Origin: a phage | Sequence record: PZ583739.1 | Direction: 5' to 3' (one strand) | DNA length: 64,000 nucleotides | Notes under the pieces: generated by a model | Databases searched by the model: none | Told to the model about the DNA's origin: nothing | The model's input: only the letters and a program-made list of their open reading frames with translations | Program-made: the position numbers and the translations under genes | Part shown: piece by piece, positions 1 to 64,000 of the stretch | Position numbering within the stretch: position 1 is the stretch's first letter | How the letters are laid out: the number at the start of each line of letters is the position of its first letter

Positions 1-183
1 TTTAGTCATGAAGTGAACATAGATAAATCCTTGCTCAACACATTCCCGCCAGATTGGGTTATCCTTGACCGGATTAATATCAAACGAGTAATTATGATTC
101 ACATGACGAATAAACTGGTTAACATGACCGTAATCCATCGTGGTGACTGGACCACGGTCTGAAATAGTATGAACGACAAACAT
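1..183 (-). CDS. hypothetical protein, N-terminal part only (gene runs off the left edge)
   Basis: ATG at 183-181 overlaps the TGA stop of the upstream gene (ATGA junction); frame stays open to position 1 (MFVVHTISDRGPVTTMDYGHVNQF...). Confidence 0.35.
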   Translation of the reverse strand, partial: MFVVHTISDRGPVTTMDYGHVNQFIRHVNHNYSFDINPVKDNPIWRECVEQGFIYVHFMTK

Positions 184-1007
184 CAATTGCCCCCTTGTCC
201 GCCGGTCGGTTGATTGTACCAATATTCAATACCAGTACCCACGCGTGGGCCATATTGATATGGATATGCTGGATTATAACCAGGAGTCCACGGTTGTCCA
301 GGCTGCCAGCCCTGCTGCATTTGTTGCTGAAGACGGCGAGTTTCACGAAACAGCTCTTCCAGTTTACGGAGTTCATCTGGGGTGAATTCTGGTTTGACTG
401 GTTCATCTTTGTGTTTCAGTTTAAGCTGTCCGGCTACATCGTCCCAATTAAAAACTTTGGAAGCTGTTTTAGGAATAGCATCACGTTCGCCGCGGGCCAT
501 CCAATAAACCGGGACTTCAAGAATTTCACTCGCATGGTCGCAATGGTGTGCAAGGTCATCAATATAACAAATGACATTATATTTGTCTTTTGCCTTCTGA
601 AATAACTCCTCTTTAGAGGCTGTATGGCCGCACATCATCACTTCTTTAAATGCGCCAGGGAACAAAGCGTTCAGGTTGAATTGACGATTCAGACGGGCAT
701 CAATGGAATCACCCAGAGCCGTAACAGCCACAAAATCATATTGCTCTTTGAGGTTATTAATAACCCTTAACGCATCCGTGTAAGGAGACAAATAGCGAAT
801 AAAATCTGAACAGTTATATTTCTCAATCAACTGTGCTCCCAACTCTTCATCACAATTGAACAGTTTACCAGGGGTCACAAATTTTTCATCCTGAATCATT
901 TTAAGGATATGTTCCAGGGGTAAATTATATTTTTGAGCGAAATAAGGCAAGCCTGACTGCCATGACAAACATACGCCATCAATATCTGTTAAAATAACGG
1001 GTTTCAT
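183..1007 (-). CDS. HAD-superfamily hydrolase-like protein with P/G/Y/Q-rich C-terminal tail
   Basis: 274-aa ORF; N-terminal ILTDIDGV (HAD motif I), later YIDD acidic motif; low-complexity tail QGWQPGQPWTPGYNPAYPYQYG; overlaps next gene by 4 nt. Confidence 0.5.
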   Translation of the reverse strand: MKPVILTDIDGVCLSWQSGLPYFAQKYNLPLEHILKMIQDEKFVTPGKLFNCDEELGAQLIEKYNCSDFIRYLSPYTDALRVINNLKEQYDFVAVTALGDSIDARLNRQFNLNALFPGAFKEVMMCGHTASKEELFQKAKDKYNVICYIDDLAHHCDHASEILEVPVYWMARGERDAIPKTASKVFNWDDVAGQLKLKHKDEPVKPEFTPDELRKLEELFRETRRLQQQMQQGWQPGQPWTPGYNPAYPYQYGPRVGTGIEYWYNQPTGGQGGN

Positions 1008-1471
1008 AATGCATCTCTCAATTGGTTAAGTATGTCAATAAATTCTTGTTCAGTCAATATTGTATCATGAACAGTAAGGTGGCTCGCCATCGAATGCTTT
1101 AAAACTTTGCCCTTTGTAGCTTGTAATGCGTCGCGGAATCCTTTGTTTTGGAGCGCTGCTTCAAAATAAGCATTTGTATACAACTCTTTCCATGATGCAG
1201 AGTATCTTGAAAAGGGAATTCCAAGCCAGAAAAGCGTCCCACGGTCCGCAGCTCTTGCATAAGCTCTTCCACTTTGCTGGGCGGCCAATCCGGACATCCC
1301 AAATATACGTTTTTGTTGTTCATTATTTCTCACCTTGCACCCTTGTAGGAAGCATTCAAGACCCCCAAACTGGATACCCTCCATAACAAAAGGCCATTTA
1401 GCAAAGTTACTTAATGCACATGATGGCCACGGAAAATTACTTCTGATTTCTAACTCAGACATCTTTGACAC
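1004..1471 (-). CDS. NADAR (YbiA/DUF1768-like) domain protein
   Basis: 155 aa; LSNFAKWPF...ECFLQGCKV pattern resembles the FSNF / EHYFQAxKF signature of E. coli YbiA-type NADAR domains (recalled, not aligned). Confidence 0.5.
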   Translation of the reverse strand: MSKMSELEIRSNFPWPSCALSNFAKWPFVMEGIQFGGLECFLQGCKVRNNEQQKRIFGMSGLAAQQSGRAYARAADRGTLFWLGIPFSRYSASWKELYTNAYFEAALQNKGFRDALQATKGKVLKHSMASHLTVHDTILTEQEFIDILNQLRDAL

Positions 1472-1667
1472 TGATAATATCTACATCAGCCCAATGACCA
1501 TAACCAGGTAGACGGTCTTTAATAGATAATCCACCGTCAGATTTCAGCATTTTAATTGTTTTAGTATATGGTTCAATATTTCGGGCCCATGGGCTCACGT
1601 CTGTTACACGATAAGTAACTTCAACCATTTCTGTGCCCAAAATTTTCTGAATCAGTTTCTTAAACAT
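1455..1667 (-). CDS. hypothetical protein
   Basis: 70-aa ORF in co-directional packed array; start may be downstream of the track start. Confidence 0.4.
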   Translation of the reverse strand: MFKKLIQKILGTEMVEVTYRVTDVSPWARNIEPYTKTIKMLKSDGGLSIKDRLPGYGHWADVDIISVKDV

Positions 1668-1668
1668 A

Positions 1669-1863
1669 TTATCCTCGCTTTAAGCATTTGATTACAGACA
1701 ACTCACCACCCATGCGAACGTCTTCAGTTCCATCAACCCACAAGACTGCATATGCTTCTTTAATTCGGGTATTGCCTAATTTAAACGCAGGCAGGACCTT
1801 TGAAATCATTCCAGGAATACCCACACCTTTTAACTGAACTGTTTGTGATAAGAATAGTTGCAT
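1669..1863 (-). CDS. hypothetical protein
   Basis: 64-aa ORF, tightly abutting neighbours. Confidence 0.4.
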   Translation of the reverse strand: MQLFLSQTVQLKGVGIPGMISKVLPAFKLGNTRIKEAYAVLWVDGTEDVRMGGELSVIKCLKRG

Positions 1864-2150
1864 TAGAACCTCGTCAGGAAACCGCGTGATTTAACATTAC
1901 CGCCATTAATATCAGATGAATTAATTTCCCGCGCCGCAATTGGGTCAATATCAATGTCGCGTCTAAGCTTGGTGATTGCCAGAGTATCACGTCCATTAAC
2001 AGTCCTGAATTCAACTGGGCAAACTACATCAACATAGTTCTTAATGGAATCGCGTGTTGGTTCACACCCAGCAGGAACATTAGGGCCTTTTTTAGAGAAA
2101 ACAACTTCACAGAAATTTTTACGTGTATCAAAGTAAGTAGTCATAAACAT
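1863..2150 (-). CDS. hypothetical protein
   Basis: 95-aa ORF; GC hairpin GGGGC-tttc-GCCCC at 2165-2178 just upstream. Confidence 0.4.
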   Translation of the reverse strand: MFMTTYFDTRKNFCEVVFSKKGPNVPAGCEPTRDSIKNYVDVVCPVEFRTVNGRDTLAITKLRRDIDIDPIAAREINSSDINGGNVKSRGFLTRF

Positions 2151-2191
2151 AGTATTTTCCTCAAGGGGCTTTCGCCCCCCCCCATTTAAGA

Positions 2192-2557
2192 TTAGATATC
2201 AAATTCATTAAGAACTACATCAAAGATTGCTTCCAGGTGTTCAGGTTTTGCTTTGTTGCTCAGGATGTGACGAATCCAAGTTTTAACCAGAAGCTTGCGA
2301 TTAACACCATTCCAGCAAGGATGAGTCCCTAAATCACGTTCACGGAAATCATCATCTAAAGCAATTTTAAAAGTTGAACCAGTCATAGTGATTGAAAGAG
2401 TGATACCATTTTCAAATCGCATATAAACGTAGTTAGGAGTCATATACTGTTCAATTTCGCACACTGAACCATTTTTATGTTTCCATAAGCAAATAAATTC
2501 AGAAGAACCTGGGATGCAGTTAGAAACATATTTGCGTTCAAAGTTGATGTAGTTCAT
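2192..2557 (-). CDS. hypothetical protein
   Basis: 121-aa ORF preceded by conserved CTGGAGAATAAAATG initiation region. Confidence 0.5.
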   Translation of the reverse strand: MNYINFERKYVSNCIPGSSEFICLWKHKNGSVCEIEQYMTPNYVYMRFENGITLSITMTGSTFKIALDDDFRERDLGTHPCWNGVNRKLLVKTWIRHILSNKAKPEHLEAIFDVVLNEFDI

Positions 2558-2584
2558 TTTATTCTCCAGTTGTTTTCATTTGTT

Positions 2585-2624
2585 GGTACAGGTCTATAAT
2601 ATCATAACCTGTACCAAAGTAAAC
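2585..2624 (-). promoter_or_regulatory. early sigma70-type promoter with stem-loop (PeSL-like cassette)
   Basis: minus strand GTTTAC-17nt-TATTAT; inverted repeat GGTACAGGT (2585-2593) / ACCTGTACC (2607-2615) brackets the -10. Confidence 0.5.
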
Positions 2625-2628
2625 TGTT

Positions 2629-2997
2629 TTATGCGACTTTAATCCAATTATCTAAATTTAATTCACCCTTAGCTTTCATTTTTTCAATCAAATCATCAGC
2701 AGTAGTGCGACCATTTTGATACCATGTAACATCTTCAGAATAACCAGTTTCTTCATCTTCATAGGTCTTACAACGAATCTTACCAAGAATCAAAGTTTTC
2801 AGTTCGTAGGTATCACCAGTAAAAAAGTTTGTTACCATAATTTTCCAAGAGAAGTCATCAGAAGGACCTTCTGGAGTCATACAAGAAACGAATTCAAATT
2901 GTTCTTTATACAAGTGCCATTGCATTTCTTTAGTTTCAATGGCTTTGTAACCGTCGTGGTCTTTACCTTTGATGTATGAGTTAAGATTGATTTTCAT
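2629..2997 (-). CDS. hypothetical protein
   Basis: 122-aa ORF; conserved leader and CTGGAGAATAAAATG start context. Confidence 0.5.
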   Translation of the reverse strand: MKINLNSYIKGKDHDGYKAIETKEMQWHLYKEQFEFVSCMTPEGPSDDFSWKIMVTNFFTGDTYELKTLILGKIRCKTYEDEETGYSEDVTWYQNGRTTADDLIEKMKAKGELNLDNWIKVA

Positions 2998-3035
2998 TTT
3001 ATTCTCCAGTGTTTTATTGTGTAACTCAGTATGGA

Positions 3036-3068
3036 ATCATTATGCACTGGTCAAACCCTGTTGTAAAC
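3036..3068 (-). promoter_or_regulatory. early promoter with conserved leader
   Basis: minus strand GTTTAC (3063-3068 rc) -18nt- CATAAT then conserved leader GATTCCATACTGAGTTAC. Confidence 0.45.
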
Positions 3069-3080
3069 CCCTTTATGGAA

Positions 3081-3107
3081 AATAAAAAAGGGACTCCGAA
3101 GAGTCCC
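3081..3107 (-). terminator. rho-independent terminator, UUCG-loop hairpin
   Basis: GGGACTC-cgaa-GAGTCCC (3090-3107) preceded on plus strand by A-run, i.e. U-run after the hairpin on minus-strand RNA. Confidence 0.6.
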
Positions 3108-3112
3108 TGAAC

Positions 3113-3274
3113 TTATGCTTTCGGCTTACCAAAGCAAGCTGCATCGGCACGCAATACCGCACGAGCACGAGCCTGAAGTTTATCAGTTACCTGATTGATT
3201 CGCTGGTTGGACGCACGCTTGTAACCAGCGCGTTTGGAGGAGCCATCAACAACTTTAACTTCTTTCTTAGCCAT
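3113..3274 (-). CDS. small basic protein (53 aa), not in ORF track
   Basis: ATG 3274, TAA 3113; MAKKEVKVVDGSSKRAGYKRASNQ...; sits immediately before the terminator. Confidence 0.3.
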   Translation of the reverse strand: MAKKEVKVVDGSSKRAGYKRASNQRINQVTDKLQARARAVLRADAACFGKPKA

Positions 3275-3305
3275 ATTAAATTCTCTTTAAAATAGAATGC
3301 AGGAC

Positions 3306-3596
3306 TTATTGACATTGCCTGCGCAAGCCCTCAAGGGGGAACATAGGTTTTGTATATTTAACGACAGGATAACCATAAACCTCGTCATCATACCAACCAC
3401 GACTTAGACAGATAACCTTTTTCTGACGCGTGATAGTACAAAATACATTCAAGAGGTACACCACAAAATTATCGGGGTCTAAAACTATAATGATTCGCAA
3501 ACCATTAATCAGATAATTCGGTGGCTCCTCGGATGATATTAAAGACAATATACAAGCAGGTATCATATTATAGTGGAGGTACCTGCCAACATCCAC
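3306..3596 (-). CDS. hypothetical protein (start uncertain)
   Basis: 96-aa ORF using GTG start; a TATAAT-containing inverted repeat GCAGGTA/TACCTGC (3556-3586) lies inside its 5' end, so the real start may differ. Confidence 0.3.
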   Translation of the reverse strand: MDVGRYLHYNMIPACILSLISSEEPPNYLINGLRIIIVLDPDNFVVYLLNVFCTITRQKKVICLSRGWYDDEVYGYPVVKYTKPMFPLEGLRRQCQ

Positions 3597-3603
3597 CTAA
3601 AGC

Positions 3604-3858
3604 TTACTTCAGGGTTACGACAAAATGGCGAACAGCTTTACGGGCAGCAGATGCCAGTGGCTTAGCAAATTTCAGTTCATCTTTTGCTTCGAGCACTGCG
3701 CGAAGGTCGGTTTGAACCGGGTTAAGATGTTTGAAATACTGCAGAATTTCCAGTGCTTCGGCTTCAACATCAATAGATGCGCCGTAGTTTTCGTGACCGT
3801 TATTCCATGCAGTGCGTTGCAGTTCAAGAGCGTGTTGTAATTGTTTGTTTAAAGACAT
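3604..3858 (-). CDS. rIII: rIII lysis-inhibition accessory protein
   Basis: from internal ATG 3858 (SD GAGG): MSLNKQLQHALELQRTAWNNGHENYGASIDVEAEALEILQYFKHLNP... matches T4 rIII as remembered. Confidence 0.85.
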   Translation of the reverse strand: MSLNKQLQHALELQRTAWNNGHENYGASIDVEAEALEILQYFKHLNPVQTDLRAVLEAKDELKFAKPLASAARKAVRHFVVTLK

Positions 3859-4029
3859 TTTAGAAGCCTCAATATGAGGTGAATATTTGGTGGACACGTT
3901 CTTCTGAATTTCACTTCCTTTCGGCAAGTCTCTCAGTTGTAGTCCACCGTTTAGGATTAGCTAACCCCATACACCAGCAAAGCTCTGTATGACATCAACC
4001 AATCCATATTATTATTTATAACGCTAATT

Positions 4030-4353
4030 TTACTTATAAAGACAAGGAACAGCTTTATAATGACAGGTCACAAATTTCTGCTTAACTTCTTTAGCCTGCT
4101 TAAGTCCCAGAGCAACCAGAGGATGTGGAACGTTTGCAATCTTGCCAACCGGAAGAGGAGTCAAATCACCCACTTCACAGAAACCTTCAGGAACATCCGG
4201 ACCAATCGAAAATACTTCACACATCTCTGGGATTTCACCCTGATGGAGTTTTCCGATAACGATACCTGATGCCGTAGTTTCTTCATCACCAGCTTGCTTT
4301 GGCTCAGAAACCAAAATAATATATTCACCTACTGCTTTAATTGGTAATTCCAT
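4030..4353 (-). CDS. 31: gp31 co-chaperonin (GroES-like)
   Basis: ...[23 protein letters not shown]...[15 protein letters not shown]...[14 protein letters not shown] matches T4 gp31; start set at ATG 4353 (track start 4377 also possible). Confidence 0.85.
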
Positions 4354-4408
4354 ATTTAATCCATGTTGTTTGGTCATGTATTAATAATAACACGCACCGT
4401 TTGAAGCA

Positions 4409-4708
4409 TTAAAGGACAAGCAGAGTCTCGGTCTGTAGCCCATTCACGGAAATCAATTTATTGAAACAGAATGAACGCCATTCATTAAGCTTGGTATCAA
4501 ATACCCGGATATAGCTAACTGGTTCTTTATTGGCTTCTGGTCCAGGGGCCTGGATTTCTTTATACGGTAGCAGGTCCAGGTCGCGAGTACAAGTCATACG
4601 ACGGATGCTACCATCTGCTTTTTCAAACAGAACTTCGTGAAAACCAACAGACAAAATAGTCTTGACTTTTTCACGGAGACGAATTGTTTCTTGTTCAGTT
4701 AAAATCAT
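4409..4708 (-). CDS. hypothetical protein (31.1 position)
   Basis: 99-aa ORF between 31 and cd as in T4. Confidence 0.45.
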   Translation of the reverse strand: MILTEQETIRLREKVKTILSVGFHEVLFEKADGSIRRMTCTRDLDLLPYKEIQAPGPEANKEPVSYIRVFDTKLNEWRSFCFNKLISVNGLQTETLLVL

Positions 4709-4710
4709 AA

Positions 4711-4944
4711 TTATTCCAGAATAGTTTTGATAGTGGTTGCATTACGCTCTTTTAGAGCTCTTAATAGGCTATGGCAATTATCAAGAATAGGCACCGTTTT
4801 ATATTTCATTTCGGGGCGAACCCACTCGGATTTATAGTACGATTTCCAACGAGAGAAAAAGTATTTTTTATATTCTACTGAATAGGCTACCAGGTTTTCA
4901 CCTTTTGAGTTCAGACCTGAAAACTTAACTAGACGAAATTTCAT
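4711..4944 (-). CDS. hypothetical protein (31.2 position)
   Basis: 77-aa ORF; ATGA overlap with cd stop. Confidence 0.45.
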   Translation of the reverse strand: MKFRLVKFSGLNSKGENLVAYSVEYKKYFFSRWKSYYKSEWVRPEMKYKTVPILDNCHSLLRALKERNATTIKTILE

Positions 4945-5525
4945 TATTCACCACAAAATTCGTTAATGTTTTCCCAGTTCAATTTGTCTAGACTACGCTT
5001 AGGCACATTGAACACCTCAATTCCCGCGTTCTTCAGGATATCATCCCAACCAGGAATATTCTTATCATACGTTTCACAGTAAACCAATTTCTTGATTCCT
5101 GATTGAGAAATTGCCTTTGCACAATCAGGACAAGGAGAAAGCGTCACATACATAGTAGCGCCTTCAATTGACGAACCCATTCTGGCTGCGAACAGAATCG
5201 CATTAAGCTCAGCATGAATTTCGTTGTTCTTTGACCATGCAGAATGTTCTTCGCGATGAGCTTTCGCCAATACAAAACGGTCAACCTGACTGAATCTCAC
5301 GCATTCTGGCTTATGACCAGGGATGAGAACAGGTTTAGGTTTATTCAGTAACCAACCTTGCTCTTCCGCATGCTCGCAACAGTTAACCCCACCTGCAGGG
5401 GAACCATTATACCCTGTAGAAATAATGCGGCCATTCTTTTCAATAACAGCTCCCACTTTCCAGGAGCAACATTTGGATTCTTGAGATACAAGGTATGCGA
5501 TTTGCAGAACAGTAGTTGGTTTCAT
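4944..5525 (-). CDS. cd: dCMP deaminase
   Basis: 193 aa; zinc motifs CCEHAE / HAELNAI / SPCPDCAKAI; near-identical to T4 Cd as remembered. Confidence 0.9.
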   Translation of the reverse strand: MKPTTVLQIAYLVSQESKCCSWKVGAVIEKNGRIISTGYNGSPAGGVNCCEHAEEQGWLLNKPKPVLIPGHKPECVRFSQVDRFVLAKAHREEHSAWSKNNEIHAELNAILFAARMGSSIEGATMYVTLSPCPDCAKAISQSGIKKLVYCETYDKNIPGWDDILKNAGIEVFNVPKRSLDKLNWENINEFCGE

Positions 5526-5861
5526 TTACATCACCACGAGATAATTGGTTTTAATAGTTTCAACACGATATAATTCATGTCGCAATTTAGTAATGCTCTT
5601 AACATGTGTTGTAATTATACTATCACCGTCGCTGAAGCGTTTTTTCTTATCGCCAAAAATCACCCCAAACATTCGCTCACCAATTTCTACAGGAGCTTCT
5701 GTGATAACAACCGCATCATAATTACTTGGGTGAATACTTTTAAACAGAGCATCATTCACAAGCGTTACTTTGATAAATGCAGCTGTCTCCGGGTCCAACT
5801 TACGATGGTCACCCAAATCATTTTTAAGTGCTTCCTGAAAAATATCCATTAAATTCATCAT
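5526..5861 (-). CDS. hypothetical protein (cd.x region)
   Basis: 111-aa ORF. Confidence 0.45.
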   Translation of the reverse strand: MMNLMDIFQEALKNDLGDHRKLDPETAAFIKVTLVNDALFKSIHPSNYDAVVITEAPVEIGERMFGVIFGDKKKRFSDGDSIITTHVKSITKLRHELYRVETIKTNYLVVM

Positions 5862-6103
5862 TGAATATACACTCGCTGCGCTTCAACCAGACCGTCAGAA
5901 CCCAATTTCAGTTGGGTCAACTGGTCACCACCTTTTAGAGTAATTTTCGGATTAATGACAATCATAAAACTGCGTGCAGATTCCTGAATAACTTGCAAAG
6001 TCGCAGCAGGGAATCGCTGTGATACGCGGTTAATCATCTCTTGAGCAAATGCCTTCACTTTTTCGTGGAACTCTTCAACAGTAATTGGGGTTTCGCTAAG
6101 CAT
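5858..6103 (-). CDS. hypothetical protein
   Basis: 81-aa ORF, 4-nt overlaps both sides. Confidence 0.45.
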   Translation of the reverse strand: MLSETPITVEEFHEKVKAFAQEMINRVSQRFPAATLQVIQESARSFMIVINPKITLKGGDQLTQLKLGSDGLVEAQRVYIQ

Positions 6104-6645
6104 CAGATTGTCTCCTGTTTTACTTGTTTAACGATAGAAGCTTTTGTGATATCGCCTTTGATAATATAGCAATCTTCAACAGTACCACGGTTTAACAGAC
6201 GCTCTGCTTCGCCTTCCGCATATTCTTTTGACACATGACGAGAGTTAATCTCAATCTTGCCATTTTTAACCACAAGCAATTTCCAAACTGATGCAAGTTT
6301 TACTGGCACAGGTTCAACTTCTGGCTTAACACCAACTTCTGCCTGGATGAAATAATCAAATTCATCAGACAATGGACCAGCAGAAACAAACATTGCCCCA
6401 TGATGCCTGTTCTGTGTGCCAGATATTTTTGGCAAATCCACAAAATCATTTTCATCAATCAAACGAATCTCACAAACTTTTTTACCGCCGCTGATGTCAT
6501 CGGATAAAATCTTAACTTCAAACGGAGTCATACCGATGTATCCAGCAATTTGGTAATTGGCTGCCCAGCCTCCGGCAATAAACTGTTTTTTGGCATTTTC
6601 AGATACAAATTTGTAAAACTTACCTTCTTCAAAGAAATCGCTCAT
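6103..6645 (-). CDS. hypothetical protein
   Basis: 180-aa ORF with its own promoter cassette upstream. Confidence 0.5.
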   Translation of the reverse strand: MSDFFEEGKFYKFVSENAKKQFIAGGWAANYQIAGYIGMTPFEVKILSDDISGGKKVCEIRLIDENDFVDLPKISGTQNRHHGAMFVSAGPLSDEFDYFIQAEVGVKPEVEPVPVKLASVWKLLVVKNGKIEINSRHVSKEYAEGEAERLLNRGTVEDCYIIKGDITKASIVKQVKQETI

Positions 6646-6671
6646 TTTGTTTTCCTCATGTGTTGATGAAA

Positions 6672-6703
6672 TTCATTATACACCATCCATGGTGAAAGTA
6701 AAC
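6672..6703 (-). promoter_or_regulatory. early promoter
   Basis: minus strand GTTTAC (6698-6703 rc) - spacer - TATAAT (6675-6680 rc). Confidence 0.45.
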
Positions 6704-6705
6704 AC

Positions 6706-6984
6706 TTAAATTGCTTCGACAACTACCGTTTGTTTCTGGAAGTCCATTTTGCATGAAATAGCCAAAATATGGTTATCAATTTTAAATGGAACAATTGCAA
6801 ATGCTGCACCAGGCGTGAGTTGAACAGTGATTGCATCAACTGCATCCGGGAACATGATTTCCAGAATAGCAGACAAACGACCGTGCACTTTTAGTTCAGT
6901 CGACACGTCGACGCTTTCGTATAGATAATCAGATACAATCTGACTAAAAAGTACTTTAACAATTTCAGAATATGTAGGAAACAT
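6706..6984 (-). CDS. hypothetical protein
   Basis: 92-aa ORF. Confidence 0.4.
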   Translation of the reverse strand: MFPTYSEIVKVLFSQIVSDYLYESVDVSTELKVHGRLSAILEIMFPDAVDAITVQLTPGAAFAIVPFKIDNHILAISCKMDFQKQTVVVEAI

Positions 6985-7055
6985 TTCTTTTCTCGCTTAG
7001 TTATTGGGGTATCCAAAGGACCTAGACCCCATTATATCATAAAATTTTTAAAGCG

Positions 7056-7271
7056 TTAATGGACGGTATGCACCTTGACATTAACGATAAATCGGTCAAT
7101 GACTTCAGTCAGCGGAACGAATTCAACATAATATTCGCCCTTGTACCGTTCGTTGATGTCATTACGCAGTGCAGCCAGGTTATTGATAAGAGCAGGAGAC
7201 ATATTCTGACCTACCAGTTTCTGAAGCTCTTTATAAGCTTCTTCTTCAACTTCATGGTGTTTGTTATACAT
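7056..7271 (-). CDS. hypothetical protein
   Basis: start moved to ATG 7271 (MYNKHHEVEEE...); track ORF over-extended into the neighbour. Confidence 0.4.
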   Translation of the reverse strand: MYNKHHEVEEEAYKELQKLVGQNMSPALINNLAALRNDINERYKGEYYVEFVPLTEVIDRFIVNVKVHTVH

Positions 7272-7461
7272 AATGTTCTTCCAAGAAGGCCAAGAGTTCT
7301 GGAGCGGATTTAAAGATACCGCCATCGACCTTGTCTTCATCTTTATAGTCCATTACATCCAGGCCAATACGTCCATCAGTTAAAGGCCATACACTGAAAA
7401 AGTATTCGTAACGTTTTTCAATCTCTTCGATTGTACGAAAAATCTTTTCGATATTATTCAT
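7264..7461 (-). CDS. hypothetical protein
   Basis: 65-aa ORF. Confidence 0.4.
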   Translation of the reverse strand: MNNIEKIFRTIEEIEKRYEYFFSVWPLTDGRIGLDVMDYKDEDKVDGGIFKSAPELLAFLEEHYV

Positions 7462-7653
7462 AGGTTTTCCATGGTAATTGGATTCGAGTTTGTTTTACAG
7501 TAAGCTCGACCTCGGGATTCAATTTTTTCAATCGGAGACATTCTTCCCAGGCGTCTGATTCGTTACTGAACGTATAGAAACGGCCGTCAATAACTACAAT
7601 CTTTTTCTGATTGGTAATATTAACAATGGCCCAGGTATCGCAATAATAGCCCA

Positions 7654-7654
<1 letters not shown>
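7454..7654 (-). CDS. hypothetical protein
   Basis: 66-aa ORF just upstream of pseT. Confidence 0.4.
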
Positions 7655-8876
<1,222 letters not shown>

Positions 8877-8904
8877 AATAATTTCCCCAATTTTATAATC
8901 CGTA

Positions 8905-8939
8905 GGAGCATTATACTCTGCTCCCATGAGTTTGTACAC
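8905..8939 (-). promoter_or_regulatory. early promoter with stem-loop (PeSL-like)
   Basis: minus strand GTGTACA ... TATAAT; inverted repeat GGAGCA (8905-8910) / TGCTCC (8919-8924) around the -10. Confidence 0.5.
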
Positions 8940-9042
8940 TACTTTCCAAAAAGACCTTGAACACATAAAGTGGCCGCAATTCCAAAACAAAAACAGAATG
9001 CACCAAATCTAACAATATCCCAACCAAGGCTACAGTTCTCTA

Positions 9043-9333
9043 TCATTTACAACGTTCCTCTTTTAGTTCAGAACGATAATAACATAACATACCTTTTTGG
9101 TCATGTACATATCTTTTTACATCATTCATCCAAATCCGGAATTCTTGCGATGCTTCAAAAGGCATACCAACCCAGGCTTGACCCTCAATTACCTTAACTT
9201 CCCATTGCTGTTTGTAATCAGCCAATGCAACAGGCCAATTGGGATGAACTTGGATTGTGGGCTCCACAACGGGCTTCTGGGCACATGAAACGAGTCCAAT
9301 AGCCAAACATACTGCCATGATAGATTTCATCAT
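9043..9333 (-). CDS. o-spanin-like outer-membrane lipoprotein (pseT.2 position)
   Basis: signal peptide with lipobox GLVSC; ATGA overlap with the upstream i-spanin-like gene. Confidence 0.6.
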   Translation of the reverse strand: MMKSIMAVCLAIGLVSCAQKPVVEPTIQVHPNWPVALADYKQQWEVKVIEGQAWVGMPFEASQEFRIWMNDVKRYVHDQKGMLCYYRSELKEERCK

Positions 9334-9683
9334 TTGGTGAGCTCCTGGAAGTCCCGGGCGAACTTATCAAAAGACTGATTAATCTGTTTTTCAACTAATT
9401 TAGGCTTCGCTACCACAACCTTAGTACGTTTTGCATCTGCACGGAGTTTATCATTTTCCTTCTGCAGAAGTTCAACATATTCCTGCCGCTCCTGGTCAAG
9501 GAGATTAATTTGATTAATTTGGTCTTTTACTGATTGCAGATTTTTCGCGTTATCTTCTGCAACTTTGGTGACCGCAGCCACCTCTGTCTTGAGATTATCT
9601 ACTTTTGCTTTTAGATAGAAACCACTACCAGCAGTTACTACCAGGGCGAGCATAAGCCCTGCAGTGAGATTACTTATTTGCAT
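9330..9683 (-). CDS. i-spanin-like protein (pseT.3 position)
   Basis: N-terminal TM helix (LMLALVVTAGSGFYL) followed by coiled-coil-like sequence; 117 aa. Confidence 0.6.
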   Translation of the reverse strand: MQISNLTAGLMLALVVTAGSGFYLKAKVDNLKTEVAAVTKVAEDNAKNLQSVKDQINQINLLDQERQEYVELLQKENDKLRADAKRTKVVVAKPKLVEKQINQSFDKFARDFQELTK

Positions 9684-10177
9684 AACTTGATGATTACCTC
9701 AACAATATCATCCTGGGATAAACCATTCAGGAGGATGTGATTTGTACTGTCAGACGCTGAAATGCGGAACTGATTACCAACTTCATCCGCCATATCATCC
9801 TGGGTTAACACTGGGTGTTTAATTCCCAGGCGGTGTTGAAGTGTCAGGGGTTCAACCACAACATAACAAACACATCCATTGATATGTACATTAGGTTGGG
9901 TCTGGTTAATGAACACTTCTGCATCATATTTAACCAAATGGTTCTTTAAGAATTCAACCATTTCAGGAACAGATTCATGCAGTGCTTCTTTCCGCTCTTC
10001 TGATTTTTTATCGCGATATTCTTTTTGTTTCGCCTTCAACTTTTTGTTAGAGGCGAGTTTTTTCCGCAGGTCAGTCATAAGACCAATTTTCTTGGTCCCT
10101 TTATAGACATAAATTCCGTCATGACGGTCACCATATTCATTGACAATCATTTCATTTGAAATCAGTTGCATATCCAT
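9674..10177 (-). CDS. alc: probable Alc-like protein (assigned by position and 167-aa length)
   Basis: start at ATG 10177 with SD GAGGAAAATATT; lies between rnlA and the spanins as in T4. Confidence 0.4.
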   Translation of the reverse strand: MDMQLISNEMIVNEYGDRHDGIYVYKGTKKIGLMTDLRKKLASNKKLKAKQKEYRDKKSEERKEALHESVPEMVEFLKNHLVKYDAEVFINQTQPNVHINGCVCYVVVEPLTLQHRLGIKHPVLTQDDMADEVGNQFRISASDSTNHILLNGLSQDDIVEVIIKLCK

Positions 10178-10190
10178 AATATTTTCCTCA

Positions 10191-10424
10191 TTAGTAGCGG
10201 TTATAACCCCGGGGACCAAAAGAGTTGGCACCCAGGCGCTCATCTTTCTTTTTGGCTCTTGCTCTAAACCCGGAATCACCTGTTTGAGCTTTCAGTTCTT
10301 TTAACAATTTGGCCTTTAGGTCAGTAATGAAACCAATCCGGCGGTCTCCCTTATAGACATAGATTCCATCATTTCTGTCACCATATGCCTTTGTAACTCT
10401 GTCATTTGTAATTAAGTTTAACAT
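10191..10424 (-). CDS. small protein paralogous to the N-terminal module of the downstream alc-like gene
   Basis: 77 aa from ATG 10424; shares YGDRxDGIYVYKGxxxIGxxTDLxxKL with the 9674-10177 product. Confidence 0.4.
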   Translation of the reverse strand: MLNLITNDRVTKAYGDRNDGIYVYKGDRRIGFITDLKAKLLKELKAQTGDSGFRARAKKKDERLGANSFGPRGYNRY

Positions 10425-10454
10425 GTTTTGGTCCTCATCAGTAGTTGATGGAAC

Positions 10455-10488
10455 CATTATGTATAGAAAGAAGGGGCTTGTACACCCC
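10455..10488 (-). promoter_or_regulatory. composite terminator hairpin / early promoter
   Basis: hairpin GGGG-cttgtaca-CCCC (10473-10488) follows rnlA; its loop carries the GTGTACAA -35-like motif, CATAAT at 10456-10461 rc. Confidence 0.4.
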
Positions 10489-10494
10489 TTTTTA

Positions 10495-11631
10495 TTATTC
10501 AGGAAGGATTACTTCCGCCTGGTAGTCTAACGGAATGTAAAGTTTATGATTTTTAAGGAAAACTTTATTGATTTGAGCAATCGTTTGTTCAGTTTCCTGT
10601 GGGCGTTGATAGGTGTTCATTAATACGGAGAACAATCCCGGATATGGTTTACATAACTCTTGACCTTTAATCGCAAACTCGCGACGGTCTTTTCCTGCTA
10701 ACTGTTTTTGTGCATCAAGCAACAGTCCAAGAGTGTTGGACAGATAATCCAGATGTGTTGCAGTAAAGGCAGTAACTTTTTCACGAGCATAAGTATCGCC
10801 AGTAAACATGGCAATAACATCATCCGCGCCGCCAGCAACAACAACTTCAAACAGTCGCTCATTATTATTAATGGAGTCTTTAGTATGATGCAGAGCACAA
10901 TACCATTCTGTTTTCATCTTGAACTTCTGACCGTTAGCCATCTCATAGACGAAGCCTTCAATCTCTTTCATACCGCGAACATTCTCAATGGTTGCCGGGT
11001 CATATGCTTCAACCAGGAAAGGACGAAGCGCTGCATCTTTGAACAGCTCCTGATAAGGAATATATTCACCAGTTTCATTATGACGAACGTTCAGTAAAAT
11101 CAGGTCACGTTCCTGGTAAGGCAAAACAATGCGGTTGGTCGGTGCAACATATTCCATGTTGCATGTATAACCAGCTTCAGTGATTTCAGTCACACGAGCC
11201 CTGAATGCACTGCGATGTTCTTGTTTAAACACCTGCAAGGATTCAGCTGCTTGGGAGCTTTTGATTGACCCTTTGGATTTAAAGGCGATATTGGTCTGGT
11301 CCATATAAGTGGAAACCAAACTACCATCAGCTTTTGCAGTAACCAGGACAACTTCATCAAGGTTAAGGTCCATGGTCATTGGATTCTCACCCAGATTAAA
11401 GAATTTTTCCATAGGACGAGCAGCAATGCGAACTGGACCATTGTCATCCATTTCAAACATAATGCCACGGCACTCCAGCGCATCATCAAGGAGCCAATCA
11501 CTATAGGAAGCATAGTTATAGCTAAAGATGCGGAACTTAGTTTCAAATGGAGAAACAAAATCCGTATAGAAAAACTTACCTTTATCAGATTCGGCGCAAA
11601 GCTTCATTAAGTTATCATATAATTCAATCAT
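10495..11631 (-). CDS. rnlA: RNA ligase 1
   Basis: 378 aa; ...FFYTDFVSPF...FRIFSYNYASYSDWLLDDALECRGIMFEMDDNGPVRIAARPMEKFFNL... matches T4 gp63 as remembered. Confidence 0.9.
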   Translation of the reverse strand: MIELYDNLMKLCAESDKGKFFYTDFVSPFETKFRIFSYNYASYSDWLLDDALECRGIMFEMDDNGPVRIAARPMEKFFNLGENPMTMDLNLDEVVLVTAKADGSLVSTYMDQTNIAFKSKGSIKSSQAAESLQVFKQEHRSAFRARVTEITEAGYTCNMEYVAPTNRIVLPYQERDLILLNVRHNETGEYIPYQELFKDAALRPFLVEAYDPATIENVRGMKEIEGFVYEMANGQKFKMKTEWYCALHHTKDSINNNERLFEVVVAGGADDVIAMFTGDTYAREKVTAFTATHLDYLSNTLGLLLDAQKQLAGKDRREFAIKGQELCKPYPGLFSVLMNTYQRPQETEQTIAQINKVFLKNHKLYIPLDYQAEVILPE

Positions 11632-12038
11632 TTCTTCACCTTATGTTGGTAATTCCACGGGGGATTAAAAAGCTTGATGAACATCGGCTCTTCCAGTGAC
11701 ATAGTTTCGACTGACATTGTGCCAAGTTCATTGGTCATTGACAGATTGAAACACTGTCGAGCATAGAATACCACCTTTTTACCTTCTTGTAAAGCTTCGT
11801 GTATCATCCGGGATTTGTTTGAATCGCTCGTCTGGTCGATTCGGTTAATTGCAGTCCGGTAATAGTTGATACGCTTCTTAAGGTTGTTCGTCTTACCAAT
11901 ATACACTAGTTCATCATCAACTGAAATAGCATAGATAACATTTTTCTTGTTCGCGAGAGTAAGGGTAGGGATTGTACCATTGACTAACTCCAACTCCGCG
12001 TATTTTATAAAACTATATTCGTCAGCGATTTGTTTCAT
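11628..12038 (-). CDS. denA: endonuclease II (GIY-YIG family)
   Basis: 136 aa from ATG 12038: MKQIADEYSFIKYAELEL...VIYAISVDDELVYIGKTNNLKKRINYYR; matches T4 DenA as remembered. Confidence 0.85.
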   Translation of the reverse strand: MKQIADEYSFIKYAELELVNGTIPTLTLANKKNVIYAISVDDELVYIGKTNNLKKRINYYRTAINRIDQTSDSNKSRMIHEALQEGKKVVFYARQCFNLSMTNELGTMSVETMSLEEPMFIKLFNPPWNYQHKVKK

Positions 12039-12042
12039 AGAC

Positions 12043-12059
12043 AAAAAGGGCCGGAGCCC
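12043..12059 (-). terminator. hairpin terminator after nrdB
   Basis: GGGC-cgga-GCCC with U-run on the minus-strand transcript. Confidence 0.45.
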
Positions 12060-12064
12060 TTTCC

Positions 12065-13243
12065 TTATAGATATTTACGGAAACCAGCAAGAACGTTCTC
12101 ATCGACGTCATTGTCAATCTGGGCTACCAGGTAAGCAGACAACTCAACTTCTTGTGGTGCTGATTGCACATTATCAGAGTTCAGATATTCGCGAATCCAT
12201 GGAATCGGGTGCTTAGTAGATTCTAACACGATTTCACACGGGAGACCGCATTGCTTCATACGAGAAACTGTAAGGTAATCGATGAACCGGTTAAGAATCT
12301 CGACGCTCAGACCAGGGAGTCCACCATCTTTAAACAGATGCACGGCCCATTCTTTTTCCTGGCGATTAACTTCCATGAAAATGGAAGCGGCTTCTGCTTC
12401 ACATTCGTGCGCGATTTTAACCCATTCGTCACCGTCAACACCAGTCTGCAGCTGACGAAGAATATATTGGGTCCCCTTAAGGTGGAGCTGTTCATCACGG
12501 GCGATGAACTTCATTATCTTCGCATTGCCTTCCATGATTTCCATGTTCTTATGGAAGTTGAAAGTACATGCGAAAGATACATAAAAACGAATAGCTTCCA
12601 GGGCGTTAATAACATGCAGGCAGAGATAAAGAGACTTCATCAATGCTCGTTTGGCGATAGCTTCTTGTTTGATAGCTCGTTCCAAACGTTCGTCCGCTTC
12701 GGGAGTTTCTTTGGCCAGTTCAACAAAAGCAATCTGATTTTGCCATTGACGAGTTTTATTCAGAACATCATCATAGTAATGACCAATGGATTCTGCGCGC
12801 TTCATGATTGCATCATCTAACAGGATTTCGTCGAATACCTTCGCCGGGTCCGTATAGAGATTTCGCATGATGTGCGTATAAGAACGAGAGTGAATTGTCT
12901 CGCTGAATGTCCAGGTCTGAATCCATGTATCAAGACTTGGGTCAGAAACTAATGCGGCTAATGCTGCAGCTGGAGCGCGACCCTGAATACTATCCAGAAG
13001 TGATTGGTATTTCAGGTTGTTGGTAAAAAGTTTTTGTTGATGGTCAGGAAGCTTATTAAATTGAGCTCCGTCCATCATCAGGTTTACTTCCTCTGGACGC
13101 CAGAAGAATGATAATTGCTTTTCTGTTAATTCTTCGAAAACTTTATGGCGCTGGATATCATAACGGGCGATGCCCAATCCTGAGCCAAAAAACATAGGCT
13201 CGGCTAAAACATCCACTGGAGTGGTATTAAAAACTGTACTCAT
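12065..13243 (-). CDS. nrdB: ribonucleotide reductase small subunit (uninterrupted)
   Basis: 392-aa continuous ORF with ferritin-like R2 sequence; adjacent to nrdA. Confidence 0.9.
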   Translation of the reverse strand: MSTVFNTTPVDVLAEPMFFGSGLGIARYDIQRHKVFEELTEKQLSFFWRPEEVNLMMDGAQFNKLPDHQQKLFTNNLKYQSLLDSIQGRAPAAALAALVSDPSLDTWIQTWTFSETIHSRSYTHIMRNLYTDPAKVFDEILLDDAIMKRAESIGHYYDDVLNKTRQWQNQIAFVELAKETPEADERLERAIKQEAIAKRALMKSLYLCLHVINALEAIRFYVSFACTFNFHKNMEIMEGNAKIMKFIARDEQLHLKGTQYILRQLQTGVDGDEWVKIAHECEAEAASIFMEVNRQEKEWAVHLFKDGGLPGLSVEILNRFIDYLTVSRMKQCGLPCEIVLESTKHPIPWIREYLNSDNVQSAPQEVELSAYLVAQIDNDVDENVLAGFRKYL

Positions 13244-13281
13244 TTTATTTCCTCAATAGCTCATCCATGAGCATAATTATA

Positions 13282-15537
13282 TCAAAGTTTACAGGCGGAG
13301 CAGTCTTCTGCTTTAGGAGCTTCGATTTCGTAATCGTCTGTTCCGGAACCATCTCTAGTGTTATGATAATAAAGGTTTTTCCCACCAAAATACCAGAAGT
13401 ACATCAAGTCGTCAAGCATAACTGACATCGGAACTTTTCCTTTCGGATAATTCTGCGGGTCATAATACGTATTTGCCGATGCTGACTGACAAATCCATTT
13501 CAACATAATCGCGACTTGGGTCAGATAAGGTTTGTTACCCTGCTTAGCCAGTACCCATGCGTAATCGTACAATCCTTTATTGTGTTCGATATTCGGAACA
13601 ACCTGGTTAAAGGAACCTTCTTTACTTTCCTTGATACTTACTGGACCGCGCGGAGGTTCGATACCGTTTGTACTGTTGGAAACTTGGGAAGATGACTCAC
13701 AAGGCATAAGTGCTGATAATGTGCTATTACGGATGCCATGTTCAACCAGGTCTTCCCGCAACTGCGCCCAGTCACAAACGTAGTTTGGAGCTGCGATTTG
13801 GTCAATCTTTTTATTGTACCAGTCGATAGGTAATTCGCCTCGAGCCCAACGAGTGTCTGAATAATATTCGCAAGGTCCTTTTTCTTTGGCGAGCTTGATT
13901 GATGCTCGGATAAGGCCATATTGTAATCTCTCGAACAGTTCATGCGTTAAATCGTTTGCATCAGCGTAGGAAGCGAAATTGCTTGCCAACCATGCAGCAT
14001 AGTTAGTAACCCCAACACCCAGGTTGCGGCGTTTTTTGGCTTTCAGAGCTTCTTTAACCGGATAACCCTGGTAGTCCAACAGGTTATCAAGAGCACGAAC
14101 CTGAACTTCAGCCAGCTCGTTAATCTTATCTTGGTCCTGCCAGTCAAAACTATCCAAAACAAATGCAGACAATGTGCACAATCCGATTTCAGCATCTTCG
14201 CTGTTCACATCAGTAGTCGGGATTGCAATTTCGCAGCAAAGGTTTGATTGACGAATCGGAGCCTTGTCGCGGATGAACGGAGTGTAGTCATTCACGTTAT
14301 CGACGAACTGTGGATAAACCCTGGCCGTACCGGAACGTTCGGTCATGAATAATTCAAATACATCTTTTGCTTTGATGCGCTTCTTACGAACCGTCGGGTC
14401 TTTTTCTAAGGCTTCATATAACTCGCGGAATTTATCCGGGTTATCAAAATATGAATAATACAATTCACCGCCAGCTTCGTGTGGACTAAACAGAGTGATG
14501 TAATCATTCTTAGCCAGTCGTTCCATCATCAGGTTATTCAGCTGGACGCCATAGTCCATATGTCTGATGCGGTTTTCTTCAACGCCCTTGTTGTTCTTCA
14601 GAACGAGTAAATTTTCAACTTCCAAATGCCAAATAGGATAATAAGCAGTAGCAGCGCCGCCACGGATTCCACCTTGTGAACATGATTTAACAGCCGTTTG
14701 GAAATGTTTCCAGAACGGAATAACACCAGTATGCTTGACTTCGCCCATACCGATTTTCGAACCTTCAGCACGAATCATGCCAACGTTGATACCGATACCC
14801 GCACGCTTACTGATATATTCGATGATTGAATTAGCAGTCTTATTAATTGACTTCAGGGAGTCAGCCGCTTCGATAACCACACAGGAACTGAACTGCCTGG
14901 TAGGTGTTCTGGCGCCCGCCATGATAGGTGTGGGCAACGAAACCTGTCGGGTGGATACTGCATCATAAAAACGGCAAACGTGCTTCAGGCGGTCCGTTGG
15001 TTCATCCTGGTGCAGTGCCATGCCGATAGCCATGATAGCGAATTGTGGAGTCTCGTAGATTTTACCAGTGGTTTTATCTTTAACCAGGTATTTCTCTTTA
15101 AGTTGCATCGCGCCTGCATAAGTCAGGTCAAAATCACGTTCATGCTTGATACGAGATTCCAGGTAAGTAATCTCTTCGGCGGAGTAGCTTGACAACAGCT
15201 CCGGGTCGTATTTACCTTCATTAACACAATAAGAAATCTGGTCAATAAAAGAACGCGGCTCAAATTGTCCATAAACATCTTTACGCAGAGCAAACATCGT
15301 AGCTTTGGCTGCAACATATTGGTAATCTGGTTCTTCAACCGAGATAAGCCCAGCAGACACTTTGATGATAACCGTCTGAATATCGCGAGTAGTCATACCA
15401 TCGCGCAGATGTGGTTTGATTGTTTCATATAATTCGTATGGGTCGATATTGGTTCCTTCACATGACCAAGAAAGAACTTTAATAATTTTCTGGCCATCAA
15501 AATCTTGGGATACACCACTACTTTTTTGTACTTGCAT
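13282..15537 (-). CDS. nrdA: ribonucleotide reductase large subunit
   Basis: 751 aa; ATP-cone N-terminus, NLCCEI active-site region, C-terminal CSACKL; matches T4 NrdA as remembered. Confidence 0.92.
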   Translation of the reverse strand: MQVQKSSGVSQDFDGQKIIKVLSWSCEGTNIDPYELYETIKPHLRDGMTTRDIQTVIIKVSAGLISVEEPDYQYVAAKATMFALRKDVYGQFEPRSFIDQISYCVNEGKYDPELLSSYSAEEITYLESRIKHERDFDLTYAGAMQLKEKYLVKDKTTGKIYETPQFAIMAIGMALHQDEPTDRLKHVCRFYDAVSTRQVSLPTPIMAGARTPTRQFSSCVVIEAADSLKSINKTANSIIEYISKRAGIGINVGMIRAEGSKIGMGEVKHTGVIPFWKHFQTAVKSCSQGGIRGGAATAYYPIWHLEVENLLVLKNNKGVEENRIRHMDYGVQLNNLMMERLAKNDYITLFSPHEAGGELYYSYFDNPDKFRELYEALEKDPTVRKKRIKAKDVFELFMTERSGTARVYPQFVDNVNDYTPFIRDKAPIRQSNLCCEIAIPTTDVNSEDAEIGLCTLSAFVLDSFDWQDQDKINELAEVQVRALDNLLDYQGYPVKEALKAKKRRNLGVGVTNYAAWLASNFASYADANDLTHELFERLQYGLIRASIKLAKEKGPCEYYSDTRWARGELPIDWYNKKIDQIAAPNYVCDWAQLREDLVEHGIRNSTLSALMPCESSSQVSNSTNGIEPPRGPVSIKESKEGSFNQVVPNIEHNKGLYDYAWVLAKQGNKPYLTQVAIMLKWICQSASANTYYDPQNYPKGKVPMSVMLDDLMYFWYFGGKNLYYHNTRDGSGTDDYEIEAPKAEDCSACKL

Positions 15538-15570
15538 GTTTTCCTCTATAGTTCAAAAGGGTTGGGAACC

Positions 15571-15816
15571 TTAAATTGTCTCTGGTAGTTCCGAAGTCAT
15601 TTCATCATTATATTCTTCTTCTGACTGGACAGTGATGTCAAAATATGACTGGACATCACCGGCTGAATCATGACAGTAGACACGTTCATGTCGTTTGGCC
15701 AGAAATTTGATTCCGTCAATAGTGATATAAGAATTTGGCGCAGGTAAATCCTGTTCGGTAAATTGTGGCATTTCAAAAATGACTTCGCCTGACTGGCGTT
15801 TAAATCGTAAATTCAT
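15571..15816 (-). CDS. hypothetical protein
   Basis: 81-aa acidic ORF between nrdA and td. Confidence 0.45.
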   Translation of the reverse strand: MNLRFKRQSGEVIFEMPQFTEQDLPAPNSYITIDGIKFLAKRHERVYCHDSAGDVQSYFDITVQSEEEYNDEMTSELPETI

Positions 15817-15875
15817 AATTTCCTCTCATTAAATTTTAAATAATTATATCACAGTGCCCTGAAGCGGAATCGTAT

Positions 15876-16175
15876 TTATGTACCCAAATCCTCGAGCGAA
15901 AAGGTGTCTTTGAAAAGTTTGTTAACGACCAGAGCGATAACGTCGCCATGACATGACTTCGGTTTGCATGTGCAGGCTAATCGCATTCCACGAAGGGTTT
16001 CAAGGTGTTCTCTTTTGATTTCACCCGATTTAATCTTTGCTATGAAATATTCTTTAAAGTTCTTTATGTTTTCTTCTCGGGTACCATCTTTATATGGGTT
16101 TCCCCACATGGTACCCCGTTGAATATTCACATCAAAGTCGGATTGATATTTGTTAACAACCCGACAGGCTTTCAT
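15876..16175 (-). CDS. hypothetical protein with conserved Cys/His pattern
   Basis: 99 aa; WGNPY...LACTCKPKSCHGDV; family not assigned. Confidence 0.45.
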   Translation of the reverse strand: MKACRVVNKYQSDFDVNIQRGTMWGNPYKDGTREENIKNFKEYFIAKIKSGEIKREHLETLRGMRLACTCKPKSCHGDVIALVVNKLFKDTFSLEDLGT

Positions 16176-16236
16176 AATAGGAAGTTAAGCCCGACCATTA
16201 CGGCCAGAAATAAAATACCGACAATTTGAATTTTCA

Positions 16237-16433
16237 TTAGACCTCGACAATAAACCAGATAGACCGATTGAAATCATCATATTCATACGATTTAATTACA
16301 CGCATAACATAAAGTTCTTTACCCTGGACAAAAATCGTTGTTTTCTCTTTAGGCAGTTCATCGAGACTTATGTTCATTTTTTCAAACAGCACCTCATTGG
16401 CGCCGTATCTATTGTTTACTATACGAATATTCA

Positions 16434-16434
<1 letters not shown>
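16237..16434 (-). CDS. hypothetical protein
   Basis: 65-aa ORF, stop overlaps td start. Confidence 0.4.
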
Positions 16435-18210
<1,776 letters not shown>

Positions 18211-18220
18211 TATATTTTCC

Positions 18221-18460
18221 TCACGCTTTCTTAGCGACTTTCCAGTCAGCTTTAAATTGGTCAACATCAGAGTGGTGAATCCAGAAACCAGATGAGCTAC
18301 CATCTTCATAAAGAGGACAACCATCACACTCATCTTTCCAACCCATCGCACATAAAGTTTCTTCAGCTTTTTCCAGGGCTTCTGGATTGTTACCCTGGAT
18401 TGTAAAGTACCATTTGCCTTTAACTTCTGAATCTTTGATGCTCTCACGTTGTAATTTCAT
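18221..18460 (-). CDS. hypothetical protein
   Basis: 79-aa ORF; its TGA stop lies inside the SD of the downstream gene. Confidence 0.45.
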   Translation of the reverse strand: MKLQRESIKDSEVKGKWYFTIQGNNPEALEKAEETLCAMGWKDECDGCPLYEDGSSSGFWIHHSDVDQFKADWKVAKKA

Positions 18461-18498
18461 TTTATTCTCCAGTGTTTTAGTTGTTAACTCAGTATGGG

Positions 18499-18531
18499 AC
18501 CATTATGTCATAGCCCCATTTGGTTGTACAC
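18499..18531 (-). promoter_or_regulatory. early promoter with conserved leader
   Basis: minus strand AAAAAGTAGTGTACAA ... CATAAT, then conserved leader ...CATACTGAGTTAAC... Confidence 0.5.
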
Positions 18532-18537
18532 TACTTT

Positions 18538-18804
18538 TTAAATTTTATCAAGCCATTTGCCAAGTTTAATCATTTCCTTGGTGGCTTTTTCCATACTTCT
18601 GAACTTAACTAATAAAGGATGAGTATCAACCCCCATAACAAGATTGGTTGCAAGACTGTGTTCACCAACAAGCCATAATGAGTATGTTTGAACATCCAGA
18701 CCATAATTTCTGTCTTTATGAACTCGTACACCCATTACTTCAAATTGATCGCTTGCTTTTTCTACTGCATCCAGGAAATCATCTTTAGTCATGTTAGACC
18801 CCAA
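18538..18804 (-). CDS. hypothetical protein
   Basis: 88-aa ORF. Confidence 0.4.
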   Translation of the reverse strand: MGSNMTKDDFLDAVEKASDQFEVMGVRVHKDRNYGLDVQTYSLWLVGEHSLATNLVMGVDTHPLLVKFRSMEKATKEMIKLGKWLDKI

Positions 18805-19168
18805 AAGTTGCTTTAATCAGCGCAATGACTTCTGCGGCATTTTTGTGATTGACTTGCACATGAATGGTTTGGGTATCAACATCAGGAGCATCGCCATCAA
18901 CTTCCAGGAAGTGACGGAATTCCCATTCAGCGAGTTCAAAGTACTCATCAGGCCCACCCATACTATTCAGGATAGTGCCATCTTTCATTTCAACTTTTTC
19001 AACAAAATAATCACCTTCAATATAACTCATATCCAGGACTTTGAAGGAATTGCCGTGTTGTTCCATCAACTTGACCATGCATGAATTATAATTATCATCA
19101 GCAATGGCAGAAGTGATGAATTGTTTTTTAGCAGCAGGGTCCAATACGTAAAATTTACCGGTTTCCAT
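18794..19168 (-). CDS. hypothetical protein
   Basis: 124-aa ORF. Confidence 0.45.
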   Translation of the reverse strand: METGKFYVLDPAAKKQFITSAIADDNYNSCMVKLMEQHGNSFKVLDMSYIEGDYFVEKVEMKDGTILNSMGGPDEYFELAEWEFRHFLEVDGDAPDVDTQTIHVQVNHKNAAEVIALIKATFGV

Positions 19169-19226
19169 TTTAATTTCCTCATTTTTGTTGAGGGAACATG
19201 ATAATATGTTCCCATTGGTTTGTATA

Positions 19227-19454
19227 CTACGCTTGAATTAAGCCCATATAAAATTCAGCGTCTTCAGCATGCATACCGTCACAATACTCATCAGCCATAA
19301 AGCGAGTAAGGTCTTCAAGAGGACCTTGAACTTCAATTTGAATACTAAAGAATTGCGTATCTTTAATGTAAGTCATACTCAAAGAAGGATAGCGATTACG
19401 GATAACTTCGTAAGTGTATTCAAAATCAACGATATCAATATTAACCTTAGCCAT
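19227..19454 (-). CDS. hypothetical protein
   Basis: 75-aa ORF. Confidence 0.45.
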
Positions 19455-19478
19455 TTTATTTTCCTCATGTAGTTGATA

Positions 19479-19514
19479 GGTCTATAATAACATAATCATA
19501 GACCCGTTGTAAAC
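19479..19514 (-). promoter_or_regulatory. early promoter with stem-loop (PeSL-like)
   Basis: minus strand GTTTAC (19509-19514 rc) -17nt- TTATTA; inverted repeat GGTCTA (19479-19484) / TAGACC (19499-19504). Confidence 0.45.
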
Positions 19515-19516
19515 TG

Positions 19517-19879
19517 CTATTTGAAAGCTTTTTGTAGAAGTTCAATGATTTGGTCGACGTTATTAGCATCTACAACACAATTAATAGAAACCGCCCCCGA
19601 AGGTGTTTTCGTATAATTGGAGTATTCACGGAAGCAATAAAACTCTTCTTCACTAAGTTCAAAATAATCATCACCCATGCCATCATCATTATAGATTGCA
19701 CCATTAGCACAAATGATTTCGGTTACATAATCATAGCCGTCTGCACTTGATATTGATTTAACTTCAAACCAACCGCCATTTTCTTGGATGATGTCGACCA
19801 TACTAGCATTCGATGAACTAATATCAATGAAAGATTTAATACGATGTGGATTGAACTCATATTTTTTGCCGATTTCCAT
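19517..19879 (-). CDS. hypothetical protein
   Basis: 120-aa acidic ORF. Confidence 0.45.
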   Translation of the reverse strand: MEIGKKYEFNPHRIKSFIDISSSNASMVDIIQENGGWFEVKSISSADGYDYVTEIICANGAIYNDDGMGDDYFELSEEEFYCFREYSNYTKTPSGAVSINCVVDANNVDQIIELLQKAFK

Positions 19880-19914
19880 TTTTATTTCCTCAGTTGTTAT
19901 CAGTAGTTGATGGA

Positions 19915-19947
19915 ATCATTATGCCTTAGCTCAAAGGACTTGTACAC
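19915..19947 (-). promoter_or_regulatory. early promoter
   Basis: minus strand AAAAAGTAGTGTACAA ... CATAAT followed by leader TCAACTACTGA. Confidence 0.5.
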
Positions 19948-19958
19948 TACTTTTTGAA

Positions 19959-19984
19959 AATAAAAAAGGGACCCGAAGGTCCCC
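19959..19984 (-). terminator. rho-independent terminator after gene 32
   Basis: GGGACC-cgaa-GGTCCC (19968-19983) with flanking A/T runs. Confidence 0.6.
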
Positions 19985-19989
19985 TTATA

Positions 19990-20901
19990 TTAAAGGCCAG
20001 CCAGAAGGTCGTCAAGACCATCATCAGAAGGCTCTGGAGTGCTTGGAGCGGTCGCAGTGCGTTCAGACTTAGCAGGTTTGCTGGAAGTGAAGTCTTCCAT
20101 ATCTTTATCAAAATCGTCCAGGTCAGCGCCCAGTTTATCGGCTTGCGCAGCAGCTTTAGAAGCAGCACCACCGAGAGCAGCTGTACCCATTACTTTAGAG
20201 AATTTCTTCTGATTCTCTTCAAGGGATTTAAATGTCAGCAATTCATTCAGGTCAGACATTTCGTCCCAAAGTTTTTTCTGGAATGCTTCATCATTGATAC
20301 CAGCGATTTCAGACTGGTTCATGAATTTGGAATCATCGTAATTTTTATAACCGGAAACCATTTTAGATTTCAGTACGAAGTTCGCACCTTCAAACGGACA
20401 AGTTACATCAATAGCTGTTTCGCCCATGTCAACATCAACTTCAACCATCTGGTTGATTTTGTCCATGATTTTCTTGCCGAAGCGATATTTGAATACTTGA
20501 CCTTCGTTAGACGGAACTGCAGGGTCTTTAATGACCAGGATGTTAGCCCAGTAAGAAGTATTACGCTTCAGTTTACGATATTCGGATTCGTTTGTATTGT
20601 ACAGGTCATTCTTATTCATGTACGCACACACAGGGCAGTTTTCATAATCACCGTGAGTAGAAGTACAGTTTTCAATATACCATTGACCAGCATTTTTAAA
20701 GCCGTGGTTAACGAGCTTGATGAATGGAGATGGATTTTCTTCATTCTTAGAAGGTAGGAAACGAATAACCGCAGAGCCGACGCCATCAGTATCTTTCAGT
20801 TTCCATTCTTTTTTATCGTCAGAAGAGAAACCAGCACCACCTTTCAGAGCGTTAAGGGAAGCAGCCAGGTCAGCAGGGTTTTTACGTTTAAACATAGACA
20901 T
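19990..20901 (-). CDS. 32: single-stranded DNA-binding protein gp32
   Basis: 303 aa; [22 protein letters not shown]... and acidic C-terminal tail match T4 gp32 as remembered. Confidence 0.92.
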
Positions 20902-20961
20902 ATGATTTTCCTTAGATTATTTGATTTTTAGCAGTTGTTTTGATTACGTATTAATTATACT

Positions 20962-21630
20962 TCAAAGTGATTGAAGCGTTATTTGACAGTTTTTAACGGT
21001 CTCGATGAACAATTTACGAGCTTCAAGAGAATCTATATTTAAGATTTTCTTATAGGCATTTAGTTTGGTTGAATACTTTTCCCAAACCAAGTCGTTAGTC
21101 TGTTCATCATGTTTATTTATAATACCTAAAAATGAATCAAGCAAACAAAACGTTTCAAATGAGATAACATTCGATTGGAGAAGTTTGAAAATATAACTTG
21201 TATTCACTTTAGTATTATACTCGAAAATCTCTTGGAGCGATTTGACTTCGACTTTCTTACTGAAGTAATAGATGTTCTTTATATCATCTTCGTATACTTG
21301 TCTAATTCTTTTAAGTCGGCCAATGTATTCTCTATAAAATATCAGAGCATCGGCATCACTTATATCGCCTATCCATGCATCCTGGTTTGCAACCAGGTTT
21401 GACATGAATATTAACGTTAATTCTTTAAGAGTGTACTTATCGCTAAGCTTTTCGAAAAAATACTTATCGCGACGTTTTTGATAAGCACTATCGGAGATTC
21501 GCATGGTCCAGTTATATTTGATAATATCATAACGACCCGAAAAATGCTGTTTGATGGATAAGTACAGTTGGTATACTGATTTACCATTTATATATCGGTT
21601 GTTATTTGGAGGCATGCGAATCGTAATCAT
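20962..21630 (-). CDS. 59: helicase loader gp59
   Basis: 222 aa; ...YINGKSVYQLYLSIKQHFSGRYDIIKYNWTMRISDSAYQKRRDKYFFEKL... matches T4 gp59 as remembered. Confidence 0.9.
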   Translation of the reverse strand: MITIRMPPNNNRYINGKSVYQLYLSIKQHFSGRYDIIKYNWTMRISDSAYQKRRDKYFFEKLSDKYTLKELTLIFMSNLVANQDAWIGDISDADALIFYREYIGRLKRIRQVYEDDIKNIYYFSKKVEVKSLQEIFEYNTKVNTSYIFKLLQSNVISFETFCLLDSFLGIINKHDEQTNDLVWEKYSTKLNAYKKILNIDSLEARKLFIETVKNCQITLQSL

Positions 21631-21920
21631 AACAAAAAGTCCAGCGTATTAGTTTTCTGTGTACGAGACATACTAGGACGAAGCAAGTTATCATCATATG
21701 CTTCATTCATAATCTTATCGACGATTCCCGCAGGGATATATCGCGCAAAATTACCTTCAGGAATTCCACGTTCTTCCAACCAGGCAGTCGCAGCTTCCAG
21801 ATAAGACATTTCAGTTGACTCGACCATGGCTTCAATATCAAGCCCGTTTTGCTGCTTACTAATCGCCCCGGAAGGCGATTCAGTTTTCTGTGTATCAAAA
21901 TTAACTAAAGAGGACATCAT
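21627..21920 (-). CDS. 33: late transcription co-activator gp33
   Basis: C-terminal ...MSYLEAATAWLEERGIPEGNFARYIPAGIVDKIMNEAYDDNLLRPS...KTNTLDFLL matches T4 gp33; start 21920 or 21947 uncertain. Confidence 0.7.
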   Translation of the reverse strand: MMSSLVNFDTQKTESPSGAISKQQNGLDIEAMVESTEMSYLEAATAWLEERGIPEGNFARYIPAGIVDKIMNEAYDDNLLRPSMSRTQKTNTLDFLL

Positions 21921-22170
21921 AGAGCTCCACAGCTTCGGTTTTTTCATCTTCAAAACGCTCACGAGTGCCTTTATGATACAGGCCGAGCTGTGTATTGAAC
22001 ATCTTACCGTCAACGCCTAATTCGGTTTTTGCCTTGTCTTTAAGGTCTTTAATTTCGTCTGCATATGCTTCCATTTTTAATTTGGTATCGGAAGCAGCTT
22101 TAATCAGCTTGGCCAGTTCAGCACCATGAGTATCAGGACAAAATTCAACTTTCACTTTTTTCTCTTTCAT
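21901..22170 (-). CDS. dsbA: dsDNA-binding protein DsbA
   Basis: 89 aa, lysine/glutamate-rich, positioned between 33 and rnh as in T4. Confidence 0.7.
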   Translation of the reverse strand: MKEKKVKVEFCPDTHGAELAKLIKAASDTKLKMEAYADEIKDLKDKAKTELGVDGKMFNTQLGLYHKGTRERFEDEKTEAVELYDVLFS

Positions 22171-22178
22171 AATATACC

Positions 22179-23123
22179 TTAATAAAATTCAGCAATGTTT
22201 GCAGTTAGTTTAGACAAACCAGACTTAACAAAGTAAGGATAAACTTTACTTTTGGCTGGGATAACGTAATTATTATATCGTTCTAAGATTGAAGCGGATA
22301 TTTCCGTTGGGATAAAGTCCATATCAATCAACAATTGGTTTTCACAGAATCTATTATATTGCTCTTCTGTTAAAAGCGTTTTCAGCACGTCATGGTCGTA
22401 ATAGTTGAGAGCAATTTGTTCAAGCTCGGCTGCACGGGTTGGTGGAGTACGTTCACCTTCTTCATGAGTATAATAAAAATCACCACGAACCTTGATGCTT
22501 GACACGTTATCTTTTTTGTCACCTTTAACAACCTTTGTCACGCAATCCATAAGGGCATCGCCTGATTTAGTTTTGACATATTTTTTCTGCATCGGGGACC
22601 ATTGTTTCACCCCAGGGAATTTATGCAACTGTGTAAAGTCACCATCCGAAGAAACAATCATAACCGGATGTCCTAGACTAGTGAGCAACTTCGTTAATAC
22701 TGCAATATGGTCATCAGCCTCGACTTTATCCATATTCATCACGATGTAAGGCATGTATTTTTCCATTTCATCGATGATGATGTGCATGGCAGCATGTAGA
22801 CCTTCCCAATCGAATTGAGACTCTTCACGAGCCTTTGCACGGTTTTTCTTATAATAATAAGATTTAGTCCGGCGCCAATAGCCATTCTTCGAGTTATCAA
22901 CACAAATAATTGGAATTGTATAACCAAGCTTTTTGAACTGTACGATATTTTTTCGGATAGAGTTCAGAACCAAGTGTCTGGTCATTGCAGTTGTTACTTT
23001 CGGAAAGCCTGCGTCTTTGCCGAATTCCTGAAAGGCTGCAGCCATGATGAGCTGACTAAAATCGAGTAACTGAAAACCTTCTTTTTGACGGTCTTCTTCA
23101 GGGAGTAAAAAATCTAAATTCAT
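22179..23123 (-). CDS. rnh: RNase H (5'-3' exonuclease / flap endonuclease)
   Basis: 314 aa; ...GYWRRTKSYYYKKNRAKAREESQFDWEG..., ...DHIAVLTKLL..., ...SSDGDFTQLHKFPGVKQWSP... match T4 RNase H as remembered. Confidence 0.9.
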   Translation of the reverse strand: MNLDFLLPEEDRQKEGFQLLDFSQLIMAAAFQEFGKDAGFPKVTTAMTRHLVLNSIRKNIVQFKKLGYTIPIICVDNSKNGYWRRTKSYYYKKNRAKAREESQFDWEGLHAAMHIIIDEMEKYMPYIVMNMDKVEADDHIAVLTKLLTSLGHPVMIVSSDGDFTQLHKFPGVKQWSPMQKKYVKTKSGDALMDCVTKVVKGDKKDNVSSIKVRGDFYYTHEEGERTPPTRAAELEQIALNYYDHDVLKTLLTEEQYNRFCENQLLIDMDFIPTEISASILERYNNYVIPAKSKVYPYFVKSGLSKLTANIAEFY

Positions 23124-23180
23124 ATGAACCTCTGTTCAATTAGTTGACTCGATTATATTAGCATAAAATTTTTAAAGCAA

Positions 23181-23188
23181 TATAAATA
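23181..23188 (+). promoter_or_regulatory. late promoter (TATAAATA) for gene 34
   Basis: exact TATAAATA about 30 nt upstream of the gene 34 ATG. Confidence 0.6.
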
Positions 23189-23218
23189 CACATATACCAA
23201 TCAATAAGGATAAAGCAC

Positions 23219-26200
23219 ATGGCCGATATTTTAAAACCAGCATTCAGAGCAACATCCGGTCTCGATGCTGCTGGTGAGAAAGTCATTAATGTCGCAAAAG
23301 CTGATTACTCAGTTTTATCAGACGGCGTTAACGTAGGTTTCTTTATAGAAGAAAACACAATTCAACAATATGATGCGACGCGCGGATACAAAAAGAACTT
23401 TGCGGTTATTAATGATAACCGTATTTGGGTTGCTCAACGTGATATTCCGGCACCAGCTGGAGCATTTACCCCTCAGTATTGGTTAGCAACTCGTACTGAC
23501 CCTAAATGGGAAACTGTTGCATCTCCAACTCGTCAGCTTAGCTCCGGGGAATTTATCGCAGTCGACTCAGCTGCAAGCTTTACCACATTTACATTGCCTC
23601 CGAACCCGACTGATGGTGATACCATCGTTATTAAAGATATCGGCGGTAATACCGGTTATAATGAAATTAAAGTTCAATCGAGCAATGTGCCTGGTCAAGG
23701 TAACCAAAAGATTGTTCGCTTTGGTAATCAGTATCCGGAAATTTTAATTACCAAACCATTCTCTTATAACATGCTTATCTTTTCAAACCGCTTATGGCAA
23801 TTTTGGGAAGCTGGCAACGAAGAACGTGGCATCAGAATAGAACCATCGACAGGTCGTTTCCATGCACAAGCTGGCGACTTTATTATGCGTCGTTATACAA
23901 CTGGTGCACCGATTACTTTCATTCTTCCTAAGTATGCAAACCAGGGTGATATTGTCAAATCTGTTGATATCGATGGCATGGGACCAACGTTCCACCTGAT
24001 GGTTGAAACCTTTGACACCAGTTCCAGTCTTGGGAAAGCTGGCCAGCATCAAATGGAATTCCGTACCACAGGTGATGGTTTCTTCGTTTATGATGCTGCC
24101 GAAAAACTCTGGCATGTTTGGGACGGTGATTTTAAAACTCGTCTTCGCGTTATTCGCGACAGCGTTAAACTTTTACCAAACGAAAGTGTCATTGTATTTG
24201 GCGAAGATAACTCAACTCCGGCAACGATTAATATCGATTTGCCAACTAATGTTTTGCAAGGCGATATTGTTAAGATTGCGCTGAACTATCTCCGTAAATC
24301 GCAGACTGTTAATATAAGAGCTGCTGTTGGCGATAAGATTGCAACTGACATTAAATTGCTGCAATTCCCTAAACGTTCCGAGTATCCACCAGATACAACT
24401 TGGGTGATGGTTGATTCATTGACCTTTAATGGCAACATCAGTTATACTCCGGTTATTGAATTATCATATGCAGAAGATGCAGTGTCTGGAACAAGTTATT
24501 GGGTTGTCGCTCAGAACGTCCCGACTGTCGAACGAGTTGACTCATTAAATGATTCCACGCGTACACGTCTTGGTGTTATTGCTCTGGCAAACCAGACTCA
24601 GGCAAACGTTGACCATGAAAATAACCCAGAAAAAGAACTCGCAATTACCCCTCAGACTTTAGCCAACCGTGTTGCTAAAGAGAACCAACGAGGCATTGCC
24701 AGAATCGCAACGACTGCTCAAGTAAATCAGAACAGTGATTTTGCATTTGTTGATGATGTAATTATTTCTCCGAAAAAACTCAATGAACGTACGGCAACAG
24801 AAACGAGACGCGGGCTCGCAGAACTCGCCACACAGCAAGAAACCGATGCGGGTGTAGATGATACCACAATTATAACTCCAAAGAAACTGCAAGCTCGCCA
24901 GGGCTCAGAATCGCTATCCGGTATTGTAACTTACGTTTCAACGACTGGTGCAACTCCTGCTGCTTCGCGTGAATTAAATGGTACAAACGTTTATAATAAA
25001 AATACGGTTAATCTGGTTGTTTCTCCGAAAGCTCTTGACCAGTACAAAGCTACTTACACCCAACAAGGTGCGGTTATTCTTGCGGTTGAAAGTGAAGTAA
25101 TTGCTGGTACTTCTCAATCTGGATGGGCAAACGCAGTCGTTACTCCAGAAATGTTGCATCGCAAAACTGCTCTTGATTCCCGTATCGGTTTAATCGAGAT
25201 TGCAACTCAAGTAGAAACAGATGCAGGAACCGATTATACCAGAGCTGTGACTCCTAAAACGTTAAATGACCGTAAAGCATCAGAAACGTTAACCGGCATA
25301 GCCGAGATTGCTACGCAATCAGAATTTGATACTGGAACTGATGATACTCGTATCTCAACTCCATTAAAAATTAAAAATAGATTTAATAATACTGCTCGTA
25401 CTTCTGTTAATGCATTAAGTGGTTTAGTAGAAACAGGGACGCTCTGGGACCATTATAGCCTGAATATTCTTGAAGCAAATGAGACTCAGCGTGGTACGGC
25501 AAGATTAGCAACTCAGGGTGAAGTCAATACCGGCACTGACGATAAAACAATCGTTACCCCGCTTAAATTGATGTCGAAAAAAGCCACTGAAAATGCCGAA
25601 GGTATTGTTCGCATCGCGACAAACGCAGAAGCAACAGCAGGTACATCAAAAGTCTTGGCCATCAGTCCGTCAGCGCTGAAATATATTGCACAAACGGAAA
25701 CAACCTGGGAAGCATCTGAAACCCTACGTGGATTTGTTCGTTTATCTTCTGGTACAGCTACTTCGGCCGCAACTACAACGACTGGTGCAGGATTTACATA
25801 TGCAAATGGCGTGTATACTCCGGACCCAAGTAAACTGGTTAGCTACGCAAAATCTGGATATGCAGTTTCACCTTACGAATTAAACCGCGTATTGCAAAAC
25901 TTCCTACCGATAAATGCGATGGCTGTTAATGCTGAAAAACTGGATAACCTTGATTCGACCCAGTTTATTCGTCGTGATATTGCTCAGACTGTTGAAGGTG
26001 TGTTAACTCTTACCAAACAGACAAATATATCTGCTCCGGTTGTATCGACGAGCACTGCAGTGTTTACTGATGTAACGGCTGGCACTTCGACGTTCGGAAC
26101 TGTGAACGTTGTTAACGGAACTAACAAGTGGAAAATCACCGCTCCTTCCACCGGAACGACAATGACTATTGGCGATACGACTAACGTATTGACATTAAAC

Positions 26201-27175
26201 ACCGCCTCGGGTAATGCTGCTGTACTGAACAACCTTAGCGCCGGAAATGATGTTCAAGCCAAAAATAATTACGTTCTAAATGGTCGTACTATCGCAACCA
26301 CAACGGGTGAAGCTTCTGGTGCAACTCTGGCTCTGGGTGATAACTCGCAGAATTTAGTGCTTAAAACTCTTGATGCTGGTAATATCATAGCAAATGGTGG
26401 CGGTGCATTTAAAGTCCTGACCGAGAAAAACGCTGTTGAGATTGTAGATAGAAACTTTGTTAACCAAGGCGGTGATACAATGTCTGGTGTGCTCCATGTG
26501 AATGCTCCGGTCCGTGTATTCGGTACGAAACCAAGTCTTATCGCACAAGCTCCGACTGCAGATACTGTTGGCTTCTGGTCTGTCGATATCAATGATGAAC
26601 CGACTTATAGTCAGTTCCCTGGTTATTGGACAATGAAGTTAAAACGTCAGGTAAACATTGATACAGTTCAAACTAAACCTGCTGGGGTAACTGATGAAGT
26701 TTGGAATGCTTCTGGTTGGTTAACTGAAAATGGAACTTTCGCCTCGCCTGTTATTCGTTATCGTAATGACGATGGTACACTCGGTGATGAAGTATTAGGT
26801 AGCTCTGGCCAAAAACTGCGCGGAACCTGGTTTGACTATTCGGTTCGTGATAAGGAAGTTAAATACCCTGGTACGTTAACTCAGTTTGGTAATACATTGG
26901 ATTCATGTTATCAGGATTGGGTGTGTTATCCAACTGGATTGAACGGTGGTACTATTCGTTATACTCGTACATGGCAGAAAAATAAATCTGCATGGACGAC
27001 TTTTGCAATGGTTTACACCGCGGATAACCCTCCGTCTGCAGAGGATGTTGGTGCATTACCGGCCGACAACACAACAATGGGGAACTTAACCATTCTCGAT
27101 TGGTTGCGTATCGGTAACGTGCGCATCATCCCAGACCCGACCACTAAATCCGTTAAGTTTGAATGGGTTGAATAA
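23219..27175 (+). CDS. 34: long tail fibre proximal subunit gp34
   Basis: 1318 aa; N-terminus and C-terminal ...GNLTILDWLRIGNVRIIPDPTTKSVKFEWVE match T4 gp34 as remembered. Confidence 0.92.
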   Translation: MADILKPAFRATSGLDAAGEKVINVAKADYSVLSDGVNVGFFIEENTIQQYDATRGYKKNFAVINDNRIWVAQRDIPAPAGAFTPQYWLATRTDPKWETVASPTRQLSSGEFIAVDSAASFTTFTLPPNPTDGDTIVIKDIGGNTGYNEIKVQSSNVPGQGNQKIVRFGNQYPEILITKPFSYNMLIFSNRLWQFWEAGNEERGIRIEPSTGRFHAQAGDFIMRRYTTGAPITFILPKYANQGDIVKSVDIDGMGPTFHLMVETFDTSSSLGKAGQHQMEFRTTGDGFFVYDAAEKLWHVWDGDFKTRLRVIRDSVKLLPNESVIVFGEDNSTPATINIDLPTNVLQGDIVKIALNYLRKSQTVNIRAAVGDKIATDIKLLQFPKRSEYPPDTTWVMVDSLTFNGNISYTPVIELSYAEDAVSGTSYWVVAQNVPTVERVDSLNDSTRTRLGVIALANQTQANVDHENNPEKELAITPQTLANRVAKENQRGIARIATTAQVNQNSDFAFVDDVIISPKKLNERTATETRRGLAELATQQETDAGVDDTTIITPKKLQARQGSESLSGIVTYVSTTGATPAASRELNGTNVYNKNTVNLVVSPKALDQYKATYTQQGAVILAVESEVIAGTSQSGWANAVVTPEMLHRKTALDSRIGLIEIATQVETDAGTDYTRAVTPKTLNDRKASETLTGIAEIATQSEFDTGTDDTRISTPLKIKNRFNNTARTSVNALSGLVETGTLWDHYSLNILEANETQRGTARLATQGEVNTGTDDKTIVTPLKLMSKKATENAEGIVRIATNAEATAGTSKVLAISPSALKYIAQTETTWEASETLRGFVRLSSGTATSAATTTTGAGFTYANGVYTPDPSKLVSYAKSGYAVSPYELNRVLQNFLPINAMAVNAEKLDNLDSTQFIRRDIAQTVEGVLTLTKQTNISAPVVSTSTAVFTDVTAGTSTFGTVNVVNGTNKWKITAPSTGTTMTIGDTTNVLTLNTASGNAAVLNNLSAGNDVQAKNNYVLNGRTIATTTGEASGATLALGDNSQNLVLKTLDAGNIIANGGGAFKVLTEKNAVEIVDRNFVNQGGDTMSGVLHVNAPVRVFGTKPSLIAQAPTADTVGFWSVDINDEPTYSQFPGYWTMKLKRQVNIDTVQTKPAGVTDEVWNASGWLTENGTFASPVIRYRNDDGTLGDEVLGSSGQKLRGTWFDYSVRDKEVKYPGTLTQFGNTLDSCYQDWVCYPTGLNGGTIRYTRTWQKNKSAWTTFAMVYTADNPPSAEDVGALPADNTTMGNLTILDWLRIGNVRIIPDPTTKSVKFEWVE

Positions 27176-27183
27176 GAGGTAAT

Positions 27184-28314
27184 ATGGAAAAATTTATGGC
27201 AGAGTTTGGACAAGGATACGTCCAAACGCCAGTTATATCAGAAAATAATGCCGTTAAATTTAAAATGAGTATAGCAGGGAGCTGTACTCTTTCCACGGTG
27301 AAATCGTATATCAAATTTCAGGATGAACAAATCGGACCAACTACTTTTGGCAATGGTTTGACTCTATTAGAAATTGATACAACTACGAATAAAATTGTTA
27401 ACACGAAAAACTATTCATTGACCAGCACACATGATGTAATCAGTCAGGCATTAATCACCTTTGTGGAATCTGTTCCAGCTGGAAGATTGATTGCTTTTAT
27501 TTCTTCTGGGAAACTAAATGCCTCGCAAACATTAATTGACTGGCTTCGTAAATGTGGCTCAAGAGCATTCCCCGAGAAATGGCTGATTGATAAAGTTGAT
27601 ACATCGTACTCGGCTTTTTACATAACCGGCCGGAACGTAATTGTTTCGGAGCATGTTAAGTATAATGACGGGAAGTTAGTTGAGGATGTTTCGACTCCGC
27701 TTGAAGTCGTTTATGATACCTTTAGTGATATAGGAGCAACAGGCTATCCTGTGCGCATAACGGAAGACGAGAGCACGTATTCATCAACAGGTGATGGAAC
27801 ATCAACCTCAATTAGAAGGTTCCCCACAGAGGACCTGGTGACTCCTATGAGCACATATAACCTTTTACCTTTGGATGTGCTTTACCTGAAGTTTCAGATG
27901 TCATTTGACGCTGAACTGAAAGCCGCCGGGACTGTAAGGACTTCGGTTCGATTCTTTAAAAGTCCTAGCACTTCTCCGATATCAAATACAAACATCGATA
28001 TTGCAGCAAACGTTCCAGCTGGTGCATGGGTAAGTTTCGAAAGATATGTTGAGATTCCAGCGGGAGCCGATGGCTTTACAGTAGTAACATCAAGGACTGT
28101 AGCTGTGGGAACTGGGTCAATACGTAATATTGTTATTGGTGAGATAACCAGAGGTGACTCGGCATTCAAACCAGCTGAATTTGGTGTCAACGGCATAAGG
28201 ATGTCATATGCAAACGATGCAACAAATACAGGCAATACAATTGTAACATTACCAGATGCACAAGCTCCGAGAGCCGGCAAGATATACGCAGCCGAACTAC
28301 GAGAAAAACAATAG
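27184..28314 (+). CDS. 35: long tail fibre hinge protein gp35
   Basis: 376-aa ORF immediately after 34, SD GAGG; position and size as T4 gp35. Confidence 0.8.
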   Translation: MEKFMAEFGQGYVQTPVISENNAVKFKMSIAGSCTLSTVKSYIKFQDEQIGPTTFGNGLTLLEIDTTTNKIVNTKNYSLTSTHDVISQALITFVESVPAGRLIAFISSGKLNASQTLIDWLRKCGSRAFPEKWLIDKVDTSYSAFYITGRNVIVSEHVKYNDGKLVEDVSTPLEVVYDTFSDIGATGYPVRITEDESTYSSTGDGTSTSIRRFPTEDLVTPMSTYNLLPLDVLYLKFQMSFDAELKAAGTVRTSVRFFKSPSTSPISNTNIDIAANVPAGAWVSFERYVEIPAGADGFTVVTSRTVAVGTGSIRNIVIGEITRGDSAFKPAEFGVNGIRMSYANDATNTGNTIVTLPDAQAPRAGKIYAAELREKQ

Positions 28315-28336
28315 GACTCTTCGGAGTCCTTTTTTC
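28314..28336 (+). terminator. rho-independent terminator after gene 35
   Basis: GGACTC-ttcg-GAGTCC followed by TTTTTT. Confidence 0.6.
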
Positions 28337-28338
28337 GT

Positions 28339-28346
28339 TATAAATA
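28339..28346 (+). promoter_or_regulatory. late promoter (TATAAATA) for gene 36
   Basis: exact TATAAATA directly after the terminator, about 35 nt before the gene 36 ATG. Confidence 0.6.
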
Positions 28347-28381
28347 CAAAATATCATATGCCGGTTGAAGAGGACTTATAA

Positions 28382-29029
28382 ATGGCAGATTTAAAACTAG
28401 GCTCAACAGCCGGAGGTTCGGTCCTCTGGCACCAGGGTAATTTCCCATTAACACCAGTCAGTAATGACTTATATTTCAAAACTTATAAAATTTATTCCGA
28501 ATATAACAAGCCACAAGCAGTCGATAACGATTTCGTTTCTAAAGCTCTTGGTGGTAATTATAAAGCAAACGTATATTTTGAACAAGGCCTGACATTTAAT
28601 GATTCAAATGGTTACGGGATTAAGTTGGGGGCGAGAACGGGCGGTGCACCATTTACAGCATCTTTCCGTATTAAAGGGCCGTTTGGATTTGAGACTGAAA
28701 CGGGAACACCATTCGTTATTTTTGACCCTGACACTACGACAGGAGCAAAACGTCTTACTGTTATGGGTGATACGTTAGCTCGACAGATTTATGATGAAAC
28801 AGGACGTGTATTTTCTCCAGGGAATACTCCGTCAAAAGCTCAAGTTGGTCTTAGTAATGTAACTAACCAGCAACAGGTGGAACTAAATAATAGTACATTG
28901 CAAACAATGACAGGTAACTTGTCAGCACCTAATTTCTTCTCTAGGAACCCAGCATCAGACCCGGCTCACGTGCCCCGTTTTGACCAAATCGTTCTTAAAG
29001 ACTCCGTACAAGATTTTGGATATTATTAA
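28382..29029 (+). CDS. 36: long tail fibre distal connector gp36
   Basis: 215-aa ORF between 35 and 37; MADLKLGSTAGGSVLWHQGNFPL... Confidence 0.8.
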   Translation: MADLKLGSTAGGSVLWHQGNFPLTPVSNDLYFKTYKIYSEYNKPQAVDNDFVSKALGGNYKANVYFEQGLTFNDSNGYGIKLGARTGGAPFTASFRIKGPFGFETETGTPFVIFDPDTTTGAKRLTVMGDTLARQIYDETGRVFSPGNTPSKAQVGLSNVTNQQQVELNNSTLQTMTGNLSAPNFFSRNPASDPAHVPRFDQIVLKDSVQDFGYY

Positions 29030-29037
29030 GAGGCATT

Positions 29038-32000
29038 ATGGCTACTTTAAAACAAATACAATTTAAAAGAAGTAAGGTTGCCGGCGTTCGCCCGGCGCCA
29101 ACAGTTCTTGCCGAAGGTGAACTGGCTATCAACTTGAAAGACCGCTTACTTTTTACTAAAGATGACACCGGCGCCATCATTGACCTTGGCTTTGCTAAAG
29201 GCGGTAATATTGATGGTAACGTTATTCATAACGGTAACTACACCCAAACCGGTGCCTATACTATAGCCGGAGCTATTTCACAAACGTCTGGACATTTTAC
29301 TACTACTGGTAATATAATAGCAACCGGTGATGTCACAGCAAAAGCCCGTTTAATGACAGATAATGGTGAAGTTCTTGTACGAGGTACAGGAACCACTCAT
29401 GTTCGATTCCAGGATTTGGCTGATGCTCGAGAAAGAGGTATAATTTATTCTCAAAACCGTACTGGGGATACCAAGCAAATCTTGAACGTTCGTGTTCAGG
29501 ATTACACTAATTCAACATCTAATATTTTTGCATTCAACGGCGATGGTTTATTTTATGCTCCGTCTATTTCCAGCGGAACATCGGTGAAATCTCCAGTAAT
29601 TTATACTAATACCGTTGATACTGGTAATAAATCAGCTCTTGATTATGATATATCTTCATTAGCAAATAATAATCCTGCAAGTTCAAGCGCAACAGCTATT
29701 AACTATCTTAGAATAAGTAGACACGCTGTCGATGGAATTAGGTATCGTGAACTTAATAATGTAAATGGTATTTCATGGCATTCTATTTCTACAGCCGGAA
29801 CAGCTAAGTATCTTTGGTCATTTAATGCAGATGGCGATGTCAAAACATCAAATTCTCTTTCCGTTGGCCTACCTGGGGATAGCTCAGGATACTCAACATT
29901 AGGTCCGTCTGCTATCGCACTTGGTGACAATAACACAGGTTTGAAATGGAAACAAGACGGTCAGTTCCATACAATTAATAATGGAGCTTATACTTTACTT
30001 ACATCTCCAACTGAAGTTACAAGCCTTAAACAGTTAGTTGCGGGTTATTCAACCAACGGTTCTGATTTAATTCTTCCTACAACTCAAAACTATCCATTAG
30101 TTATTGTTAATACTACTAATGATAAAAACGGCTTCGGCGACGGTCAAACTCTTTTAGGTTACCACCAAAGCGGCAAATATCACCATTATTTTCGTGGCAA
30201 AGGTGTAACAAACGTTAACACCGATGGTGGGTTGTTGGTTACTCCTGGCAACGTTGAAGTCCGTGGTGGTTCGGTTAATATTGATGGTCTCAGTAATGCT
30301 TCGACAGTGCTTTTTAAAGGAAATACAACAGGAAGTAGTTCAGTTGATAATATAGAGCTCAAAGTTTGGGGTGACACTTTTAATACAGTAGATGGTTCTC
30401 GTAAAAACGTAGTGGAAATATCCGATGCTACTAGCTGGATGCACTATATTCAACGAACTACAGCAGGTAAAGTCGAATCCTATTTAAATGGTACCATGAA
30501 TGTAATTGAAGGATTGTCTGTCAATCAAGATACATCCTTAAAACGCAATCTGTATGTTTCCAATGAAATTAAAGTTCGCGCGGCGAGTGGTCTTCGTATT
30601 TGGAACGATAAGTACGGTGTTATTTTTCGAAATTCAGAAGACCAGCTGCATATTATCCCAACCAATGTTAATGCCGGCGAAAGTGGCGGATTAGGTCCAT
30701 TACGCCCATTAAGTATTATGTTAGACACGGGTCTGGTTAAAATCCCTAACTTAGAAGCAGACCAGGTTTCTTTTAAGGGTAGCGGCGTATTAGAATTCCC
30801 TAATAGTAGCGGCGCATCTTATGCCAACCAGAACACGACTAAAGCTCCGTTGTATCAAGCACTTGATGCTGCGACTCAAGCATTTTATCCTATTACTAAG
30901 CAGAAAAATATCGATTCGAATGTAACTGTTACGCAAGGTATGGACCGAGCTACGAGCGAATACCGAATTGTTGCCCAAGGTGATTTGCTTGGCGATGGCG
31001 TTACAACCGGATTAAAATACTGGCGCTTTACCAAAGAAGGTAACTTCATGGCCCAGAACCGCTTATATGCCGGTACAGCTTATATGAATACCGATGGTAA
31101 TATTGCAGGTTCTATTTGGAAAAAGTATAGCGGTGCTACTAACCTTGACGCAGCGGTGAATACTCGTGTAGGTAAAGGCGGCGATACAATGACAGGTAAA
31201 TTGGTCATTGATGCTCCAGGCGATCCTTTAGTATTAAAAACAACCGCAGGTAATAGCTCGCATATCCGTTCTGATGTAAATGGTACCGGCAACTGGTATG
31301 TTGGTAAAGGTGGCGATGATAACGGAATAGCTCTTTACAGTTATGCTACCAACTCGGGTATGTACATCACTAATGATGGGGCTTTCAACGTAGAACTTTC
31401 TGGTGCTGGCTTAGCAATGCAGATGAATTATTATCGCATGTATGTTAATGGCCGAGCATGGGTTAATACACAAGGTCATGGTTACGGAAACCAATGGCAA
31501 ACAGAAGCTCCTTATTTCGTCGACTTTGGTGAATCTGTTCCTAAAGATAGCTATATGCCAATTATCAAAGGAAAAAGCACTCTAATTACCGACGGATATT
31601 CTACTAAAGCAGACTTTGGTATTATTCGATTAGGTGGAGCTGCTACTTGGGGTTCTGCTGTTATTCGTGTGGGTTCTGCCGAAAGCGGCGATGCAAGCCA
31701 TCCTAATGCAATATTTGTATTTCAGGCCAATGGTGATTTTGTTGCACCTGCCGGTTTACGAGCCAGAGCTAACCTAGGCGTGGGCACAATCCCGGTATGG
31801 GGCGGCGCATCCATTGCCATTGGGGACGATGACACCGGCTTAGTCCATGGTGGTGACGGTCGAATTAATATGTATGCTAACTCGCAACATATTGCAAGCT
31901 GGGGAGCCGGTTATCAGATTCATGAAGGTCTTTGGGATACCCATGGGGCTTTGTGGACTGAAACAGGAAAAGCTATTATTTCTTATGGGCATTTAGTCCA

Positions 32001-32382
32001 ACAAAGTGATGCCTATTCTACATATGTCCGTGATGTGTATGTCCGTTCTGATATTCGTGTTAAAAAAGACCTTGTTAAATTTGAAAATGCTTCTCGGAAG
32101 CTTTCTAAAATTAACGGCTACACATATATGCAGAAACGTGGAACTGACGAAGAAGGTAATCAGAAATGGGAACCTAATGCTGGTTTAATTGCTCAAGAAG
32201 TTCAAGCTATTTTACCTGAATTGGTTGAAGGCGACCCTGATGGTGAAGCTTTACTTCGTTTGAACTATAACGGTGTAATTGGTTTAAATACAGCTGCAAT
32301 CAATGAGCACACTGCAGAAATAGCAGAATTGAAATCAGAGATTGAAGAACTTAAAGCTTTAGTTAAATCATTGTTAAAATAA
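29038..32382 (+). CDS. 37: long tail fibre distal subunit gp37 with C-terminal chaperone-like module
   Basis: 1114 aa; [43 protein letters not shown]... matches gp37 N-terminus; C-terminal SDIRVKKDL...GYTYMQK... then heptad-like [22 protein letters not shown]. Confidence 0.88.
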
Positions 32383-32387
32383 TAAGA

Positions 32388-32401
32388 GGGGCTTCGGCCC
32401 C
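32388..32401 (+). other. intergenic GC hairpin between genes 37 and 38
   Basis: GGGGC-ttcg-GCCCC directly before the gene 38 SD; no strong T-run, so probably not a full terminator. Confidence 0.35.
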
Positions 32402-32413
32402 TTGGAGGTTTAT

Positions 32414-33196
32414 ATGGCAGTAGTAGGACCGTGGGTAGGGTGGTCTGCGAGGGTACAAACTGGGGACCCTTGGATGGGCGGCGCTGCCCAACGATTGAGA
32501 ATGGGTATTCCGTTTTGGATGAGTAATATGGTAGGTCGGTCTGTTGAAATAATTCACACACTTGGAGCCGACCATAACTTTAACGGGCAATGGTTTAGAG
32601 ACCGTTGTTTTGAAGCCGGTGCTGCCCCTATTGTGTTTAATATCACAGGTGATTTAGTATCTTATACTAAAGATGTTCCGTTGTTCTTTATGTATGGCGA
32701 TACCCCTAATGAATACGTTACTTTGAATATTCACGGCGGGGTCCATATGTGGGGCCGTGGTGGTAACGGTGGGACCCGTGTTTGGGTAGCGGGTACAAAT
32801 GGTGGTGATGTAATTCAAAACGACATTGGTGGCAGACTCCGTATCTGGAACTATGGCGTTATAGCTTCAGGGGGCGGCGGCGGTGCCGGATGTGCTTCAA
32901 ATAACTCTTGGCTTGTGGCGGGTACAGCTGGTGGCGGTGGCGGTAGACCATATGGATTAGGTGGTACTAATGGCGCCGTAAACCCAGGCGGCAACGCTAG
33001 TTATACCGGACCAGGTGGCGGTGGTAGCTTTGGTGGACAGTGGGGTGGTGGTAATGGCGGCGACGCGGGTGGGGCTGGTGGCGGCGCTTACGGACGAAGC
33101 GTTACATACGGCTCACAAGGCGGAGCTGGACGAGCTGTATTCGGAAGTTCTCCTTCATGGGGCGCTACAGGCACTATCTACGGCTCCTGGCTATAG
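32414..33196 (+). CDS. 38: T2-type receptor-binding adhesin gp38 (glycine-rich motifs)
   Basis: ATG 32414 after SD GGAGG (track start 32402 is TTG); [11 protein letters not shown]...; C-terminal half has poly-Gly motifs separated by variable segments. Confidence 0.85.
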
Positions 33197-33207
33197 TACA
33201 TAAGCGC

Positions 33208-33215
33208 TATAAATA
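33208..33215 (+). promoter_or_regulatory. late promoter (TATAAATA) for holin gene t
   Basis: exact TATAAATA about 20 nt upstream of the t ATG. Confidence 0.55.
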
Positions 33216-33233
33216 TCTTTAAAGGAGAAAAGT

Positions 33234-33887
33234 ATGGAACCAAAAGTAGGAATATCAATACCCGACCTACTTTTTGGACTTCTTGATAGAATTTTTAAAG
33301 ATAATGCGACCGGGAAAGTTGTTTTTTCCCGGGTACTAGTTATTGTTCTATTATTTTTAATGGCGGTAATCTGGTATAAAGGTGATGCACTTTTAGATGC
33401 GTACAGGGATGCTTCATATGCCTCATACACAGAAATGATAAGGCAAGACCAGGACAACAGATTTAAAATTGCAGCTATCGAGCAAATCCAGATAGTCCAC
33501 TCGTCAAGTGGGGCAGACTTTACAGCAATATATTCTTTTAGACCAACTAACCTTAACTACTTTGTGGATATGGTGGGATACGAGGGGATATTGCCTGATA
33601 CAGTCGACGAAAAAAATTTAGGTGGGTTTCCAATAGATAAAACTTCGGCGGAATATTTGGCGGGGGTTAATGGTAATTATTTTGAATCCAGTACGGAATC
33701 TGTATTCTTACCAACAAAGAAAAAAAGCAGCTTCTCATATATGTTCAGCTGCCCATTCTTTAATTTGGAAAACGTTTATGCAGGTACAGTCTCACTGTAC
33801 TGGTATAAGCAAAAACCTAACCTTGGTTTTGATAGGCTTTCTGCTATGTGTGGACAAGCAGGTCGTACGCTTGGGCGTACACGTTAG
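33234..33887 (+). CDS. t: holin
   Basis: 217 aa; ...DLLFGLLDRIFKDNATGKV..., ...LNYFVDMVGYEG..., C-terminal ...MCGQAGRTLGRT match T4 holin T as remembered. Confidence 0.9.
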   Translation: MEPKVGISIPDLLFGLLDRIFKDNATGKVVFSRVLVIVLLFLMAVIWYKGDALLDAYRDASYASYTEMIRQDQDNRFKIAAIEQIQIVHSSSGADFTAIYSFRPTNLNYFVDMVGYEGILPDTVDEKNLGGFPIDKTSAEYLAGVNGNYFESSTESVFLPTKKKSSFSYMFSCPFFNLENVYAGTVSLYWYKQKPNLGFDRLSAMCGQAGRTLGRTR

Positions 33888-34159
33888 AATCCGGAGGTAT
33901 ACATCATAAGATAACGGTGTATATCTTCGAATCCTTCGTTAAATTGTTCAATGATTTGTTCAATTTCATCTTCAGATAAACTTTTAAACAACTTGTTAAA
34001 CGATACATTGTTTAACTCATTCCCATTCTCATTTCTCAATCCCAACTCATTCAAAAACGCGATAAACACATCACGCTTCATCGTAATATCTTCCCGGTCG
34101 GTTTTAATCAAAATTGAAGTTATAGTAACAATTTCAGAAACGATTTCAAATTTAGTCAT
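33884..34159 (-). CDS. asiA: anti-sigma70 factor AsiA
   Basis: 91 aa; ...ITSILIK..., ...FIAFLNE..., ...DEFNEGFEDIHRYLMMYT match T4 AsiA as remembered. Confidence 0.8.
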   Translation of the reverse strand: MTKFEIVSEIVTITSILIKTDREDITMKRDVFIAFLNELGLRNENGNELNNVSFNKLFKSLSEDEIEQIIEQFNEGFEDIHRYLMMYTSGF

Positions 34160-34217
34160 TTTAATTTACTCAAGTATTCAATAAGACATTCAATTATTCA
34201 GTAAGGGTATTATACTA

Positions 34218-34382
34218 TTATTCCTCTGGGTTGTACACATGATTTTCCATGTGTACAACATATTCCTGATACATCTGTTCAACTGGTTCCTGGAACTTAA
34301 AATCAGCTCCAAGGAATTCCTCAAAGCAAGCCAGCTCGCGTGTACGTTGACCGGTGATGGTGTTCTCTAAGTTATGACTCAT
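34218..34382 (-). CDS. small acidic protein (54 aa), not in ORF track
   Basis: ATG 34382, TAA 34218; MSHNLENTITGQRTRELACFEEFLGADFKFQEPVEQMYQEYVVHMENHVYNPEE; contains a perfect 12-bp inverted repeat. Confidence 0.25.
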   Translation of the reverse strand: MSHNLENTITGQRTRELACFEEFLGADFKFQEPVEQMYQEYVVHMENHVYNPEE

Positions 34383-34471
34383 AATGATTCCCTTTGTGCT
34401 TCTGCTTACGTTTGGACTGCATTTTGGTTTTCTTCTTGTCCTTATGGACAGACGCCTTATTGAAATCGTGC

Positions 34472-34753
34472 TTAGCTACCAGATTGTTCATGCAATTTCC
34501 TTAATTGATATTCAAGAGAACTAATAATTTCTTTATTGGTTGCTATATACATATCACGCAGGAAAGGCTTCAATCCTACCATGCTTTCATGAAATGTCTT
34601 AGAACTAATATCCTTTATATATTCATGGTCTAAGGCTATCCATGCAGGTTGGTTAACATAAGTTCCCCAGTTGTCTTCCATCATAGTGTTCAGACGTTTG
34701 ATATGATTGATATGGGTTTCGATTGCATCAATCTGGAGTTGTTTAAGGTTCAT
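34472..34753 (-). CDS. hypothetical protein
   Basis: 93-aa ORF. Confidence 0.45.
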   Translation of the reverse strand: MNLKQLQIDAIETHINHIKRLNTMMEDNWGTYVNQPAWIALDHEYIKDISSKTFHESMVGLKPFLRDMYIATNKEIISSLEYQLRKLHEQSGS

Positions 34754-35250
34754 TAGTAAAGGTCCTCTGAATAAAGTTCTTTTTCGCTACCGCCACGTTC
34801 AATACGCACCTGATTTGCATAAGTCGCAATAATCATTGCTTCTTCGCGGGTCCAGTAATTGCTGTATTGGTCAATGAATCCTTGGTCGTCACCACAAACA
34901 TGGTCCGACACAAGTTTATCACTTACCTGGTCAAGCACTTCTGCCATATCCTTGGAATAATGTCTGGCACCAGGAATAACCAGAGTCCCACCATCTTTTA
35001 ACTTAAAGCGGTTGGCTGCACATACAATCCGTCGCTGATATTTTTCATTATTGTTCCAATGAGCAATCTGCCAACAGATTTCAGGAACTTCTTCTAAAAC
35101 ATCCTCTTCCGTATATTCGGTGTAGTCACCATAGGCCTGTAATTTAGCTGCTAGACTTTCTGGAGTTTCACGAGAAAGAGCTTTATCTAATAAAGCCATA
35201 CGGTCTTTAAAGGATAATTCTTTACCTTTTAATGGATTCATTTGAACCAA
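34753..35250 (-). CDS. hypothetical protein
   Basis: 165-aa ORF. Confidence 0.5.
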
Positions 35251-35570
35251 CCTTTAACACGTTGCCACAGACTTTTCTGTTGAGCTTTATTAACACCAAT
35301 TGAGCGAATAACTGGTTGTGATTCCTGGTATTCTTTATAGTCAGCTTTATATACTTCATATGCTGCTGGAACAAAAGCACCAATCGCTGCCATGAAGTTC
35401 TTGCGGACGCCAAACGGTGCTGTCGCATCATCCTGACGATGAATAAGATACTGACCAGCTTTGACCTTGACAATAGTTCCAAGGTAAGCGCCATGATACC
35501 AAACATCCCAACCCTCTTGAGTAGGTTCCGCACAAGCACGCAATTCATTAACAATATTCAGCTTATTCAT
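35238..35570 (-). CDS. hypothetical protein
   Basis: 110-aa ORF; the overlapping alternative frame 35222-35554 looks non-coding. Confidence 0.5.
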
Positions 35571-35577
35571 AATTTCC

Positions 35578-36186
35578 TCACTTTAAGATGTTAATAACAT
35601 GTTGAATGTTTTCAGTTGACATATGATTGTCAATGTAGGTATTCAATCCACCTACTTTAACGCTAAATCCCACGTCTGTAAACTGTTTTACTATCTTTTG
35701 TTCAGTATTATACGCATGCACACGAATCTGACCATCACGACGTACATCAATCTGTTTTAATGTCTTGATACGCTTGAACTTCACAATCAGATTGCTGCGG
35801 TCTTCTGAAATGCTCTTAAAGTCAATACCAATAGACAATAATTGCTCTTTGATATATTCTGCAGTCGCTTCCATTTCATCAGTCACACCGCGTTTTGTTC
35901 TTGTCTTCTTCACTTCCAGAAGGTCGGGATTATTTTCATTCGCCCACAATTCTGCTGCATCCAGAATAAGGTCAACACCTTTTTCTGTAACCATCAAACC
36001 ATCACCGGAAGCTTCAACATAGTTGTTATTCAACAATGTCTGTACACTATCAATTGATGTGTTCTGCTGGTCTAAAACAACTTCTGGACTCACAAAGTTG
36101 TTTTTGTATACAAACACCAGAGCATTAACATCAGTCTCATGTAGAGCGTTCTGGGAGCATTTAACGATATAATTTAACTTGTTCAC
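35578..36186 (-). CDS. motA: middle-transcription activator MotA
   Basis: 202 aa; MNKLNYIVKCSQNALHETDVNALVFVYKNNFVSPEVV...EASGDGLMVTEKG... resembles T4 MotA; position between asiA and 52. Confidence 0.75.
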   Translation of the reverse strand: MNKLNYIVKCSQNALHETDVNALVFVYKNNFVSPEVVLDQQNTSIDSVQTLLNNNYVEASGDGLMVTEKGVDLILDAAELWANENNPDLLEVKKTRTKRGVTDEMEATAEYIKEQLLSIGIDFKSISEDRSNLIVKFKRIKTLKQIDVRRDGQIRVHAYNTEQKIVKQFTDVGFSVKVGGLNTYIDNHMSTENIQHVINILK

Positions 36187-36188
36187 AA

Positions 36189-36416
36189 TTATCCCTTAAT
36201 AGATTTCATATAATTTGATGCATATGATTGTACCACAGTACGTTTCATATGGGAAGTAGAAACAATCACATCAATCGCTTGTTTACGTTCTTCTTTAGAG
36301 TTTGCCAGTTTGAACATGTCAAAGTAGTAATAACAAGCTTCTTTATTAGATTTGAATTTAGCGTTAATGTATTCTTGACCTTCATTCTGTTGTGCAGTAA
36401 ACATTTTATTCTCCAA
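36189..36416 (-). CDS. hypothetical protein
   Basis: 75-aa ORF with conserved CTGGAGAATAAAATG start context. Confidence 0.45.
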   Translation of the reverse strand: MENKMFTAQQNEGQEYINAKFKSNKEACYYYFDMFKLANSKEERKQAIDVIVSTSHMKRTVVQSYASNYMKSIKG

Positions 36417-36450
36417 AGTTTTTGTGATTCATTGTGTAACTCAGTATGGA

Positions 36451-36483
36451 ATCATTATGCAGCGGGTCAAGGGGATTGTACAC
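36451..36483 (-). promoter_or_regulatory. early promoter with conserved leader
   Basis: minus strand AAAAAAAGTAGTGTACAA ... CATAAT then leader GATTCCATACTGAGTTAC. Confidence 0.5.
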
Positions 36484-36493
36484 TACTTTTTTT

Positions 36494-36520
36494 AAAATAA
36501 AAAAGGACCCCGAAGGGTCC
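36494..36520 (-). terminator. rho-independent terminator downstream of gene 52
   Basis: GGACCC-cgaa-GGGTCC with A/T runs. Confidence 0.6.
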
Positions 36521-36614
36521 TAGTCTTTATCTATCTTATTACCAATAAACATACCAACAATCACACCTGCGATTGCCGCGAAAATACAAAGCAATGCAAA
36601 CTCAACTCCAAAAC

Positions 36615-37994
36615 TCATAGAGCCTCCAAATCATTAAGGTATTCAGTTTTAACATCAGTTGTCTTCCAGTACTCATGCTCAGCTTTCTTAGCCTTTGCTT
36701 CGTCTGCAAGCTTCTTGGCTTCATCAGAGGTCATATGGTAGATGTTCATCGCCACTAACTTCTCTGCATAATCGCCATATATTTCACTCGCCTGGAGTTC
36801 CTCAATCAACTTCTTACGAGGTTTCCCCTGGATAATAACCTTACCATCAATCACTTCTTTAATAAAGAAGACTTTCGCACGGGCCAGTTTAAATGCCGCT
36901 TCAGTTTCTTTAATCTTGCTGTCAATTCGCACTTGAACATAGGTCTTACGGACATCCACGAAATCGCGAATCAGGTCAAGCGTGTTGGTGTATTCAGCTA
37001 ATTTGCCTTTGTGATTAAGCACAGTTAAGTTCTGGGAGAGTTTCTCAATCAGACCAAAGTCTTTCATGATTTTCTCATGATTCTCTTCTTCAGTGCCATC
37101 CAACTTGTATTCTTTGCGGAATTTAATCTTAAACCCAAAACCATGTTCACCGCAGTTATCTTTCCAGGTGATAAAACCTTTCTCTTCCAGCGGGTCAAGT
37201 ATTTTACTTGTATATTTTTCCAGGTTCCATTGGACCGGGATTTCAGTAATTTCCATTTGAGTCCGGGAAGTCATTTTGTATGTGCCATGAAGCTCATACT
37301 TACCAGGCTCTTCCAGCTCAACAACTTCACCGCGGAATTCTGGATATTTTACTTTCGGAGCAACCGGCTCACGACCTTCCACGATAGCTTTAACAGCTTC
37401 CTTGACGTCCTGGAACGAATGAGGAAGTATATCAGTAGCGAAGCCAACAGCAATCCCAGAAGTGGCGTTAAGTAATACAGTAGGAATAACAGGAAGATAA
37501 AAAGCAGGAGGCTTATGTTCTTCATCAGGATGGACCGGAGCATATTCTGTATCCTTAAACAAGTTATAAAAGTTCTTTGAAACCCTTGCGAATACATAAC
37601 GAGCTGATGATGCTTCTGGCACCATTCTGGAACCAAAGTTGCCTTGTCCATCAAACATGGGGTATTCATTTTTATATGTTGCGACCAGACCAGAAGTTGC
37701 TTCTTCCGCTGATGCTTCGCCATGGTGATAACCATAATCAGCTACGCCACCTGCGATGGATGCAACCTTATGGAATTTATTCTTATCACCACGAGCCAGG
37801 TCTAATGCTCTCGCCATAACAAATCTGTGAACTGGTTTAAAACCATCAATCATGTTTGGGATGGCACGACCTTCCACAGTGTAGATAGCATATGACAATG
37901 CTTCCACATCAATAATGTCTTTTAGACTGCGTGGGTTAAGGGTCCCCACGGAATCACTGAACTGTTTGGACATCATACTTAAAACGTCAGACAT
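36615..37994 (-). CDS. 52: DNA topoisomerase II medium subunit gp52 (GyrA-like)
   Basis: 459 aa; ...AIPNMIDGFKPVHRFVMARAL... motif typical of type II topoisomerase A subunits; position as T4 gene 52. Confidence 0.9.
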   Translation of the reverse strand: MSDVLSMMSKQFSDSVGTLNPRSLKDIIDVEALSYAIYTVEGRAIPNMIDGFKPVHRFVMARALDLARGDKNKFHKVASIAGGVADYGYHHGEASAEEATSGLVATYKNEYPMFDGQGNFGSRMVPEASSARYVFARVSKNFYNLFKDTEYAPVHPDEEHKPPAFYLPVIPTVLLNATSGIAVGFATDILPHSFQDVKEAVKAIVEGREPVAPKVKYPEFRGEVVELEEPGKYELHGTYKMTSRTQMEITEIPVQWNLEKYTSKILDPLEEKGFITWKDNCGEHGFGFKIKFRKEYKLDGTEEENHEKIMKDFGLIEKLSQNLTVLNHKGKLAEYTNTLDLIRDFVDVRKTYVQVRIDSKIKETEAAFKLARAKVFFIKEVIDGKVIIQGKPRKKLIEELQASEIYGDYAEKLVAMNIYHMTSDEAKKLADEAKAKKAEHEYWKTTDVKTEYLNDLEAL

Positions 37995-38002
37995 ATATCA
38001 CC

Positions 38003-38143
38003 TTACCAGATTAACGAATGTACTGCCATTATAGCATCAGAAATAAAAAGCACAACCTGCACTAATGCAAATACAACTCCATAATACAGCGCTACCAATA
38101 AGGCAGCAAGGGCTAACGAGTAGCCCAGGATTTTCTTAATCAT
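38003..38143 (-). CDS. small membrane protein (46 aa), not in ORF track
   Basis: ATG 38143 in ATGA overlap with upstream gene; [34 protein letters not shown]... Confidence 0.3.
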   Translation of the reverse strand: MIKKILGYSLALAALLVALYYGVVFALVQVVLFISDAIMAVHSLIW

Positions 38144-38325
38144 TTATTAATAGCCGATTCAAGAAATTTAACTAAGGCATCCAGTACAAACCATGTGCAA
38201 ATAAATCCTGCAAAAAGAGTACTTGGGACCCATACACCTGTAGCAAAAAGAGTCACAGCAACGATAACAGCTACGAGCCAGATAAAAGTAAAAACTGATT
38301 GCATGTTTTCCTCAGGGGCGTCCAA
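38140..38325 (-). CDS. small membrane protein
   Basis: 61 aa with two hydrophobic segments. Confidence 0.4.
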
Positions 38326-38393
38326 AGACGCCAGTTAATTTCAGATTATGACGATGCCATTGCATCACGTGCTCATTATGGAAATTACTCATA

Positions 38394-38843
38394 TTAATAG
38401 CTCTGCAGAATGAATTTAAAGTTATCAGCAAGCATGCGATTCATTTCTGAAAGGGTCTGACAATCAGAATTATGTGAGCGAGTGAACGCCATCGCAATTT
38501 GACCTTTACCGTAACCAGTTGTCAGAGGTTTCATTTTAGAAACTGGGACAAACAGGACTTCATAGATAACCCCATTGTTCGCCATTGTGCGAGACAGTTG
38601 AGAACGCTGTTTGCGGATGTGACTTAATACAGTGTCAAACCCTTGTTGTGAACGTTGGTTACCAACATAAAAACGTGCGGCAACAATACGTGATTCACCT
38701 TCACCTTTAACCACGAAATAAAAACCTGGTTGAGTGATAGCTTCTTTAGTTGGACGCCCTGCAACATAATTGCCATTATGGATGTAAGCAACAGTGGTAG
38801 CGCCAGCATTCAGTACGTCACGACGGGTCATGTAAGTAGTCAT
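38394..38843 (-). CDS. ndd: nucleoid disruption protein Ndd
   Basis: 149 aa; ...[26 protein letters not shown]..., ...[23 protein letters not shown]..., C-terminal [15 protein letters not shown] match T4 Ndd as remembered. Confidence 0.85.
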
Positions 38844-38881
38844 ATTAATTTCCTCAGTAAGTTAAAGTTTTGTGCTCCAGT

Positions 38882-38917
38882 GGGGTCATTATACTCTGAC
38901 CCCATGAGTTTGTACAC
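38882..38917 (-). promoter_or_regulatory. early promoter with stem-loop (PeSL-like)
   Basis: minus strand GTGTACAA -17nt- TATAAT; inverted repeat GGGGTCA (38882-38888) / TGACCCC (38897-38903) around the -10. Confidence 0.5.
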
Positions 38918-39261
38918 TATTTTTGAAGTTGTTCTAAAATAAATCCGCTGGTGTAAAGGCTTGCATTATACAGGCGGTCAAGAGATAACGAATCCAATCC
39001 ATAAGCTTCACGAATTGCATTGATAACACTTTCATAACTTGTATAATAAACATCGCGATAATCGCGGTCCATAGTCATGCGGAACTTAATAAATTTGTAG
39101 AAACCAGTTTCAGGGTCCTGATAGAATGCAAATTCTGCAGACATCAAATTTTTAAGGTTAACAGCCTTTGTACCACCTGAATAACTTAAATCAAATGCTT
39201 CTGATACGCTAATCTGTTTAAAGAACATAATGTTGCGATTACCAAAAAATACTTTAGACAT
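38917..39261 (-). CDS. hypothetical protein
   Basis: start reset to ATG 39261 with SD AAGGAAAATATT; the upstream gene stop lies within this SD. Confidence 0.45.
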   Translation of the reverse strand: MSKVFFGNRNIMFFKQISVSEAFDLSYSGGTKAVNLKNLMSAEFAFYQDPETGFYKFIKFRMTMDRDYRDVYYTSYESVINAIREAYGLDSLSLDRLYNASLYTSGFILEQLQK

Positions 39262-39271
39262 AATATTTTCC

Positions 39272-39484
39272 TTATTCAGCGTCAACAGAAATAGCCATCA
39301 GTTCATCAACGGTAAGGCACTGTACACTAGGGCCTACACAAAAACGCTTAGTTGAATCATAAAGGTCCGTAGCATTAACAGGTTGTAATTCGGTCCCAAC
39401 TTGCAAAGGAGAAATGCGAATCAGTTGTTGGCCATTATGTAATACAAAGCTCTCGCCGACTACCACATCTTTAAAAAGTTTCAT
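39272..39484 (-). CDS. hypothetical protein
   Basis: 70-aa ORF with SD GAGGAAAACATT. Confidence 0.4.
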   Translation of the reverse strand: MKLFKDVVVGESFVLHNGQQLIRISPLQVGTELQPVNATDLYDSTKRFCVGPSVQCLTVDELMAISVDAE

Positions 39485-39501
39485 AATGTTTTCCTCAGAA
39501 G

Positions 39502-39648
39502 TTAAAGAATTTCTTCAATTTGGATGTATTTGCTATAACCTTCCTCAATGAGGATATCACGAGCACAATCAGCACTGATATAAGCATTAAAGCTAAGGGT
39601 TGCAATCACTTTACCGTGCAGCTTTACTTTATAAATTCGATTACCCAT
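39502..39648 (-). CDS. hypothetical small protein
   Basis: start reset to ATG 39648 with SD GAGGAAAATATT; 48 aa. Confidence 0.35.
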   Translation of the reverse strand: MGNRIYKVKLHGKVIATLSFNAYISADCARDILIEEGYSKYIQIEEIL

Positions 39649-39793
39649 AATATTTTCCTCAGAAGTTAAAGAATACACGTACATGGTCAATCATAAAAAC
39701 GATTGGGAAAATGCTCAATACCATTAACAACACAAACATGTTCCAAATGACTTTAAGTAACTTTTTCATAATCATCTCCAGCAGTTGATAGGT

Positions 39794-39824
39794 TCATTAT
39801 ACTACAACCACCGGAGATGTACAA
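39794..39824 (-). promoter_or_regulatory. early promoter
   Basis: minus strand TGTACA (39818-39824 rc) ... TATAAT (39796-39801 rc) followed by leader ...TCAACTGCTGGAG. Confidence 0.4.
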
Positions 39825-39983
39825 CTCTTTTATGCAAGTTTCATTAATAATAAACTAAAACAAACGCAAATTACTGGGATACACAACATCCAGATAAGAC
39901 ACCAGGTTTTGCTGCTCAAAATATCACCTCTTTTATTTCAATCAGACCCCTGTGCAATGCGGTGCGAAGGTCATAAAGAATAT

Positions 39984-40181
39984 CTATGCCATCAACATTA
40001 TCCAGTTTTCCATCAATAAGCTTTTTAAATCACGCTTTGATGCAACTAGCGGGCGAAGAAATTTACATTCAGAAAGAGACAATTCTGTAGTAATATCATC
40101 ACCATCACCTGACGCATCATACATGGCAGCAACAACCATACCTGTAACTTTGTGCTTGGCGTAATATAATTTGATATCCAT
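39984..40181 (-). CDS. hypothetical protein
   Basis: start reset to ATG 40181 (MDIKLYYAKHK...) after SD GAGGAAAACAAA. Confidence 0.35.
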   Translation of the reverse strand: MDIKLYYAKHKVTGMVVAAMYDASGDGDDITTELSLSECKFLRPLVASKRDLKSLLMENWIMLMA

Positions 40182-40191
40182 TTTGTTTTCC

Positions 40192-40347
40192 TCATGCATA
40201 ACGATTGTATGTATTTTTGCGACACGCGTAAAATTGACGCTCAGTAACTGCAAAACTTTTTCCGCGCTGTTGCATTAATTTAAAAAATTCAGTAATATCG
40301 CCATTAACTTCAAGGTATAAAGTCATTGCATATTGAGCAGGTTTCAT
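40192..40347 (-). CDS. small protein (51 aa), not in ORF track
   Basis: ATG 40347 after conserved CTGGAGAATAAA context; MKPAQYAMTLYLEVNGDITEFFKLMQQRGKSF... Confidence 0.3.
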   Translation of the reverse strand: MKPAQYAMTLYLEVNGDITEFFKLMQQRGKSFAVTERQFYACRKNTYNRYA

Positions 40348-40383
40348 TTTATTCTCCAGTCTGTTTGGTAACTCAGTATGGAA

Positions 40384-40416
40384 TCATTATACAATAGACT
40401 CCATACTGATGTACAC
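40384..40416 (-). promoter_or_regulatory. early promoter with conserved leader
   Basis: minus strand AAAAAGTAGTGTACA -18nt- TATAAT then leader GATTCCATACTGAGTTAC. Confidence 0.5.
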
Positions 40417-40426
40417 TACTTTTTAA

Positions 40427-40702
40427 TTAATTGTGCATTTGTTCTTTAACTTCTTTATATGCGCCAACTGCATTCACGACCCCAGTAAAATCTGCAGTCC
40501 CACGATATAGATAGAAAGCAATTTCAGTCAGGTGGTATACTTCAAATTCTGAAAGATAAATGATAACGTCATAATATGCAACTTGACCCTGGACTTCGTT
40601 GAATGCCACATCAAAAATTTCATGGGTTGGAAAATTGATGTTGTTGTTTTTGAGTGCTTGGATAAGGATTTGTTTGATGTTGTGAGTAGTAACGTGTTCC
40701 AT
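40427..40702 (-). CDS. hypothetical protein
   Basis: start reset to ATG 40702 (MEHVTTHNIKQ...) with SD GAGGA. Confidence 0.4.
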   Translation of the reverse strand: MEHVTTHNIKQILIQALKNNNINFPTHEIFDVAFNEVQGQVAYYDVIIYLSEFEVYHLTEIAFYLYRGTADFTGVVNAVGAYKEVKEQMHN

Positions 40703-40749
40703 GATAATGTCCTCATTTGTTGGTATGAGGACATTATTACACAGTTGGT

Positions 40750-41343
40750 TCAGCTTGTAAACCGGTGATAGGGAAATTTTTCTTCTGAACAAGAACGGAG
40801 GTACCAACCATCCCCTTGTGACTTCTGCACAAGACCAGACTCAGGAACGAAAGCACCAGGTCCAGCAAGGAATTTTGGTTTAAATCTATAACCTTTGAGA
40901 GTCTCTTTTACATTAAACATAATCATAAGGTCAGCAAGCTTGTGTTGCATAAAAGGACCAAGATTGACCCCGTAACCATGCGGATAATCACCCTGGTGAC
41001 CAGTATGCACGGATATCCATTTGGAACCAGACTGATGAGTCTTGACTTCGATTCTTACCCCTTCCTTCGAAACTACATCAAATGCAAAGGAATAAGGATT
41101 ATCGTAATCTTCATCACCGCCACATAAAAAACCGGAGGTCCATTTAGCAATAGCTTGTTCAGCCATTGTGGCCACCATACATCTTTGCATGACTTGCTCA
41201 CGGTCCTGACCTGGGTCTTTACGCAATGAATACCTAGCCGTGTCTACAATCTTTTGCAGGGATTCAGGGGTTAAGTCTTCCTTTGTATAAAGAAAGGAGG
41301 GCATCTTTTTCAGATGCTCCCATGTTTTACTCTTCTGAATCAT
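40750..41343 (-). CDS. hypothetical protein at the T4 denB position
   Basis: 197 aa from ATG 41343 (SD AAGGATGAG); between ndd and rIIB where T4 encodes endonuclease IV; identity not verified. Confidence 0.4.
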   Translation of the reverse strand: MIQKSKTWEHLKKMPSFLYTKEDLTPESLQKIVDTARYSLRKDPGQDREQVMQRCMVATMAEQAIAKWTSGFLCGGDEDYDNPYSFAFDVVSKEGVRIEVKTHQSGSKWISVHTGHQGDYPHGYGVNLGPFMQHKLADLMIMFNVKETLKGYRFKPKFLAGPGAFVPESGLVQKSQGDGWYLRSCSEEKFPYHRFTS

Positions 41344-41347
41344 CAGC

Positions 41348-41668
41348 TCATCCTTTAAAATACATATCGGATTTTTCGACAATATCCAAAGAATTTTGCT
41401 CAGCTTGCTCTTGATAATCACTGCCAATATAAACTTTGTCTACATGAACGACGCCATAATAAATTCTGGCACTTTCGGCTAGAGTGGAATGGTCCAGACT
41501 ACGAAGTTCTTCTTTCGTTGCAAGAATGATGTCTCTCGCATATAACCGGCCAGTTGACTTTGTAGAAGCATAATGGCAATCAACACAATAAACAATATCC
41601 GCAACATGATTACCATGCAACCGAATTTCGTTAATAGATTCATCACCAACGTTCATATAGTTAATCAT
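41348..41668 (-). CDS. hypothetical protein
   Basis: 106-aa ORF. Confidence 0.45.
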   Translation of the reverse strand: MINYMNVGDESINEIRLHGNHVADIVYCVDCHYASTKSTGRLYARDIILATKEELRSLDHSTLAESARIYYGVVHVDKVYIGSDYQEQAEQNSLDIVEKSDMYFKG

Positions 41669-41671
41669 AAT

Positions 41672-41869
41672 TTATTCACCAAAATAAGAGATACGAACTG
41701 CCAGTATATGAGCATAAGCGCCCATCGCGTCGAGTTGTGCAATCAAAAGACCTTGTTGACGGATGTCAAGAGTTTCAAAAACACCGCCCTTAATAAATTC
41801 TTCAAGAGCATTGATTTTCAAAACCAGCTGGTCGTATTCTTCAACTACACGTGCTTGGAAACCTAACAT
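41672..41869 (-). CDS. hypothetical protein
   Basis: 65-aa ORF; hairpin GGGGC-cgaa-GCCCC (41882-41895) just upstream. Confidence 0.4.
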   Translation of the reverse strand: MLGFQARVVEEYDQLVLKINALEEFIKGGVFETLDIRQQGLLIAQLDAMGAYAHILAVRISYFGE

Positions 41870-41902
41870 AAAGCCTCATTAGGGGCCGAAGCCCCGATTA
41901 AT

Positions 41903-42874
41903 TTAAAATTGTTCAGTTACATCATCAAGGACCAGGTAACCACAGACCCTCATCTTACTATCCCCATAATCCACCGGGATACTTACAACATCACGCGGGT
42001 GAACTTTACAGGATACGATGCGTCCATCACCATGACCAAAACCACTTCCGATATAGCCTTTAGAGCAAACATGCAACCCGGTTGAACAGGTCTGTTCGTC
42101 ATTGTCATTCACACGAGAGCGCGGCATTTTAACATATTGACCAGGGCTGTTGTCGAATGTGTTTGAGTGACAATCTTTGTAAGTTGCACGAACCATTTTC
42201 CATGCGATGAAATGACCGTCTTCGGTGATTTCGATATCGTTTGCAACCAGGAAGTCAAACAAACGCTGTACAGCTTTCTCACTCGGATTCTCAAGGAGAT
42301 TCTCAAGGAACGGCAGATAGAATTCAAAGTCTTCACCATTTTGCATTGAATCAATGATACGAGTAACCAGGCCAGAGCGCAGTTCAATTCCCTGATAGAA
42401 CAAACTACCACCTTCAATACGCACATCACCTTTCACATATTTTTGTACTGCAGCTTTGATTGAGATAAACTCGATAGCATCTTCATAACGGAATTCAATC
42501 AATGCCTGAATAATATCATCAAAGTGTTTATGGTCTTTTGTTGCGTTCCAGACTGTACGGCCTTCAGTGATGGAAACGAATTTACTCGATGCGTTCCATA
42601 CGATTTCCGGGCGGCTTCCACCGATTGTATCAGTAACCGGGACTTCAACCGTTACTGTCACCGGAGCATTAATCGCCACGCCAACAGCTGCTTTCAGTGA
42701 TGCAGAAATGGTTTTAGCTAATTTTGATTCTTTATCATTTTTCAAAACGCGGCGAATGGTGTCGACGGACACGGCAAAATATTCTGCCAATTCAGGCTGG
42801 GTATAATTGCCTGTTGAATACATCTGGACCACATCAGCTTGTTCGGCTTTAGACATACATTTGATATTAAACAT
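41903..42874 (-). CDS. rIIB: rIIB protein
   Basis: 323 aa; MFNIKCMSKAEQADVVQMYSTGNYTQPELAEYFAVSVDTIRRVLKN... and C-terminal ...HPRDVVSIPVDYGDSKMRVCGYLVLDDVTEQF match T4 rIIB as remembered. Confidence 0.9.
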   Translation of the reverse strand: MFNIKCMSKAEQADVVQMYSTGNYTQPELAEYFAVSVDTIRRVLKNDKESKLAKTISASLKAAVGVAINAPVTVTVEVPVTDTIGGSRPEIVWNASSKFVSITEGRTVWNATKDHKHFDDIIQALIEFRYEDAIEFISIKAAVQKYVKGDVRIEGGSLFYQGIELRSGLVTRIIDSMQNGEDFEFYLPFLENLLENPSEKAVQRLFDFLVANDIEITEDGHFIAWKMVRATYKDCHSNTFDNSPGQYVKMPRSRVNDNDEQTCSTGLHVCSKGYIGSGFGHGDGRIVSCKVHPRDVVSIPVDYGDSKMRVCGYLVLDDVTEQF

Positions 42875-42875
42875 A

Positions 42876-45110
42876 TTATTCCTTATTGGCCGCTTCCACG
42901 GCCTTCATGATTTGAGCAACGTTCTGTACTTGTTCAGTTGACATAGCGTTACGGTTATATAAAAAGTGTGAAACAATCGGGTGATTCTTTTCAAATTCAA
43001 AAACCATTTTATCGCTTGTTACTGAAGCGTTTTTGGTCAGGTCGTAATAAATCTTATTACAAAGGACCAGTGTTTCCTGCATGGTTTTATCAACCGTTCC
43101 ACTGTTATATGCGTTATAAGCAAAGAACTTATTGAACTGCATTAGTTCGGCATAGTCAGTATTCACATCTTTCTGAACATCTTTTGCATAAAAATACTTG
43201 AACATAAAATTCAGTTCTGCATATTCAGACAGGATAGGAATATAATAACGCGAACGGCTTGAAGCGGCAATGTACTGGTCCACATCAACCGCATCAATCA
43301 ATTCTACATAACGATTGACCGCAGCTTCAATCAGACAATCACACTGCGTCAGCTTGGTAACCTTTTTCTGAAGCTGTGGACGAATAACACAGAATTCATT
43401 GATTTCCAACAGGTTTGCCAGTTTACACAATGTCTGGGTCCCGAAGGTCGTGGTGCCATATTCCTGATTCAACGGGGAAATGCTACTGCGGTTAATGAAT
43501 ACAGCATAACCATCGATTTCCTCTGCATCAGCTGCACATGTAAATTCTTCAACAGACTGCCATTTGCCATTAGTTTTAGTCCAACGAATCACCGATGGAG
43601 TCTTTGACTTAACACGCTCTTTCGGGTCCGCAACCGGAATCCAGTCTTTTACAAGGGCAGTCAGTTCAGACGTACGATAGATATTAACTGTATCGCCTTT
43701 AAATCGTTCCTGGAGTTGAACCATCAACCGTGTTTGAATTTCGCTGGTCGGGTCAACAAACAGTAAACTACTACCCTGACGAGTCGGGACTTTACCAGAT
43801 GCAATAAGCTTTTTGGCTTTTGCACTGGTATCATACAACATTGAACTGATACCGCGAATCATCGCAATTCGCCCTTTAACATCATCAATAACAATGTTCA
43901 AGGTATCATTCTGAATACCAAACATGCTCGTCAGACTTGCTGTGTTCGAGTTTGAGCTTGAGTTGCGCAGACGTTTCAGACGAGTGTCACGATAGATATC
44001 ATAAACAACCCCGGCATTAATAAGGTCTTTGTCCAGCTCGAACATTTCGTACATCTGGTTAAAGGTCAATTGTGATTTCGTAAATTTCGTTTCAGCATTA
44101 CGAGCTTTCAGAAAATTACGAGCTTCATAATTCAGATTCTGCAATTCGCGATATGTATGGCGGAGACATTCTGATTCCTGCCATTTCTTACAATCGTCTT
44201 CCATGACTTTCTTATCAAGGGTTTCAATACGTTCAACGATATTTGCGACCGTACGTTTGTCCAGCGATAATGCTTCACGAGAAGGTGCGATATCCAGCGA
44301 ACCCATCGGGAACTTAATAAAGACAACATCATTTTTGGCAGTCATCCAGGTTTTCTTTGTATACCCGCCATCAATCGGATAAACAATTCCGCCATAAATT
44401 GCATAAAGTCCATAACGTTCTGGGCTGCTATAATCAATACGCTCTGGAGCATAATAATCATCAAATTCCGGGAAATAATTAATTTCGCCTACGCCTTGTA
44501 CTTCAGCCAGTCCAGCAAATGGGCGCATGATATATGCAATCTCGTGGCGGAACTTACCAAAATCATTACTATCAACCGGGACAACAACTTCAATCCCTGT
44601 GCGGTCGCCAGGTTTCATTGGTTCGCTAAAGGTTGGCTTAATCTGTGGACCATCGCCGTCCATATAAGCGACATAACCATTAACTTGACCATCATGATAT
44701 GAAATCAGGCTAAACGTCTCTGTATAACTGAACGGAGATTTAGAACCCAGACCAAAGCCACCAATAAAATCGTTGGATTCAGCCTTGGATGATGCAAAGA
44801 AACTGTTATACAGACCTGGGGTATTTTCATCACCACGAATCTGGAAATCACTCATACCTGGACCAAAGTCACGACATACAAAACGTGGGTCCAGTTCGCC
44901 AGGAGCTTGAACAATGAATTTATCCTGACAGCCATTGAGCATATGAGCATCAATCATATTGGTAATCAGCTCACGAACAACCGCGCGCACCTTGTTTGTA
45001 TAAAGGTCGCTGGTCAGAATCTTAAACACCTTTGGAGATGCCTGGATTGTGAATGCTGATGCTTTGGCACCATTACCAAGGATTGTTTCTTTTTCAGTTT
45101 CTAAAATCAT
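42876..45110 (-). CDS. rIIA: rIIA protein
   Basis: 744 aa; MILETEKETILGNGAKASAFTIQASPKVFKILTSDLYTNKVRAVVRELITNMIDAH... matches T4 rIIA as remembered. Confidence 0.92.
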   Translation of the reverse strand: MILETEKETILGNGAKASAFTIQASPKVFKILTSDLYTNKVRAVVRELITNMIDAHMLNGCQDKFIVQAPGELDPRFVCRDFGPGMSDFQIRGDENTPGLYNSFFASSKAESNDFIGGFGLGSKSPFSYTETFSLISYHDGQVNGYVAYMDGDGPQIKPTFSEPMKPGDRTGIEVVVPVDSNDFGKFRHEIAYIMRPFAGLAEVQGVGEINYFPEFDDYYAPERIDYSSPERYGLYAIYGGIVYPIDGGYTKKTWMTAKNDVVFIKFPMGSLDIAPSREALSLDKRTVANIVERIETLDKKVMEDDCKKWQESECLRHTYRELQNLNYEARNFLKARNAETKFTKSQLTFNQMYEMFELDKDLINAGVVYDIYRDTRLKRLRNSSSNSNTASLTSMFGIQNDTLNIVIDDVKGRIAMIRGISSMLYDTSAKAKKLIASGKVPTRQGSSLLFVDPTSEIQTRLMVQLQERFKGDTVNIYRTSELTALVKDWIPVADPKERVKSKTPSVIRWTKTNGKWQSVEEFTCAADAEEIDGYAVFINRSSISPLNQEYGTTTFGTQTLCKLANLLEINEFCVIRPQLQKKVTKLTQCDCLIEAAVNRYVELIDAVDVDQYIAASSRSRYYIPILSEYAELNFMFKYFYAKDVQKDVNTDYAELMQFNKFFAYNAYNSGTVDKTMQETLVLCNKIYYDLTKNASVTSDKMVFEFEKNHPIVSHFLYNRNAMSTEQVQNVAQIMKAVEAANKE

Positions 45111-45117
45111 GTTTTTC

Positions 45118-45321
45118 TCACTTTATGTTACGTTTGATTAATTCTGCAACTTCAAGAAGTTCATCCTTTGTTGCGGTGTCTGAAGCTATTTTAATACGGA
45201 TTTCTTTGAAGCGTTCTTTAAACTCTTCAGCTTCTCTTATATCAAAAAATCGTTGGATAACACGGTATTCTTTATGGATAGCCTTATCAAACAGTTCCAT
45301 ATTAACTTTGAAGTTCGTCAT
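45118..45321 (-). CDS. hypothetical protein (rIIA.1 position)
   Basis: start set to ATG 45321 (SD GGAG); track start is TTG. Confidence 0.4.
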   Translation of the reverse strand: MTNFKVNMELFDKAIHKEYRVIQRFFDIREAEEFKERFKEIRIKIASDTATKDELLEVAELIKRNIK

Positions 45322-45586
45322 TTCCAATCTCCTGCAATATTTTTCTCATACTACGCATGGTAGCTTTATGTTCTTGGCCATGGTATATCAATGCAAGGAG
45401 TGCTTCAATTCGCTCCTCAGGGACCTTCTGGCCAGCCTTAATGCTCATGGCTGTTGTTCTTACCGCTAACAAGTAACTTCGCTTCCTGTCGTTATCTGGG
45501 AGCCCCTGCACCTTCCTCAGGCCTGCTTCCATAATACACCGTGCGACATTTTGCAGATTAACTAAACTTCCGTCAGACATAATCAT
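45302..45586 (-). CDS. hypothetical protein
   Basis: 94-aa ORF. Confidence 0.45.
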   Translation of the reverse strand: MIMSDGSLVNLQNVARCIMEAGLRKVQGLPDNDRKRSYLLAVRTTAMSIKAGQKVPEERIEALLALIYHGQEHKATMRSMRKILQEIGNDELQS

Positions 45587-45634
45587 ATTTTCACCTCAAA
45601 GACATATTAACACACTTTTTGTGGCTTGTACATA

Positions 45635-45656
45635 ATAAAAAAGGACCCGAAGGTCC
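45635..45656 (-). terminator. rho-independent terminator
   Basis: GGACC-cgaa-GGTCC with flanking A/T runs. Confidence 0.55.
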
Positions 45657-45662
45657 TTTTGG

Positions 45663-45815
45663 CTACTCAACTTTATAGACTTGCCCATATGCGGTATAGT
45701 ATTCACCATCCCAGGTCTCGCACATAATGGTGACAAAGGATGCAAACAGAGGTTTAGTCTCGGCCCACAGATAACCGTATTCGCCATTTGACAACGTAAC
45801 CCACCACTTTTTCAT
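45663..45815 (-). CDS. small protein (50 aa), not in ORF track
   Basis: ATG 45815 after SD GGAGAAG; MKKWWVTLSNGEYGYLWAETKPLFASFVTIMCETWDGEYYTAYGQVYKVE. Confidence 0.35.
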   Translation of the reverse strand: MKKWWVTLSNGEYGYLWAETKPLFASFVTIMCETWDGEYYTAYGQVYKVE

Positions 45816-45857
45816 GGACTTCTCCTATAAGACGGGAGAATATTCTCCCGTATCTAT

Positions 45858-47690
45858 TTATAGCGTCGCATTCATCCAGTCTTTACGCTGCTGGGAATCT
45901 TTACCGAATAGCATTTCGAACAGTTCTTTCCAATTGTCGGGCAATTGAACAACTTCGAATACTGGCTCGAGCAATACGCGTTTGTACTCTGAATCTTCCA
46001 GAGAACCAAGCCCCTTGATATATCGAATGGTATGCTTCGGAAGTTTATCCTTAGCTTCTTCGTAATCAGGAAGAGAATAGAACCATTCTTGTTTATCTTT
46101 GAGCTGTGCAATAATAACAGGAGTTTTCACAAAGCGAATTCGTCCTTCATGGAACAGCTCTGGCCAGTTACTGAAAAACGCCAATAACGATGGATAGATA
46201 CTACCAACACCATCCACATCCGCATCTGTCATGATAGCAATGTTTCGGTAATTCATATTCTCGGCCGGTTGTCCAATCGTTAAACCAGTAATCGCACACA
46301 CATCAAAGGCTTCAGCGTTCTTCATAACTTCAACAGCTTTCAGACCCCATGTGTTTTTAAACTTACCACGTAACGGATAAGCACCTTGCAATTCACGGTC
46401 ACGAACCTTGATAAACGGACCCGTTGCAGAATCTCCTTCGGTCAGGAATAGAGTCGTTTCCAGCTTATCATTACCCCATTCGTTGGCTTTGATATGCTTT
46501 TGTACCTTGGCCTTTGAAGCTTTCTTATTTGCTTTAGTCTCTGCTGCTTTCTCTGCAGCCAATTTACGAGCCAATGCAGCTTCAATGATAGGCGTCAGAA
46601 TAGCTTCTGATTTTAACAACGAACCAGCTAACTTTTTGCCATCAACCTGGATATGTGATTTAATTTCACCGGCAGGTGAAGTCAATCGCTCCTTAGTCTG
46701 GGAATCAAATCGCATGTTCTTCATATTGCGAATAAACATCAACAATGTAATACATTCTTTAACGCGTGCTTTGGTTACTTCAATTTTATACTTGCGTTTA
46801 ATCGCCGGGATTAACACATCACACATTTCATCCATAACACATTCAATATGGTGACCACCATTTTTTGTATGGATTCCGTTAACATAAGTCACATGACGGA
46901 AACCATCGGGTGACCGACCAATTGCAATTGAGCAATTATCTTGTTCCTGAATAATGATTTCATCATCGTATTGCTTGGCATATTTTTTAAAGTGACCTTG
47001 CACTTTTTTACCATTGAACTTGAATTCGATATCCGGATAAATGACTGCAAGAGTCTGGATTTGGTCAAGCATAATTTGGACATATGTTTCGTCAAAACCA
47101 GACGTTTCAAAATTCGAAAAATCCGGAATAAATTTAACTTTAGTTCCTTGCAACTTTGATGGTTTTGATTTCCATGAAATATTATCAAGTCCATTTGAAC
47201 AATTAACGGTTAATTCATTTTTCCCATCTGATGTAGTGCCTGTGAACAATATTGAAAAAATATTGGTAAGACTGGACCCAACTCCGTTCATCCCAGTGGT
47301 AACACGATTTGCATCATCACTAAAGTTTCCACCCGAACGAACCTTGGTCCATGCAGCGACCGGCCCAGGAATTTCTTCGCCTTCTGGGGTTACAACAATC
47401 GCCTGTGGAATGCCTCGACCATTATCTTCAACGGTCACTTCGTTTGTTTTGATATCAATATTCAATGAAATTTTGTTTGCAAATTTAAAATTGGTGCGAA
47501 TAGCTTCATCAATAGAGTTATTTGCAATTTCTTCGATTAATTTAATTAAACCTGGAACGTATTGAACCTTTTTATATTCACCAAACAGAAAAATTTCTTT
47601 GTCTTCATTGGTAACACTACCGATGTACATTGATGGGCGAGCTTTTACGTGAGCTACATCAGAAAGGATTTGAATTTCATTCTTAATCAT
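45858..47690 (-). CDS. 39: DNA topoisomerase II large subunit (fused gene 39+60 equivalent, GyrB-like)
   Basis: 610-aa continuous ORF; ATPase motifs ...EDNGRGIP..., TOPRIM ...TLFLTEGDSA..., C-terminus continues through the region that is gene 60 in T4. Confidence 0.9.
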   Translation of the reverse strand: MIKNEIQILSDVAHVKARPSMYIGSVTNEDKEIFLFGEYKKVQYVPGLIKLIEEIANNSIDEAIRTNFKFANKISLNIDIKTNEVTVEDNGRGIPQAIVVTPEGEEIPGPVAAWTKVRSGGNFSDDANRVTTGMNGVGSSLTNIFSILFTGTTSDGKNELTVNCSNGLDNISWKSKPSKLQGTKVKFIPDFSNFETSGFDETYVQIMLDQIQTLAVIYPDIEFKFNGKKVQGHFKKYAKQYDDEIIIQEQDNCSIAIGRSPDGFRHVTYVNGIHTKNGGHHIECVMDEMCDVLIPAIKRKYKIEVTKARVKECITLLMFIRNMKNMRFDSQTKERLTSPAGEIKSHIQVDGKKLAGSLLKSEAILTPIIEAALARKLAAEKAAETKANKKASKAKVQKHIKANEWGNDKLETTLFLTEGDSATGPFIKVRDRELQGAYPLRGKFKNTWGLKAVEVMKNAEAFDVCAITGLTIGQPAENMNYRNIAIMTDADVDGVGSIYPSLLAFFSNWPELFHEGRIRFVKTPVIIAQLKDKQEWFYSLPDYEEAKDKLPKHTIRYIKGLGSLEDSEYKRVLLEPVFEVVQLPDNWKELFEMLFGKDSQQRKDWMNATL

Positions 47691-48483
47691 TTTTGACCTC
47701 TAAATTTTTAGTATAACCTAAACATTTCCAACTGGACCATTTTACATCATCGGAATTGCAGCGTTTTCGTAATGTAGGATAACTAATACCAAGAACTTCG
47801 GCGGCTTCTTTTCGGGTTGTGAATATGACCCCATTTATAGAGTACGTTTTAGCCTCGGGATTTTTATCACCAGAGAATAATTTTGATAATTTATCTTTGT
47901 GTTCAAGAGAAAGATGTTTGCCAAAGAAATGATGATTTTCGCCTGCTTTACGCAGGGAGACATTATAACCAAAATCATCGGGGTATGGCTTTCTTTTAAC
48001 ACCAGTTCCATATATTCTATTATATTCGGTTTTATCTAACAGTTTATTCCGTTTTTTAACGGCTTCGCCTTTAAGTAAATTAATTTCCGCTTTTCTTGGA
48101 TGATTGGACATTGTGTCACCACCAAAATCCGCCAACGTTATATTATAACCGTTTTTGATAGAATTTAATTCAGTTATCCAGAAACTTTCTCTTTTCAAGA
48201 AATATTTTTTATTATAAACTTCTATATTTTCTATTAGTTTGCATACAAATGATTCTTTACCGTATTTGTCATATGCAAACTGTAAATGGCTGTTTATGCC
48301 AACACCTTTGGATAAATTCCGAAAATGCGTGGCAATTCTACGATGAAAATCATTTGAACTTCCTATATAATATTTTTGAGATATTAAATTATAAATTATA
48401 TAAATCCCACTATTTCCACTCGATGGTGGAATATAATCAGGAAATTTATTTTTTATTATCCCGAATACTTCATTAATCATCAT
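47683..48483 (-). CDS. free-standing GIY-YIG homing endonuclease (mobile element)
   Basis: 266 aa; N-terminal GIYIIYNLISQKYYIGSS...R...N; basic linker with repeated motifs and C-terminal helix-turn-helix-like ...TTRKEAAEVLGISYPTLRKR; stop overlaps gene 39 start by 8 nt. Confidence 0.8.
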   Translation of the reverse strand: MMINEVFGIIKNKFPDYIPPSSGNSGIYIIYNLISQKYYIGSSNDFHRRIATHFRNLSKGVGINSHLQFAYDKYGKESFVCKLIENIEVYNKKYFLKRESFWITELNSIKNGYNITLADFGGDTMSNHPRKAEINLLKGEAVKKRNKLLDKTEYNRIYGTGVKRKPYPDDFGYNVSLRKAGENHHFFGKHLSLEHKDKLSKLFSGDKNPEAKTYSINGVIFTTRKEAAEVLGISYPTLRKRCNSDDVKWSSWKCLGYTKNLEVKND

Positions 48484-48528
48484 CTTTCCTCTTGTGTATG
48501 GAGGTATTATAAGTCACATGTTTTAAAG

Positions 48529-48546
48529 CAAAAAGGCCCGAAGGCC
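48529..48546 (-). terminator. rho-independent terminator upstream of the homing endonuclease gene
   Basis: GGCC-cgaa-GGCC with flanking A/T runs, between the 48549 gene and the HEG start. Confidence 0.5.
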
Positions 48547-48548
48547 TT

Positions 48549-48947
48549 TTATTTGAATCGAAGCTGCTCTAACATTTTAATAGCTTGTAGACGGCCGGCT
48601 TCAGTTTTAACCGTAATAATAACATCGCCGCCAGTAACAACGATATCCTCTTTTGATTCCTGTTCGGTTATTTCAGAATCACATTCCGGGACTTCTTCAA
48701 AATATTTAAATTCATCACCAAAAATAAGACCGGTTCCATTACGACTATGGAAAGAAAATCCAGTTCCATCGATAGTACTAAATTCCGTAACAACATTTGC
48801 TTCCATCTTAGTGACTGAAAACTCTTTGGTAGTAACCAAATCAATGATAGAGGTTCCCTGTTGGTTCAAAATGCTACCAGGCATACCAACATGTTTAAGG
48901 AAGCCATCTAAATCTTTAATGTGATAACTCTTTCCAATTTTAAACAT
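48549..48947 (-). CDS. hypothetical protein
   Basis: 132-aa ORF. Confidence 0.5.
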   Translation of the reverse strand: MFKIGKSYHIKDLDGFLKHVGMPGSILNQQGTSIIDLVTTKEFSVTKMEANVVTEFSTIDGTGFSFHSRNGTGLIFGDEFKYFEEVPECDSEITEQESKEDIVVTGGDVIITVKTEAGRLQAIKMLEQLRFK

Positions 48948-48954
48948 AATATCC

Positions 48955-49215
48955 TCATTCGAATCGGATGGTTGAATTCTTAAACAGCAATCCAGAACAA
49001 ACAGTTCCTTTAACTTTCTTACCAGTTGGCCCTACGGCCGTAAAGCCTGTGTGTTGGAAATCATCTTCAGAGCAACCCAACCAGTTATAACCGGTGATTT
49101 GGATTTGTTCATAGCCGTTTGCATCTAATACACGAATGGCATTATCTGCATCAGTACAACTAGCCAATGAAACCGCCAGTACCAGTGCTGCAATAGAACG
49201 ATTAATGTATTTCAT
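48955..49215 (-). CDS. small lipoprotein
   Basis: 86 aa; signal peptide with lipobox LASC; several Cys in mature part. Confidence 0.5.
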   Translation of the reverse strand: MKYINRSIAALVLAVSLASCTDADNAIRVLDANGYEQIQITGYNWLGCSEDDFQHTGFTAVGPTGKKVKGTVCSGLLFKNSTIRFE

Positions 49216-49221
49216 ATATCC

Positions 49222-49395
49222 TCACTTCAAAAGGTCGTAAAAACCGCCATTAACATGTTTAGGAGCCGAGACTAACCGAACAGCCAGCCGATGGCAATCA
49301 GGACAAACATCATTATCTCTTTCAGAGATTTTCTTGATTTTTTCGTATTCTTTCGCGCAGTCATTGGATTGACATTTGTAATCATAAAGTGGCAT
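49222..49395 (-). CDS. small zinc-ribbon protein (57 aa), not in ORF track
   Basis: MPLYDYKCQSNDCAKEYE...CPDCHRL: paired CxxC motifs; its TGA stop sits in the lipoprotein gene SD. Confidence 0.4.
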   Translation of the reverse strand: MPLYDYKCQSNDCAKEYEKIKKISERDNDVCPDCHRLAVRLVSAPKHVNGGFYDLLK

Positions 49396-49396
49396 G

Positions 49397-49771
49397 TTAT
49401 TCCTTAAAGTGTGCTTTCAACATCTGGTAAACGGTCCAGGCTTCAGAGTTATTAGAAATGGTGATTTTAGTCAAAGGGAATTCGCTTGGTTCAAATGCTT
49501 CATCAGCGTCTTCGCATTCATCTTCAGTATCGTCATCTTTTTCTTCTTCAAAGAAACGACGCTCATCTTCCTTTATGAATATTCTCTCTATTCCACCGGT
49601 CGAAAATTCTATCCGATATACATCACCACCTTCAATTCCGACTGGTCTAAATCCTTCACCATTGATTATAGCATCAGCTATATTATCATTATCAGAGCAT
49701 AACAAACGAAATCTGCTTTCAGCAACATTATCTTTAAAATAATACCATTTATCAGTTTCAAATTTCAACAT
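49397..49771 (-). CDS. hypothetical protein with strongly acidic segment
   Basis: 124 aa from ATG 49771 (SD AAGGAGA); contains EDERRFFEEEKDDDTEDECEDADEAFEPSE. Confidence 0.45.
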   Translation of the reverse strand: MLKFETDKWYYFKDNVAESRFRLLCSDNDNIADAIINGEGFRPVGIEGGDVYRIEFSTGGIERIFIKEDERRFFEEEKDDDTEDECEDADEAFEPSEFPLTKITISNNSEAWTVYQMLKAHFKE

Positions 49772-49988
49772 GATAAGTCTCCTTCCAAAAATCTGTGCCA
49801 TCTTCTGATTCTTCGCGGAACAGCGCATAGCTAGGTAGTTCTGCATCTTTATCTGCGTACACATAAATGATGTCAGTGGTACAAAGAAATTCATTGATGT
49901 TTTTCTTCACAATCACTTTATCACTTTCAGCAGTGTCCCAGAACTCTTCAGCAGTCAGGGAAGTGGTCACACAATTTTCATTAAACAT
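49758..49988 (-). CDS. hypothetical acidic protein
   Basis: 76-aa ORF. Confidence 0.45.
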   Translation of the reverse strand: MFNENCVTTSLTAEEFWDTAESDKVIVKKNINEFLCTTDIIYVYADKDAELPSYALFREESEDGTDFWKETYHVEI

Positions 49989-50036
49989 AATATTCTCCTC
50001 ATTGATAGGGTAATTTTACCCTATCATTTTTATAAT

Positions 50037-50597
50037 TTAGGCACGATGAATATCAGCATACTCAACGATAAAGCTTTCAGGAACCACCTTAAAGGTTCCA
50101 AGGAACACGATGTTATAGAGCTTAACGCCTTCTTCAACCCACTGGTCTGTGATGTAACCAGACATGCTAGTGGTTTCATAAGTACCAAAAGGTTCGTCAA
50201 CATATTCAAACGGTTTAGGTGAAACAAAAAAGACACCTTTGCCCAATTTCCATTTAAAATCAACCCCAACATGAGACTGGTCAATGGTTTCAACGTCTTG
50301 AGCAATTACGCCACGGATATCATTGCTTTCGCACACATATCCATCATGGGATTCAACTTCTTCAACCACAGGGAGGTTGGCGGCAGTAATAGCAGTTGAT
50401 TCCAGGAATTTAGCACGAACATAAGCGAATTGAGTTTCAGTCTGACCATTTTTGGGAATGATACGCACCTTTACTTCATTATCAGGATGGTCAACAAAAA
50501 TATCAGCACGAATACTGACAACCTCAACAAAACGTCCAGCGGCTCTTGAACGAGATTTTTTGGATACGCGAACGATTTCGCCAGCTTCAACTTTCAT
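50037..50597 (-). CDS. hypothetical protein, paralog of the 50677-51429 product
   Basis: 186 aa; C-terminal GYITDQWVEEGVKLYNIVFLGTFKVVPESFIVE matches GWVTDQWIEDGVELLNVVHAGEFTVVPRSMVVE in the neighbour. Confidence 0.5.
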   Translation of the reverse strand: MKVEAGEIVRVSKKSRSRAAGRFVEVVSIRADIFVDHPDNEVKVRIIPKNGQTETQFAYVRAKFLESTAITAANLPVVEEVESHDGYVCESNDIRGVIAQDVETIDQSHVGVDFKWKLGKGVFFVSPKPFEYVDEPFGTYETTSMSGYITDQWVEEGVKLYNIVFLGTFKVVPESFIVEYADIHRA

Positions 50598-50633
50598 AAT
50601 TTTCTCTCTTGGTTAATAAGTTTATTCTCCAGT

Positions 50634-50669
50634 GGGGTCATTATACTCTGACCCCAAGAGTTTGTACAC
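50634..50669 (-). promoter_or_regulatory. early promoter with stem-loop (PeSL-like)
   Basis: near-identical copy of the 38882-38917 element: GGGGTCA / TGACCCC around TATAAT, GTGTACAA upstream. Confidence 0.5.
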
Positions 50670-50676
50670 TTTAAAT

Positions 50677-51429
50677 TTAATTAAAAATTTCAACAACCAT
50701 GGAACGTGGTACAACAGTAAATTCACCAGCATGGACAACGTTCAGGAGTTCAACACCATCTTCAATCCACTGGTCTGTTACCCAACCACAAATGGAACTA
50801 TTAAATGGGCGTTTGATTTGAACTGGTTTGCACAACAAGTCAATAGGGTCACCCAGCTCGCTAACTTCTTCCAGCAGTACAGATTCACGCGGATAAAGGA
50901 TAGCTTCAAGATTGTCACCTGATTCATTGACTGCAGTAAATTCAAAGATGCTTTGGTGATTGTGGTACTTAACTGTTTTAACGGTAAATGGAGCAAATCC
51001 AAAAATACCTTTCAGTACCCGCCAACCAGCATTCAATGCATTAGTATTATCAAAATCACCATATCCAACAAGTTGATAGGTTTTGTCAACTTTGATAGGA
51101 GTTTCTTCAACTTCTTTGAAGAGTTCAATCTCAGCTTCATAAACCGTAATTTTTTCTACTTCATTTGTATCAAGGCGACGTGCATGTAGAATATATGCTT
51201 TATCAAACCAGTTACTTTTTACAAAAGTTTCAACAATAAATTCACCTTCACCTAAAGCATCAGTCAGAGTATTATACCCAGAAACCATAGCTGCGTTTTG
51301 AATAATAGGTTCAATCAGTTGATAAGTTTTGTTAATTTCAATAGTCATATTTTGTTTCTCAAGTTTTAATGGTTTAATTGGGCGAACATACATACTTACA
51401 ACATCAAAGTCAATAAATTCTGGTTTCAT
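50677..51429 (-). CDS. hypothetical protein, paralog of the 50037-50597 product
   Basis: 250-aa ORF sharing its C-terminal module with the neighbour. Confidence 0.5.
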   Translation of the reverse strand: MKPEFIDFDVVSMYVRPIKPLKLEKQNMTIEINKTYQLIEPIIQNAAMVSGYNTLTDALGEGEFIVETFVKSNWFDKAYILHARRLDTNEVEKITVYEAEIELFKEVEETPIKVDKTYQLVGYGDFDNTNALNAGWRVLKGIFGFAPFTVKTVKYHNHQSIFEFTAVNESGDNLEAILYPRESVLLEEVSELGDPIDLLCKPVQIKRPFNSSICGWVTDQWIEDGVELLNVVHAGEFTVVPRSMVVEIFN

Positions 51430-51686
51430 TATGCAACCTTATTGAACATCGCCAGTTGATTAGGTTGTACAACCATAATTTCACGACGACCTTTTGCGTT
51501 TGACACGTTCAGGTAGATGCCTTTGTTCATGTCTGTTTCTTTATCATATACCGCAATTTTATTGACAGTAAAGATTTTACCACGAATATTTGTAAATGCA
51601 CATTCAAACGCTTTGGTCAGACCTGCTTCAGCAGCTTGAAGAGCAGACATTTCATATTGTTGGCCAATTTCAAAAGAAGTAATCAT
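51429..51686 (-). CDS. hypothetical protein
   Basis: start reset to ATG 51686 with SD GAGGATAACAAA; track start lies upstream of the promoter -10. Confidence 0.4.
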   Translation of the reverse strand: MITSFEIGQQYEMSALQAAEAGLTKAFECAFTNIRGKIFTVNKIAVYDKETDMNKGIYLNVSNAKGRREIMVVQPNQLAMFNKVA

Positions 51687-51714
51687 TTTGTTATCCTCAT
51701 CAGTAGTTGATGAG

Positions 51715-51747
51715 ATGATTATGTCTCTTTCCATTGGCCTTGTACAC
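51715..51747 (-). promoter_or_regulatory. early promoter
   Basis: minus strand AAAAAGTAGTGTACAA (51741-51747 rc) ... CATAAT then leader CATCAACTACTGATGAGGA. Confidence 0.45.
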
Positions 51748-51753
51748 TACTTT

Positions 51754-52437
51754 TTATCGTTTTTTCGGTAAAGATAACGGGTCTGCATCTTCTTCGGAAG
51801 GAACTTCATCTAAACCAAGAGCATAGCGCTGGGCATACTTCAACATCAAAATATCTTTCGCGCAGTCATGTACCGAATCGTGCGCCACAAATCCATCTAA
51901 AGTCCCTTTCGGTAATGGGGTTTCACACATCTTACGGACGAGTGACAGGGCTTCGATGGCTGTCCTGATATCTCGCTGGTTCCAGAATACAACCGGCTCC
52001 AGGTCATAGGTATTCAATTCACGCTCAGGAATCCCCTCATTGCGCTGTAGGTCGCGGATAAGGTCAACAAATAACGGAAAGTCAAAAGACATTCCACGAC
52101 ACCACATAAGGCTTTCGTATTTGTTAATTCCATTACCATTCAGATAATCAATTGCCTGTTGGATACCGGTCAGAGTATCAACATCTTGCGCAGAAGGAGC
52201 CAAGTTAACACGGGCTTCTGCTGATTGCTTTTTCCACCAACCCATGGTTGTTGTATCGAACAACCGCTTACCTTTTTGATATTCAAGACTAAACTTAATG
52301 CGTTTGCCGCGATTAACCAGGGTTTCGAATGATTCCACAATAGCAGGGTCAGATTCGAATGTAATCAGGGCCAAGTCAATAACGGCTCCCTTCGAGCCGT
52401 TTCCCAGAGTTTCAAAGTCAATAATAGCATCAATCAT
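51754..52437 (-). CDS. dexA: exonuclease A
   Basis: 227 aa; MIDAIIDFETLGNGSKGAVIDLALITF... and ...CRGMSFDFPLFVDLIRDLQRNEG...GFVAHDSVHDCAKDILMLKYA match T4 DexA as remembered. Confidence 0.9.
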   Translation of the reverse strand: MIDAIIDFETLGNGSKGAVIDLALITFESDPAIVESFETLVNRGKRIKFSLEYQKGKRLFDTTTMGWWKKQSAEARVNLAPSAQDVDTLTGIQQAIDYLNGNGINKYESLMWCRGMSFDFPLFVDLIRDLQRNEGIPERELNTYDLEPVVFWNQRDIRTAIEALSLVRKMCETPLPKGTLDGFVAHDSVHDCAKDILMLKYAQRYALGLDEVPSEEDADPLSLPKKR

Positions 52438-52669
52438 CGCACATCTCTTTTAATTTCTGAATTTCACCAGCAACATAGTCGGAGATAAAAATTCCTGGCT
52501 CTTCATTGTTAAAATATTCAATCGCGGCCATACGTTTCTGAATAAGACTCAGTTCCAGTAAAACGTAATTACCCTGTTGGACGATAGTCGGATTATCTTC
52601 GAAAAATTCAACCTCGTCCTGAATACCATAGATAAGAGTATCTAAATCTTCTTTATGTACTTTATACAT
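52430..52669 (-). CDS. hypothetical protein (dexA.1 position)
   Basis: 79-aa ORF between dda and dexA. Confidence 0.45.
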   Translation of the reverse strand: MYKVHKEDLDTLIYGIQDEVEFFEDNPTIVQQGNYVLLELSLIQKRMAAIEYFNNEEPGIFISDYVAGEIQKLKEMCDD

Positions 52670-53990
52670 AATATGCGTCGTACCTCGCTCGTGTGATTCC
52701 TACATAAGCCAACTGGCTCGCTAATGAAGCTTCGGCCATATGGATGCATGGAGTATAGATGAATGCTTTGTCCACTGAAACGCCTTGGGCCTTGTGGATT
52801 GTACTAACCGGAAGAGCACGAACTTTCAAGAAGGTCCGGCGAGCTTTCCAGAAGTCTTTCCACTCTGGACGTTTACCAGCGGCTTTCATCTGTTTGTATG
52901 TGTCAGCAACTTTAGCCAGATATGCCTGGAATTTCGGTTGCTGGTCTTCTGGTAAAACTTTGATGCGGTCAACCTGATATTCTTCATCTTCATCAATTGA
53001 CTCAACTTCCAGGTCCCAGTAATTAATCACTAACTGGTGTGATTCACCTTTACAACGGAGAATGGTGGAAGTGTATTTGCAATCCTTGATGCGAACCAAC
53101 TGACCATTATTAAAAATGGTTTCGCTGAATTTCTTGCCTTCAAATTCCAGCTCTTTCATGTGTGGCTCTTGCATAACCAGGACTTCATACGGTAAAAATG
53201 CTTTATCCGTTTCATAGAGCTTGCGACGAATAATATTGTTCAGTTTTTCAACTGATTTATTCGTGTACGCATACATCCTGTTTTCCATCAACATATCAGC
53301 ATCTTTTACAATACCAAAATAGTTTACCATGAAATCCTTTAAAGCGGTTTGTGAGGTGAAACCCTGTACGCCATGACCATCATACATACAGTCGCGGAAC
53401 CAACCCCCATTACGAATTTCTGTCGCCACTTCAATGATAGGAGCATTGCTTCGCATAACCTCAGTCAGATGAATCTGTTTGAACTTAGGATGCGTAAAGA
53501 ATGGGCTTATCTTTTGTTGTGTGCTTCCTGGGTCAACTGGCTGCAGCTGGTGCATATCACCAATCCCAAGAATAGTACACCATTCAGGAACAGAGTTAAG
53601 AATAATCTTAAACAGAGACCCGTCATACATACTTGCTTCATCACAAACCAGAACATTGCATTTTGACATGTCAGGCATTTCGCGCTGTTCAAAAACGTTT
53701 TGGTCTTCATATGTGGTCGGGTTAATCTTCAGAATACTATGGATTGTATTCGCCGTTTGACCAGACAATTTTGATAGAACTTTTTTTGCCTGGTGAGTTG
53801 GTGCAGCAAGCACAATTCCCATAACTCCATTACGCACCAGATGGTCAATGACAAATTTTGTCAGAGTAGTTTTACCTGTACCCGCTGGACCATTCAGAGT
53901 GATACATTCCCCTGAACGTCGCTGAATAGCTTCAGTGATATAATCAAAAGCTTCTTTTTGTCCTGTGTTCAAGTCTTCAAATTTAATCAT
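52662..53990 (-). CDS. dda: Dda DNA helicase (SF1B)
   Basis: 442 aa; Walker A GPAGTGKTTL; ...VLVCDEASMYD...; C-terminal ...KAQGVSVDKAFIYTPCIH... match T4 Dda as remembered. Confidence 0.92.
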   Translation of the reverse strand: MIKFEDLNTGQKEAFDYITEAIQRRSGECITLNGPAGTGKTTLTKFVIDHLVRNGVMGIVLAAPTHQAKKVLSKLSGQTANTIHSILKINPTTYEDQNVFEQREMPDMSKCNVLVCDEASMYDGSLFKIILNSVPEWCTILGIGDMHQLQPVDPGSTQQKISPFFTHPKFKQIHLTEVMRSNAPIIEVATEIRNGGWFRDCMYDGHGVQGFTSQTALKDFMVNYFGIVKDADMLMENRMYAYTNKSVEKLNNIIRRKLYETDKAFLPYEVLVMQEPHMKELEFEGKKFSETIFNNGQLVRIKDCKYTSTILRCKGESHQLVINYWDLEVESIDEDEEYQVDRIKVLPEDQQPKFQAYLAKVADTYKQMKAAGKRPEWKDFWKARRTFLKVRALPVSTIHKAQGVSVDKAFIYTPCIHMAEASLASQLAYVGITRARYDAYYV

Positions 53991-54286
53991 GCCAATTTTA
54001 CTCGCTTAACATATAAAGTATCTAAAACTAATTTCAATTCTCGTGCGTGTTCTTCAGTAGGAAAAACTGTTTTTGTTTCGCGCTTATCAAACCACCATTT
54101 TCTGGGAGTATACCGTGTTTCAATACGTCCCATGCGTAAATAGCAGTTTGTAGTATATGAATAGTTGGCAAGTTCATATTCTGCGCCCGCTTTTGTGGTG
54201 TATAAGGTAACCTTTCCATCATACTCCAATGGGCGTTCAAAACCATCTTTATCTTTGTGAACCAGCACATATGCGTAGTACATCAC
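53987..54286 (-). CDS. hypothetical protein (dda.1 position)
   Basis: 99-aa ORF. Confidence 0.45.
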   Translation of the reverse strand: MMYYAYVLVHKDKDGFERPLEYDGKVTLYTTKAGAEYELANYSYTTNCYLRMGRIETRYTPRKWWFDKRETKTVFPTEEHARELKLVLDTLYVKRVKLA

Positions 54287-54287
54287 A

Positions 54288-55034
54288 TTAACCTCTAATC
54301 AGTTTAAAAATTGACGCGTTCAAAGGCAGACCACGTTTCAGTTTTAATTTACCAATAAAACCAATCTTCTCAAAACGCTCAAGACCTTGAATGATTTTAT
54401 CATAGCAATCAAAAAGCGTTTCAGCATCAGTTAATTTCTTGGTAACCTTCCAGTCATTACCTTTGAGCAGGACATTCAATTTAGTAAGCTCATGCCCTTC
54501 CGCAACACGGGAACCATCAATGCGAGCCTTCAGAGCAACCATTTTTAATTGGTTTTCTTTAGACTGCTCTGATTTACTCATTTGAGCATAATGCTTAACG
54601 CGATTCTCGCGTTTGTGTTGGATGTTCTTGATATGAGTATATGACTTTTTAATCTGTTCCCATTTCTCTGCAGTCAGATTTAACTTTTCAATCTTCTTGG
54701 CGGAGGGGCGAGCAATTTTTACAGCAACATCATCGCGACGTTGTTTAAGCTCATCCAGGGACCAATCAGAACGCATGGTATTGTATTTCTTTTTAACAGG
54801 AATAACATTACCTTTGATATAACCAATATCATTGTTAAAACGCTCTAATGATAACTTCTCACCTTCAATAGAGTTATTAAATGTCTCACCAGAATAAGCA
54901 CAAACTTTTTGGTCAAGAATGTTAACCAGATAATTGAAATCCAGGTTAAAGTCCTTACCGCGACGTTTAGCGGAAGCTTGAGTGTGTTCCAGACGACGTT
55001 TAACTTTCAGCGTTTTGGTTTTTGATAAAGTCAT
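54288..55034 (-). CDS. hypothetical basic protein at the T4 srd position
   Basis: 248-aa lysine/arginine-rich ORF between dda.1 and the ADP-ribosyltransferase pair; Srd identity not verified. Confidence 0.4.
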   Translation of the reverse strand: MTLSKTKTLKVKRRLEHTQASAKRRGKDFNLDFNYLVNILDQKVCAYSGETFNNSIEGEKLSLERFNNDIGYIKGNVIPVKKKYNTMRSDWSLDELKQRRDDVAVKIARPSAKKIEKLNLTAEKWEQIKKSYTHIKNIQHKRENRVKHYAQMSKSEQSKENQLKMVALKARIDGSRVAEGHELTKLNVLLKGNDWKVTKKLTDAETLFDCYDKIIQGLERFEKIGFIGKLKLKRGLPLNASIFKLIRG

Positions 55035-55078
55035 GATATTTTTCTCATCTTACAGACGATTGAATAACTCAGTACGGA

Positions 55079-55110
55079 ATCATTATACACTATTCATCTT
55101 TTATGTACAC
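55079..55110 (-). promoter_or_regulatory. early promoter with conserved leader
   Basis: minus strand AAAAAGTAGTGTACA (55104-55110 rc) ... TATAAT then leader GATTCCGTACTGAGTTAT. Confidence 0.45.
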
Positions 55111-55191
55111 TACTTTTTCACCTTTAACGCTTTTATTTTTACTGTGTATAATGGTTCTAAGGTCTTTGGCCTTTTGTTAACCCAGAATACT

Positions 55192-55806
55192 TCAGTAAGA
55201 AAGAACGGAAAGATTCCATAATTTATAGTCTTCCCATCTATAAATGCTCTCAATAGAGTCCACGCGTAGCGTAGTTCCCGCAGGGAACATCATCTCATCT
55301 TCATCATTTACTAATTGCAAGTTTGAAGAACGAGTTATTTCAGGATATAGTCCGTTGAACTCTTCAGGAGGTGCCGCACAAATCATTTTAAAAATCGCTT
55401 CCTGATAATCAAATGCGAATGGTGCATCATTAATACAGAAAATATTTTTGGTTCCATAGAAGCTAAAGGAAGCAAAGTTACGCGCAACACTGAAATCTTT
55501 GGAGAAACTCATTACACGGTCAAACTCAATCGTAGCACCAACACATCCTACGGTTTCAAGATATGCCAAAGTTTTCTTAGAAATCCCGCGATATAACTTA
55601 CCAGGCACAGCAGAAGTCAAATTCTTACGAATAATTTTGTTCAAAGTTTCCTGGATAGTGTCTGGCTTATTTTCCATACACTGCCAGAGTGTACTCTGTT
55701 CCAACTCAGAGTAAATTTCATCAATTTCAATCTGGGTATTTTCACGAAAATATTCACATTTAACTGCATTGATGTACTCTGCTAATTGGTGACTTGCGTA
55801 CAGCAT
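55192..55806 (-). CDS. ADP-ribosyltransferase, ModA/ModB family
   Basis: start reset to ATG 55806 (SD GAGGATAATAAA), 204 aa; R (KLYRGIS), S-x-S (MSFSKDFSVA) and acidic (DEDEMMFPAG) motifs in ART order. Confidence 0.6.
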   Translation of the reverse strand: MLYASHQLAEYINAVKCEYFRENTQIEIDEIYSELEQSTLWQCMENKPDTIQETLNKIIRKNLTSAVPGKLYRGISKKTLAYLETVGCVGATIEFDRVMSFSKDFSVARNFASFSFYGTKNIFCINDAPFAFDYQEAIFKMICAAPPEEFNGLYPEITRSSNLQLVNDEDEMMFPAGTTLRVDSIESIYRWEDYKLWNLSVLSY

Positions 55807-55834
55807 TTTATTATCCTCATCAGTAGTTGATAGG

Positions 55835-55867
55835 AACATCTTAACGTGTCTTATTGCTCTTGTACAC
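55835..55867 (-). promoter_or_regulatory. putative early promoter
   Basis: minus strand GTGTACAA (55861-55867 rc) with weak -10-like TTAAGAT; leader CATCAACTACTGATGAGGA follows. Confidence 0.35.
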
Positions 55868-56411
55868 AGTCAAGAACATAATAATCACCAACAAATCCAG
55901 CATCAACTATCACGAATTTCTGGTCAACTGGAACAAACCATTCAAGCTCAGAATCAATCATGTCCATGTATTCTTCACGCCTTAATGTTGCCGCCTGTTC
56001 GGAACCAGAAGCTGTATTGAAGAATTCAAGTGGAACATCAAGTGCGATTTTGCGCATTACATCATGGTAACAAAAAGCTTTTGTATGATTCAATCTGATG
56101 ATAGTCCTTGACACATATTCCATTGCAGCAAAATCCCTGGCAATACCATAGTCTTCTGTAAAGGAGGTTATCCGTCCAAATTCAAAAGGTCGCATTGATT
56201 CTTTTGCTTCATCCAACAAATCAATCTCTTGCTGGGTAACCCCACGATACAAGACTGTATCAGGCACAGATAACCTTGACTTGATGATTGAGTTAACGTT
56301 TGAATGTAAGGTCTTATTAACCTTTGATGTGCGACACTCAAATAATGAAGCTATCTCCATTTCACTAAATTTTAACTGGTTGGGTTCGGTATCAGATTTG
56401 ATGATGTTCAT
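55851..56411 (-). CDS. ADP-ribosyltransferase, ModA/ModB family
   Basis: 186 aa; VLYRGV, ITSFTEDYGIA and acidic REEYMDMIDSELEWFV motifs; tandem to the 55192 gene. Confidence 0.6.
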   Translation of the reverse strand: MNIIKSDTEPNQLKFSEMEIASLFECRTSKVNKTLHSNVNSIIKSRLSVPDTVLYRGVTQQEIDLLDEAKESMRPFEFGRITSFTEDYGIARDFAAMEYVSRTIIRLNHTKAFCYHDVMRKIALDVPLEFFNTASGSEQAATLRREEYMDMIDSELEWFVPVDQKFVIVDAGFVGDYYVLDCVQEQ

Positions 56412-56470
56412 AATGGTCTCTCTGTTGTAAGAAAGACCATTATGTCATTAGGAGGGGAGTAAGTAAACTA

Positions 56471-56644
56471 CTATTTCCATGGTGCCCATGGAGGTGGGTC
56501 GTCGTAATATGAGGCCAGGTCGCGTAGAACTTCCAACGGGAGACTAAAACCATGCTTCTGTATAATCACATCAAGCTCATCAACTAGGTCCACACGGGCT
56601 TCTGTGGGAGCTTTAGGCTCTTCAAAAAGTTCAAATAAATCCAT
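56471..56644 (-). CDS. small acidic protein (57 aa), not in ORF track
   Basis: ATG 56644; [57 protein letters not shown]. Confidence 0.3.
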   Translation of the reverse strand: MDLFELFEEPKAPTEARVDLVDELDVIIQKHGFSLPLEVLRDLASYYDDPPPWAPWK

Positions 56645-57126
56645 TAGTAGCCACCGATAGGACCGTAACCATACATCCGAGCTCGGACTTTAGTATCATG
56701 CATGGCTTCTTCTGTTAAAGTAAAGCGCAGGCCGATATCAAAGTGTTTCCAAATCTGACGTTCGACTTCAGTAAGGTCTTCAGGTGCAGAAATCAGATAT
56801 GTGCGACCTTTAAGGCGTTCAGTGGCCATTTTATCTCTATCTTTATAGAAAATGACATCTTCGCCATAAAGGTCCGGATGACGATAGCCTTTGATGTGCA
56901 GAGCTTCAGAAACAGTAAACGGACACCCTTCGGCAACATCAACATTTTTTCTATGAAATACCTTCATCATGACATTTTCTGGCATCGTCAGGTTCATTAA
57001 TTTTGTTTCCAACTCAGTAACCGAATCCATGCCATTATATGGCAAGATAAGACATGCTGTTGCATCGTAAGGTCGTGTTTGCCCAGCAGAATCACGGACA
57101 TAGAATTCTAATTCGTATACTTTCAT
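56644..57126 (-). CDS. hypothetical protein
   Basis: 160-aa ORF. Confidence 0.5.
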
Positions 57127-57268
57127 AATGATTTCCTCTTACCAACTAATGGACCATCAGGAACTTTATTTTCCTTGATGTACTTTTCATTTTCTTCCAT
57201 CATTTTACTGCCAATTTTCAAAAGCAAATCCAGTGCTTCTTTTGCCTGACGTTCAGCTTCTTCTTGTG

Positions 57269-57463
57269 TCATGATTTATCCCCGTAGATATCACGCAGCA
57301 GTTTAAGCGCAGTTCGTTCGGTCTTCTTTTCCTGCATGGCTTTAAGCCCTGTAGCAGCCCATTCTTCAGCTTCGCGCTGCATTTCTTCCTCGGCTCTGGC
57401 CACCCAGGAATCATCAATCCCTGGGGTAACCAACCAATCTTTAAGCCAACTTGTAATTCTCAT
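57269..57463 (-). CDS. hypothetical protein
   Basis: 64-aa ORF. Confidence 0.4.
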
Positions 57464-57817
57464 TTAATCACACGAGCTGGAAGACGAATCGCAGCTTCCT
57501 GAATCATAGGAGGAATAAGACGAATCCCCAGTCCACGAACTAACTGCAGCAGCGACTACAATCGGAGTGGTATCGATATGTGGTGTGTCGATATGACTAG
57601 TAGAACGTCTTGAATCCAGATGCTCTTTTAACTGTTTCGAATTCAATGGTAATGCGCCTGGTCCGACATTACCGGCTTTTTCTGGACGTCGACGAACTTC
57701 TTCCATCATACCATCACCCATGTAAACATATTCTCTTAGCTTGGCATCTGGTAGGCTAACAGGAACCACACCTTCACCCGGTTTGGTCTTGAATAAATTC
57801 TTGAGCCAACTAATCAT
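57464..57817 (-). CDS. hypothetical protein with Ser/Cys/Asp-rich C-terminus
   Basis: 117 aa ending ...SWTGDSSYSSYDSGSCDSSSSSCD. Confidence 0.4.
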   Translation of the reverse strand: MISWLKNLFKTKPGEGVVPVSLPDAKLREYVYMGDGMMEEVRRRPEKAGNVGPGALPLNSKQLKEHLDSRRSTSHIDTPHIDTTPIVVAAAVSSWTGDSSYSSYDSGSCDSSSSSCD

Positions 57818-58011
57818 AGGAAACCTCGTTTAAATTCAACTTTACCATCATCACAACGGATTTCAATATTGAATTCTAAAGAATCATCATCGTGCATCAT
57901 GAATGAATGTACGACAACCTCATCAAACACACCCAGACCATACTTAAAATGTACATCATGGGCAATAACTTCGTCTAAAGTTTTGTTTGGTTTAATCCAA
58001 CGGTTTAACAT
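57814..58011 (-). CDS. hypothetical protein
   Basis: 65-aa ORF. Confidence 0.4.
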   Translation of the reverse strand: MLNRWIKPNKTLDEVIAHDVHFKYGLGVFDEVVVHSFMMHDDDSLEFNIEIRCDDGKVEFKRGFL

Positions 58012-58054
58012 AGTATTCTCCTCTGTAGTTGAGATAATTATACCATCTCTATTA

Positions 58055-58082
58055 AAAGCAAAAAGGGAACCCGAAGGTTCCC
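58055..58082 (-). terminator. rho-independent terminator after soc
   Basis: GGGAACC-cgaa-GGTTCCC with flanking A/T runs. Confidence 0.6.
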
Positions 58083-58087
58083 TATAA

Positions 58088-58321
58088 TTAAACTACTGGG
58101 GTAGGCGTAAACATCGCCGCGTTCTTAGTTCGCCAATCAGCTGCACTAGACGCTACGGTGACATAAGCGGCCTTTTCGGAAGGAAAAGTCTGATAGTGTG
58201 CATTAGCAATACGGTGCTCGTTCGAATAGATTTCAAACGGAACAGATACTTCAACACCTTTAACTTCTTTACCTTCACCAGCTGGATGCGTGAAGGTTTT
58301 GATATTAACGAAACCACCCAT
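58088..58321 (-). CDS. soc: small outer capsid protein Soc
   Basis: 77 aa; ...VNIKTF... and ...HYQTFPSEKAAY... match T4 Soc as remembered. Confidence 0.85.
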   Translation of the reverse strand: MGGFVNIKTFTHPAGEGKEVKGVEVSVPFEIYSNEHRIANAHYQTFPSEKAAYVTVASSAADWRTKNAAMFTPTPVV

Positions 58322-58352
58322 AATTAACTCCTTTGTTGTTTAATTACAGGCG

Positions 58353-58360
58353 TATTTATA
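58353..58360 (-). promoter_or_regulatory. late promoter (TATAAATA) for soc
   Basis: TATTTATA on the plus strand is TATAAATA on the minus strand, about 30 nt upstream of the soc ATG. Confidence 0.55.
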
Positions 58361-58362
58361 AC

Positions 58363-58644
58363 TTACAATTTGATGGCTTGAACTGCTTTATTGGCTTCAG
58401 TCATTTTAGCTAGATTTTCAGCAGTAGGATTCGCCATCCATTCTGCTGTTGCATTAGCAAAAGCATTATGAGTTTCAATTACATTTTTAGCATTTTCAGT
58501 ATTCGTATCAATTTCATGTTTAGATAAATGTTTTAGTTGATTAGATAAGAGTTCTACGAAGATTTCGGTATTAACATTTTCAATTATATCGTTAATATAT
58601 TTCTTGCGAGCTTTCTTAAGCTGACGTTTATTTAATCGAGCCAT
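58363..58644 (-). CDS. hypothetical protein
   Basis: 93-aa ORF between 56 and soc. Confidence 0.45.
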   Translation of the reverse strand: MARLNKRQLKKARKKYINDIIENVNTEIFVELLSNQLKHLSKHEIDTNTENAKNVIETHNAFANATAEWMANPTAENLAKMTEANKAVQAIKL

Positions 58645-59162
58645 TAATAACCTCGGTCTTGACGAGCAAAGTTTTCGGCATTTTTCAGATAATACAATTT
58701 AAAGATTTCTTCTGCAGTCAGTCCAAGACCGTGGAACATGTTCAGGACAAAGTGCAGGATATCAATCATCTCAAATTTAATTTCGAGCTGGTCTTCAGGA
58801 GATAAATCATTAATCAGGGTTTGCTGCATTTCGCCATGTTGTGCTTTCCATGGTTTCCATACGGCCGAGGCAGCTTTCTCGCCATTGGACATGCCACCTA
58901 ATGCAGTAATCAGTTCACGGAATTCATCATCAATATAATCTTTCTGGTTGCGGAGCCAGGTAACAACTTCACCAGCAGTCGCCAGGTTATCAGGATGTTC
59001 GTTATATTCTGGTTTTTCTTTAGCCAGACGAACCTGCAATGATTTCTGCATATCAAGCATAACTTGCAGTGGGTCAGTGCCTTCAAAAATTGCATTATCA
59101 TAAGCGCCCTGAGCTTTATCAACACCAGCAATCAGTTGAGAACATTCATTAAAATGAGCCAT
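58644..59162 (-). CDS. 56: dCTP pyrophosphatase (dCTPase) gp56
   Basis: 172 aa from ATG 59162 (SD AAGGAAAAATATA): MAHFNECSQLIAGVDKAQ...; C-terminal ...EEIFKLYYLKNAENFARQDRGY matches T4 gp56. Confidence 0.9.
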   Translation of the reverse strand: MAHFNECSQLIAGVDKAQGAYDNAIFEGTDPLQVMLDMQKSLQVRLAKEKPEYNEHPDNLATAGEVVTWLRNQKDYIDDEFRELITALGGMSNGEKAASAVWKPWKAQHGEMQQTLINDLSPEDQLEIKFEMIDILHFVLNMFHGLGLTAEEIFKLYYLKNAENFARQDRGY

Positions 59163-59246
59163 TATATTTTTCCTTATCAATTCATGTTGTTTGTATGTTA
59201 ATTATATCGTATTGGTTTAAAGCATAAATACAAGAAAGGGGGATGT

Positions 59247-59444
59247 ATGCTAAAACTATCTAGTCTAATTCAAGCCATCAAAGGCAGTCGTAAGCGAACG
59301 ATTCTGGTCCTTTCGGTACTCTGTTTAGTTCTACTCTGGAACTTCATTGTTGCTCCAGTTGCAATGGCACATGGTGTTATATTACCAGTCGTCGCGCTCG
59401 AATCAGTTGTAGATGTTTCACTGGCATTAATCGGCCTTATATAG
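59247..59444 (+). CDS. small membrane/secreted protein, tandem paralog A
   Basis: 65 aa, strong SD AAAGGGGGAT; hydrophobic core LLWNFIVAPVAMAHGVILPVV. Confidence 0.4.
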   Translation: MLKLSSLIQAIKGSRKRTILVLSVLCLVLLWNFIVAPVAMAHGVILPVVALESVVDVSLALIGLI

Positions 59445-59452
59445 GTGGAACT

Positions 59453-59659
59453 ATGGGAACATTATTCTATCAGATTTGGAAATTAACCAGTAAGAAAGAC
59501 AAGAAGCTCATCATGGGCTTTTTAGCTCTTGATGTTTTCCTGTGGAACTTACTGGTTGTGCCTATCGCTGCAACACAAGGGGTACACTTACCCCAGGTCA
59601 CAATGGAACATATCCATTCCATCATCGGTTACTTTACCGGAATCCCTTCCTCGTCTTGA
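59453..59659 (+). CDS. small membrane/secreted protein, tandem paralog B
   Basis: 68 aa, SD AGGTGGA; FLWNLLVVPIAATQGVHLPQV parallels paralog A; 3' end converges on the HNH gene. Confidence 0.4.
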   Translation: MGTLFYQIWKLTSKKDKKLIMGFLALDVFLWNLLVVPIAATQGVHLPQVTMEHIHSIIGYFTGIPSSS

Positions 59660-60396
59660 TACTTCCAAAAATGGCCGTTTGACCTATACATTCGGCCTGT
59701 CTTTTTATTTCTTTTACAAGCTGTGTATATATTTTGAGTATTGCCCGCCAATTGTAATAATTCCTTTGCCTCAGCTCCCGAATTATACTTTTCAAGTATA
59801 TTACCAAATTCATCGCATCTACAAACCGGTGTTCCAGTTGCCTTTCGGCATGCTTCTCGCCGCAACTTTTTCGTTTCTTCGGTTTGCGGATTTTCTTTAA
59901 ATCTTCTCATTTGTGCATCGCGATTCTTTTGCCGTTGTTCATCAGTAACTGGATTATTTTGATAATACAATTTTAATGAGTTAGCTATTTTACTTTTGGT
60001 TTTATCAGACACAGGGTGGTCGTTATGTCGCTTGTGTAAAGCAATTAACATTTTGTCTTTAAACTCGGATTGACTCCATAAGTTTGACATATGTTCACTA
60101 ACGGCTTTACTATGTTCTTTTCGCATCCATTCATATTTTGCGCTATCAAATTTGTCACCGCACATCCGGTGTATAGCAAACATTAATTTAGAAAGTCGAT
60201 AAATTTTAAAAAGTAACAAATGTGCAATAAAATGTTCTCTTGCTGATAACAATACCAAATTATCTTCGGTGTCAGGTCCACCCAAACACCTTGGTAGTAT
60301 ATGATGGGACTCCGTATAAAATGGGATATTCTTTTTGTTTAGGCCCCTTGCGAGGCCTTTGTCTATTAATTTATTATATAATTTTAGATAATTCAT
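59629..60396 (-). CDS. free-standing HNH homing endonuclease (mob-like mobile element)
   Basis: 255 aa; HNH core ESHHILPRCLGGPDTEDNLVLLSAREHFIAH; basic C-terminal region; ATG overlaps the gene 61 TGA stop (ATGA). Confidence 0.8.
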   Translation of the reverse strand: MNYLKLYNKLIDKGLARGLNKKNIPFYTESHHILPRCLGGPDTEDNLVLLSAREHFIAHLLLFKIYRLSKLMFAIHRMCGDKFDSAKYEWMRKEHSKAVSEHMSNLWSQSEFKDKMLIALHKRHNDHPVSDKTKSKIANSLKLYYQNNPVTDEQRQKNRDAQMRRFKENPQTEETKKLRREACRKATGTPVCRCDEFGNILEKYNSGAEAKELLQLAGNTQNIYTACKRNKKTGRMYRSNGHFWKYQDEEGIPVK

Positions 60397-61421
60397 ATTT
60401 TTGCATATTTGGATAATCGAAGTTTTGCCATTAAACCTTGTGCAATATTATCATTCATATAGGCTTCAATTTGCTCAGGCGTTGCTCCTTCCGATTTAAT
60501 CATTTCATTTATATCTTTCGTATGCCACGGTGCGTTGTCCCAGAACATAACAGCTTCTCCTGCATCGACTAATTTCTTCATACGTTTAATCGTATCAGGA
60601 TGTCTTGCTTCTGAATCCATCACCCATACTCTGGTTTCTGGGTAAGGAACAGCTTCCAATGCTAATGTTCCACCGGTTATCGCAATGCTGTTAGGGATAA
60701 ACAAACTATCAATTGGACCTTCCATTACCCATACGCGTTTACGCTCATCAATCTTGTCTACGCCATAGACTTTGGAAGCTTCTGGGTGAGCTTTGATTGT
60801 GATATATTTTTGTGGTGCATCTTTGCGAAGAGCTCGTCCTTGGAAAGATTCGATTTCTTTTTTGCCGTTGAAGATAGGAATAACCAAGCGTGGTTCATTC
60901 GTTTCATTCTTATACGTCCCAGGATTAACGGAGTTAACTAATGCAGGCCATTTGTTTGTAAACCATAACCGGTTCCAAACATTGCTCGGAATACACCGAC
61001 TTTTTACATACTTAATTATCGGATGTGCTTCTGGTAAAGTATCGAGTCTTTCACAAAAAGCAAGCTGCTCAATAACCGGAGTTTTTTCTGGTTCTTTCGG
61101 AGCTTCTGCAACTTCAGTGCGTTGTCGCCCAAATGCATTCTCCTTATACTTCTCAACCATATATTCCCGGTGTAAATCCGGCTCAAACTCTTTTATGTAT
61201 TTGCTTATATGCGTGGAGTAGTCACAGTTAAAACATTTCACGTAAACCGCGCCATCAGTCGGATTAGTATACGCCCAGAATCGAGCCTTGTGTGAATCTT
61301 TCTGGGAGTCCCCACAAACCTTGCAACGACAGTTTGCTTTAAATGTGCTCCCGGTGACTTCTCTATAACGTGGTTGATACGATAAAGCTCTGACTGCAAA
61401 TTCTTTATCAATATATGACAT
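60393..61421 (-). CDS. 61: DNA primase gp61
   Basis: 342 aa; zinc motif ...CKVCGDSQKD...C.NCDY...; ...VMEGPIDSLFIPNSIAITGG...; C-terminal IAQGLMAKLRLSKYAKI match T4 gp61 as remembered. Confidence 0.92.
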   Translation of the reverse strand: MSYIDKEFAVRALSYQPRYREVTGSTFKANCRCKVCGDSQKDSHKARFWAYTNPTDGAVYVKCFNCDYSTHISKYIKEFEPDLHREYMVEKYKENAFGRQRTEVAEAPKEPEKTPVIEQLAFCERLDTLPEAHPIIKYVKSRCIPSNVWNRLWFTNKWPALVNSVNPGTYKNETNEPRLVIPIFNGKKEIESFQGRALRKDAPQKYITIKAHPEASKVYGVDKIDERKRVWVMEGPIDSLFIPNSIAITGGTLALEAVPYPETRVWVMDSEARHPDTIKRMKKLVDAGEAVMFWDNAPWHTKDINEMIKSEGATPEQIEAYMNDNIAQGLMAKLRLSKYAKI

Positions 61422-61453
61422 AGTTTCCTCATTTCAATGGCCCCGAAGGACCA

Positions 61454-61621
61454 TTATACTGTAGGTTTATCGTCTTTGTTCTTACGCTTTTTTGATGGGA
61501 TTTGTTCAGGGCCTTTATTGACAACTGCCCCGGAAGTGGTACCTGTTGCGATATTAGTTGGGTTTCCACCCGCATCACCGGCAACCATATTTTCGTTGAT
61601 AAAATCTTTGAATGTTTTCAT
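61454..61621 (-). CDS. small protein (55 aa), not in ORF track
   Basis: ATG 61621, TAA 61454; MKTFKDFINENMVAGDAGGNPTNIATGTTSGAVVNKGPEQIPSKKRKNKDDKPTV. Confidence 0.3.
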   Translation of the reverse strand: MKTFKDFINENMVAGDAGGNPTNIATGTTSGAVVNKGPEQIPSKKRKNKDDKPTV

Positions 61622-61640
61622 AACACCCCCTTTCCGCTAT

Positions 61641-61832
61641 TTATACAACGAAGATAGCTTTATCACCATTTGCATCAGTCACTTCATAAGTGTCTTCATG
61701 ATACAACGGAATAATCCAGGTAACACCATCATCAGCGATAACATGGATTGCTTCTTGGTCTTGCGATACGATTTCATATTCTTCAAAAATCTGGAAGACA
61801 GAAATCTTAGAGCCCGTACACATTGCACTCAT
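61641..61832 (-). CDS. hypothetical protein
   Basis: 63-aa ORF. Confidence 0.4.
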   Translation of the reverse strand: MSAMCTGSKISVFQIFEEYEIVSQDQEAIHVIADDGVTWIIPLYHEDTYEVTDANGDKAIFVV

Positions 61833-62028
61833 ATTGTTCCCTTCTTTTAATCAGTTGACGATGTGCCTTTTTAAGTTTACGAATCTGGCGTTTAGTTGGT
61901 CGAGCAACGTAAGCTTGAGTAGTTACTCGTCCAAAAACTCCGTACTTGGGAGACGGAGTGTCAATAAAGACTTCCCATTGACAAGAGTAACTATATATTG
62001 CTTTAGAGAATTGGGTCAAAACAAACAT
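61807..62028 (-). CDS. hypothetical protein
   Basis: 73-aa basic ORF. Confidence 0.4.
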   Translation of the reverse strand: MFVLTQFSKAIYSYSCQWEVFIDTPSPKYGVFGRVTTQAYVARPTKRQIRKLKKAHRQLIKRREQYECNVYGL

Positions 62029-62029
62029 A

Positions 62030-62380
62030 TTAACCTCGCTTCATGAAGGCATTAAAAATCTGGTCGTCGACAGACTGTTCTTGAGCTTTGCCTACCCCAT
62101 TCAAAATGTCGTTCGCTTCATCAGATAACATGACTCCAATTTTGGGATTTCCCGTTATCCAGGCGGCGCAATCACGCACATTCTTTTTATCAAACGGATA
62201 ACCGCGAGTATCTTCATAAGGTCCTTTCATTACCAGGAATGAGCGAGCCTTTATGATAATATCATCTTTAACGATAATATAACCAATCGCCTGATTAAAC
62301 CGAGGGTCGCGGAATTCATAATGAGCATTACCATCATTATTGCTCGCCAGTTCAAAATTCAGAAAATTGTAATCATTCAT
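62030..62380 (-). CDS. hypothetical protein, paralog sharing C-terminus with the 62382 gene
   Basis: 116 aa ending SVDDQIFNAFMKRG. Confidence 0.45.
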   Translation of the reverse strand: MNDYNFLNFELASNNDGNAHYEFRDPRFNQAIGYIIVKDDIIIKARSFLVMKGPYEDTRGYPFDKKNVRDCAAWITGNPKIGVMLSDEANDILNGVGKAQEQSVDDQIFNAFMKRG

Positions 62381-62381
62381 A

Positions 62382-62819
62382 TTAATCTCGCTTCATGAAA
62401 GCATTAAAAATCTGGTCGTCAACTGAATAAACAGGGGTTTCCAGAATTTTCAAAAGACTGTTTTTGATGTACTTGCCAGGGATACCCATATTAACAATAC
62501 TGTCATTCAATTCATTATCAGGGTTGATGTCTTTAAATTCAAACCCGTCAAACTCAACCTTGTCAGGAATACCATCAGCGAAAAAATAAACCAATTGGTG
62601 CATTGTATTGCACGAAAATAATTTGGACTTGACCGCAATAAGTTCTTTCCAATGGTTTAATTCTTTGTTAAGAAGCTTATGAGCAAACGTAATTCTATCA
62701 TCACTATCAACAAGAAAATAACCCAGGTATTGATGGTCGTCGCTCCAAAACGCCCTGTATGCTTGTGCATTTGGATTTTTACAACGAAGTTTTTTGATAA
62801 CTAAATTTCTGTTAATCAT
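62382..62819 (-). CDS. hypothetical protein, paralog sharing C-terminus with the 62030 gene
   Basis: start reset to ATG 62819; ends SVDDQIFNAFMKRD. Confidence 0.45.
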   Translation of the reverse strand: MINRNLVIKKLRCKNPNAQAYRAFWSDDHQYLGYFLVDSDDRITFAHKLLNKELNHWKELIAVKSKLFSCNTMHQLVYFFADGIPDKVEFDGFEFKDINPDNELNDSIVNMGIPGKYIKNSLLKILETPVYSVDDQIFNAFMKRD

Positions 62820-62820
62820 T

Positions 62821-63114
62821 TTATTCACCTGTAACCCATTGAACAATCTTGCTGTTGTCAAATGAAGCATCGCAATACAGAACATAGTTATACTGCATAA
62901 CGTCACCAGAAGTCAATTGGTCAGATACTTCTTTAACCATATCAGGGCGGTCACGTTTAGTAATATTCATGATATCAGCATAAATCTGATGTTCAACATC
63001 AGTCTGGTCAGCAGTCATAGACCACTCACAAAGGTCTTTATCAAGTCCAGCAGTAACTGGAGCTGTACCACATGATGCTACGGTAAGAATTGCTGCGATT
63101 AATAACTTTTTCAT
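62821..63114 (-). CDS. sp: Spackle periplasmic protein
   Basis: 97 aa; signal peptide MKKLLIAAILTVASC...; ...DKDLCEWSMTADQTDVEHQIYADIMNITKRDRP... and ...VMQYNYVLYCD... match T4 Sp as remembered. Confidence 0.85.
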   Translation of the reverse strand: MKKLLIAAILTVASCGTAPVTAGLDKDLCEWSMTADQTDVEHQIYADIMNITKRDRPDMVKEVSDQLTSGDVMQYNYVLYCDASFDNSKIVQWVTGE

Positions 63115-63134
63115 TTCAATCTCCTCAGTAGTTG

Positions 63135-63172
63135 ATAGGGATAATATACTGCATTACCCCTTTGATGTAAAC
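63135..63172 (-). promoter_or_regulatory. early promoter upstream of sp
   Basis: minus strand GTTTAC (63167-63172 rc) ... TATATTAT; leader CCCTATCAACTACTGAGGAG. Confidence 0.4.
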
Positions 63173-63174
63173 TG

Positions 63175-63378
63175 TTATTTTTCGTTAGAACGATAATCAT
63201 ATTCAAAAACTTTATTGTCATTAACAAAGGCTTTAACCAGCGCATTATTCACTTCTGCATACTGCACTGTAACCCATTCAATCATATTTTTGTCACTGAC
63301 ATCCAGCGCGGTTTCTTTGGTAAACATATTACCATTTTCAAACCAACCAATAAACACTACGTTCTCTAATTTATACAT
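63175..63378 (-). CDS. dmd: Dmd, inhibitor of RnlA/LsoA toxins
   Basis: 67 aa; ...VVFIGWFENGNMFTKE... and ...VQYAEVNNALVKAFVNDNKV... match T4 Dmd (gene 61.5) as remembered. Confidence 0.85.
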   Translation of the reverse strand: MYKLENVVFIGWFENGNMFTKETALDVSDKNMIEWVTVQYAEVNNALVKAFVNDNKVFEYDYRSNEK

Positions 63379-63696
63379 TTAGATTTCCTCACAGAAGGCC
63401 CAGTCAGCGTGATAAACTGTTGCGCCTTTAGTATCATTTAAACAAACCACGTCAACAGGTGCAATCACACGATAAAGACGGGGTTCTCCTCCATATGAGC
63501 GAGCTGCTCTTCCTGCATAGATACGTGCCAAACCAATATCTTCAGTAAAAAACACACGCCCTAAATTTTTCTTACGCCCAACTTCTGACAGAACACCAGT
63601 TGCATCAGGAGGGCAAAGCATATTTTGGATTCCAGCATTAGAGCTTGACCCATGATAATAAACTTTGTATTCTGCCTTGCAATCAATGGTTTTCAT
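63379..63696 (-). CDS. hypothetical protein, unassigned; candidate counter-defence gene
   Basis: 105 aa; stop abuts the dmd ATG; MKTIDCKAEYKVYYHGSSSNAGIQNMLCPPDATGVLSEVGRKKNLGRVFFTEDIGLARIYAG...; own promoter cassette upstream. Confidence 0.5.
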   Translation of the reverse strand: MKTIDCKAEYKVYYHGSSSNAGIQNMLCPPDATGVLSEVGRKKNLGRVFFTEDIGLARIYAGRAARSYGGEPRLYRVIAPVDVVCLNDTKGATVYHADWAFCEEI

Positions 63697-63722
63697 TTTA
63701 TTCTCCAGTAGTTGATAGGGTC

Positions 63723-63755
63723 ATTATAACATAAGAAAAAGGGGCTGTAAGCCCC
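63723..63755 (-). promoter_or_regulatory. composite terminator hairpin / early promoter
   Basis: hairpin GGGGC-tgtaa-GCCCC (63741-63755) then T-run and TTATAAT on the minus strand, leader CCCTATCAACTACTGGAGAATAAA. Confidence 0.4.
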
Positions 63756-63767
63756 TTTTAAAATATT

Positions 63768-64000
63768 TTAAAATTTCATTTGAGCAGCAAGGTCGTCCAG
63801 GTCGCTCCTGTTGACCCTGGTTTGTCGATTCATTTCAGCCTGGCGATTCATCTCACCGGTGGCTTCTTTAACTGTAGGGCCTTGTTTAGGAGCCGAATCA
63901 TCATCAACCTCATACCAGCGCTGATTACCTTTCTTAACACCCATCTTGAATTTATTATAGTAGTTCTTATCACCATAACGAGACTTAAGCTGTTTGATTA
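63768..64000 (-). CDS. 3' end (C-terminal ~77 aa) of a gene running off the right edge; probably gene 41 helicase by synteny
   Basis: open frame ends ...VNRSDLDDLAAQMKF with TAA at 63768-63770; T4 places gene 41 after dmd. Confidence 0.4.
   Translation of the reverse strand, partial: IKQLKSRYGDKNYYNKFKMGVKKGNQRWYEVDDDSAPKQGPTVKEATGEMNRQAEMNRQTRVNRSDLDDLAAQMKF

Follow-up and report, generated by a model that had tools for sequence, protein, structure and literature searches.

Bacteriophage T4 is the model phage for studies of lysis timing and lysis inhibition; its annotation nevertheless contains a gap of 310 bp between dam and gene 61. The T4 holin T and the antiholin RI act through sizeable periplasmic domains, and infections with T4 t-null mutants neither lyse nor stop metabolizing. 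Another type of holin is represented by the family PF11351 (GTA_holin_3TM; phrog_3427), which is named after the RcGTA release holin and to which the holin of Paracoccus phage ParKuw1 belongs. In addition, small membrane microproteins such as MgrB and AcrZ regulate larger membrane proteins. Here, two adjacent small genes of a phage (record PZ583739.1) were compared with these systems; the window is the whole 64,000-nucleotide stretch of DNA that was analyzed. At the corresponding place, nearly every enterobacterial T-even phage keeps a gene under selection, which a late promoter apparently drives.

Results

Two paralogous membrane protein genes

The features of the locus are listed in Table 1. 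ORF1 and ORF2 are real, intact plus-strand membrane protein genes, and they are paralogs. The original prediction had described two adjacent plus-strand ORFs with strong Shine-Dalgarno sites that encode related small hydrophobic proteins. The coordinates and both Shine-Dalgarno sites proved correct, and the relationship was evident both from a BLASTP match between the two proteins (E = 3e-10; 43% identity over the core) and from matches of both, end to end, to the phrog_2024 profile (E = 2.5e-26 over residues 1 to 65 of 65 for ORF1; E = 6.7e-28 over 1 to 64 of 65 for ORF2). At the position of the ORF1 Shine-Dalgarno site, relatives have AGGAGG; the AGGTGGA of ORF2 is kept in VR25 and VR26, and Shine-Dalgarno sites and ORF length are kept in all lineages. 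Because the gap between the ORFs is only 8 nt, they were taken to form one operon. No DNA-level repeat between ORF1 and ORF2 was found, implying that the duplication is old. A recent tandem duplication was rejected for this reason and because neither copy resembles its neighbor as much as it resembles the single copy of another genus.

Table 1. Coordinates of the features at the ORF1-ORF2 locus
Feature	Position	Strand	Remarks
ORF1	59247-59444	+	65 aa; type-A PHROG 2024 member, T4-like subtype
ORF2	59453-59659	+	68 aa; type-B PHROG 2024 member, JS98/Klebsiella-phage subtype
Shine-Dalgarno site of ORF1	59236-59242	+	AAGGGGG, read from the sequence; 4 nt before ATG
Shine-Dalgarno site of ORF2	59443-59449	+	AGGTGGA; overlaps ORF1 stop codon; 3 nt before ORF2 ATG
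Predicted transmembrane helix of ORF1 (residues 18-40)	59298-59366	+	Carries conserved W31-N32...P37
Late-promoter-like element CATAAATA	59223-59230	+	16 nt before ORF1 ATG; T4 consensus TATAAATA, here C at -13
Putative MotA-type middle promoter of gene 56	59201-59224	-	TGCTTTA (59224-59218), 11-nt spacer, TATAAT (59206-59201)
Gene 56 (dCTPase)	58644-59162	-	Left neighbor, divergent from ORF1; gene 56 in relatives; Pfam dUTPase_2; start taken as ATG 59162 (ORF list reaches TTG 59180)
Free-standing HNH homing endonuclease gene	59629-60396	-	phrog_655 homing endonuclease, E = 6e-45; Pfam HNH weak
Gene 61 (primase)	60393-61421	-	Right of HNH gene

Among orthologs of both ORFs, dN/dS was 0.07 to 0.4, indicating strong purifying selection, far beyond what chance would produce. 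The comparison of ORF1 with the T4 type gave dN/dS values of 0.2 to 0.4, and in the ORF2 type synonymous sites were saturated (pS, 0.8 to 0.96; pN, 0.15 to 0.2). ORF1 was intact in all Gapriverviruses examined. In VR20 and RZ, ORF2 has decayed into a pseudogene (ATG-TGA together with deletions), and therefore at least the ORF2-type copy is dispensable.

The ORFs had also been described as lying in a stretch of roughly 450 bp that lacks a minus-strand ORF. This was nearly the case, the sole minus-strand ORF of at least 30 aa being a 51-aa antisense ORF at 59470 to 59625. That plus-strand genes are rare outside the tail-fiber block held true: plus-strand ORFs of at least 150 aa in the window were essentially confined to the tail-fiber/holin block at 23219 to 33887.

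Distribution of the family

All 32 diverse family members tested (32/32) matched phrog_2024. A permissive tblastn search (E limit, 10) matched 924 phage records; in 703, the match spanned 80% or more of ORF1. The matches included T4, T2, T6, RB14, and JS98, as well as T-even phages of Klebsiella, Salmonella, Yersinia, and Enterobacter. The tandem arrangement of a type-A and a type-B copy is specific to Gaprivervirus-like phages, and matches at two places were present in 31 of 705 records. T4 carries an unannotated 66-aa copy, 52% identical to ORF1, between dam and gene 61, where the reference records AF158101 and NC_000866 have no annotated feature. ORF2 is 73 to 77% identical to the single copy in JS98-like and Klebsiella phages. 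Members of PHROG 2024, including RB32ORF030w, VR7ORF033w, and VR25 gp031 and gp032, carry the label “hypothetical protein.”

In every case looked at, the small gene lies between gene 56 (or dam) and gene 61, with 56 and 61 on the other strand. This layout is common to Gaprivervirus, Tequatrovirus, Dhakavirus, Mosigvirus, Jiaodavirus, Gelderlandvirus, and a metagenomic T4-like contig, with subtypes A, B, and C substituting for each other between genera. The window proteins are thus members of PHROG 2024, with which they share length, the position between 56/dam and 61, and the opposite-strand orientation; the family is spread across T-even phages and absent from the T4 reference annotation. Direct searches of Pfam and NCBIfam with the window proteins returned no match. 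Nothing relevant emerged from a literature search for an ORF, a transcript, or a small protein of T4 located between dam and 61, and the dam-61 region is not mentioned in the T4 RNA-seq paper or the review of posttranscriptional control. The unannotated T4 gene and the possible relation to the holin family described below had been overlooked by the earlier reader.

The HNH gene as a later arrival

The HNH gene is present in RZ, DK-13, and P8 and absent from VR20, VR25, and VR26. As had been pointed out, the ORFs converge on it, the 3′ ends of ORF2 and the HNH gene overlapping by 31 nt. In relatives without the HNH gene, the gene 61 stop codon overlaps that of the small ORF by 4 nt. The HNH insertion point is exactly between the gene 61 and ORF2 stop codons, and the final residues of ORF2 (SSS) and the 31-nt overlap are the outcome of this insertion.

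The adjacency and overlap of ORF2 and the HNH gene are what would be expected if the ORFs were cargo of the homing endonuclease, as the original prediction had proposed, or a selfish module of the type I toxin kind that had arrived alongside it, for which a marginal match of one family member to Ldr_toxin (E = 0.1) could also be cited. However, both ORFs occur in VR25 and VR26 despite the lack of the HNH gene; the comparison with relatives lacking the HNH gene, suggested at the outset, showed that the small gene or genes persist at the same place in VR20, VR25, VR26, T4, T6, JS98, MM02, PKO111, and others; and the HNH boundary falls after the ORF2 coding sequence. Because VR20, VR25, and VR26 keep the ORFs, the cargo proposal was refuted by presence and absence among relatives, and an origin of this kind has next to no chance of being correct. 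The HNH gene came in later and is not part of the ORF1-ORF2 unit.

A conserved late-promoter-like element

Late genes of the T4 type were recognized by a TATAAATA-type element shortly before the gene and roughly 10 bp ahead of the start of the transcript. The near-consensus sequence predicted upstream of ORF1 is indeed there, as CATAAATA, with a single deviation from the T4-type late consensus at -13, a position at which accepted T4 late promoters often vary (PMC2988020). Of 11 distinct upstream contexts examined, 9 have the NATAAATA motif 16 to 22 nt ahead of the first start codon; the upstream DNA in contexts sharing NATAAATA was otherwise unrelated, and the motif position and heptamer were kept across genera. 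The equivalent motif at this distance is GATAAATA in T4, AATAAATA in the T6, JS98, Mosigvirus, and Jiaodavirus types, TATAAATA (the perfect consensus) in Klebsiella phages, and CATAAATA in L036. Only 10 NATAAATA sites exist in the 64-kb window on both strands. Of the eight perfect TATAAATA sites in the window, six lie 16 to 39 nt before a Shine-Dalgarno site plus start codon. Elsewhere in the window, the motif precedes late genes, e.g., soc, t, and a tail-fiber gene. The conservation of NATAAATA at a fixed distance amid unrelated flanks agrees with the late expression proposed earlier, and ORF1 and ORF2 are probably expressed late in infection. A plus-strand sigma-70 promoter was considered and rejected, with only 9 of 12 matches, a chance frequency.

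On the minus strand, CATAAATA doubles as part of the putative MotA-box middle promoter of gene 56, a feature that the earlier reader had overlooked. The element at 59201 to 59224, which we take to be a MotA-type promoter from its likeness to the T4 middle-promoter consensus, stands back to back with the late motif with a 2-nt overlap. This coincidence with the complement of a MotA box and the deviation at -13 weigh against the late-promoter reading of CATAAATA. It is kept in relatives, with TGCTTCA in VR25 and VR26, and a “predicted middle promoter” is annotated at the same spot in fPS-2. T4 oriA is annotated as being primed by the gene 56 transcript (PMC3016281).

Such surroundings raise the question of whether RNA, or transcription as such, is the main product of the locus, in the form of a late antisense transcript into gene 61 and the HNH gene that silences early mRNAs or of R-loop priming near an oriA equivalent, the ORFs being incidental. 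A late transcript would converge on 61 and HNH, with no convincing terminator after ORF2: the terminator-like fold there was not significant (z = -1.0), and two terminator-like matches inside ORF2 were at chance level. Furthermore, the T4 oriA region is adjacent, R-loops at late promoters have been proposed to be cryptic origins in T4 (PMC3016281), and several T4 sites are transcribed on both strands (PMC2988020). We nevertheless judge this account to be very improbable, given the strong purifying selection on the protein with saturated synonymous change, the conservation of Shine-Dalgarno sites and ORF length in all lineages, and an Rfam search that returned no match. An antisense side effect could coexist with coding.

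Predicted topology

AF2 models contained the same three helices in both proteins, at residues 2 to 11, 15 to 41, and 51 to 61 in ORF1 (pLDDT, 81) and residues 3 to 11, 14 to 41, and 51 to 62 in ORF2 (pLDDT, 66). The best 19-residue window of ORF1 had a mean Kyte-Doolittle hydropathy of 2.6. Positive charge is confined to the N-terminal flank of the transmembrane helix, and the helix is predicted to be oriented N-in because the N-flank carries +5 and the C-flank -2. Together, models and sequences suggest a short N-terminal helix, a long N-in transmembrane helix, and a short hydrophobic C-terminal helix. The W-N...P motif of the transmembrane helix is nearly invariant in the family and comprises its most conserved residues; a conserved polar residue within the helix suggests helix-helix recognition. 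A structure search of the PDB gave no match, and one of BFVD returned family members only, one of them automatically named “Holin.” A lipoprotein was rejected, as there is no lipobox and Cys is not conserved.

Sec signal peptides were defined by an n-h-c organization with a short h-region (about 7 to 15 residues) and small residues at -3/-1. The window proteins have an n-region and an A-x-A/T site, so the sites on which the original prediction of cleaved, secreted peptides was based are present; their h-region comprises 19 to 23 residues, is highly conserved, and is predicted to be one long helix, which leaves secretion doubtful. Exported prepeptides of this kind would lose their N-terminal 41 to 42 residues after A-x-A/T and release a hydrophobic, acidic periplasmic peptide of about 24 aa. 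This is consistent with the basic N-terminal region, the Pro located 4 to 5 residues ahead of the small-x-small site (PVAMA/HG and PIAAT/QG), and the conserved C-terminal part, but the hydrophobic stretch is modeled as a single 27-residue helix, and, unlike signal peptides, it contains the most conserved residues of the family. In addition, the -3/-1 residues differ among homologs (L..T, A..F, and A..N), and the region aligns with an uncleaved TM2-loop-TM3 segment of holins. Processing by signal peptidase is accordingly considered unlikely.

Remote similarity to 3TM holins

PF11351 was the only Pfam family matched repeatedly, by 6 of 32 members (best E = 8.5e-4), and phrog_3427, which is of the PF11351 type, and phrog_11161, both named “holin,” were each matched by four family members. 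The PF11351 gathering threshold of 24.8 bits was not reached (17.3 bits for the relative P0121), and ORF1 and ORF2 themselves had no match to PF11351 at E ≤ 1 and reached no holin model alone. In hhalign, the whole family scored 32.3 against 34 PF11351-type holins (P = 2e-5; probability, 76%), and the T-even members alone scored 26.1 (P = 3e-4; probability, only 40%); the controls scored a mean of 10.5 (standard deviation, 2.2; maximum, 17) for 100 column shuffles and 9 to 11 for the reversed profile. These are profile comparisons of short hydrophobic segments, and the holin link rests on them. The region of the family aligns with TM2-loop-TM3, the last two helices of the 3TM holins. Prophage homologs of 96 aa bridge PHROG 2024 and the PF11351 holins, and 92% of the length of a prophage homolog of 97 aa aligns with the ParKuw1 holin, whose gene adjoins the endolysin gene of that phage. 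A new finding here is that the family resembles, remotely but in an order-specific manner, the last two helices of the “3TM GTA-type” holins (PF11351/phrog_3427); from profiles and models we infer that PHROG 2024 may be homologous to PF11351 holins.

The late structural operon of temperate prophages ends with the homolog. In two prophage architectures it lies 3 to 4 genes from a T4-type lysozyme gene and a gene for a TM-plus-coiled-coil protein, and in one further architecture no lysozyme gene is nearby. The accompanying proteins of 179 to 196 aa and 105 aa had no family matches; those of 179 and 196 aa are mutually related, and the two of about 105 aa gave only a marginal match. In prophages L029 and L031, a CapRel-like RelA_SpoT gene follows the family homolog.

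Discussion

The explanation that we prefer, with about as much confidence for it as against it, is that ORF1 and ORF2 encode late-made, miniaturized holin-family hairpins that modulate membrane events at lysis and are not autonomous holins; the lysis-related role we only infer. Late in infection, gp55-RNA polymerase would start at the CATAAATA element, and both ORFs would be translated from their strong Shine-Dalgarno sites, ORF2 being coupled to ORF1, as a two-gene late operon for two diverged inner membrane proteins of about 65 aa. Each protein would insert with its basic N terminus in the cytoplasm, the transmembrane helix of 23 to 27 residues bearing the nearly invariant W-N...P; a short G-x-x-L-P turn would lie at the periplasmic face, and the short hydrophobic C-terminal helix would reenter the membrane. 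The hairpin may descend from TM2-loop-TM3 of the 3TM GTA-type holins by loss of the N-terminal third and the charged C-terminal tail. The proteins would build up in the membrane late, use the polar W-N face to associate with themselves or with another membrane protein, and tune membrane permeabilization and the timing of lysis by the canonical T holin.

The gene for this T holin lies in the same window, with a TATAAATA promoter. Because T is present and t-null infections neither lyse nor stop metabolizing, the small proteins are most unlikely to be autonomous holins or spontaneous depolarizers at natural levels. No rapid-lysis locus is known to map at the dam/56-61 site, and no genetic link of this family to lysis is known.

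The same polar W-N, nearly invariant inside the transmembrane helix, might instead serve a specific helix-helix partner in the host. Late microproteins that bind a host inner membrane protein or block the entry of superinfecting DNA, in the manner of Imm or Cor and with no role in lysis, would fit the confinement of the short family to phages and prophages of Enterobacterales, the exchange of subtypes A, B, and C between genera, and the position of the prophage copy as the terminal gene beside a defense hotspot, with the CapRel-like RelA_SpoT gene next in L029 and L031. On the other hand, T4 exclusion proteins are early, whereas the promoter here is of the late type, and the only recurrent remote similarity is to holins. 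Exclusion or another host-directed role is thus a minority alternative, clearly less probable than the lysis-modulating hairpins that we prefer.

A stronger form of the preferred explanation would be that T-even phages, including T4, have an overlooked late gene for a mini holin-family hairpin that is a working part of the lysis clock and, for example, sets the membrane state at which T triggers or aids lysis inhibition and its collapse. This form is speculative and rather doubtful. If this is true, one of the best-studied lysis systems would gain a component, and two helices left over from a 3TM holin would prove reusable as a regulator. The holin link provides a testable hypothesis for a “hypothetical” gene in hundreds of genomes, suggests that T-holin triggering may involve a further player, and would give another case of reduction of a holin to a microprotein of two helices. 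The annotations of T4 and its relatives should gain the small gene, and engineering of the 56-61 region, which is near oriA and is a frequent site of homing endonuclease insertion, should heed it.

Compared with known systems, the window proteins, as predicted here, resemble T and RI in late production, in inner membrane location, and in having one N-terminal transmembrane segment as an anchor; they have almost none of the periplasmic domain through which T and RI act and no sequence similarity to either. They are like regulators of the MgrB or AcrZ type in size, in the single transmembrane helix, and in the conserved polar residue within it, by analogy only and not by homology. Relative to PF11351 holins, they are about half the size, lack the hydrophobic and amphipathic N-terminal part as well as the charged tail at the C terminus, and have two hydrophobic segments instead of three: one long transmembrane helix and a C-terminal helix of 11 to 12 residues, followed only by GLI or GIPSSS. 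Their genes do not lie beside an endolysin gene, the neighbors being 56, HNH, and 61, and they coexist with the unrelated functional holin T. The missing tail, which is typical of holins, and the location away from an endolysin gene in T-even phages speak against the holin reading. Common to both families are expression with late or structural genes (predicted for the window proteins) and the same order of motifs, namely, a basic/W-R pre-helix, aromatic-x-F/Y...P in the helix, a G...LP turn, an acidic residue, and a hydrophobic helix ending in G.

Gene content and origin of the ORF1-ORF2 locus

ORF1 and ORF2 are genes, not chance ORFs. Their originally predicted coordinates, sizes, and SD sites were all confirmed, as was the relatedness of their products, which are paralogs by BLASTP (E = 3e-10) and match the phage protein family PHROG 2024 (phrog_2024) over their full length. 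Codon-level comparison of orthologs showed purifying selection on the ORF1 type, with dN/dS of 0.07 to 0.18 within genera and 0.2 to 0.47 between Gaprivervirus and Tequatrovirus; for the ORF2 type, pN was 0.15 to 0.2 against saturated synonymous sites (pS, 0.8 to 0.96). The two genes are only 8 nt apart, and no DNA-level repeat was found between them. Plus-strand ORFs of at least 150 aa are essentially confined to the tail-fiber/holin block of the 64-kb window. The nearest relatives of the source T-even phage are Gaprivervirus phages (vB_EcoM_RZ, DK-13, and VR20; DNA identity, 91 to 98%).

Features of the window and of related loci
Feature	Location	Strand	Remarks
Tail-fiber/holin block	23219-33887
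Holin gene t	33234-33887		217 aa; PF11031 at 224 bits; after tail-fiber block
Holin t motif plus gene	33208-33887		TATAAATA 18 nt before start codon
Gene 56 (dCTPase)	58644-59162	minus	One flank of ORF1/ORF2
Gene 56 MotA middle-promoter pattern	59224-59201	minus	TGCTTTA, 11-nt spacer, TATAAT
CATAAATA	59223-59230		16 nt upstream of ORF1 start codon
ORF1	59247-59444	plus	65 aa; SD AAGGGGG
ORF2	59453-59659	plus	68 aa; SD AGGTGGA
ORF2 inverted repeat	59485-59505 / 59537-59557		Imperfect, 21 nt; 76% complementary; 31-nt gap
Free-standing HNH homing endonuclease	59629-60396	minus	Between ORF2 and gene 61
Gene 61 (primase)	60393-61421	minus	Other flank of ORF1/ORF2
gp61.1 homolog	61454-61621	minus	55 aa
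gp61.1 homolog motif	61638-61645		Perfect TATAAATA
T4 family copy	NC_000866 17738-17938 (L004 3239-3439)	plus	66 aa; SD AAGGAGG
T4 motif	NC_000866 17709-17716		GATAAATA
VR20 type B pseudogene	L002 ~2345-2537		2-nt deletion
RZ type B pseudogene	L001 ~2310-2481		26-nt deletion
TATTAAATA, metagenomic T4-like contig	L023 ~2440-2467
TATTAAATA, Gelderlandvirus CF-SP2	L102 ~1195-1221
Prophage neighborhoods of homologs	L026 5779-8213; L032 4894-7291; L034 7260-9082
RelA_SpoT-domain gene, Raoultella	L029 7311-7811		166 aa
RelA_SpoT-domain gene, metagenomic contig	L031 991-2049		352 aa

The suggestion that the ORFs arrived as cargo of the HNH element proved wrong. RZ, DK-13, and P8 carry the HNH gene; VR20, VR25, and VR26 have none, and all three keep the small ORFs. 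Alignment placed the insertion point exactly between the convergent stops of gene 61 and ORF2: the HNH ATG overlaps the gene 61 stop codon, and 31 nt at the HNH 3' end are shared with ORF2, whose C terminus was altered by the insertion from ...GIPS to ...GIPSSS.

Distribution in T-even phages, including T4

With a permissive E-value limit of 10, tblastn matched 924 phage records, in 703 of which at least 80% of ORF1 was covered at one place. The family is already catalogued as PHROG 2024 and is "hypothetical" in many genome annotations. Three subtypes substitute for each other from genus to genus: type A (ORF1-like) in Tequatrovirus (T4, T2, T6, and RB14) and Gaprivervirus, with a variant in Mosigvirus; type B (ORF2-like) in JS98-like phages and many Klebsiella phages; and type C in Jiaodavirus and Gelderlandvirus. 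The gene is always oriented opposite to 56 and 61, usually with a 4-nt overlap of the gene 61 stop codon. This overlap is also found in T4, where the copy, 52 to 54% identical to ORF1, occupies a 310-bp "empty" gap from dam to 61 for which neither NC_000866 nor AF158101 holds any annotation.

The A-plus-B tandem is essentially Gaprivervirus specific. A recent duplication was ruled out, since ORF1 and ORF2 are each nearer to another genus's single copy than to the neighboring paralog; the two thus diverged long ago and were brought, or have stayed, together. The type A copy is intact every time, including in VR20 and RZ, where type B is a pseudogene with TGA at the second codon, which suggests that the paralogs are partly redundant. 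The inverted repeat within ORF2 spans the segment deleted in RZ.

Conserved late-promoter-like motif

The motif ahead of ORF1 had been predicted to resemble a late promoter. Among 11 distinct upstream contexts of the family, in which the DNA is otherwise unrelated (56, dam, homing endonuclease, and other genes), nine carry NATAAATA 16 to 22 nt before the ATG. T4 has GATAAATA, the T6, JS98, Mosigvirus, and Jiaodavirus types have AATAAATA, one Klebsiella-phage group has a perfect TATAAATA, and one metagenomic T4-like contig has CATAAATA. In the other two contexts NATAAATA is replaced by TATTAAATA, 14 to 19 nt before the start codon, which may be a tolerated late-promoter variant. The window holds only ten NATAAATA sites, both strands counted, and six of its eight perfect TATAAATA sites, including those of soc, holin t, and the 61.1 homolog, stand 16 to 39 nt ahead of an SD and start codon. 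The 50 T4 late-promoter sites listed in a review of T4 late transcription comprise 32 perfect sites, nine with A at -13, and single deviations for the rest (PMC2988020). Given the conserved upstream motif and these accepted deviations, late gp55-dependent transcription of ORF1 and ORF2 is likely, and the predicted late expression stands at that strength, as likely rather than proven.

The nominally early-block gp61.1 homolog also looks late transcribed, given its perfect TATAAATA on the minus strand and the 16-nt motif spacing and AAAGGGGG SD that it shares with ORF1.

The middle-promoter pattern of gene 56 and the ORF1 late motif stand back to back with a 2-nt overlap; the former is kept in relatives and is an annotated middle promoter in fPS-2. 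In T4, the oriA primer is by annotation the transcript of gene 56, so middle, late, and origin functions may coincide in this intergenic region. Neither a sigma-70-type promoter above chance level nor a convincing terminator was found for ORF1/ORF2, and a late transcript would probably run antisense into HNH and 61. An RNA-level role of this transcript is a rival explanation that could coexist with coding.

Predicted protein architecture

AlphaFold2 predicted an identical architecture for the two products, with helices at residues 2-11, 15-41, and 51-61 of ORF1 (pLDDT 81) and 3-11, 14-41, and 51-62 of ORF2 (pLDDT 66). The flanking charges, +5 on the N side versus -1 to -2 on the C side, point to an N-in orientation. 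Across all family forms P37 is invariant and W31 and N32 are nearly so; the three residues belong to the long helix. Further conserved features are a G...LP turn, an acidic residue, and, at the protein end, a short hydrophobic helix. A secreted peptide had been considered because of AxA-like sites (PVAMA-HG and PIAAT-QG). These are real in the window phage but are not conserved family-wide and fall where conservation is otherwise highest, which makes signal-peptide cleavage unlikely. The reading as late membrane proteins was largely right.

Prophage relatives

An exhaustive profile search returned only 16 cluster representatives at E of ≤1e-3, and word-seeded searches from these added 67- to 70-aa and 91- to 100-aa forms from chromosomes of E. 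coli, Klebsiella, Enterobacter, Raoultella, Cronobacter, and Serratia, including two 96-aa clusters of about 900 contigs each. The chromosomal forms sit in temperate siphophage prophages, where the homolog is the last or near-last late-operon gene, after the tail-tip gene. A T4-type lysozyme and a transmembrane (TM)-plus-coiled-coil (DUF2730-like) protein are encoded three to four genes away in two prophage architectures; a third has no lysozyme nearby.

The TM-plus-coiled-coil companion (81 to 94 aa) has weak DUF2730 and spanin/holin-like matches. Other companions are a 179- to 202-aa and an approximately 105-aa protein, and none of the three belongs to a known family. GIY-YIG or endonuclease VII-like genes are interspersed among them, at times with a reverse-strand T4-type lysozyme. 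In some cases, a RelA_SpoT-domain gene resembling CapRel-type fused toxin-antitoxin defense genes lies directly 3' of the homolog (the 97-aa form in L029 and L031), so this prophage end appears to be a defense-gene hotspot.

Proposed function and relationship to 3TM holins

Neither ORF1 nor ORF2 matched a Pfam or NCBIfam model. Among 32 diverse family members, the sole Pfam family matched repeatedly was PF11351 (GTA_holin_3TM; six members; best E, 8.5e-4), and the recurrent annotated PHROGs besides phrog_2024 were phrog_3427 and phrog_11161, both named "holin" (four members each). The holin of Paracoccus phage ParKuw1 could be aligned to 92% of the length of the 97-aa prophage form; this holin is encoded beside the ParKuw1 endolysin gene and has bit scores of 72 for PF11351 and 110 for phrog_3427. 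In profile-profile comparison with a set of PF11351-type holins (34 distinct sequences, drawn from viral contigs), the whole family scored 32.3 (P = 2e-5; probability, 76%) and T-even members alone scored 26.1 (P = 3e-4; probability, 40%), with TM2-loop-TM3 as the aligned holin portion. When columns in the hydrophobic half of the holin profile were shuffled 100 times, the mean score was 10.5 (standard deviation, 2.2; maximum, 17), and the reversed profile scored 9 to 11; residue order, and not hydrophobic composition alone, thus underlies the similarity. One UniProt entry of a family member is named "Holin," without visible support.

The putative late promoter, the predicted holin-family hairpin, the polar W-N membrane face, and the association with late and lysis genes in some prophages together suggest that the most likely role is that of a late inner-membrane modulator of permeabilization and lysis timing. 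The protein would oligomerize or bind a partner. A host-directed or exclusion function is a rival to lysis modulation, as is a secreted peptide. T4 t-null infections do not lyse, and phage production continues; as the window also encodes the canonical T, ORF1 and ORF2 products cannot be the holin. Three points were not described in the full-text literature searched: the absence of the gene from the T4 reference annotation, its conserved late-promoter layout, placed back to back with the middle promoter of gene 56, and the apparent kinship of PHROG 2024 to 3TM holins.

The name of PF11351 derives from the lysis genes of RcGTA, for which rcc00555 and rcc00556 were put forward by Hynes et al. as lysozyme and holin, respectively (per PMC3423380). 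The PHROG 2024 family is not a Pfam-level member of PF11351. We read it as a probable truncated derivative of that holin family, from which it differs in lacking the N-terminal third, a full third hydrophobic segment, and the charged C-terminal tail.

Follow-up and report, generated by a model that had tools for sequence, protein, structure and literature searches.

What keeps a short tract of DNA nearly identical at the ends of two neighbouring phage genes whose bodies share no nucleotide similarity? The question was raised by a 64,000-nucleotide stretch of phage DNA (sequence record PZ583739.1, referred to here as the window), in which two consecutive genes are closed by the two copies of a 43-bp direct repeat. 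Our answer, to which we give a probability of about 0.7, is that the repeat is a 3′ module which genes of the AdfA superfamily have in common, kept alike by selection on the encoded peptide together with recombination or gene conversion between copies. To judge from the genomes compared, the tract is likely to be a recombination joint at which whole genes are gained and lost in frame.

AdfA (anti-DarT factor A) is gp61.2 of T4 (PMC11257639; PMC9391042); as cited in these two papers, it was originally reported by LeRoux et al., 2022. Neutralisation of DarT is known only for RB69 AdfA(R164H) and T4 AdfA (PMC11257639). The neighbourhood of dmd and tifA has been named the ‘anti-TA island’ (PMC9391042), and segments of this region are amplified and deleted by T4 via microhomologies of 6–10 bp (Srikant, Guegler and Laub, 2022; PMC9391042). 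Promoter-early stem-loop (PeSL) cassettes bound shuffled ORFs in T4-type phages and form mini-circles (PMC2839356; also PMC4122927). Recombination between neighbouring PeSLs leads to deletion or insertion of ORFs (PMC2839356).

Results

Phage and gene neighbourhood

The window was assigned to a T4-type phage of the Gaprivervirus group, with RZ, PSD2001 and SP18 as the best matches over 61400–63750 (95–97%). The genes of the locus all lie on the minus strand, in the order 105-aa (phrog_2110), dmd, spackle, 145-aa (gene B), 116-aa (gene A), 73-aa DUF7279, 63-aa, 61.1 and primase 61. Gene B (62382..62819) belongs to phrog_8539, is JS98 ORF030c-like and is confined to Gapriver- and Dhaka-type phages. 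Gene A (62030..62380) belongs to phrog_4122 and is the equivalent of RB32ORF033c and of T2 ‘61.2’; it forms the cassette between both copies of the repeat, which has a period of 352 bp. The 73-aa DUF7279 gene (61807..62028), gp61.4-like by the VR7 annotation, has its start and ribosome-binding site inside copy 1. Full-length AdfA was absent from the window. With Dmd, Spackle, the DUF7279/61.4-like gene and AdfA relatives all found, the locus has the 61.x counter-defence setting that an earlier, sequence-only reading of the window had proposed.

A PeSL-like cassette was seen nearby at 63723–63759. About 350 bp of extra sequence in PSD2001, phage 212 and TH40 was considered as a third module and rejected, as it is an unrelated gene between sp and dmd.

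Anatomy of the repeat

Copy 1 (62026–62068) and copy 2 (62378–62420) were identical at 41 of 43 positions. A pattern search of the 64-kb window returned exactly these two matches, on the plus strand, and the pattern was found in none of 100 dinucleotide-preserving shuffles. The pair could be extended by repeat search to 56 nt (62019–62074 and 62371–62426, 88%), and the same search yielded no other long repeat in 60000–64000. A third copy or tandem array was absent from the window, both at the DNA level (up to three mismatches) and by protein motif. In an ungapped profile of the two copies anchored on the stop codons, 9–10 of every 10 positions were identical from about −45 to +5. Outside this range the identity of the two genes was at the random level on both sides (1–5 of 10), so that the edges are sharp.

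Both copies are 3′ ends of genes on the minus strand and read SVDDQIFNAFMKR(G/D), TAA, one base and the next ATG. Copy 1 contains the final 12 codons of the 116-aa gene (DDQIFNAFMKRG) and its stop TAA at 62030–62032 (TTA on the plus strand); after a single spacer base, the 73-aa DUF7279 gene downstream starts with its ATG at 62026–62028 (CAT on the plus strand). A Shine-Dalgarno-like GAGG (62034–62037, minus strand) lies 5 nt before this ATG. Copy 2 contains the final 12 codons of the 145-aa gene (DDQIFNAFMKRD) and its stop TAA at 62382–62384 (TTA on the plus strand), which a single base separates from the start of the 116-aa gene, ATG at 62378–62380 (CAT on the plus strand); the GAGA motif of this copy (62386–62389, minus strand) is weaker than the GAGG of copy 1. 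The two proteins were aligned by BLASTP over 13 residues, SVDDQIFNAFMKR, and over no other part, and the 12th codon of the tract is not shared (GGT, Gly, versus GAT, Asp). The sequence-only reading had described the 41/43 repeat, and had placed in each copy the start of one gene, the stop of the other and the last 12 codons; both descriptions were borne out, all on the minus strand. It had further given the shared end as DDQIFNAFMKR over 12 codons. The sharing of the tail held, but the common peptide is the 13-residue one and the 12th codon differs.

The TAA-T-ATG junction is present in both copies with a Shine-Dalgarno-like motif inside the upstream ORF, an arrangement under which translation of successive genes may be coupled. 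Folds of 121-nt mRNA segments were calculated for both window copies and both RB51 copies (z = 0.67, −0.19, 1.18 and −0.19), and no structure was common to them. No sigma-70 promoter or terminator was called within 62026–62068 or 62378–62420; the promoter-like site closest to the repeat (62019–61990) is downstream of copy 1 only.

The tail in other genes and genomes

The consensus of the C-terminal tail is S(V/I)DDQIFNAFM(K/N)(R/K)(G/D), and its last codons also give the Shine-Dalgarno-like GAGG. Three PHROG families are closed by the same tail and junction: AdfA, the 118-aa family and the 145-aa family. In RB51, 61.2/AdfA (210 aa) lies next to RB32ORF033c, the 118-aa orthologue of A; each of the two ends SIDDQIFNAFMN(K/R)G-TAA-T-ATG, and a direct repeat results. 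All sampled Tequatro-, Gapriver-, Dhaka- and Mosig-like loci had the tail, with one or two copies per genome, and a degenerate form, IDSQIFN(C/Y)WMKK, was found in two more distant contigs. A six-frame motif search of all fetched loci placed tail-ending ORFs in four size classes of ~120, ~147, ~210 and ~223 codons.

Distribution counts were taken from an annotated phage collection. Here the 56-nt element was found at 758 places in 560 phage records, one or two per genome among the matches listed, and the gene bodies were counted in 333 (A-type), 86 (B) and 487 (AdfA) records. IMG/VR loci were collected with the DNA pattern (16 stretches, some very short) and with gp61.1 as an anchor (at least 5 loci).

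Within families the tail is invariant, and the most indel-rich stretch of the A alignment lies directly upstream of it; in B, the invariant 3′ block extends over 29 residues (codons). The peptide is under strong purifying selection. Because the invariant peptide also ends a third family, AdfA, much of the likeness between the repeat copies is protein-level conservation, a point that had escaped the sequence-only reading.

Relationship of genes A and B to AdfA

RB51 gp61.2 matched Pfam PF23813 with E = 8.5e-138, and residues 111–210 of RB51 AdfA matched phrog_4122 with E = 1.3e-10. The 116-aa protein reached 19.8 bits against PF23813, under the 27-bit gathering cut-off and over profile positions 131–211 only; it also aligned to phrog_3781. 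No Pfam match was obtained for the 145-aa protein. A and B each matched the PHROG family of the other only via the last ~20 residues, and once the tails had been removed, the hhalign comparison was colinear and only weakly positive (E ~0.003, probability 11%).

Deep homologue searches (word-indexed and full HMMER) returned few, closely related sequences, so that structure prediction had to start from shallow alignments. One HMMER match, P0048, was rejected as a repetitive false positive. AlphaFold models with mean pLDDT of 80 (A) and 66 (B) were obtained from these alignments, and the secondary-structure elements come in an identical order in both (four beta strands, one short strand, one helix, one strand). 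When the A model was compared with viral predicted structures in Foldseek, the entries directly behind A's own orthologue were a VR25 protein of 145 aa (E = 2.2e-4) and a protein of 212 aa (E = 1.2e-3). From their lengths, the former is taken to be a member of the B family and the latter to be AdfA-like. Among solved structures, no relative was found by sequence or by fold.

A is a homologue of the C-terminal half of AdfA, and A and B are distant AdfA relatives that share a predicted fold. The sequence-only reading had called the two proteins paralogous, which the common order of secondary structure and the Foldseek link from A to the VR25 145-aa and 212-aa proteins make plausible. Such paralogy is reasonable and would be ancient; it leans mainly on predicted structure, because the sequence comparison after removal of the tails was weak.

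The bodies of both proteins were confidently modelled, and the pLDDT of the tail was low in both models (47–52 and 32–44). The tail is predicted to be a low-confidence helix beyond the confident fold. Because this helix lies outside the fold with a variable linker ahead of it, the tail peptide suggests a docking or tethered interaction motif.

Probable recombination footprints in relatives

VR26 (KP007362.1, L022 in our set) follows the window colinearly to either side (some 90–95%, judged by eye) and is without precisely one period, namely the 116-aa gene and one copy of the repeat. Between its B and DUF7279 genes there is one tail, which is intact. The other close relatives among the matches listed gave a two-piece alignment, meaning that gene A is present. 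Because A is carried by all of these, loss in VR26 is the parsimonious reading, and the direction of the indels described here, loss as opposed to gain, is suggested by parsimony. The sole tail of VR26 has only the markers of the upstream copy, so that a crossover would fall in the last 8–10 nt, which is the scale of microhomology and not of the full repeat.

One-period indels were observed in two genera. T4, when compared with RB51, is without exactly one period (ORF033c and one copy). The tail of T4 AdfA shows 0 differences in 49 nt from the tail of the downstream ORF033c of RB51, and 3 from the tail of RB51 AdfA. This chimeric tail is the product that would be expected if an unequal crossover had taken place at the repeat's 5′ edge. 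In the Dhakavirus-type loci among the matches listed, B stands alone and its tail is followed directly by the DUF7279 start. A metagenomic contig (L031) has a 143-aa gene at the position of B, which matches B at 39% of nucleotides in its body and at 93.5% in its final 93 nt; the switch is a sharp mosaic boundary at the 3′ module.

Synonymous sites

Synonymous sites of the tail differ between lineages (GAT/GAC, CAA/CAG, ATT/ATA, GCT/GCC/GCA, TTT/TTC, AGA/CGA), and therefore the tail is under no strict nucleotide-level constraint. Both window copies use the same minor codons (GAC, GAC, CAG, TTC, AAG and CGA). The likeness was assessed by drawing codons independently from the usage of the window with the peptide fixed, over the 12 shared codons (36 nt). 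For the window copies, a result of two or fewer mismatches in 36 nt had P = 0.015, a moderate excess; for the tails of phage RZ, with 0 mismatches in 36 nt, P was ~1e-4.

In a comparison of 23 tails, those of different families in the same genus differed at a mean of 4.3 of 49 nt, and those of the same family in different genera at a mean of 6.6 of 49 nt. Both Gaprivervirus tails have Lys (AAG) where the Dhakavirus orthologue of B and the Tequatrovirus orthologue of A have Asn (AAT). Likeness by genus is the pattern that concerted evolution would leave, and genus-specific codon preference could contribute to the similarity within genera. Homogenisation was not universal: the two tails differ at ~12 of 46 nt in L031 and at 7 of 49 nt in VR7 and UPEC07. 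Because of such genomes, it can be said that selection on the peptide alone is able to keep the amino-acid repeat. The tract has the features of a conversion tract, being short and near-identical with sharp borders and, within lineages, more alike than the peptide needs (but not in L031).

Discussion

In the reading that we prefer, the module at the 3′ ends of AdfA-superfamily genes would consist of the peptide tail, the GAGG ribosome-binding motif and the TAA-T-ATG junction. Where two family members are adjacent, here the 145-aa and 116-aa genes, it would be seen as a direct repeat one gene-length apart. Purifying selection would fix the peptide, and homologous recombination or gene conversion between copies, both within a genome and between co-infecting phages, would periodically homogenise the DNA. 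A crossover in the module would remove, add or exchange a whole gene body and leave the ORF, the tail and the next start intact. Recombinants would keep intact ORFs and junctions because the copies share one codon register and each brings along the start of the gene that follows. A patch of 43–56 bp would be ample substrate, since T4 recombines in this region via 6–10 bp microhomologies (PMC9391042). The present-day recombination rate at the repeat, which the sequence-only reading had called a likely hotspot, may be elevated.

The same repeat could also result from constraint on protein and translation by itself, with a conserved C-terminal motif and a ribosome-binding site/start junction retained in two old paralogues, and with the one-period differences as coincidental ancestral states. 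DDQIFNAFM is indeed the same throughout the three families and four genera, whereas synonymous sites differ by lineage, the two L031 tails have diverged within one genome, and GAGG plus TAATATG makes a sensible translation start. Constraint of this kind does not account for RZ tails that are identical at 36 of 36 nt with minor codons, for the exact presence of the RB51 ORF033c tail on T4 AdfA, or for VR26 and T4 each being exactly one period away from close relatives. Nor does it account for the jump in identity within one L031 gene and the grouping of tails by genus rather than by family, and we consider it unlikely, though to be taken seriously. The sequence-only reading had offered ‘recent duplication or gene-conversion tract’. 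A tandem duplication of a single gene in the recent past, with likeness surviving only at the 3′ end, would fit the one-gene-length spacing, the direct orientation and the predicted fold in common. It is contradicted by nucleotide identity at the random level beyond ~50 nt, with sharp edges and no similarity over the whole unit, by the BLASTP alignment limited to 13 residues and by the hhalign value of only E ~0.003 for the tail-less proteins. A and B are separate old families across genera. Because separate orthologues of A and of B occur in other genera (47% identical in the case of the 116-aa gene, 87–91% in that of the 145-aa gene), the split between A and B predates the genera, and because the gene bodies are without nucleotide similarity, A and B are not recent duplicates. 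This half of the proposal is highly improbable and was dropped; the other half, a conversion or recombination tract, was retained on the one-period indels (VR26, T4/RB51), the L031 boundary and the synonymous excess.

A regulatory element at the nucleotide level would be either an RNA structure that controls the start of the next gene, or else a middle promoter of the MotA type (TGCTTTC/TGCTTTT, 12 nt, TAATAT). Small local hairpins with GAGG do occur in the minimum-free-energy folds, and a near MotA-box lies ~12 nt upstream of TAATAT in copy 2 and in Tequatrovirus tails. We nevertheless hold such an element to be very unlikely: fold energies were no better than those of shuffles (z −0.19 to +1.18) and the structures differ between copies, neither copy has a called sigma-70 promoter or terminator, the MotA-box core is broken in copy 1 (TGCCTTC), and synonymous positions are free to vary between lineages. 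An artefact of assembly or sequencing, the former named by the sequence-only reading as a way in which its claim could fail, found no support and has next to no probability. The same two copies are present in the independently sequenced PSD2001, RZ, VR7 and UPEC07 and in two IMG/VR contigs (L013 and L014), an analogous pair is present in RB51 and in L024, the 56-nt element recurs across the annotated phage records, and ordinary reads are longer than a 43-bp repeat.

Among described systems, the PeSL cassette appears to be the closest. In both cases short conserved repeats border non-essential genes in variable regions of T4-type phages, and close relatives differ by repeat-bounded units. PeSLs are intergenic, with a strong sigma-70-like promoter and a terminator stem-loop, whereas the repeat described here is coding, specifies a conserved peptide and lacks a promoter, a terminator and any stable fold; yet indels are bounded by it in VR26 and in T4 versus RB51. 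Recombination at this repeat, unlike that at a PeSL, is constrained to be in frame. The T4 dmd-tifA events take place in the same neighbourhood and also involve gain and loss of segments via short direct repeats (PMC9391042). They use arbitrary 6–10 bp sequences with endpoints that vary by population, whereas here one sequence of 43–56 bp recurs across genera.

With respect to AdfA itself, RB51 gp61.2 ends in the same tail and junction, and it is with the C-terminal part of the AdfA profile that the 116-aa protein aligns. The 116-aa protein differs in falling under the Pfam cut-off and the 145-aa protein in having no Pfam match, and inhibition of DarT by either is only putative. Gene conversion between paralogues likewise gives a short near-identical tract amid unrelated sequence, with copies within a lineage closer than orthologues between lineages. 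Here, unlike in plain gene conversion, some genomes (L031) are without homogenisation, and the tract itself encodes a peptide under strong selection, which confounds selection with conversion. In lambdoid phages, the ‘boundary’ or linker sequences at gene borders are reportedly proposed sites of module exchange, under the modular theory of Susskind and Botstein and in the account of HK620 by Clark et al. in 2001. These sequences are short patches of homology between otherwise unrelated genes that are said to guide legitimate recombination and create mosaics; they belong to another phage group, and are said to be mostly intergenic or border-spanning and without a conserved encoded protein motif. 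By analogy, the repeat would act like a PeSL or a lambdoid boundary sequence, as a coding, in-frame version of known modular shuffling. A literature search, which was not exhaustive, returned no published description of a coding in-frame tail connector.

A further, speculative proposal can be made, which as a whole is improbable. The DDQIFNAFM tail would be a short docking motif that ties all three AdfA-type proteins to one phage or host partner, and its coding DNA would double as the in-frame connector, by which T-even phages could stack, drop or exchange variable specificity domains. Anti-toxin genes would in this way be organised as cassettes, and 352-bp circles of gene plus tail, once excised, might serve as intermediates of transfer. 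The common partner may be a replisome or ssDNA-associated protein, or the countered class of toxin.

The invariant tail of 9–13 residues is the most conserved feature of AdfA-family proteins. For phage engineering and phage therapy, spontaneous deletion or duplication of the 116-aa gene is to be expected, and primers or guides placed in the tail will have two target sites. The locus is the T-even ‘anti-toxin island’ (Dmd, TifA, AdfA, Spackle), and its set of AdfA-type genes differs among close relatives: AdfA only in T4, the 118-aa gene only in T2, both in RB51, the 145-aa and 116-aa genes in the phage described here, and the 145-aa gene only in the Dhakavirus-type loci among the matches listed. 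These sets would differ because of the shared in-frame 3′ connector, and the connector predicts the sites at which new gene combinations would arise under selection by DarTG-like defence.

Tail junctions

The tail is the 3' module of about 45 bases that is common to A, B and AdfA genes. A 143-aa gene (560-991 of L031, Logan SRR8048120 contig) occupies the position of B, the 145-aa gene of the window. Nucleotide identity between these two genes was 39% in the body and 93.5% in the last 93 nt, and the two tails of the same contig differed from each other at about 12 of 46 nt. In L032 (Logan SRR23924977 contig), spackle is immediately followed by an A-type gene of 125 aa, and at the tail junction of this gene (3360-3395) a 9-nt tandem duplication, AGAGGCTAA AGAGGCTAA TG, lies ahead of the next start; it is a small scar. 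The segment TTAGAGGTTAGTATG comes after the spackle stop in T2 (L006, 1715-1775) and T4_ev151 (L008, 1779-1795), phages in which the 118-aa gene (the Tequatrovirus orthologue of A) is present and AdfA is absent. It is similar to the final 14 nt of a tail, AGAGGTTAATATG, and looks like a remnant from deletion of AdfA.

The arrangement TGCTTT(C/T), 12 nt, TAATAT was found in copy 2, the tail ending B (window 62386-62412, minus strand), and in Tequatrovirus tails (L007, 1765-1795); judged by sequence, it resembles a MotA-dependent middle promoter. The equivalent of TGCTTT(C/T) in copy 1, the tail ending A, is TGCCTTC.

Surrounding genes and promoters

The 105-aa gene (63379-63696, minus strand; phrog_2110) adjoins dmd on its upstream side in the anti-toxin island and is kept in RZ, PSD2001 and E33. 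A Pfam search of its product gave no hit. On the same strand, 5' of this gene, the stem-loop AAAAGGGGCTTACAGCCCCTTTT and a sigma-70-like promoter (CTTACA, 17 nt, TG-TATAAT) were located at 63723-63759 and, because they overlap, this region was assigned as a cassette like PeSL (promoter-early stem-loop). Another promoter of the early type was located upstream of spackle (63143-63171, minus strand). Common to both promoters is a 23-nt segment spanning the -10 region and 5'-UTR, which forms a repeat (63126-63148 and 63706-63728, spacing 580 bp) whose copies flank dmd and the 105-aa gene. In the relatives PSD2001, VR7 and UPEC07, the interval from spackle to dmd contains one or two additional genes. 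Elsewhere in the window, a 255-aa ORF (59629-60396, minus strand) has 4 nt in common with the 3' end of primase gene 61; its weak match to an HNH endonuclease (E = 8e-4) was under the cut-off, and the ORF may be a homing-endonuclease-like insertion.

Range of the tail

A degenerate tail, IDSQIFN(C/Y)WMKK, was located in two IMG/VR contigs of 175-178 kb (L025, 3503; L027, 3674), where it ends proteins of about 125 aa encoded upstream of gp61.1, with ATGA as the stop/start overlap. The range of the tail motif may therefore include more distant T4-like genera.

Follow-up and report, generated by a model that had tools for sequence, protein, structure and literature searches.

Directly upstream of the antitoxin gene dmd, the 64,000-nucleotide stretch of phage DNA analysed here (sequence record PZ583739.1, hereafter the window) carries a 105-aa ORF, and the locus raises two questions: what kind of protein this ORF encodes and whether that protein is tied to Dmd. 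An earlier reading, made from the sequence alone (hereafter the sequence-only reading), had called the gene unassigned. This is out of date, as a published description fits the gene and some GenBank records already name its homologues "ADP-ribosyl transferase" (HX01, Konradin and Phynn) or "rifampin ADP-ribosyl transferase" (KLB25). A few GenBank records carry the label "clamp loader subunit", which nothing supports and which is mistaken.

The description is that of Iyer, Burroughs, Anantharaman & Aravind (2022), who described a "p0068-family ART + Dmd" pair for phages of Escherichia, Shigella and Salmonella, counted the p0068-like family among the commonest viral ADP-ribosyltransferases (ARTs), placed it in the H-Y-[EDQ] clade and regarded it as a toxin neutralised by Dmd (PMC9503650). 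Matched by this description, that is as an ART directly upstream of Dmd, the 105-aa protein (hereafter simply ART) is probably a member of the p0068-like family. Since the assignment of the fold and the linkage to Dmd have both been published before, the finding at the level of sequence is not new; no experimental study of any family member was found in the literature searched, and the HIDEN-SEQ and DarTG1 papers do not mention the gene. The present analysis differs from the published account of the p0068 pair in that the distribution of the gene argues against an obligate pair, and in that sequence and predicted fold place ART next to Arr.

Gene layout and early expression signals

The ORF occupies positions 63379..63696 on the minus strand, begins with ATG and carries YYHGSSS at residues 13-19. 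Its upstream neighbour is the C-terminus of the helicase gp41, and downstream of it come dmd as second cistron (63175..63378, minus strand; 67 aa; Pfam PF17587, E = 1.1e-20; PHROG 2102), then, after a 60-nt spacer, sp (62821..63114, minus strand; Pfam T4_Spackle, 1.7e-43) and, beyond two small genes, the gene of the primase gp61 (60393..61421). On the minus strand (...TGT GAG GAA ATC TAA ATG TAT AAA...) the ART stop codon TAA (63381-63379) is followed by the dmd ATG (63378-63376) with no gap, and the abutting codons that the sequence-only reading had placed at 63379 and 63378 are confirmed. In T4 the order is 41, dmd, 61.4, sp, 61.2, 61.1 and 61, and the gap between 41 and dmd is only 58 nt; the same reading was accurate in describing the 41-61 interval of T4-like phages as a counter-defence interval with, in T4, an extra gene between dmd and sp, this gene being 61.4. 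No 61.4/tifA-like gene was found between dmd and sp in the window, where, as had been seen, sp and dmd are adjacent and the ART gene stands upstream of dmd.

The ORF is preceded by an early (sigma-70-type) promoter-like site, CTTACA-17-TATAAT with an upstream TG (63723..63751, minus strand; 10 of 12 matches), which scored best among sites of the sigma-70/T4-early type in the 2.1-kb region scanned. Its -35 element is overlapped by an intrinsic-terminator-like hairpin, AAAAGGGGC-TTA-CAGCCCCTTTT with a T run (63737..63759, minus strand), located at the end of gene 41. A conserved 5' leader, CCCTATCAACTACTG, is followed by the Shine-Dalgarno sequence GGAG (63706-63703), 6 nt before the ART ATG (leader and Shine-Dalgarno together 63703..63720, minus strand). 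Four copies of this leader are present in the window, against 0.06 expected by chance, and the promoter and leader module of ART recurs upstream of sp, where a further early promoter-like site, TTTACA-17-TATATT (63143..63171, minus strand), begins a separate sp transcription unit and bounds the ART-dmd cassette. The dmd Shine-Dalgarno, read from the sequence as GAGG (63387..63390, minus strand), lies within the ART codons E103-E104, 8 nt before the dmd ATG.

No terminator-like site was found between the ART ORF and dmd, and because of this and of the layout of the promoters and Shine-Dalgarno sequences, ART and dmd are read as a bicistronic early unit between two early promoters. The co-transcription of the two genes, as proposed from the sequence alone, is therefore very likely, with one strong early-type promoter upstream and the dmd Shine-Dalgarno inside ART. 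The ART-dmd message, with ART as its first cistron, would be started by ART's own early promoter within the first few minutes after infection begins.

Predicted fold, kinship with Arr and putative active site

As a single sequence, ART had no match in Pfam, NCBIfam, PADLOC or the PDB sequences, nor to Pfam Arr-ms at E <= 1, and a profile built from its close homologues alone found no PDB match. With a profile of the wider family, the PDB yielded Arr-ms (E = 0.0024) and Arr-2 (E = 0.015), and otherwise one insignificant match to an aminotransferase (E = 1.3). The alignment from this profile pairs H15-G16-S17 of ART with H19-G20-T21 of Arr, including the catalytic H19, E38, G40 and R41 with E40, G42 and R43, and F49 with Y49. 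Pfam Arr-ms is matched by 14 of 40 short relatives (best 1.4e-8), and the same model (PF12120) covers the same domain above its gathering score in many multidomain relatives. Because the sequence of ART itself has no Arr-ms match, yet 14 of its 40 short relatives and the profile search of the PDB lead to Arr, the comparison indicates that ART belongs to a sister group of Arr and is not a member of it.

The AlphaFold2 model of ART, built with 44 homologues, is a confident one (pLDDT 85.8, pTM 0.78), is soft only at residues 31-47 and has the split beta-sheet of the ART/NAD-binding fold. Foldseek with this model returned Arr first (probability 1.00, TM 0.62, 103 of 105 columns), and in a library of viral structures the top match beyond the family carries the annotation "Ms Rifampin ADP-ribosyl transferase". 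The profile HMM and fold searches, which had been suggested as checks together with the sequence-only reading, both give an Arr-like result, and on the strength of the predicted model and the profile alignments the 105-aa protein is assigned an ART fold related to Arr. The remark that its H-G-S tripeptide recalls ARTs of the H-Y-E class was right, as Foldseek and the profile evidence favour an Arr-like ART fold. The objection that 105 aa are too short for this fold falls, because Arr is itself an unusually small, minimal ART; ART, about 40 residues shorter than Arr, is among the smallest ART domains so far.

ART and Arr (PF12120, PDB 2HW2/9IAF) have in common a minimal single-domain ART, an HG[ST] strand, an E-x-G-R loop, a second strand of hydrophobic-x-[ST] type followed by a helix, and a G-rich turn into a long third strand. 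Arr has 143 residues, a triad of H19, Y49 and D84, the motifs DPN[VL] and SN[YF] and a rifampicin-binding cleft (PMC6092378, PMC8120803), and its NAD site is formed by a flexible loop (PMC6092378), to which the soft, invariant loop 37-SExGRKKN-44 of ART corresponds. The triad is incomplete in ART, where the His is present, Y49 is replaced by F49 and no conserved acid stands at D84.

Within the T4-like clade H15, G16, P30, R41, N44, L45, F49, T51, D53, L56, A57, Y60, A61, R63, G70, G91 and A92 are invariant, among them the strand-2 position, which is Phe (F49) and neither Tyr nor His, T51 and the helix residue Y60. Invariance in the wider family is limited to H15, G16, A57 and Y60, with E38, R41, F49, T51 and the G69-G70 turn close to it; H15 and G16 are unchanged in all of 44 close and 40 wider relatives, and strand 1 has the H-x-[ST] pattern. 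From the alignment, the wider family offers no conserved acid to which catalysis could be assigned: N87-D88, the equivalent of the Arr D84 region, is variable, E38, though near-invariant, is part of the NAD loop, and E103, at least 90% conserved in the T4-like clade, is present in only a subset of the wider family. NAD+ would be held by the H15-G16-S17 strand, the F49-x-T51 strand, the Y60 helix and the loop S37-E38-x-G40-R41-K42-K43-N44. As the third catalytic residue is not assignable (Y49 being Phe, the D84 region variable and E103 limited to one clade), the predicted ART could bind NAD or ADPR without transfer.

A separate reading is a catalytically dead ART fold that binds NAD+, ADP-ribose or an ADPR-derived immune signal and serves as a sponge or decoy against, for example, Thoeris signalling or NAD depletion. 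We consider it highly improbable: the H-G-[ST] motif and the flexible NAD loop show a level of conservation that is usual for enzymes, and relatives of ART are embedded among other enzymes in polyvalent proteins. In its favour are the family-wide lack of a conserved acidic catalytic residue, the small, abundant type of the protein and a distant homologue that adjoins an Acb2/Tad1-hairpin sponge-like gene; the sponges Tad1, Tad2 and Acb2 have different folds, which counts against it.

The kinship with Arr also suggests a true Arr-type ART for small molecules, one that would inactivate rifamycin-like or diffusible inhibitors, including chemical anti-phage defences, and thereby spare the host RNA polymerase. 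Host RNA polymerase is needed by T4-like phages throughout infection, Arr is the only sequence relative of ART in the PDB and its best global fold match, and one GenBank homologue bears the rifampin name given above. This reading is nevertheless very unlikely, as the residue at Y49 is Phe, D84/DPN[VL] and SN[YF] have no conserved counterpart, and ART shows no Arr-ms match of its own. At 105 aa against about 143, ART is without the C-terminal part of Arr and ends near where that part begins; we take this part to include the rifampicin-contacting residues. ART is a phage early gene and not a resistance gene, and the genuine Arr of phages is listed for Microbacterium, Gordonia and PBC5 and not for T4-like phages (PMC9503650). 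A true Arr resistance enzyme was rejected, since the defining motifs are missing.

Other ARTs were compared in the same way. An RNA-end enzyme like Tpt1/KptA would use NAD+ on a terminal or 2'-phosphate, in RNA repair or ADP-ribose capping, and would complement Dmd in shielding phage RNA against RNase toxins of the host. We hold this to be unlikely, because the alignment is limited to the NAD lobe (75 of 179 residues) and the N-terminal winged-helix RNA-binding domain is absent from ART. The catalytic tetrad of Tpt1 is R-H-R-R (PMC8120803), for which no counterpart was identified in ART, where the second His of H-H-h is Phe. There is, in addition, no sequence-level match to Tpt1-family models in Pfam, Foldseek and the profiles favour Arr, and the net charge of ART, counted from the sequence, is about +1. 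AcrIF11, an anti-CRISPR mono-ART (PDB 6KYF) with an H-H-D site (D115) that targets N250 of Cas8f (PMC8120803), differs from ART in that no sequence relationship between the two was detected. Alt, ModA and ModB of T4 resemble ART as ARTs of T4-like phages with an early action on the host transcription and translation apparatus, but they are much larger members of the R-S-E clade and have no sequence relationship with ART, and T4 possesses them without a homologue of the 105-aa protein.

Conservation, distribution and the relationship with dmd

Using tblastn, we found ART homologues in 610 phage records, with a coverage of at least 80% in 601 of them, and the ORF itself corresponds to PHROG 2110 (function unknown, E = 1.3e-58). 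The copies of the Dhakavirus phages VR20 and UPEC01 are 100% identical to it and those of Mosigvirus about 85%; RB43 and the Klebsiella Slopekvirus phages stand at about 71%, the phages of Acinetobacter at about 67-72% and those of Aeromonas at about 60%. Grouped by host, the records include 116 Klebsiella, 68 Acinetobacter, 62 Aeromonas and 29 Enterobacter phages, and phages of Escherichia, Shigella and Salmonella are also among the matches.

Against the Mosigvirus HX01 copy, dN/dS is 0.10, at a dS above 1 and with synonymous sites near saturation; in comparisons with copies more distant than that of HX01 these sites are saturated. A chance ORF is ruled out by the conservation and by dN/dS. 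Between the window and HX01 identity decreases from ART (85%) to Sp (71%) and Dmd (63%), and against Acinetobacter phage Konradin ART keeps 67% identity, compared with 48% for the N-terminal 104 residues of the primase. ART is therefore the most conserved gene of the island and is under strong purifying selection, although its high conservation could come in part from recent horizontal spread among T4-like phages. T4 has no ART homologue according to a six-frame hmmsearch of its whole genome with two family profiles and filters off, in which the best E-value was 0.3 against 1.7e-57 for the window control; the failure of the sequence-only reading to find a T4 counterpart thus holds.

The order in which ART abuts or overlaps dmd is kept in Mosigvirus HX01 (4-nt overlap) and Gaprivervirus VR7, besides the Dhakavirus of the window. 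Elsewhere the gene has other neighbours. Slopekvirus Matisse and RB43 carry it in the hoc-srd-rnlB region, ahead of ORFs for what look like small hydrophobic proteins; the Acinetobacter phage Konradin has it in the 41-61 interval, ahead of a 45-aa ORF; gp30.6 comes after it in Aeromonas phage 31; and Kanagawavirus CIP9 has 41, ART, a gap of 122 nt and sp, without dmd. None of the coupled downstream ORFs of Matisse, RB43, Konradin and Aeromonas phage 31 has a Pfam Dmd match at E <= 1. We dropped the idea that Dmd always follows ART, since the downstream ORFs elsewhere mostly look like small hydrophobic proteins, with one gp30.6, and none has such a match.

Dmd was detected in 798 records (tblastn, E <= 1e-3), mainly from Escherichia, Shigella, Yersinia, Salmonella and Citrobacter phages, and Klebsiella, Acinetobacter, Aeromonas and Enterobacter are absent from the ten commonest organism names among them. 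The identity is below 60% in 552 of the 798 records, which are probably for the most part T4-type (Tequatrovirus) sequences. Conversely, more than 300 records have ART without a detectable Dmd, while T4 has dmd without ART. The two genes overlap in a part of the Tevenvirinae only, and each is kept without the other.

These distributions bear on the published view that ART and Dmd form a phage type II toxin-antitoxin pair, in which ART would be the toxin, perhaps acting on RNA, and Dmd its antitoxin besides blocking RnlA/LsoA. The abutting or overlapping codons, the order kept in Dhakavirus, HX01 and VR7 and the adjacency with predicted co-transcription agree with such a pair, and in RnlA-RnlB, the host system that Dmd mimics, the toxin gene also comes first. 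Another point for it is that a second, unrelated Mod-like ART adjoins Dmd in some Klebsiella phages (PMC9503650). Co-occurrence, however, is poor: ART and Dmd are distributed largely independently (610 against 798 records), the coupled downstream ORFs of the four phages above have no Dmd match, CIP9 has no dmd, T4 has dmd only, and one metagenomic ART homologue is a lone gene. ART is also much more conserved than Dmd, unlike the partners of a co-evolving binding pair. An obligate toxin-antitoxin pair is hence unlikely, because ART occurs without detectable Dmd and T4-type Dmd without ART, and we give the toxin-antitoxin reading as a whole a rather small probability.

In the compact genomes of T4-like phages, translational coupling to any downstream gene is the norm, so that abutting codons are weak evidence of a functional pair. 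The functional tie between ART and dmd is weaker than these codons suggest, ART being equally conserved in hundreds of phages without detectable Dmd. The gene had also been put forward as an antitoxin-like factor, which is unlikely in the sense of a stoichiometric binder, as the protein looks like an enzyme.

A looser link between the two proteins can be imagined, in which ART and Dmd would be two arms against host RNA-targeting toxins, Dmd blocking HEPN RNases of the RnlA/LsoA type stoichiometrically and ART ADP-ribosylating either RNA ends, so that phage transcripts are protected or repaired, or the toxin or another conserved protein of the RNA machinery, or in which Dmd would regulate, or act as an antidote to, the phage's own ART. 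We regard this as doubtful; if true, either the two-arm arrangement or the second role for Dmd would give the smallest known ART scaffold a new class of substrate.

Relatives in other phage proteins and a candidate role

A profile search of 1.84 billion cluster representatives gave 240 relatives, and among the best 150 of the 240 about one third, counted from the listed lengths, are domains in proteins of more than 250 residues. In one of these (P0148) a lambda-type portal is followed by the ART-like domain and then by a 2H phosphoesterase; in another (P0132) the ART-like domain accompanies a tape-measure-type domain; an ART-PolyVal protein (P0147) has the ART-like domain directly followed by NUDIX; a fourth (P0174) combines it with GNAT and Toprim; and DUF7178 is a recurrent partner domain. 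These multidomain relatives of ART are polyvalent effector proteins of the kind described by Iyer et al. (2017, PMC5512222), which are presumably virion-delivered. These contexts point to an early effector that may be aimed at the host, because the relatives occur in polyvalent proteins and the timing this implies matches the early promoter predicted in the window.

With moderate confidence, we favour the explanation that ART is a free-standing, minimal Arr-like mono-ART, expressed immediate-early, that would modify a conserved gamma-proteobacterial target by means of NAD+ and do so independently of Dmd. The analysis shows a real gene with an ART fold, kinship with Arr, an early-promoter context, strong purifying selection and a distribution independent of Dmd, and we infer that the protein is catalytically active, what kind of target it has and that the phage profits from it. 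ADP-ribose would be moved to a target conserved across gamma-proteobacterial hosts, which may aid host take-over or counter-defence; our best guess is that this target either belongs to the machinery of gene expression or of RNA or is itself RNA. In this scheme ART would work alone, and its coupling to dmd would reflect shared early expression in a shuffled accessory cassette and not a dependence on Dmd.

ART is nearly unchanged in more than 600 sequenced T4-like phages of Escherichia, Klebsiella, Acinetobacter, Aeromonas and Vibrio. The identity of its target would give the T-even phages a fourth ART activity, absent from T4, in addition to Alt, ModA and ModB, would put the published hypothesis of Dmd as an antitoxin of phage ARTs to the test and could reveal a conserved weak point of the host or a new counter-defence. 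As the same domain is present in polyvalent proteins of the virion-delivered type, the answer would extend to many unrelated phages.

Free-standing distant homologues were also found, and those of their contigs that were examined look phage-derived. One such homologue lies directly after a NADAR gene and an Acb2/Tad1-hairpin gene, and another, metagenomic, is a lone gene between genes on the opposite strand.

Promoter and leader module before ART and sp

The Arr-like minimal ADP-ribosyltransferase gene (ART) and sp are both preceded by the same early-promoter and leader module, [C/T]TTACA-N17-TATA[AT]T-N2-CCCTATCAACTACTG-(A)GGAG-ATG, which lies on the minus strand at 63751..63697 before ART and at 63171..63115 before sp. 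The 15-nt leader is found four times in the window, against 0.06 occurrences expected by chance; the two copies away from ART and sp are at 55821..55835 and 39779..39793, both also on the minus strand. One possibility is that the module delimits early-gene cassettes that are shuffled between phages, in which case it would be comparable to the PeSL elements known from T4-type phages.

Two genes with an AdfA-like tail between sp and the primase

Two small minus-strand genes, 62382..62819 and 62030..62380, occupy the position of T4 61.2/adfA between sp and the primase gene. Both products share with T4 gp61.2, which is anti-DarT factor A, the C-terminal tail S[VI]DDQIFNAFM[KN]R[GD], and the likeness among the three proteins is limited to this tail. 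BLASTP of the two proteins against T4 gp61.2 gave 3e-5 and 5e-6, and the Pfam AdfA match (5e-4) is confined to the C-terminal part of the 116-aa member of the pair. The two proteins look like a common AdfA-like tail carrying differing N-terminal modules.

ART homologues in other phages and in multidomain proteins

In Enterobacter phage CIP9 (Tevenvirinae; L013 1498..1911), ART directly follows gene 41 and is separated from sp by a gap of 122 nt, and dmd is absent from this gene 41-ART-sp locus. CIP9 has a natural "ART-only" version of the window's locus, a possible control for experiments. On the metagenomic T4-like contig L008 (Logan SRR33780589), a distant ART homologue belongs to a series of small genes (1980..4354) whose other products include a NADAR-domain protein and a protein with an Acb2/Tad1 hairpin. 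An RNA ligase gene is close by, and the series looks like an anti-defence cluster.

The counterpart of the 105-aa ART in phages UPEC01 (MW233709), UPEC07 (MW250787), P8 (PP693301) and SHP1 (KY979109) is named "clamp loader subunit DNA polymerase" in GenBank. This identity found no support in the present analysis, and the label is probably a propagated mis-annotation.

In the multidomain relatives from the profile search (P0148, 954 aa; P0147, 1955 aa; P0133, P0141 and P0142), the domain immediately C-terminal to the Arr-like one is either a 2H phosphoesterase, in the order portal, Arr-like, 2H phosphoesterase, or a NUDIX domain. On the N-terminal side, the uncharacterised DUF7178 is a recurrent partner.
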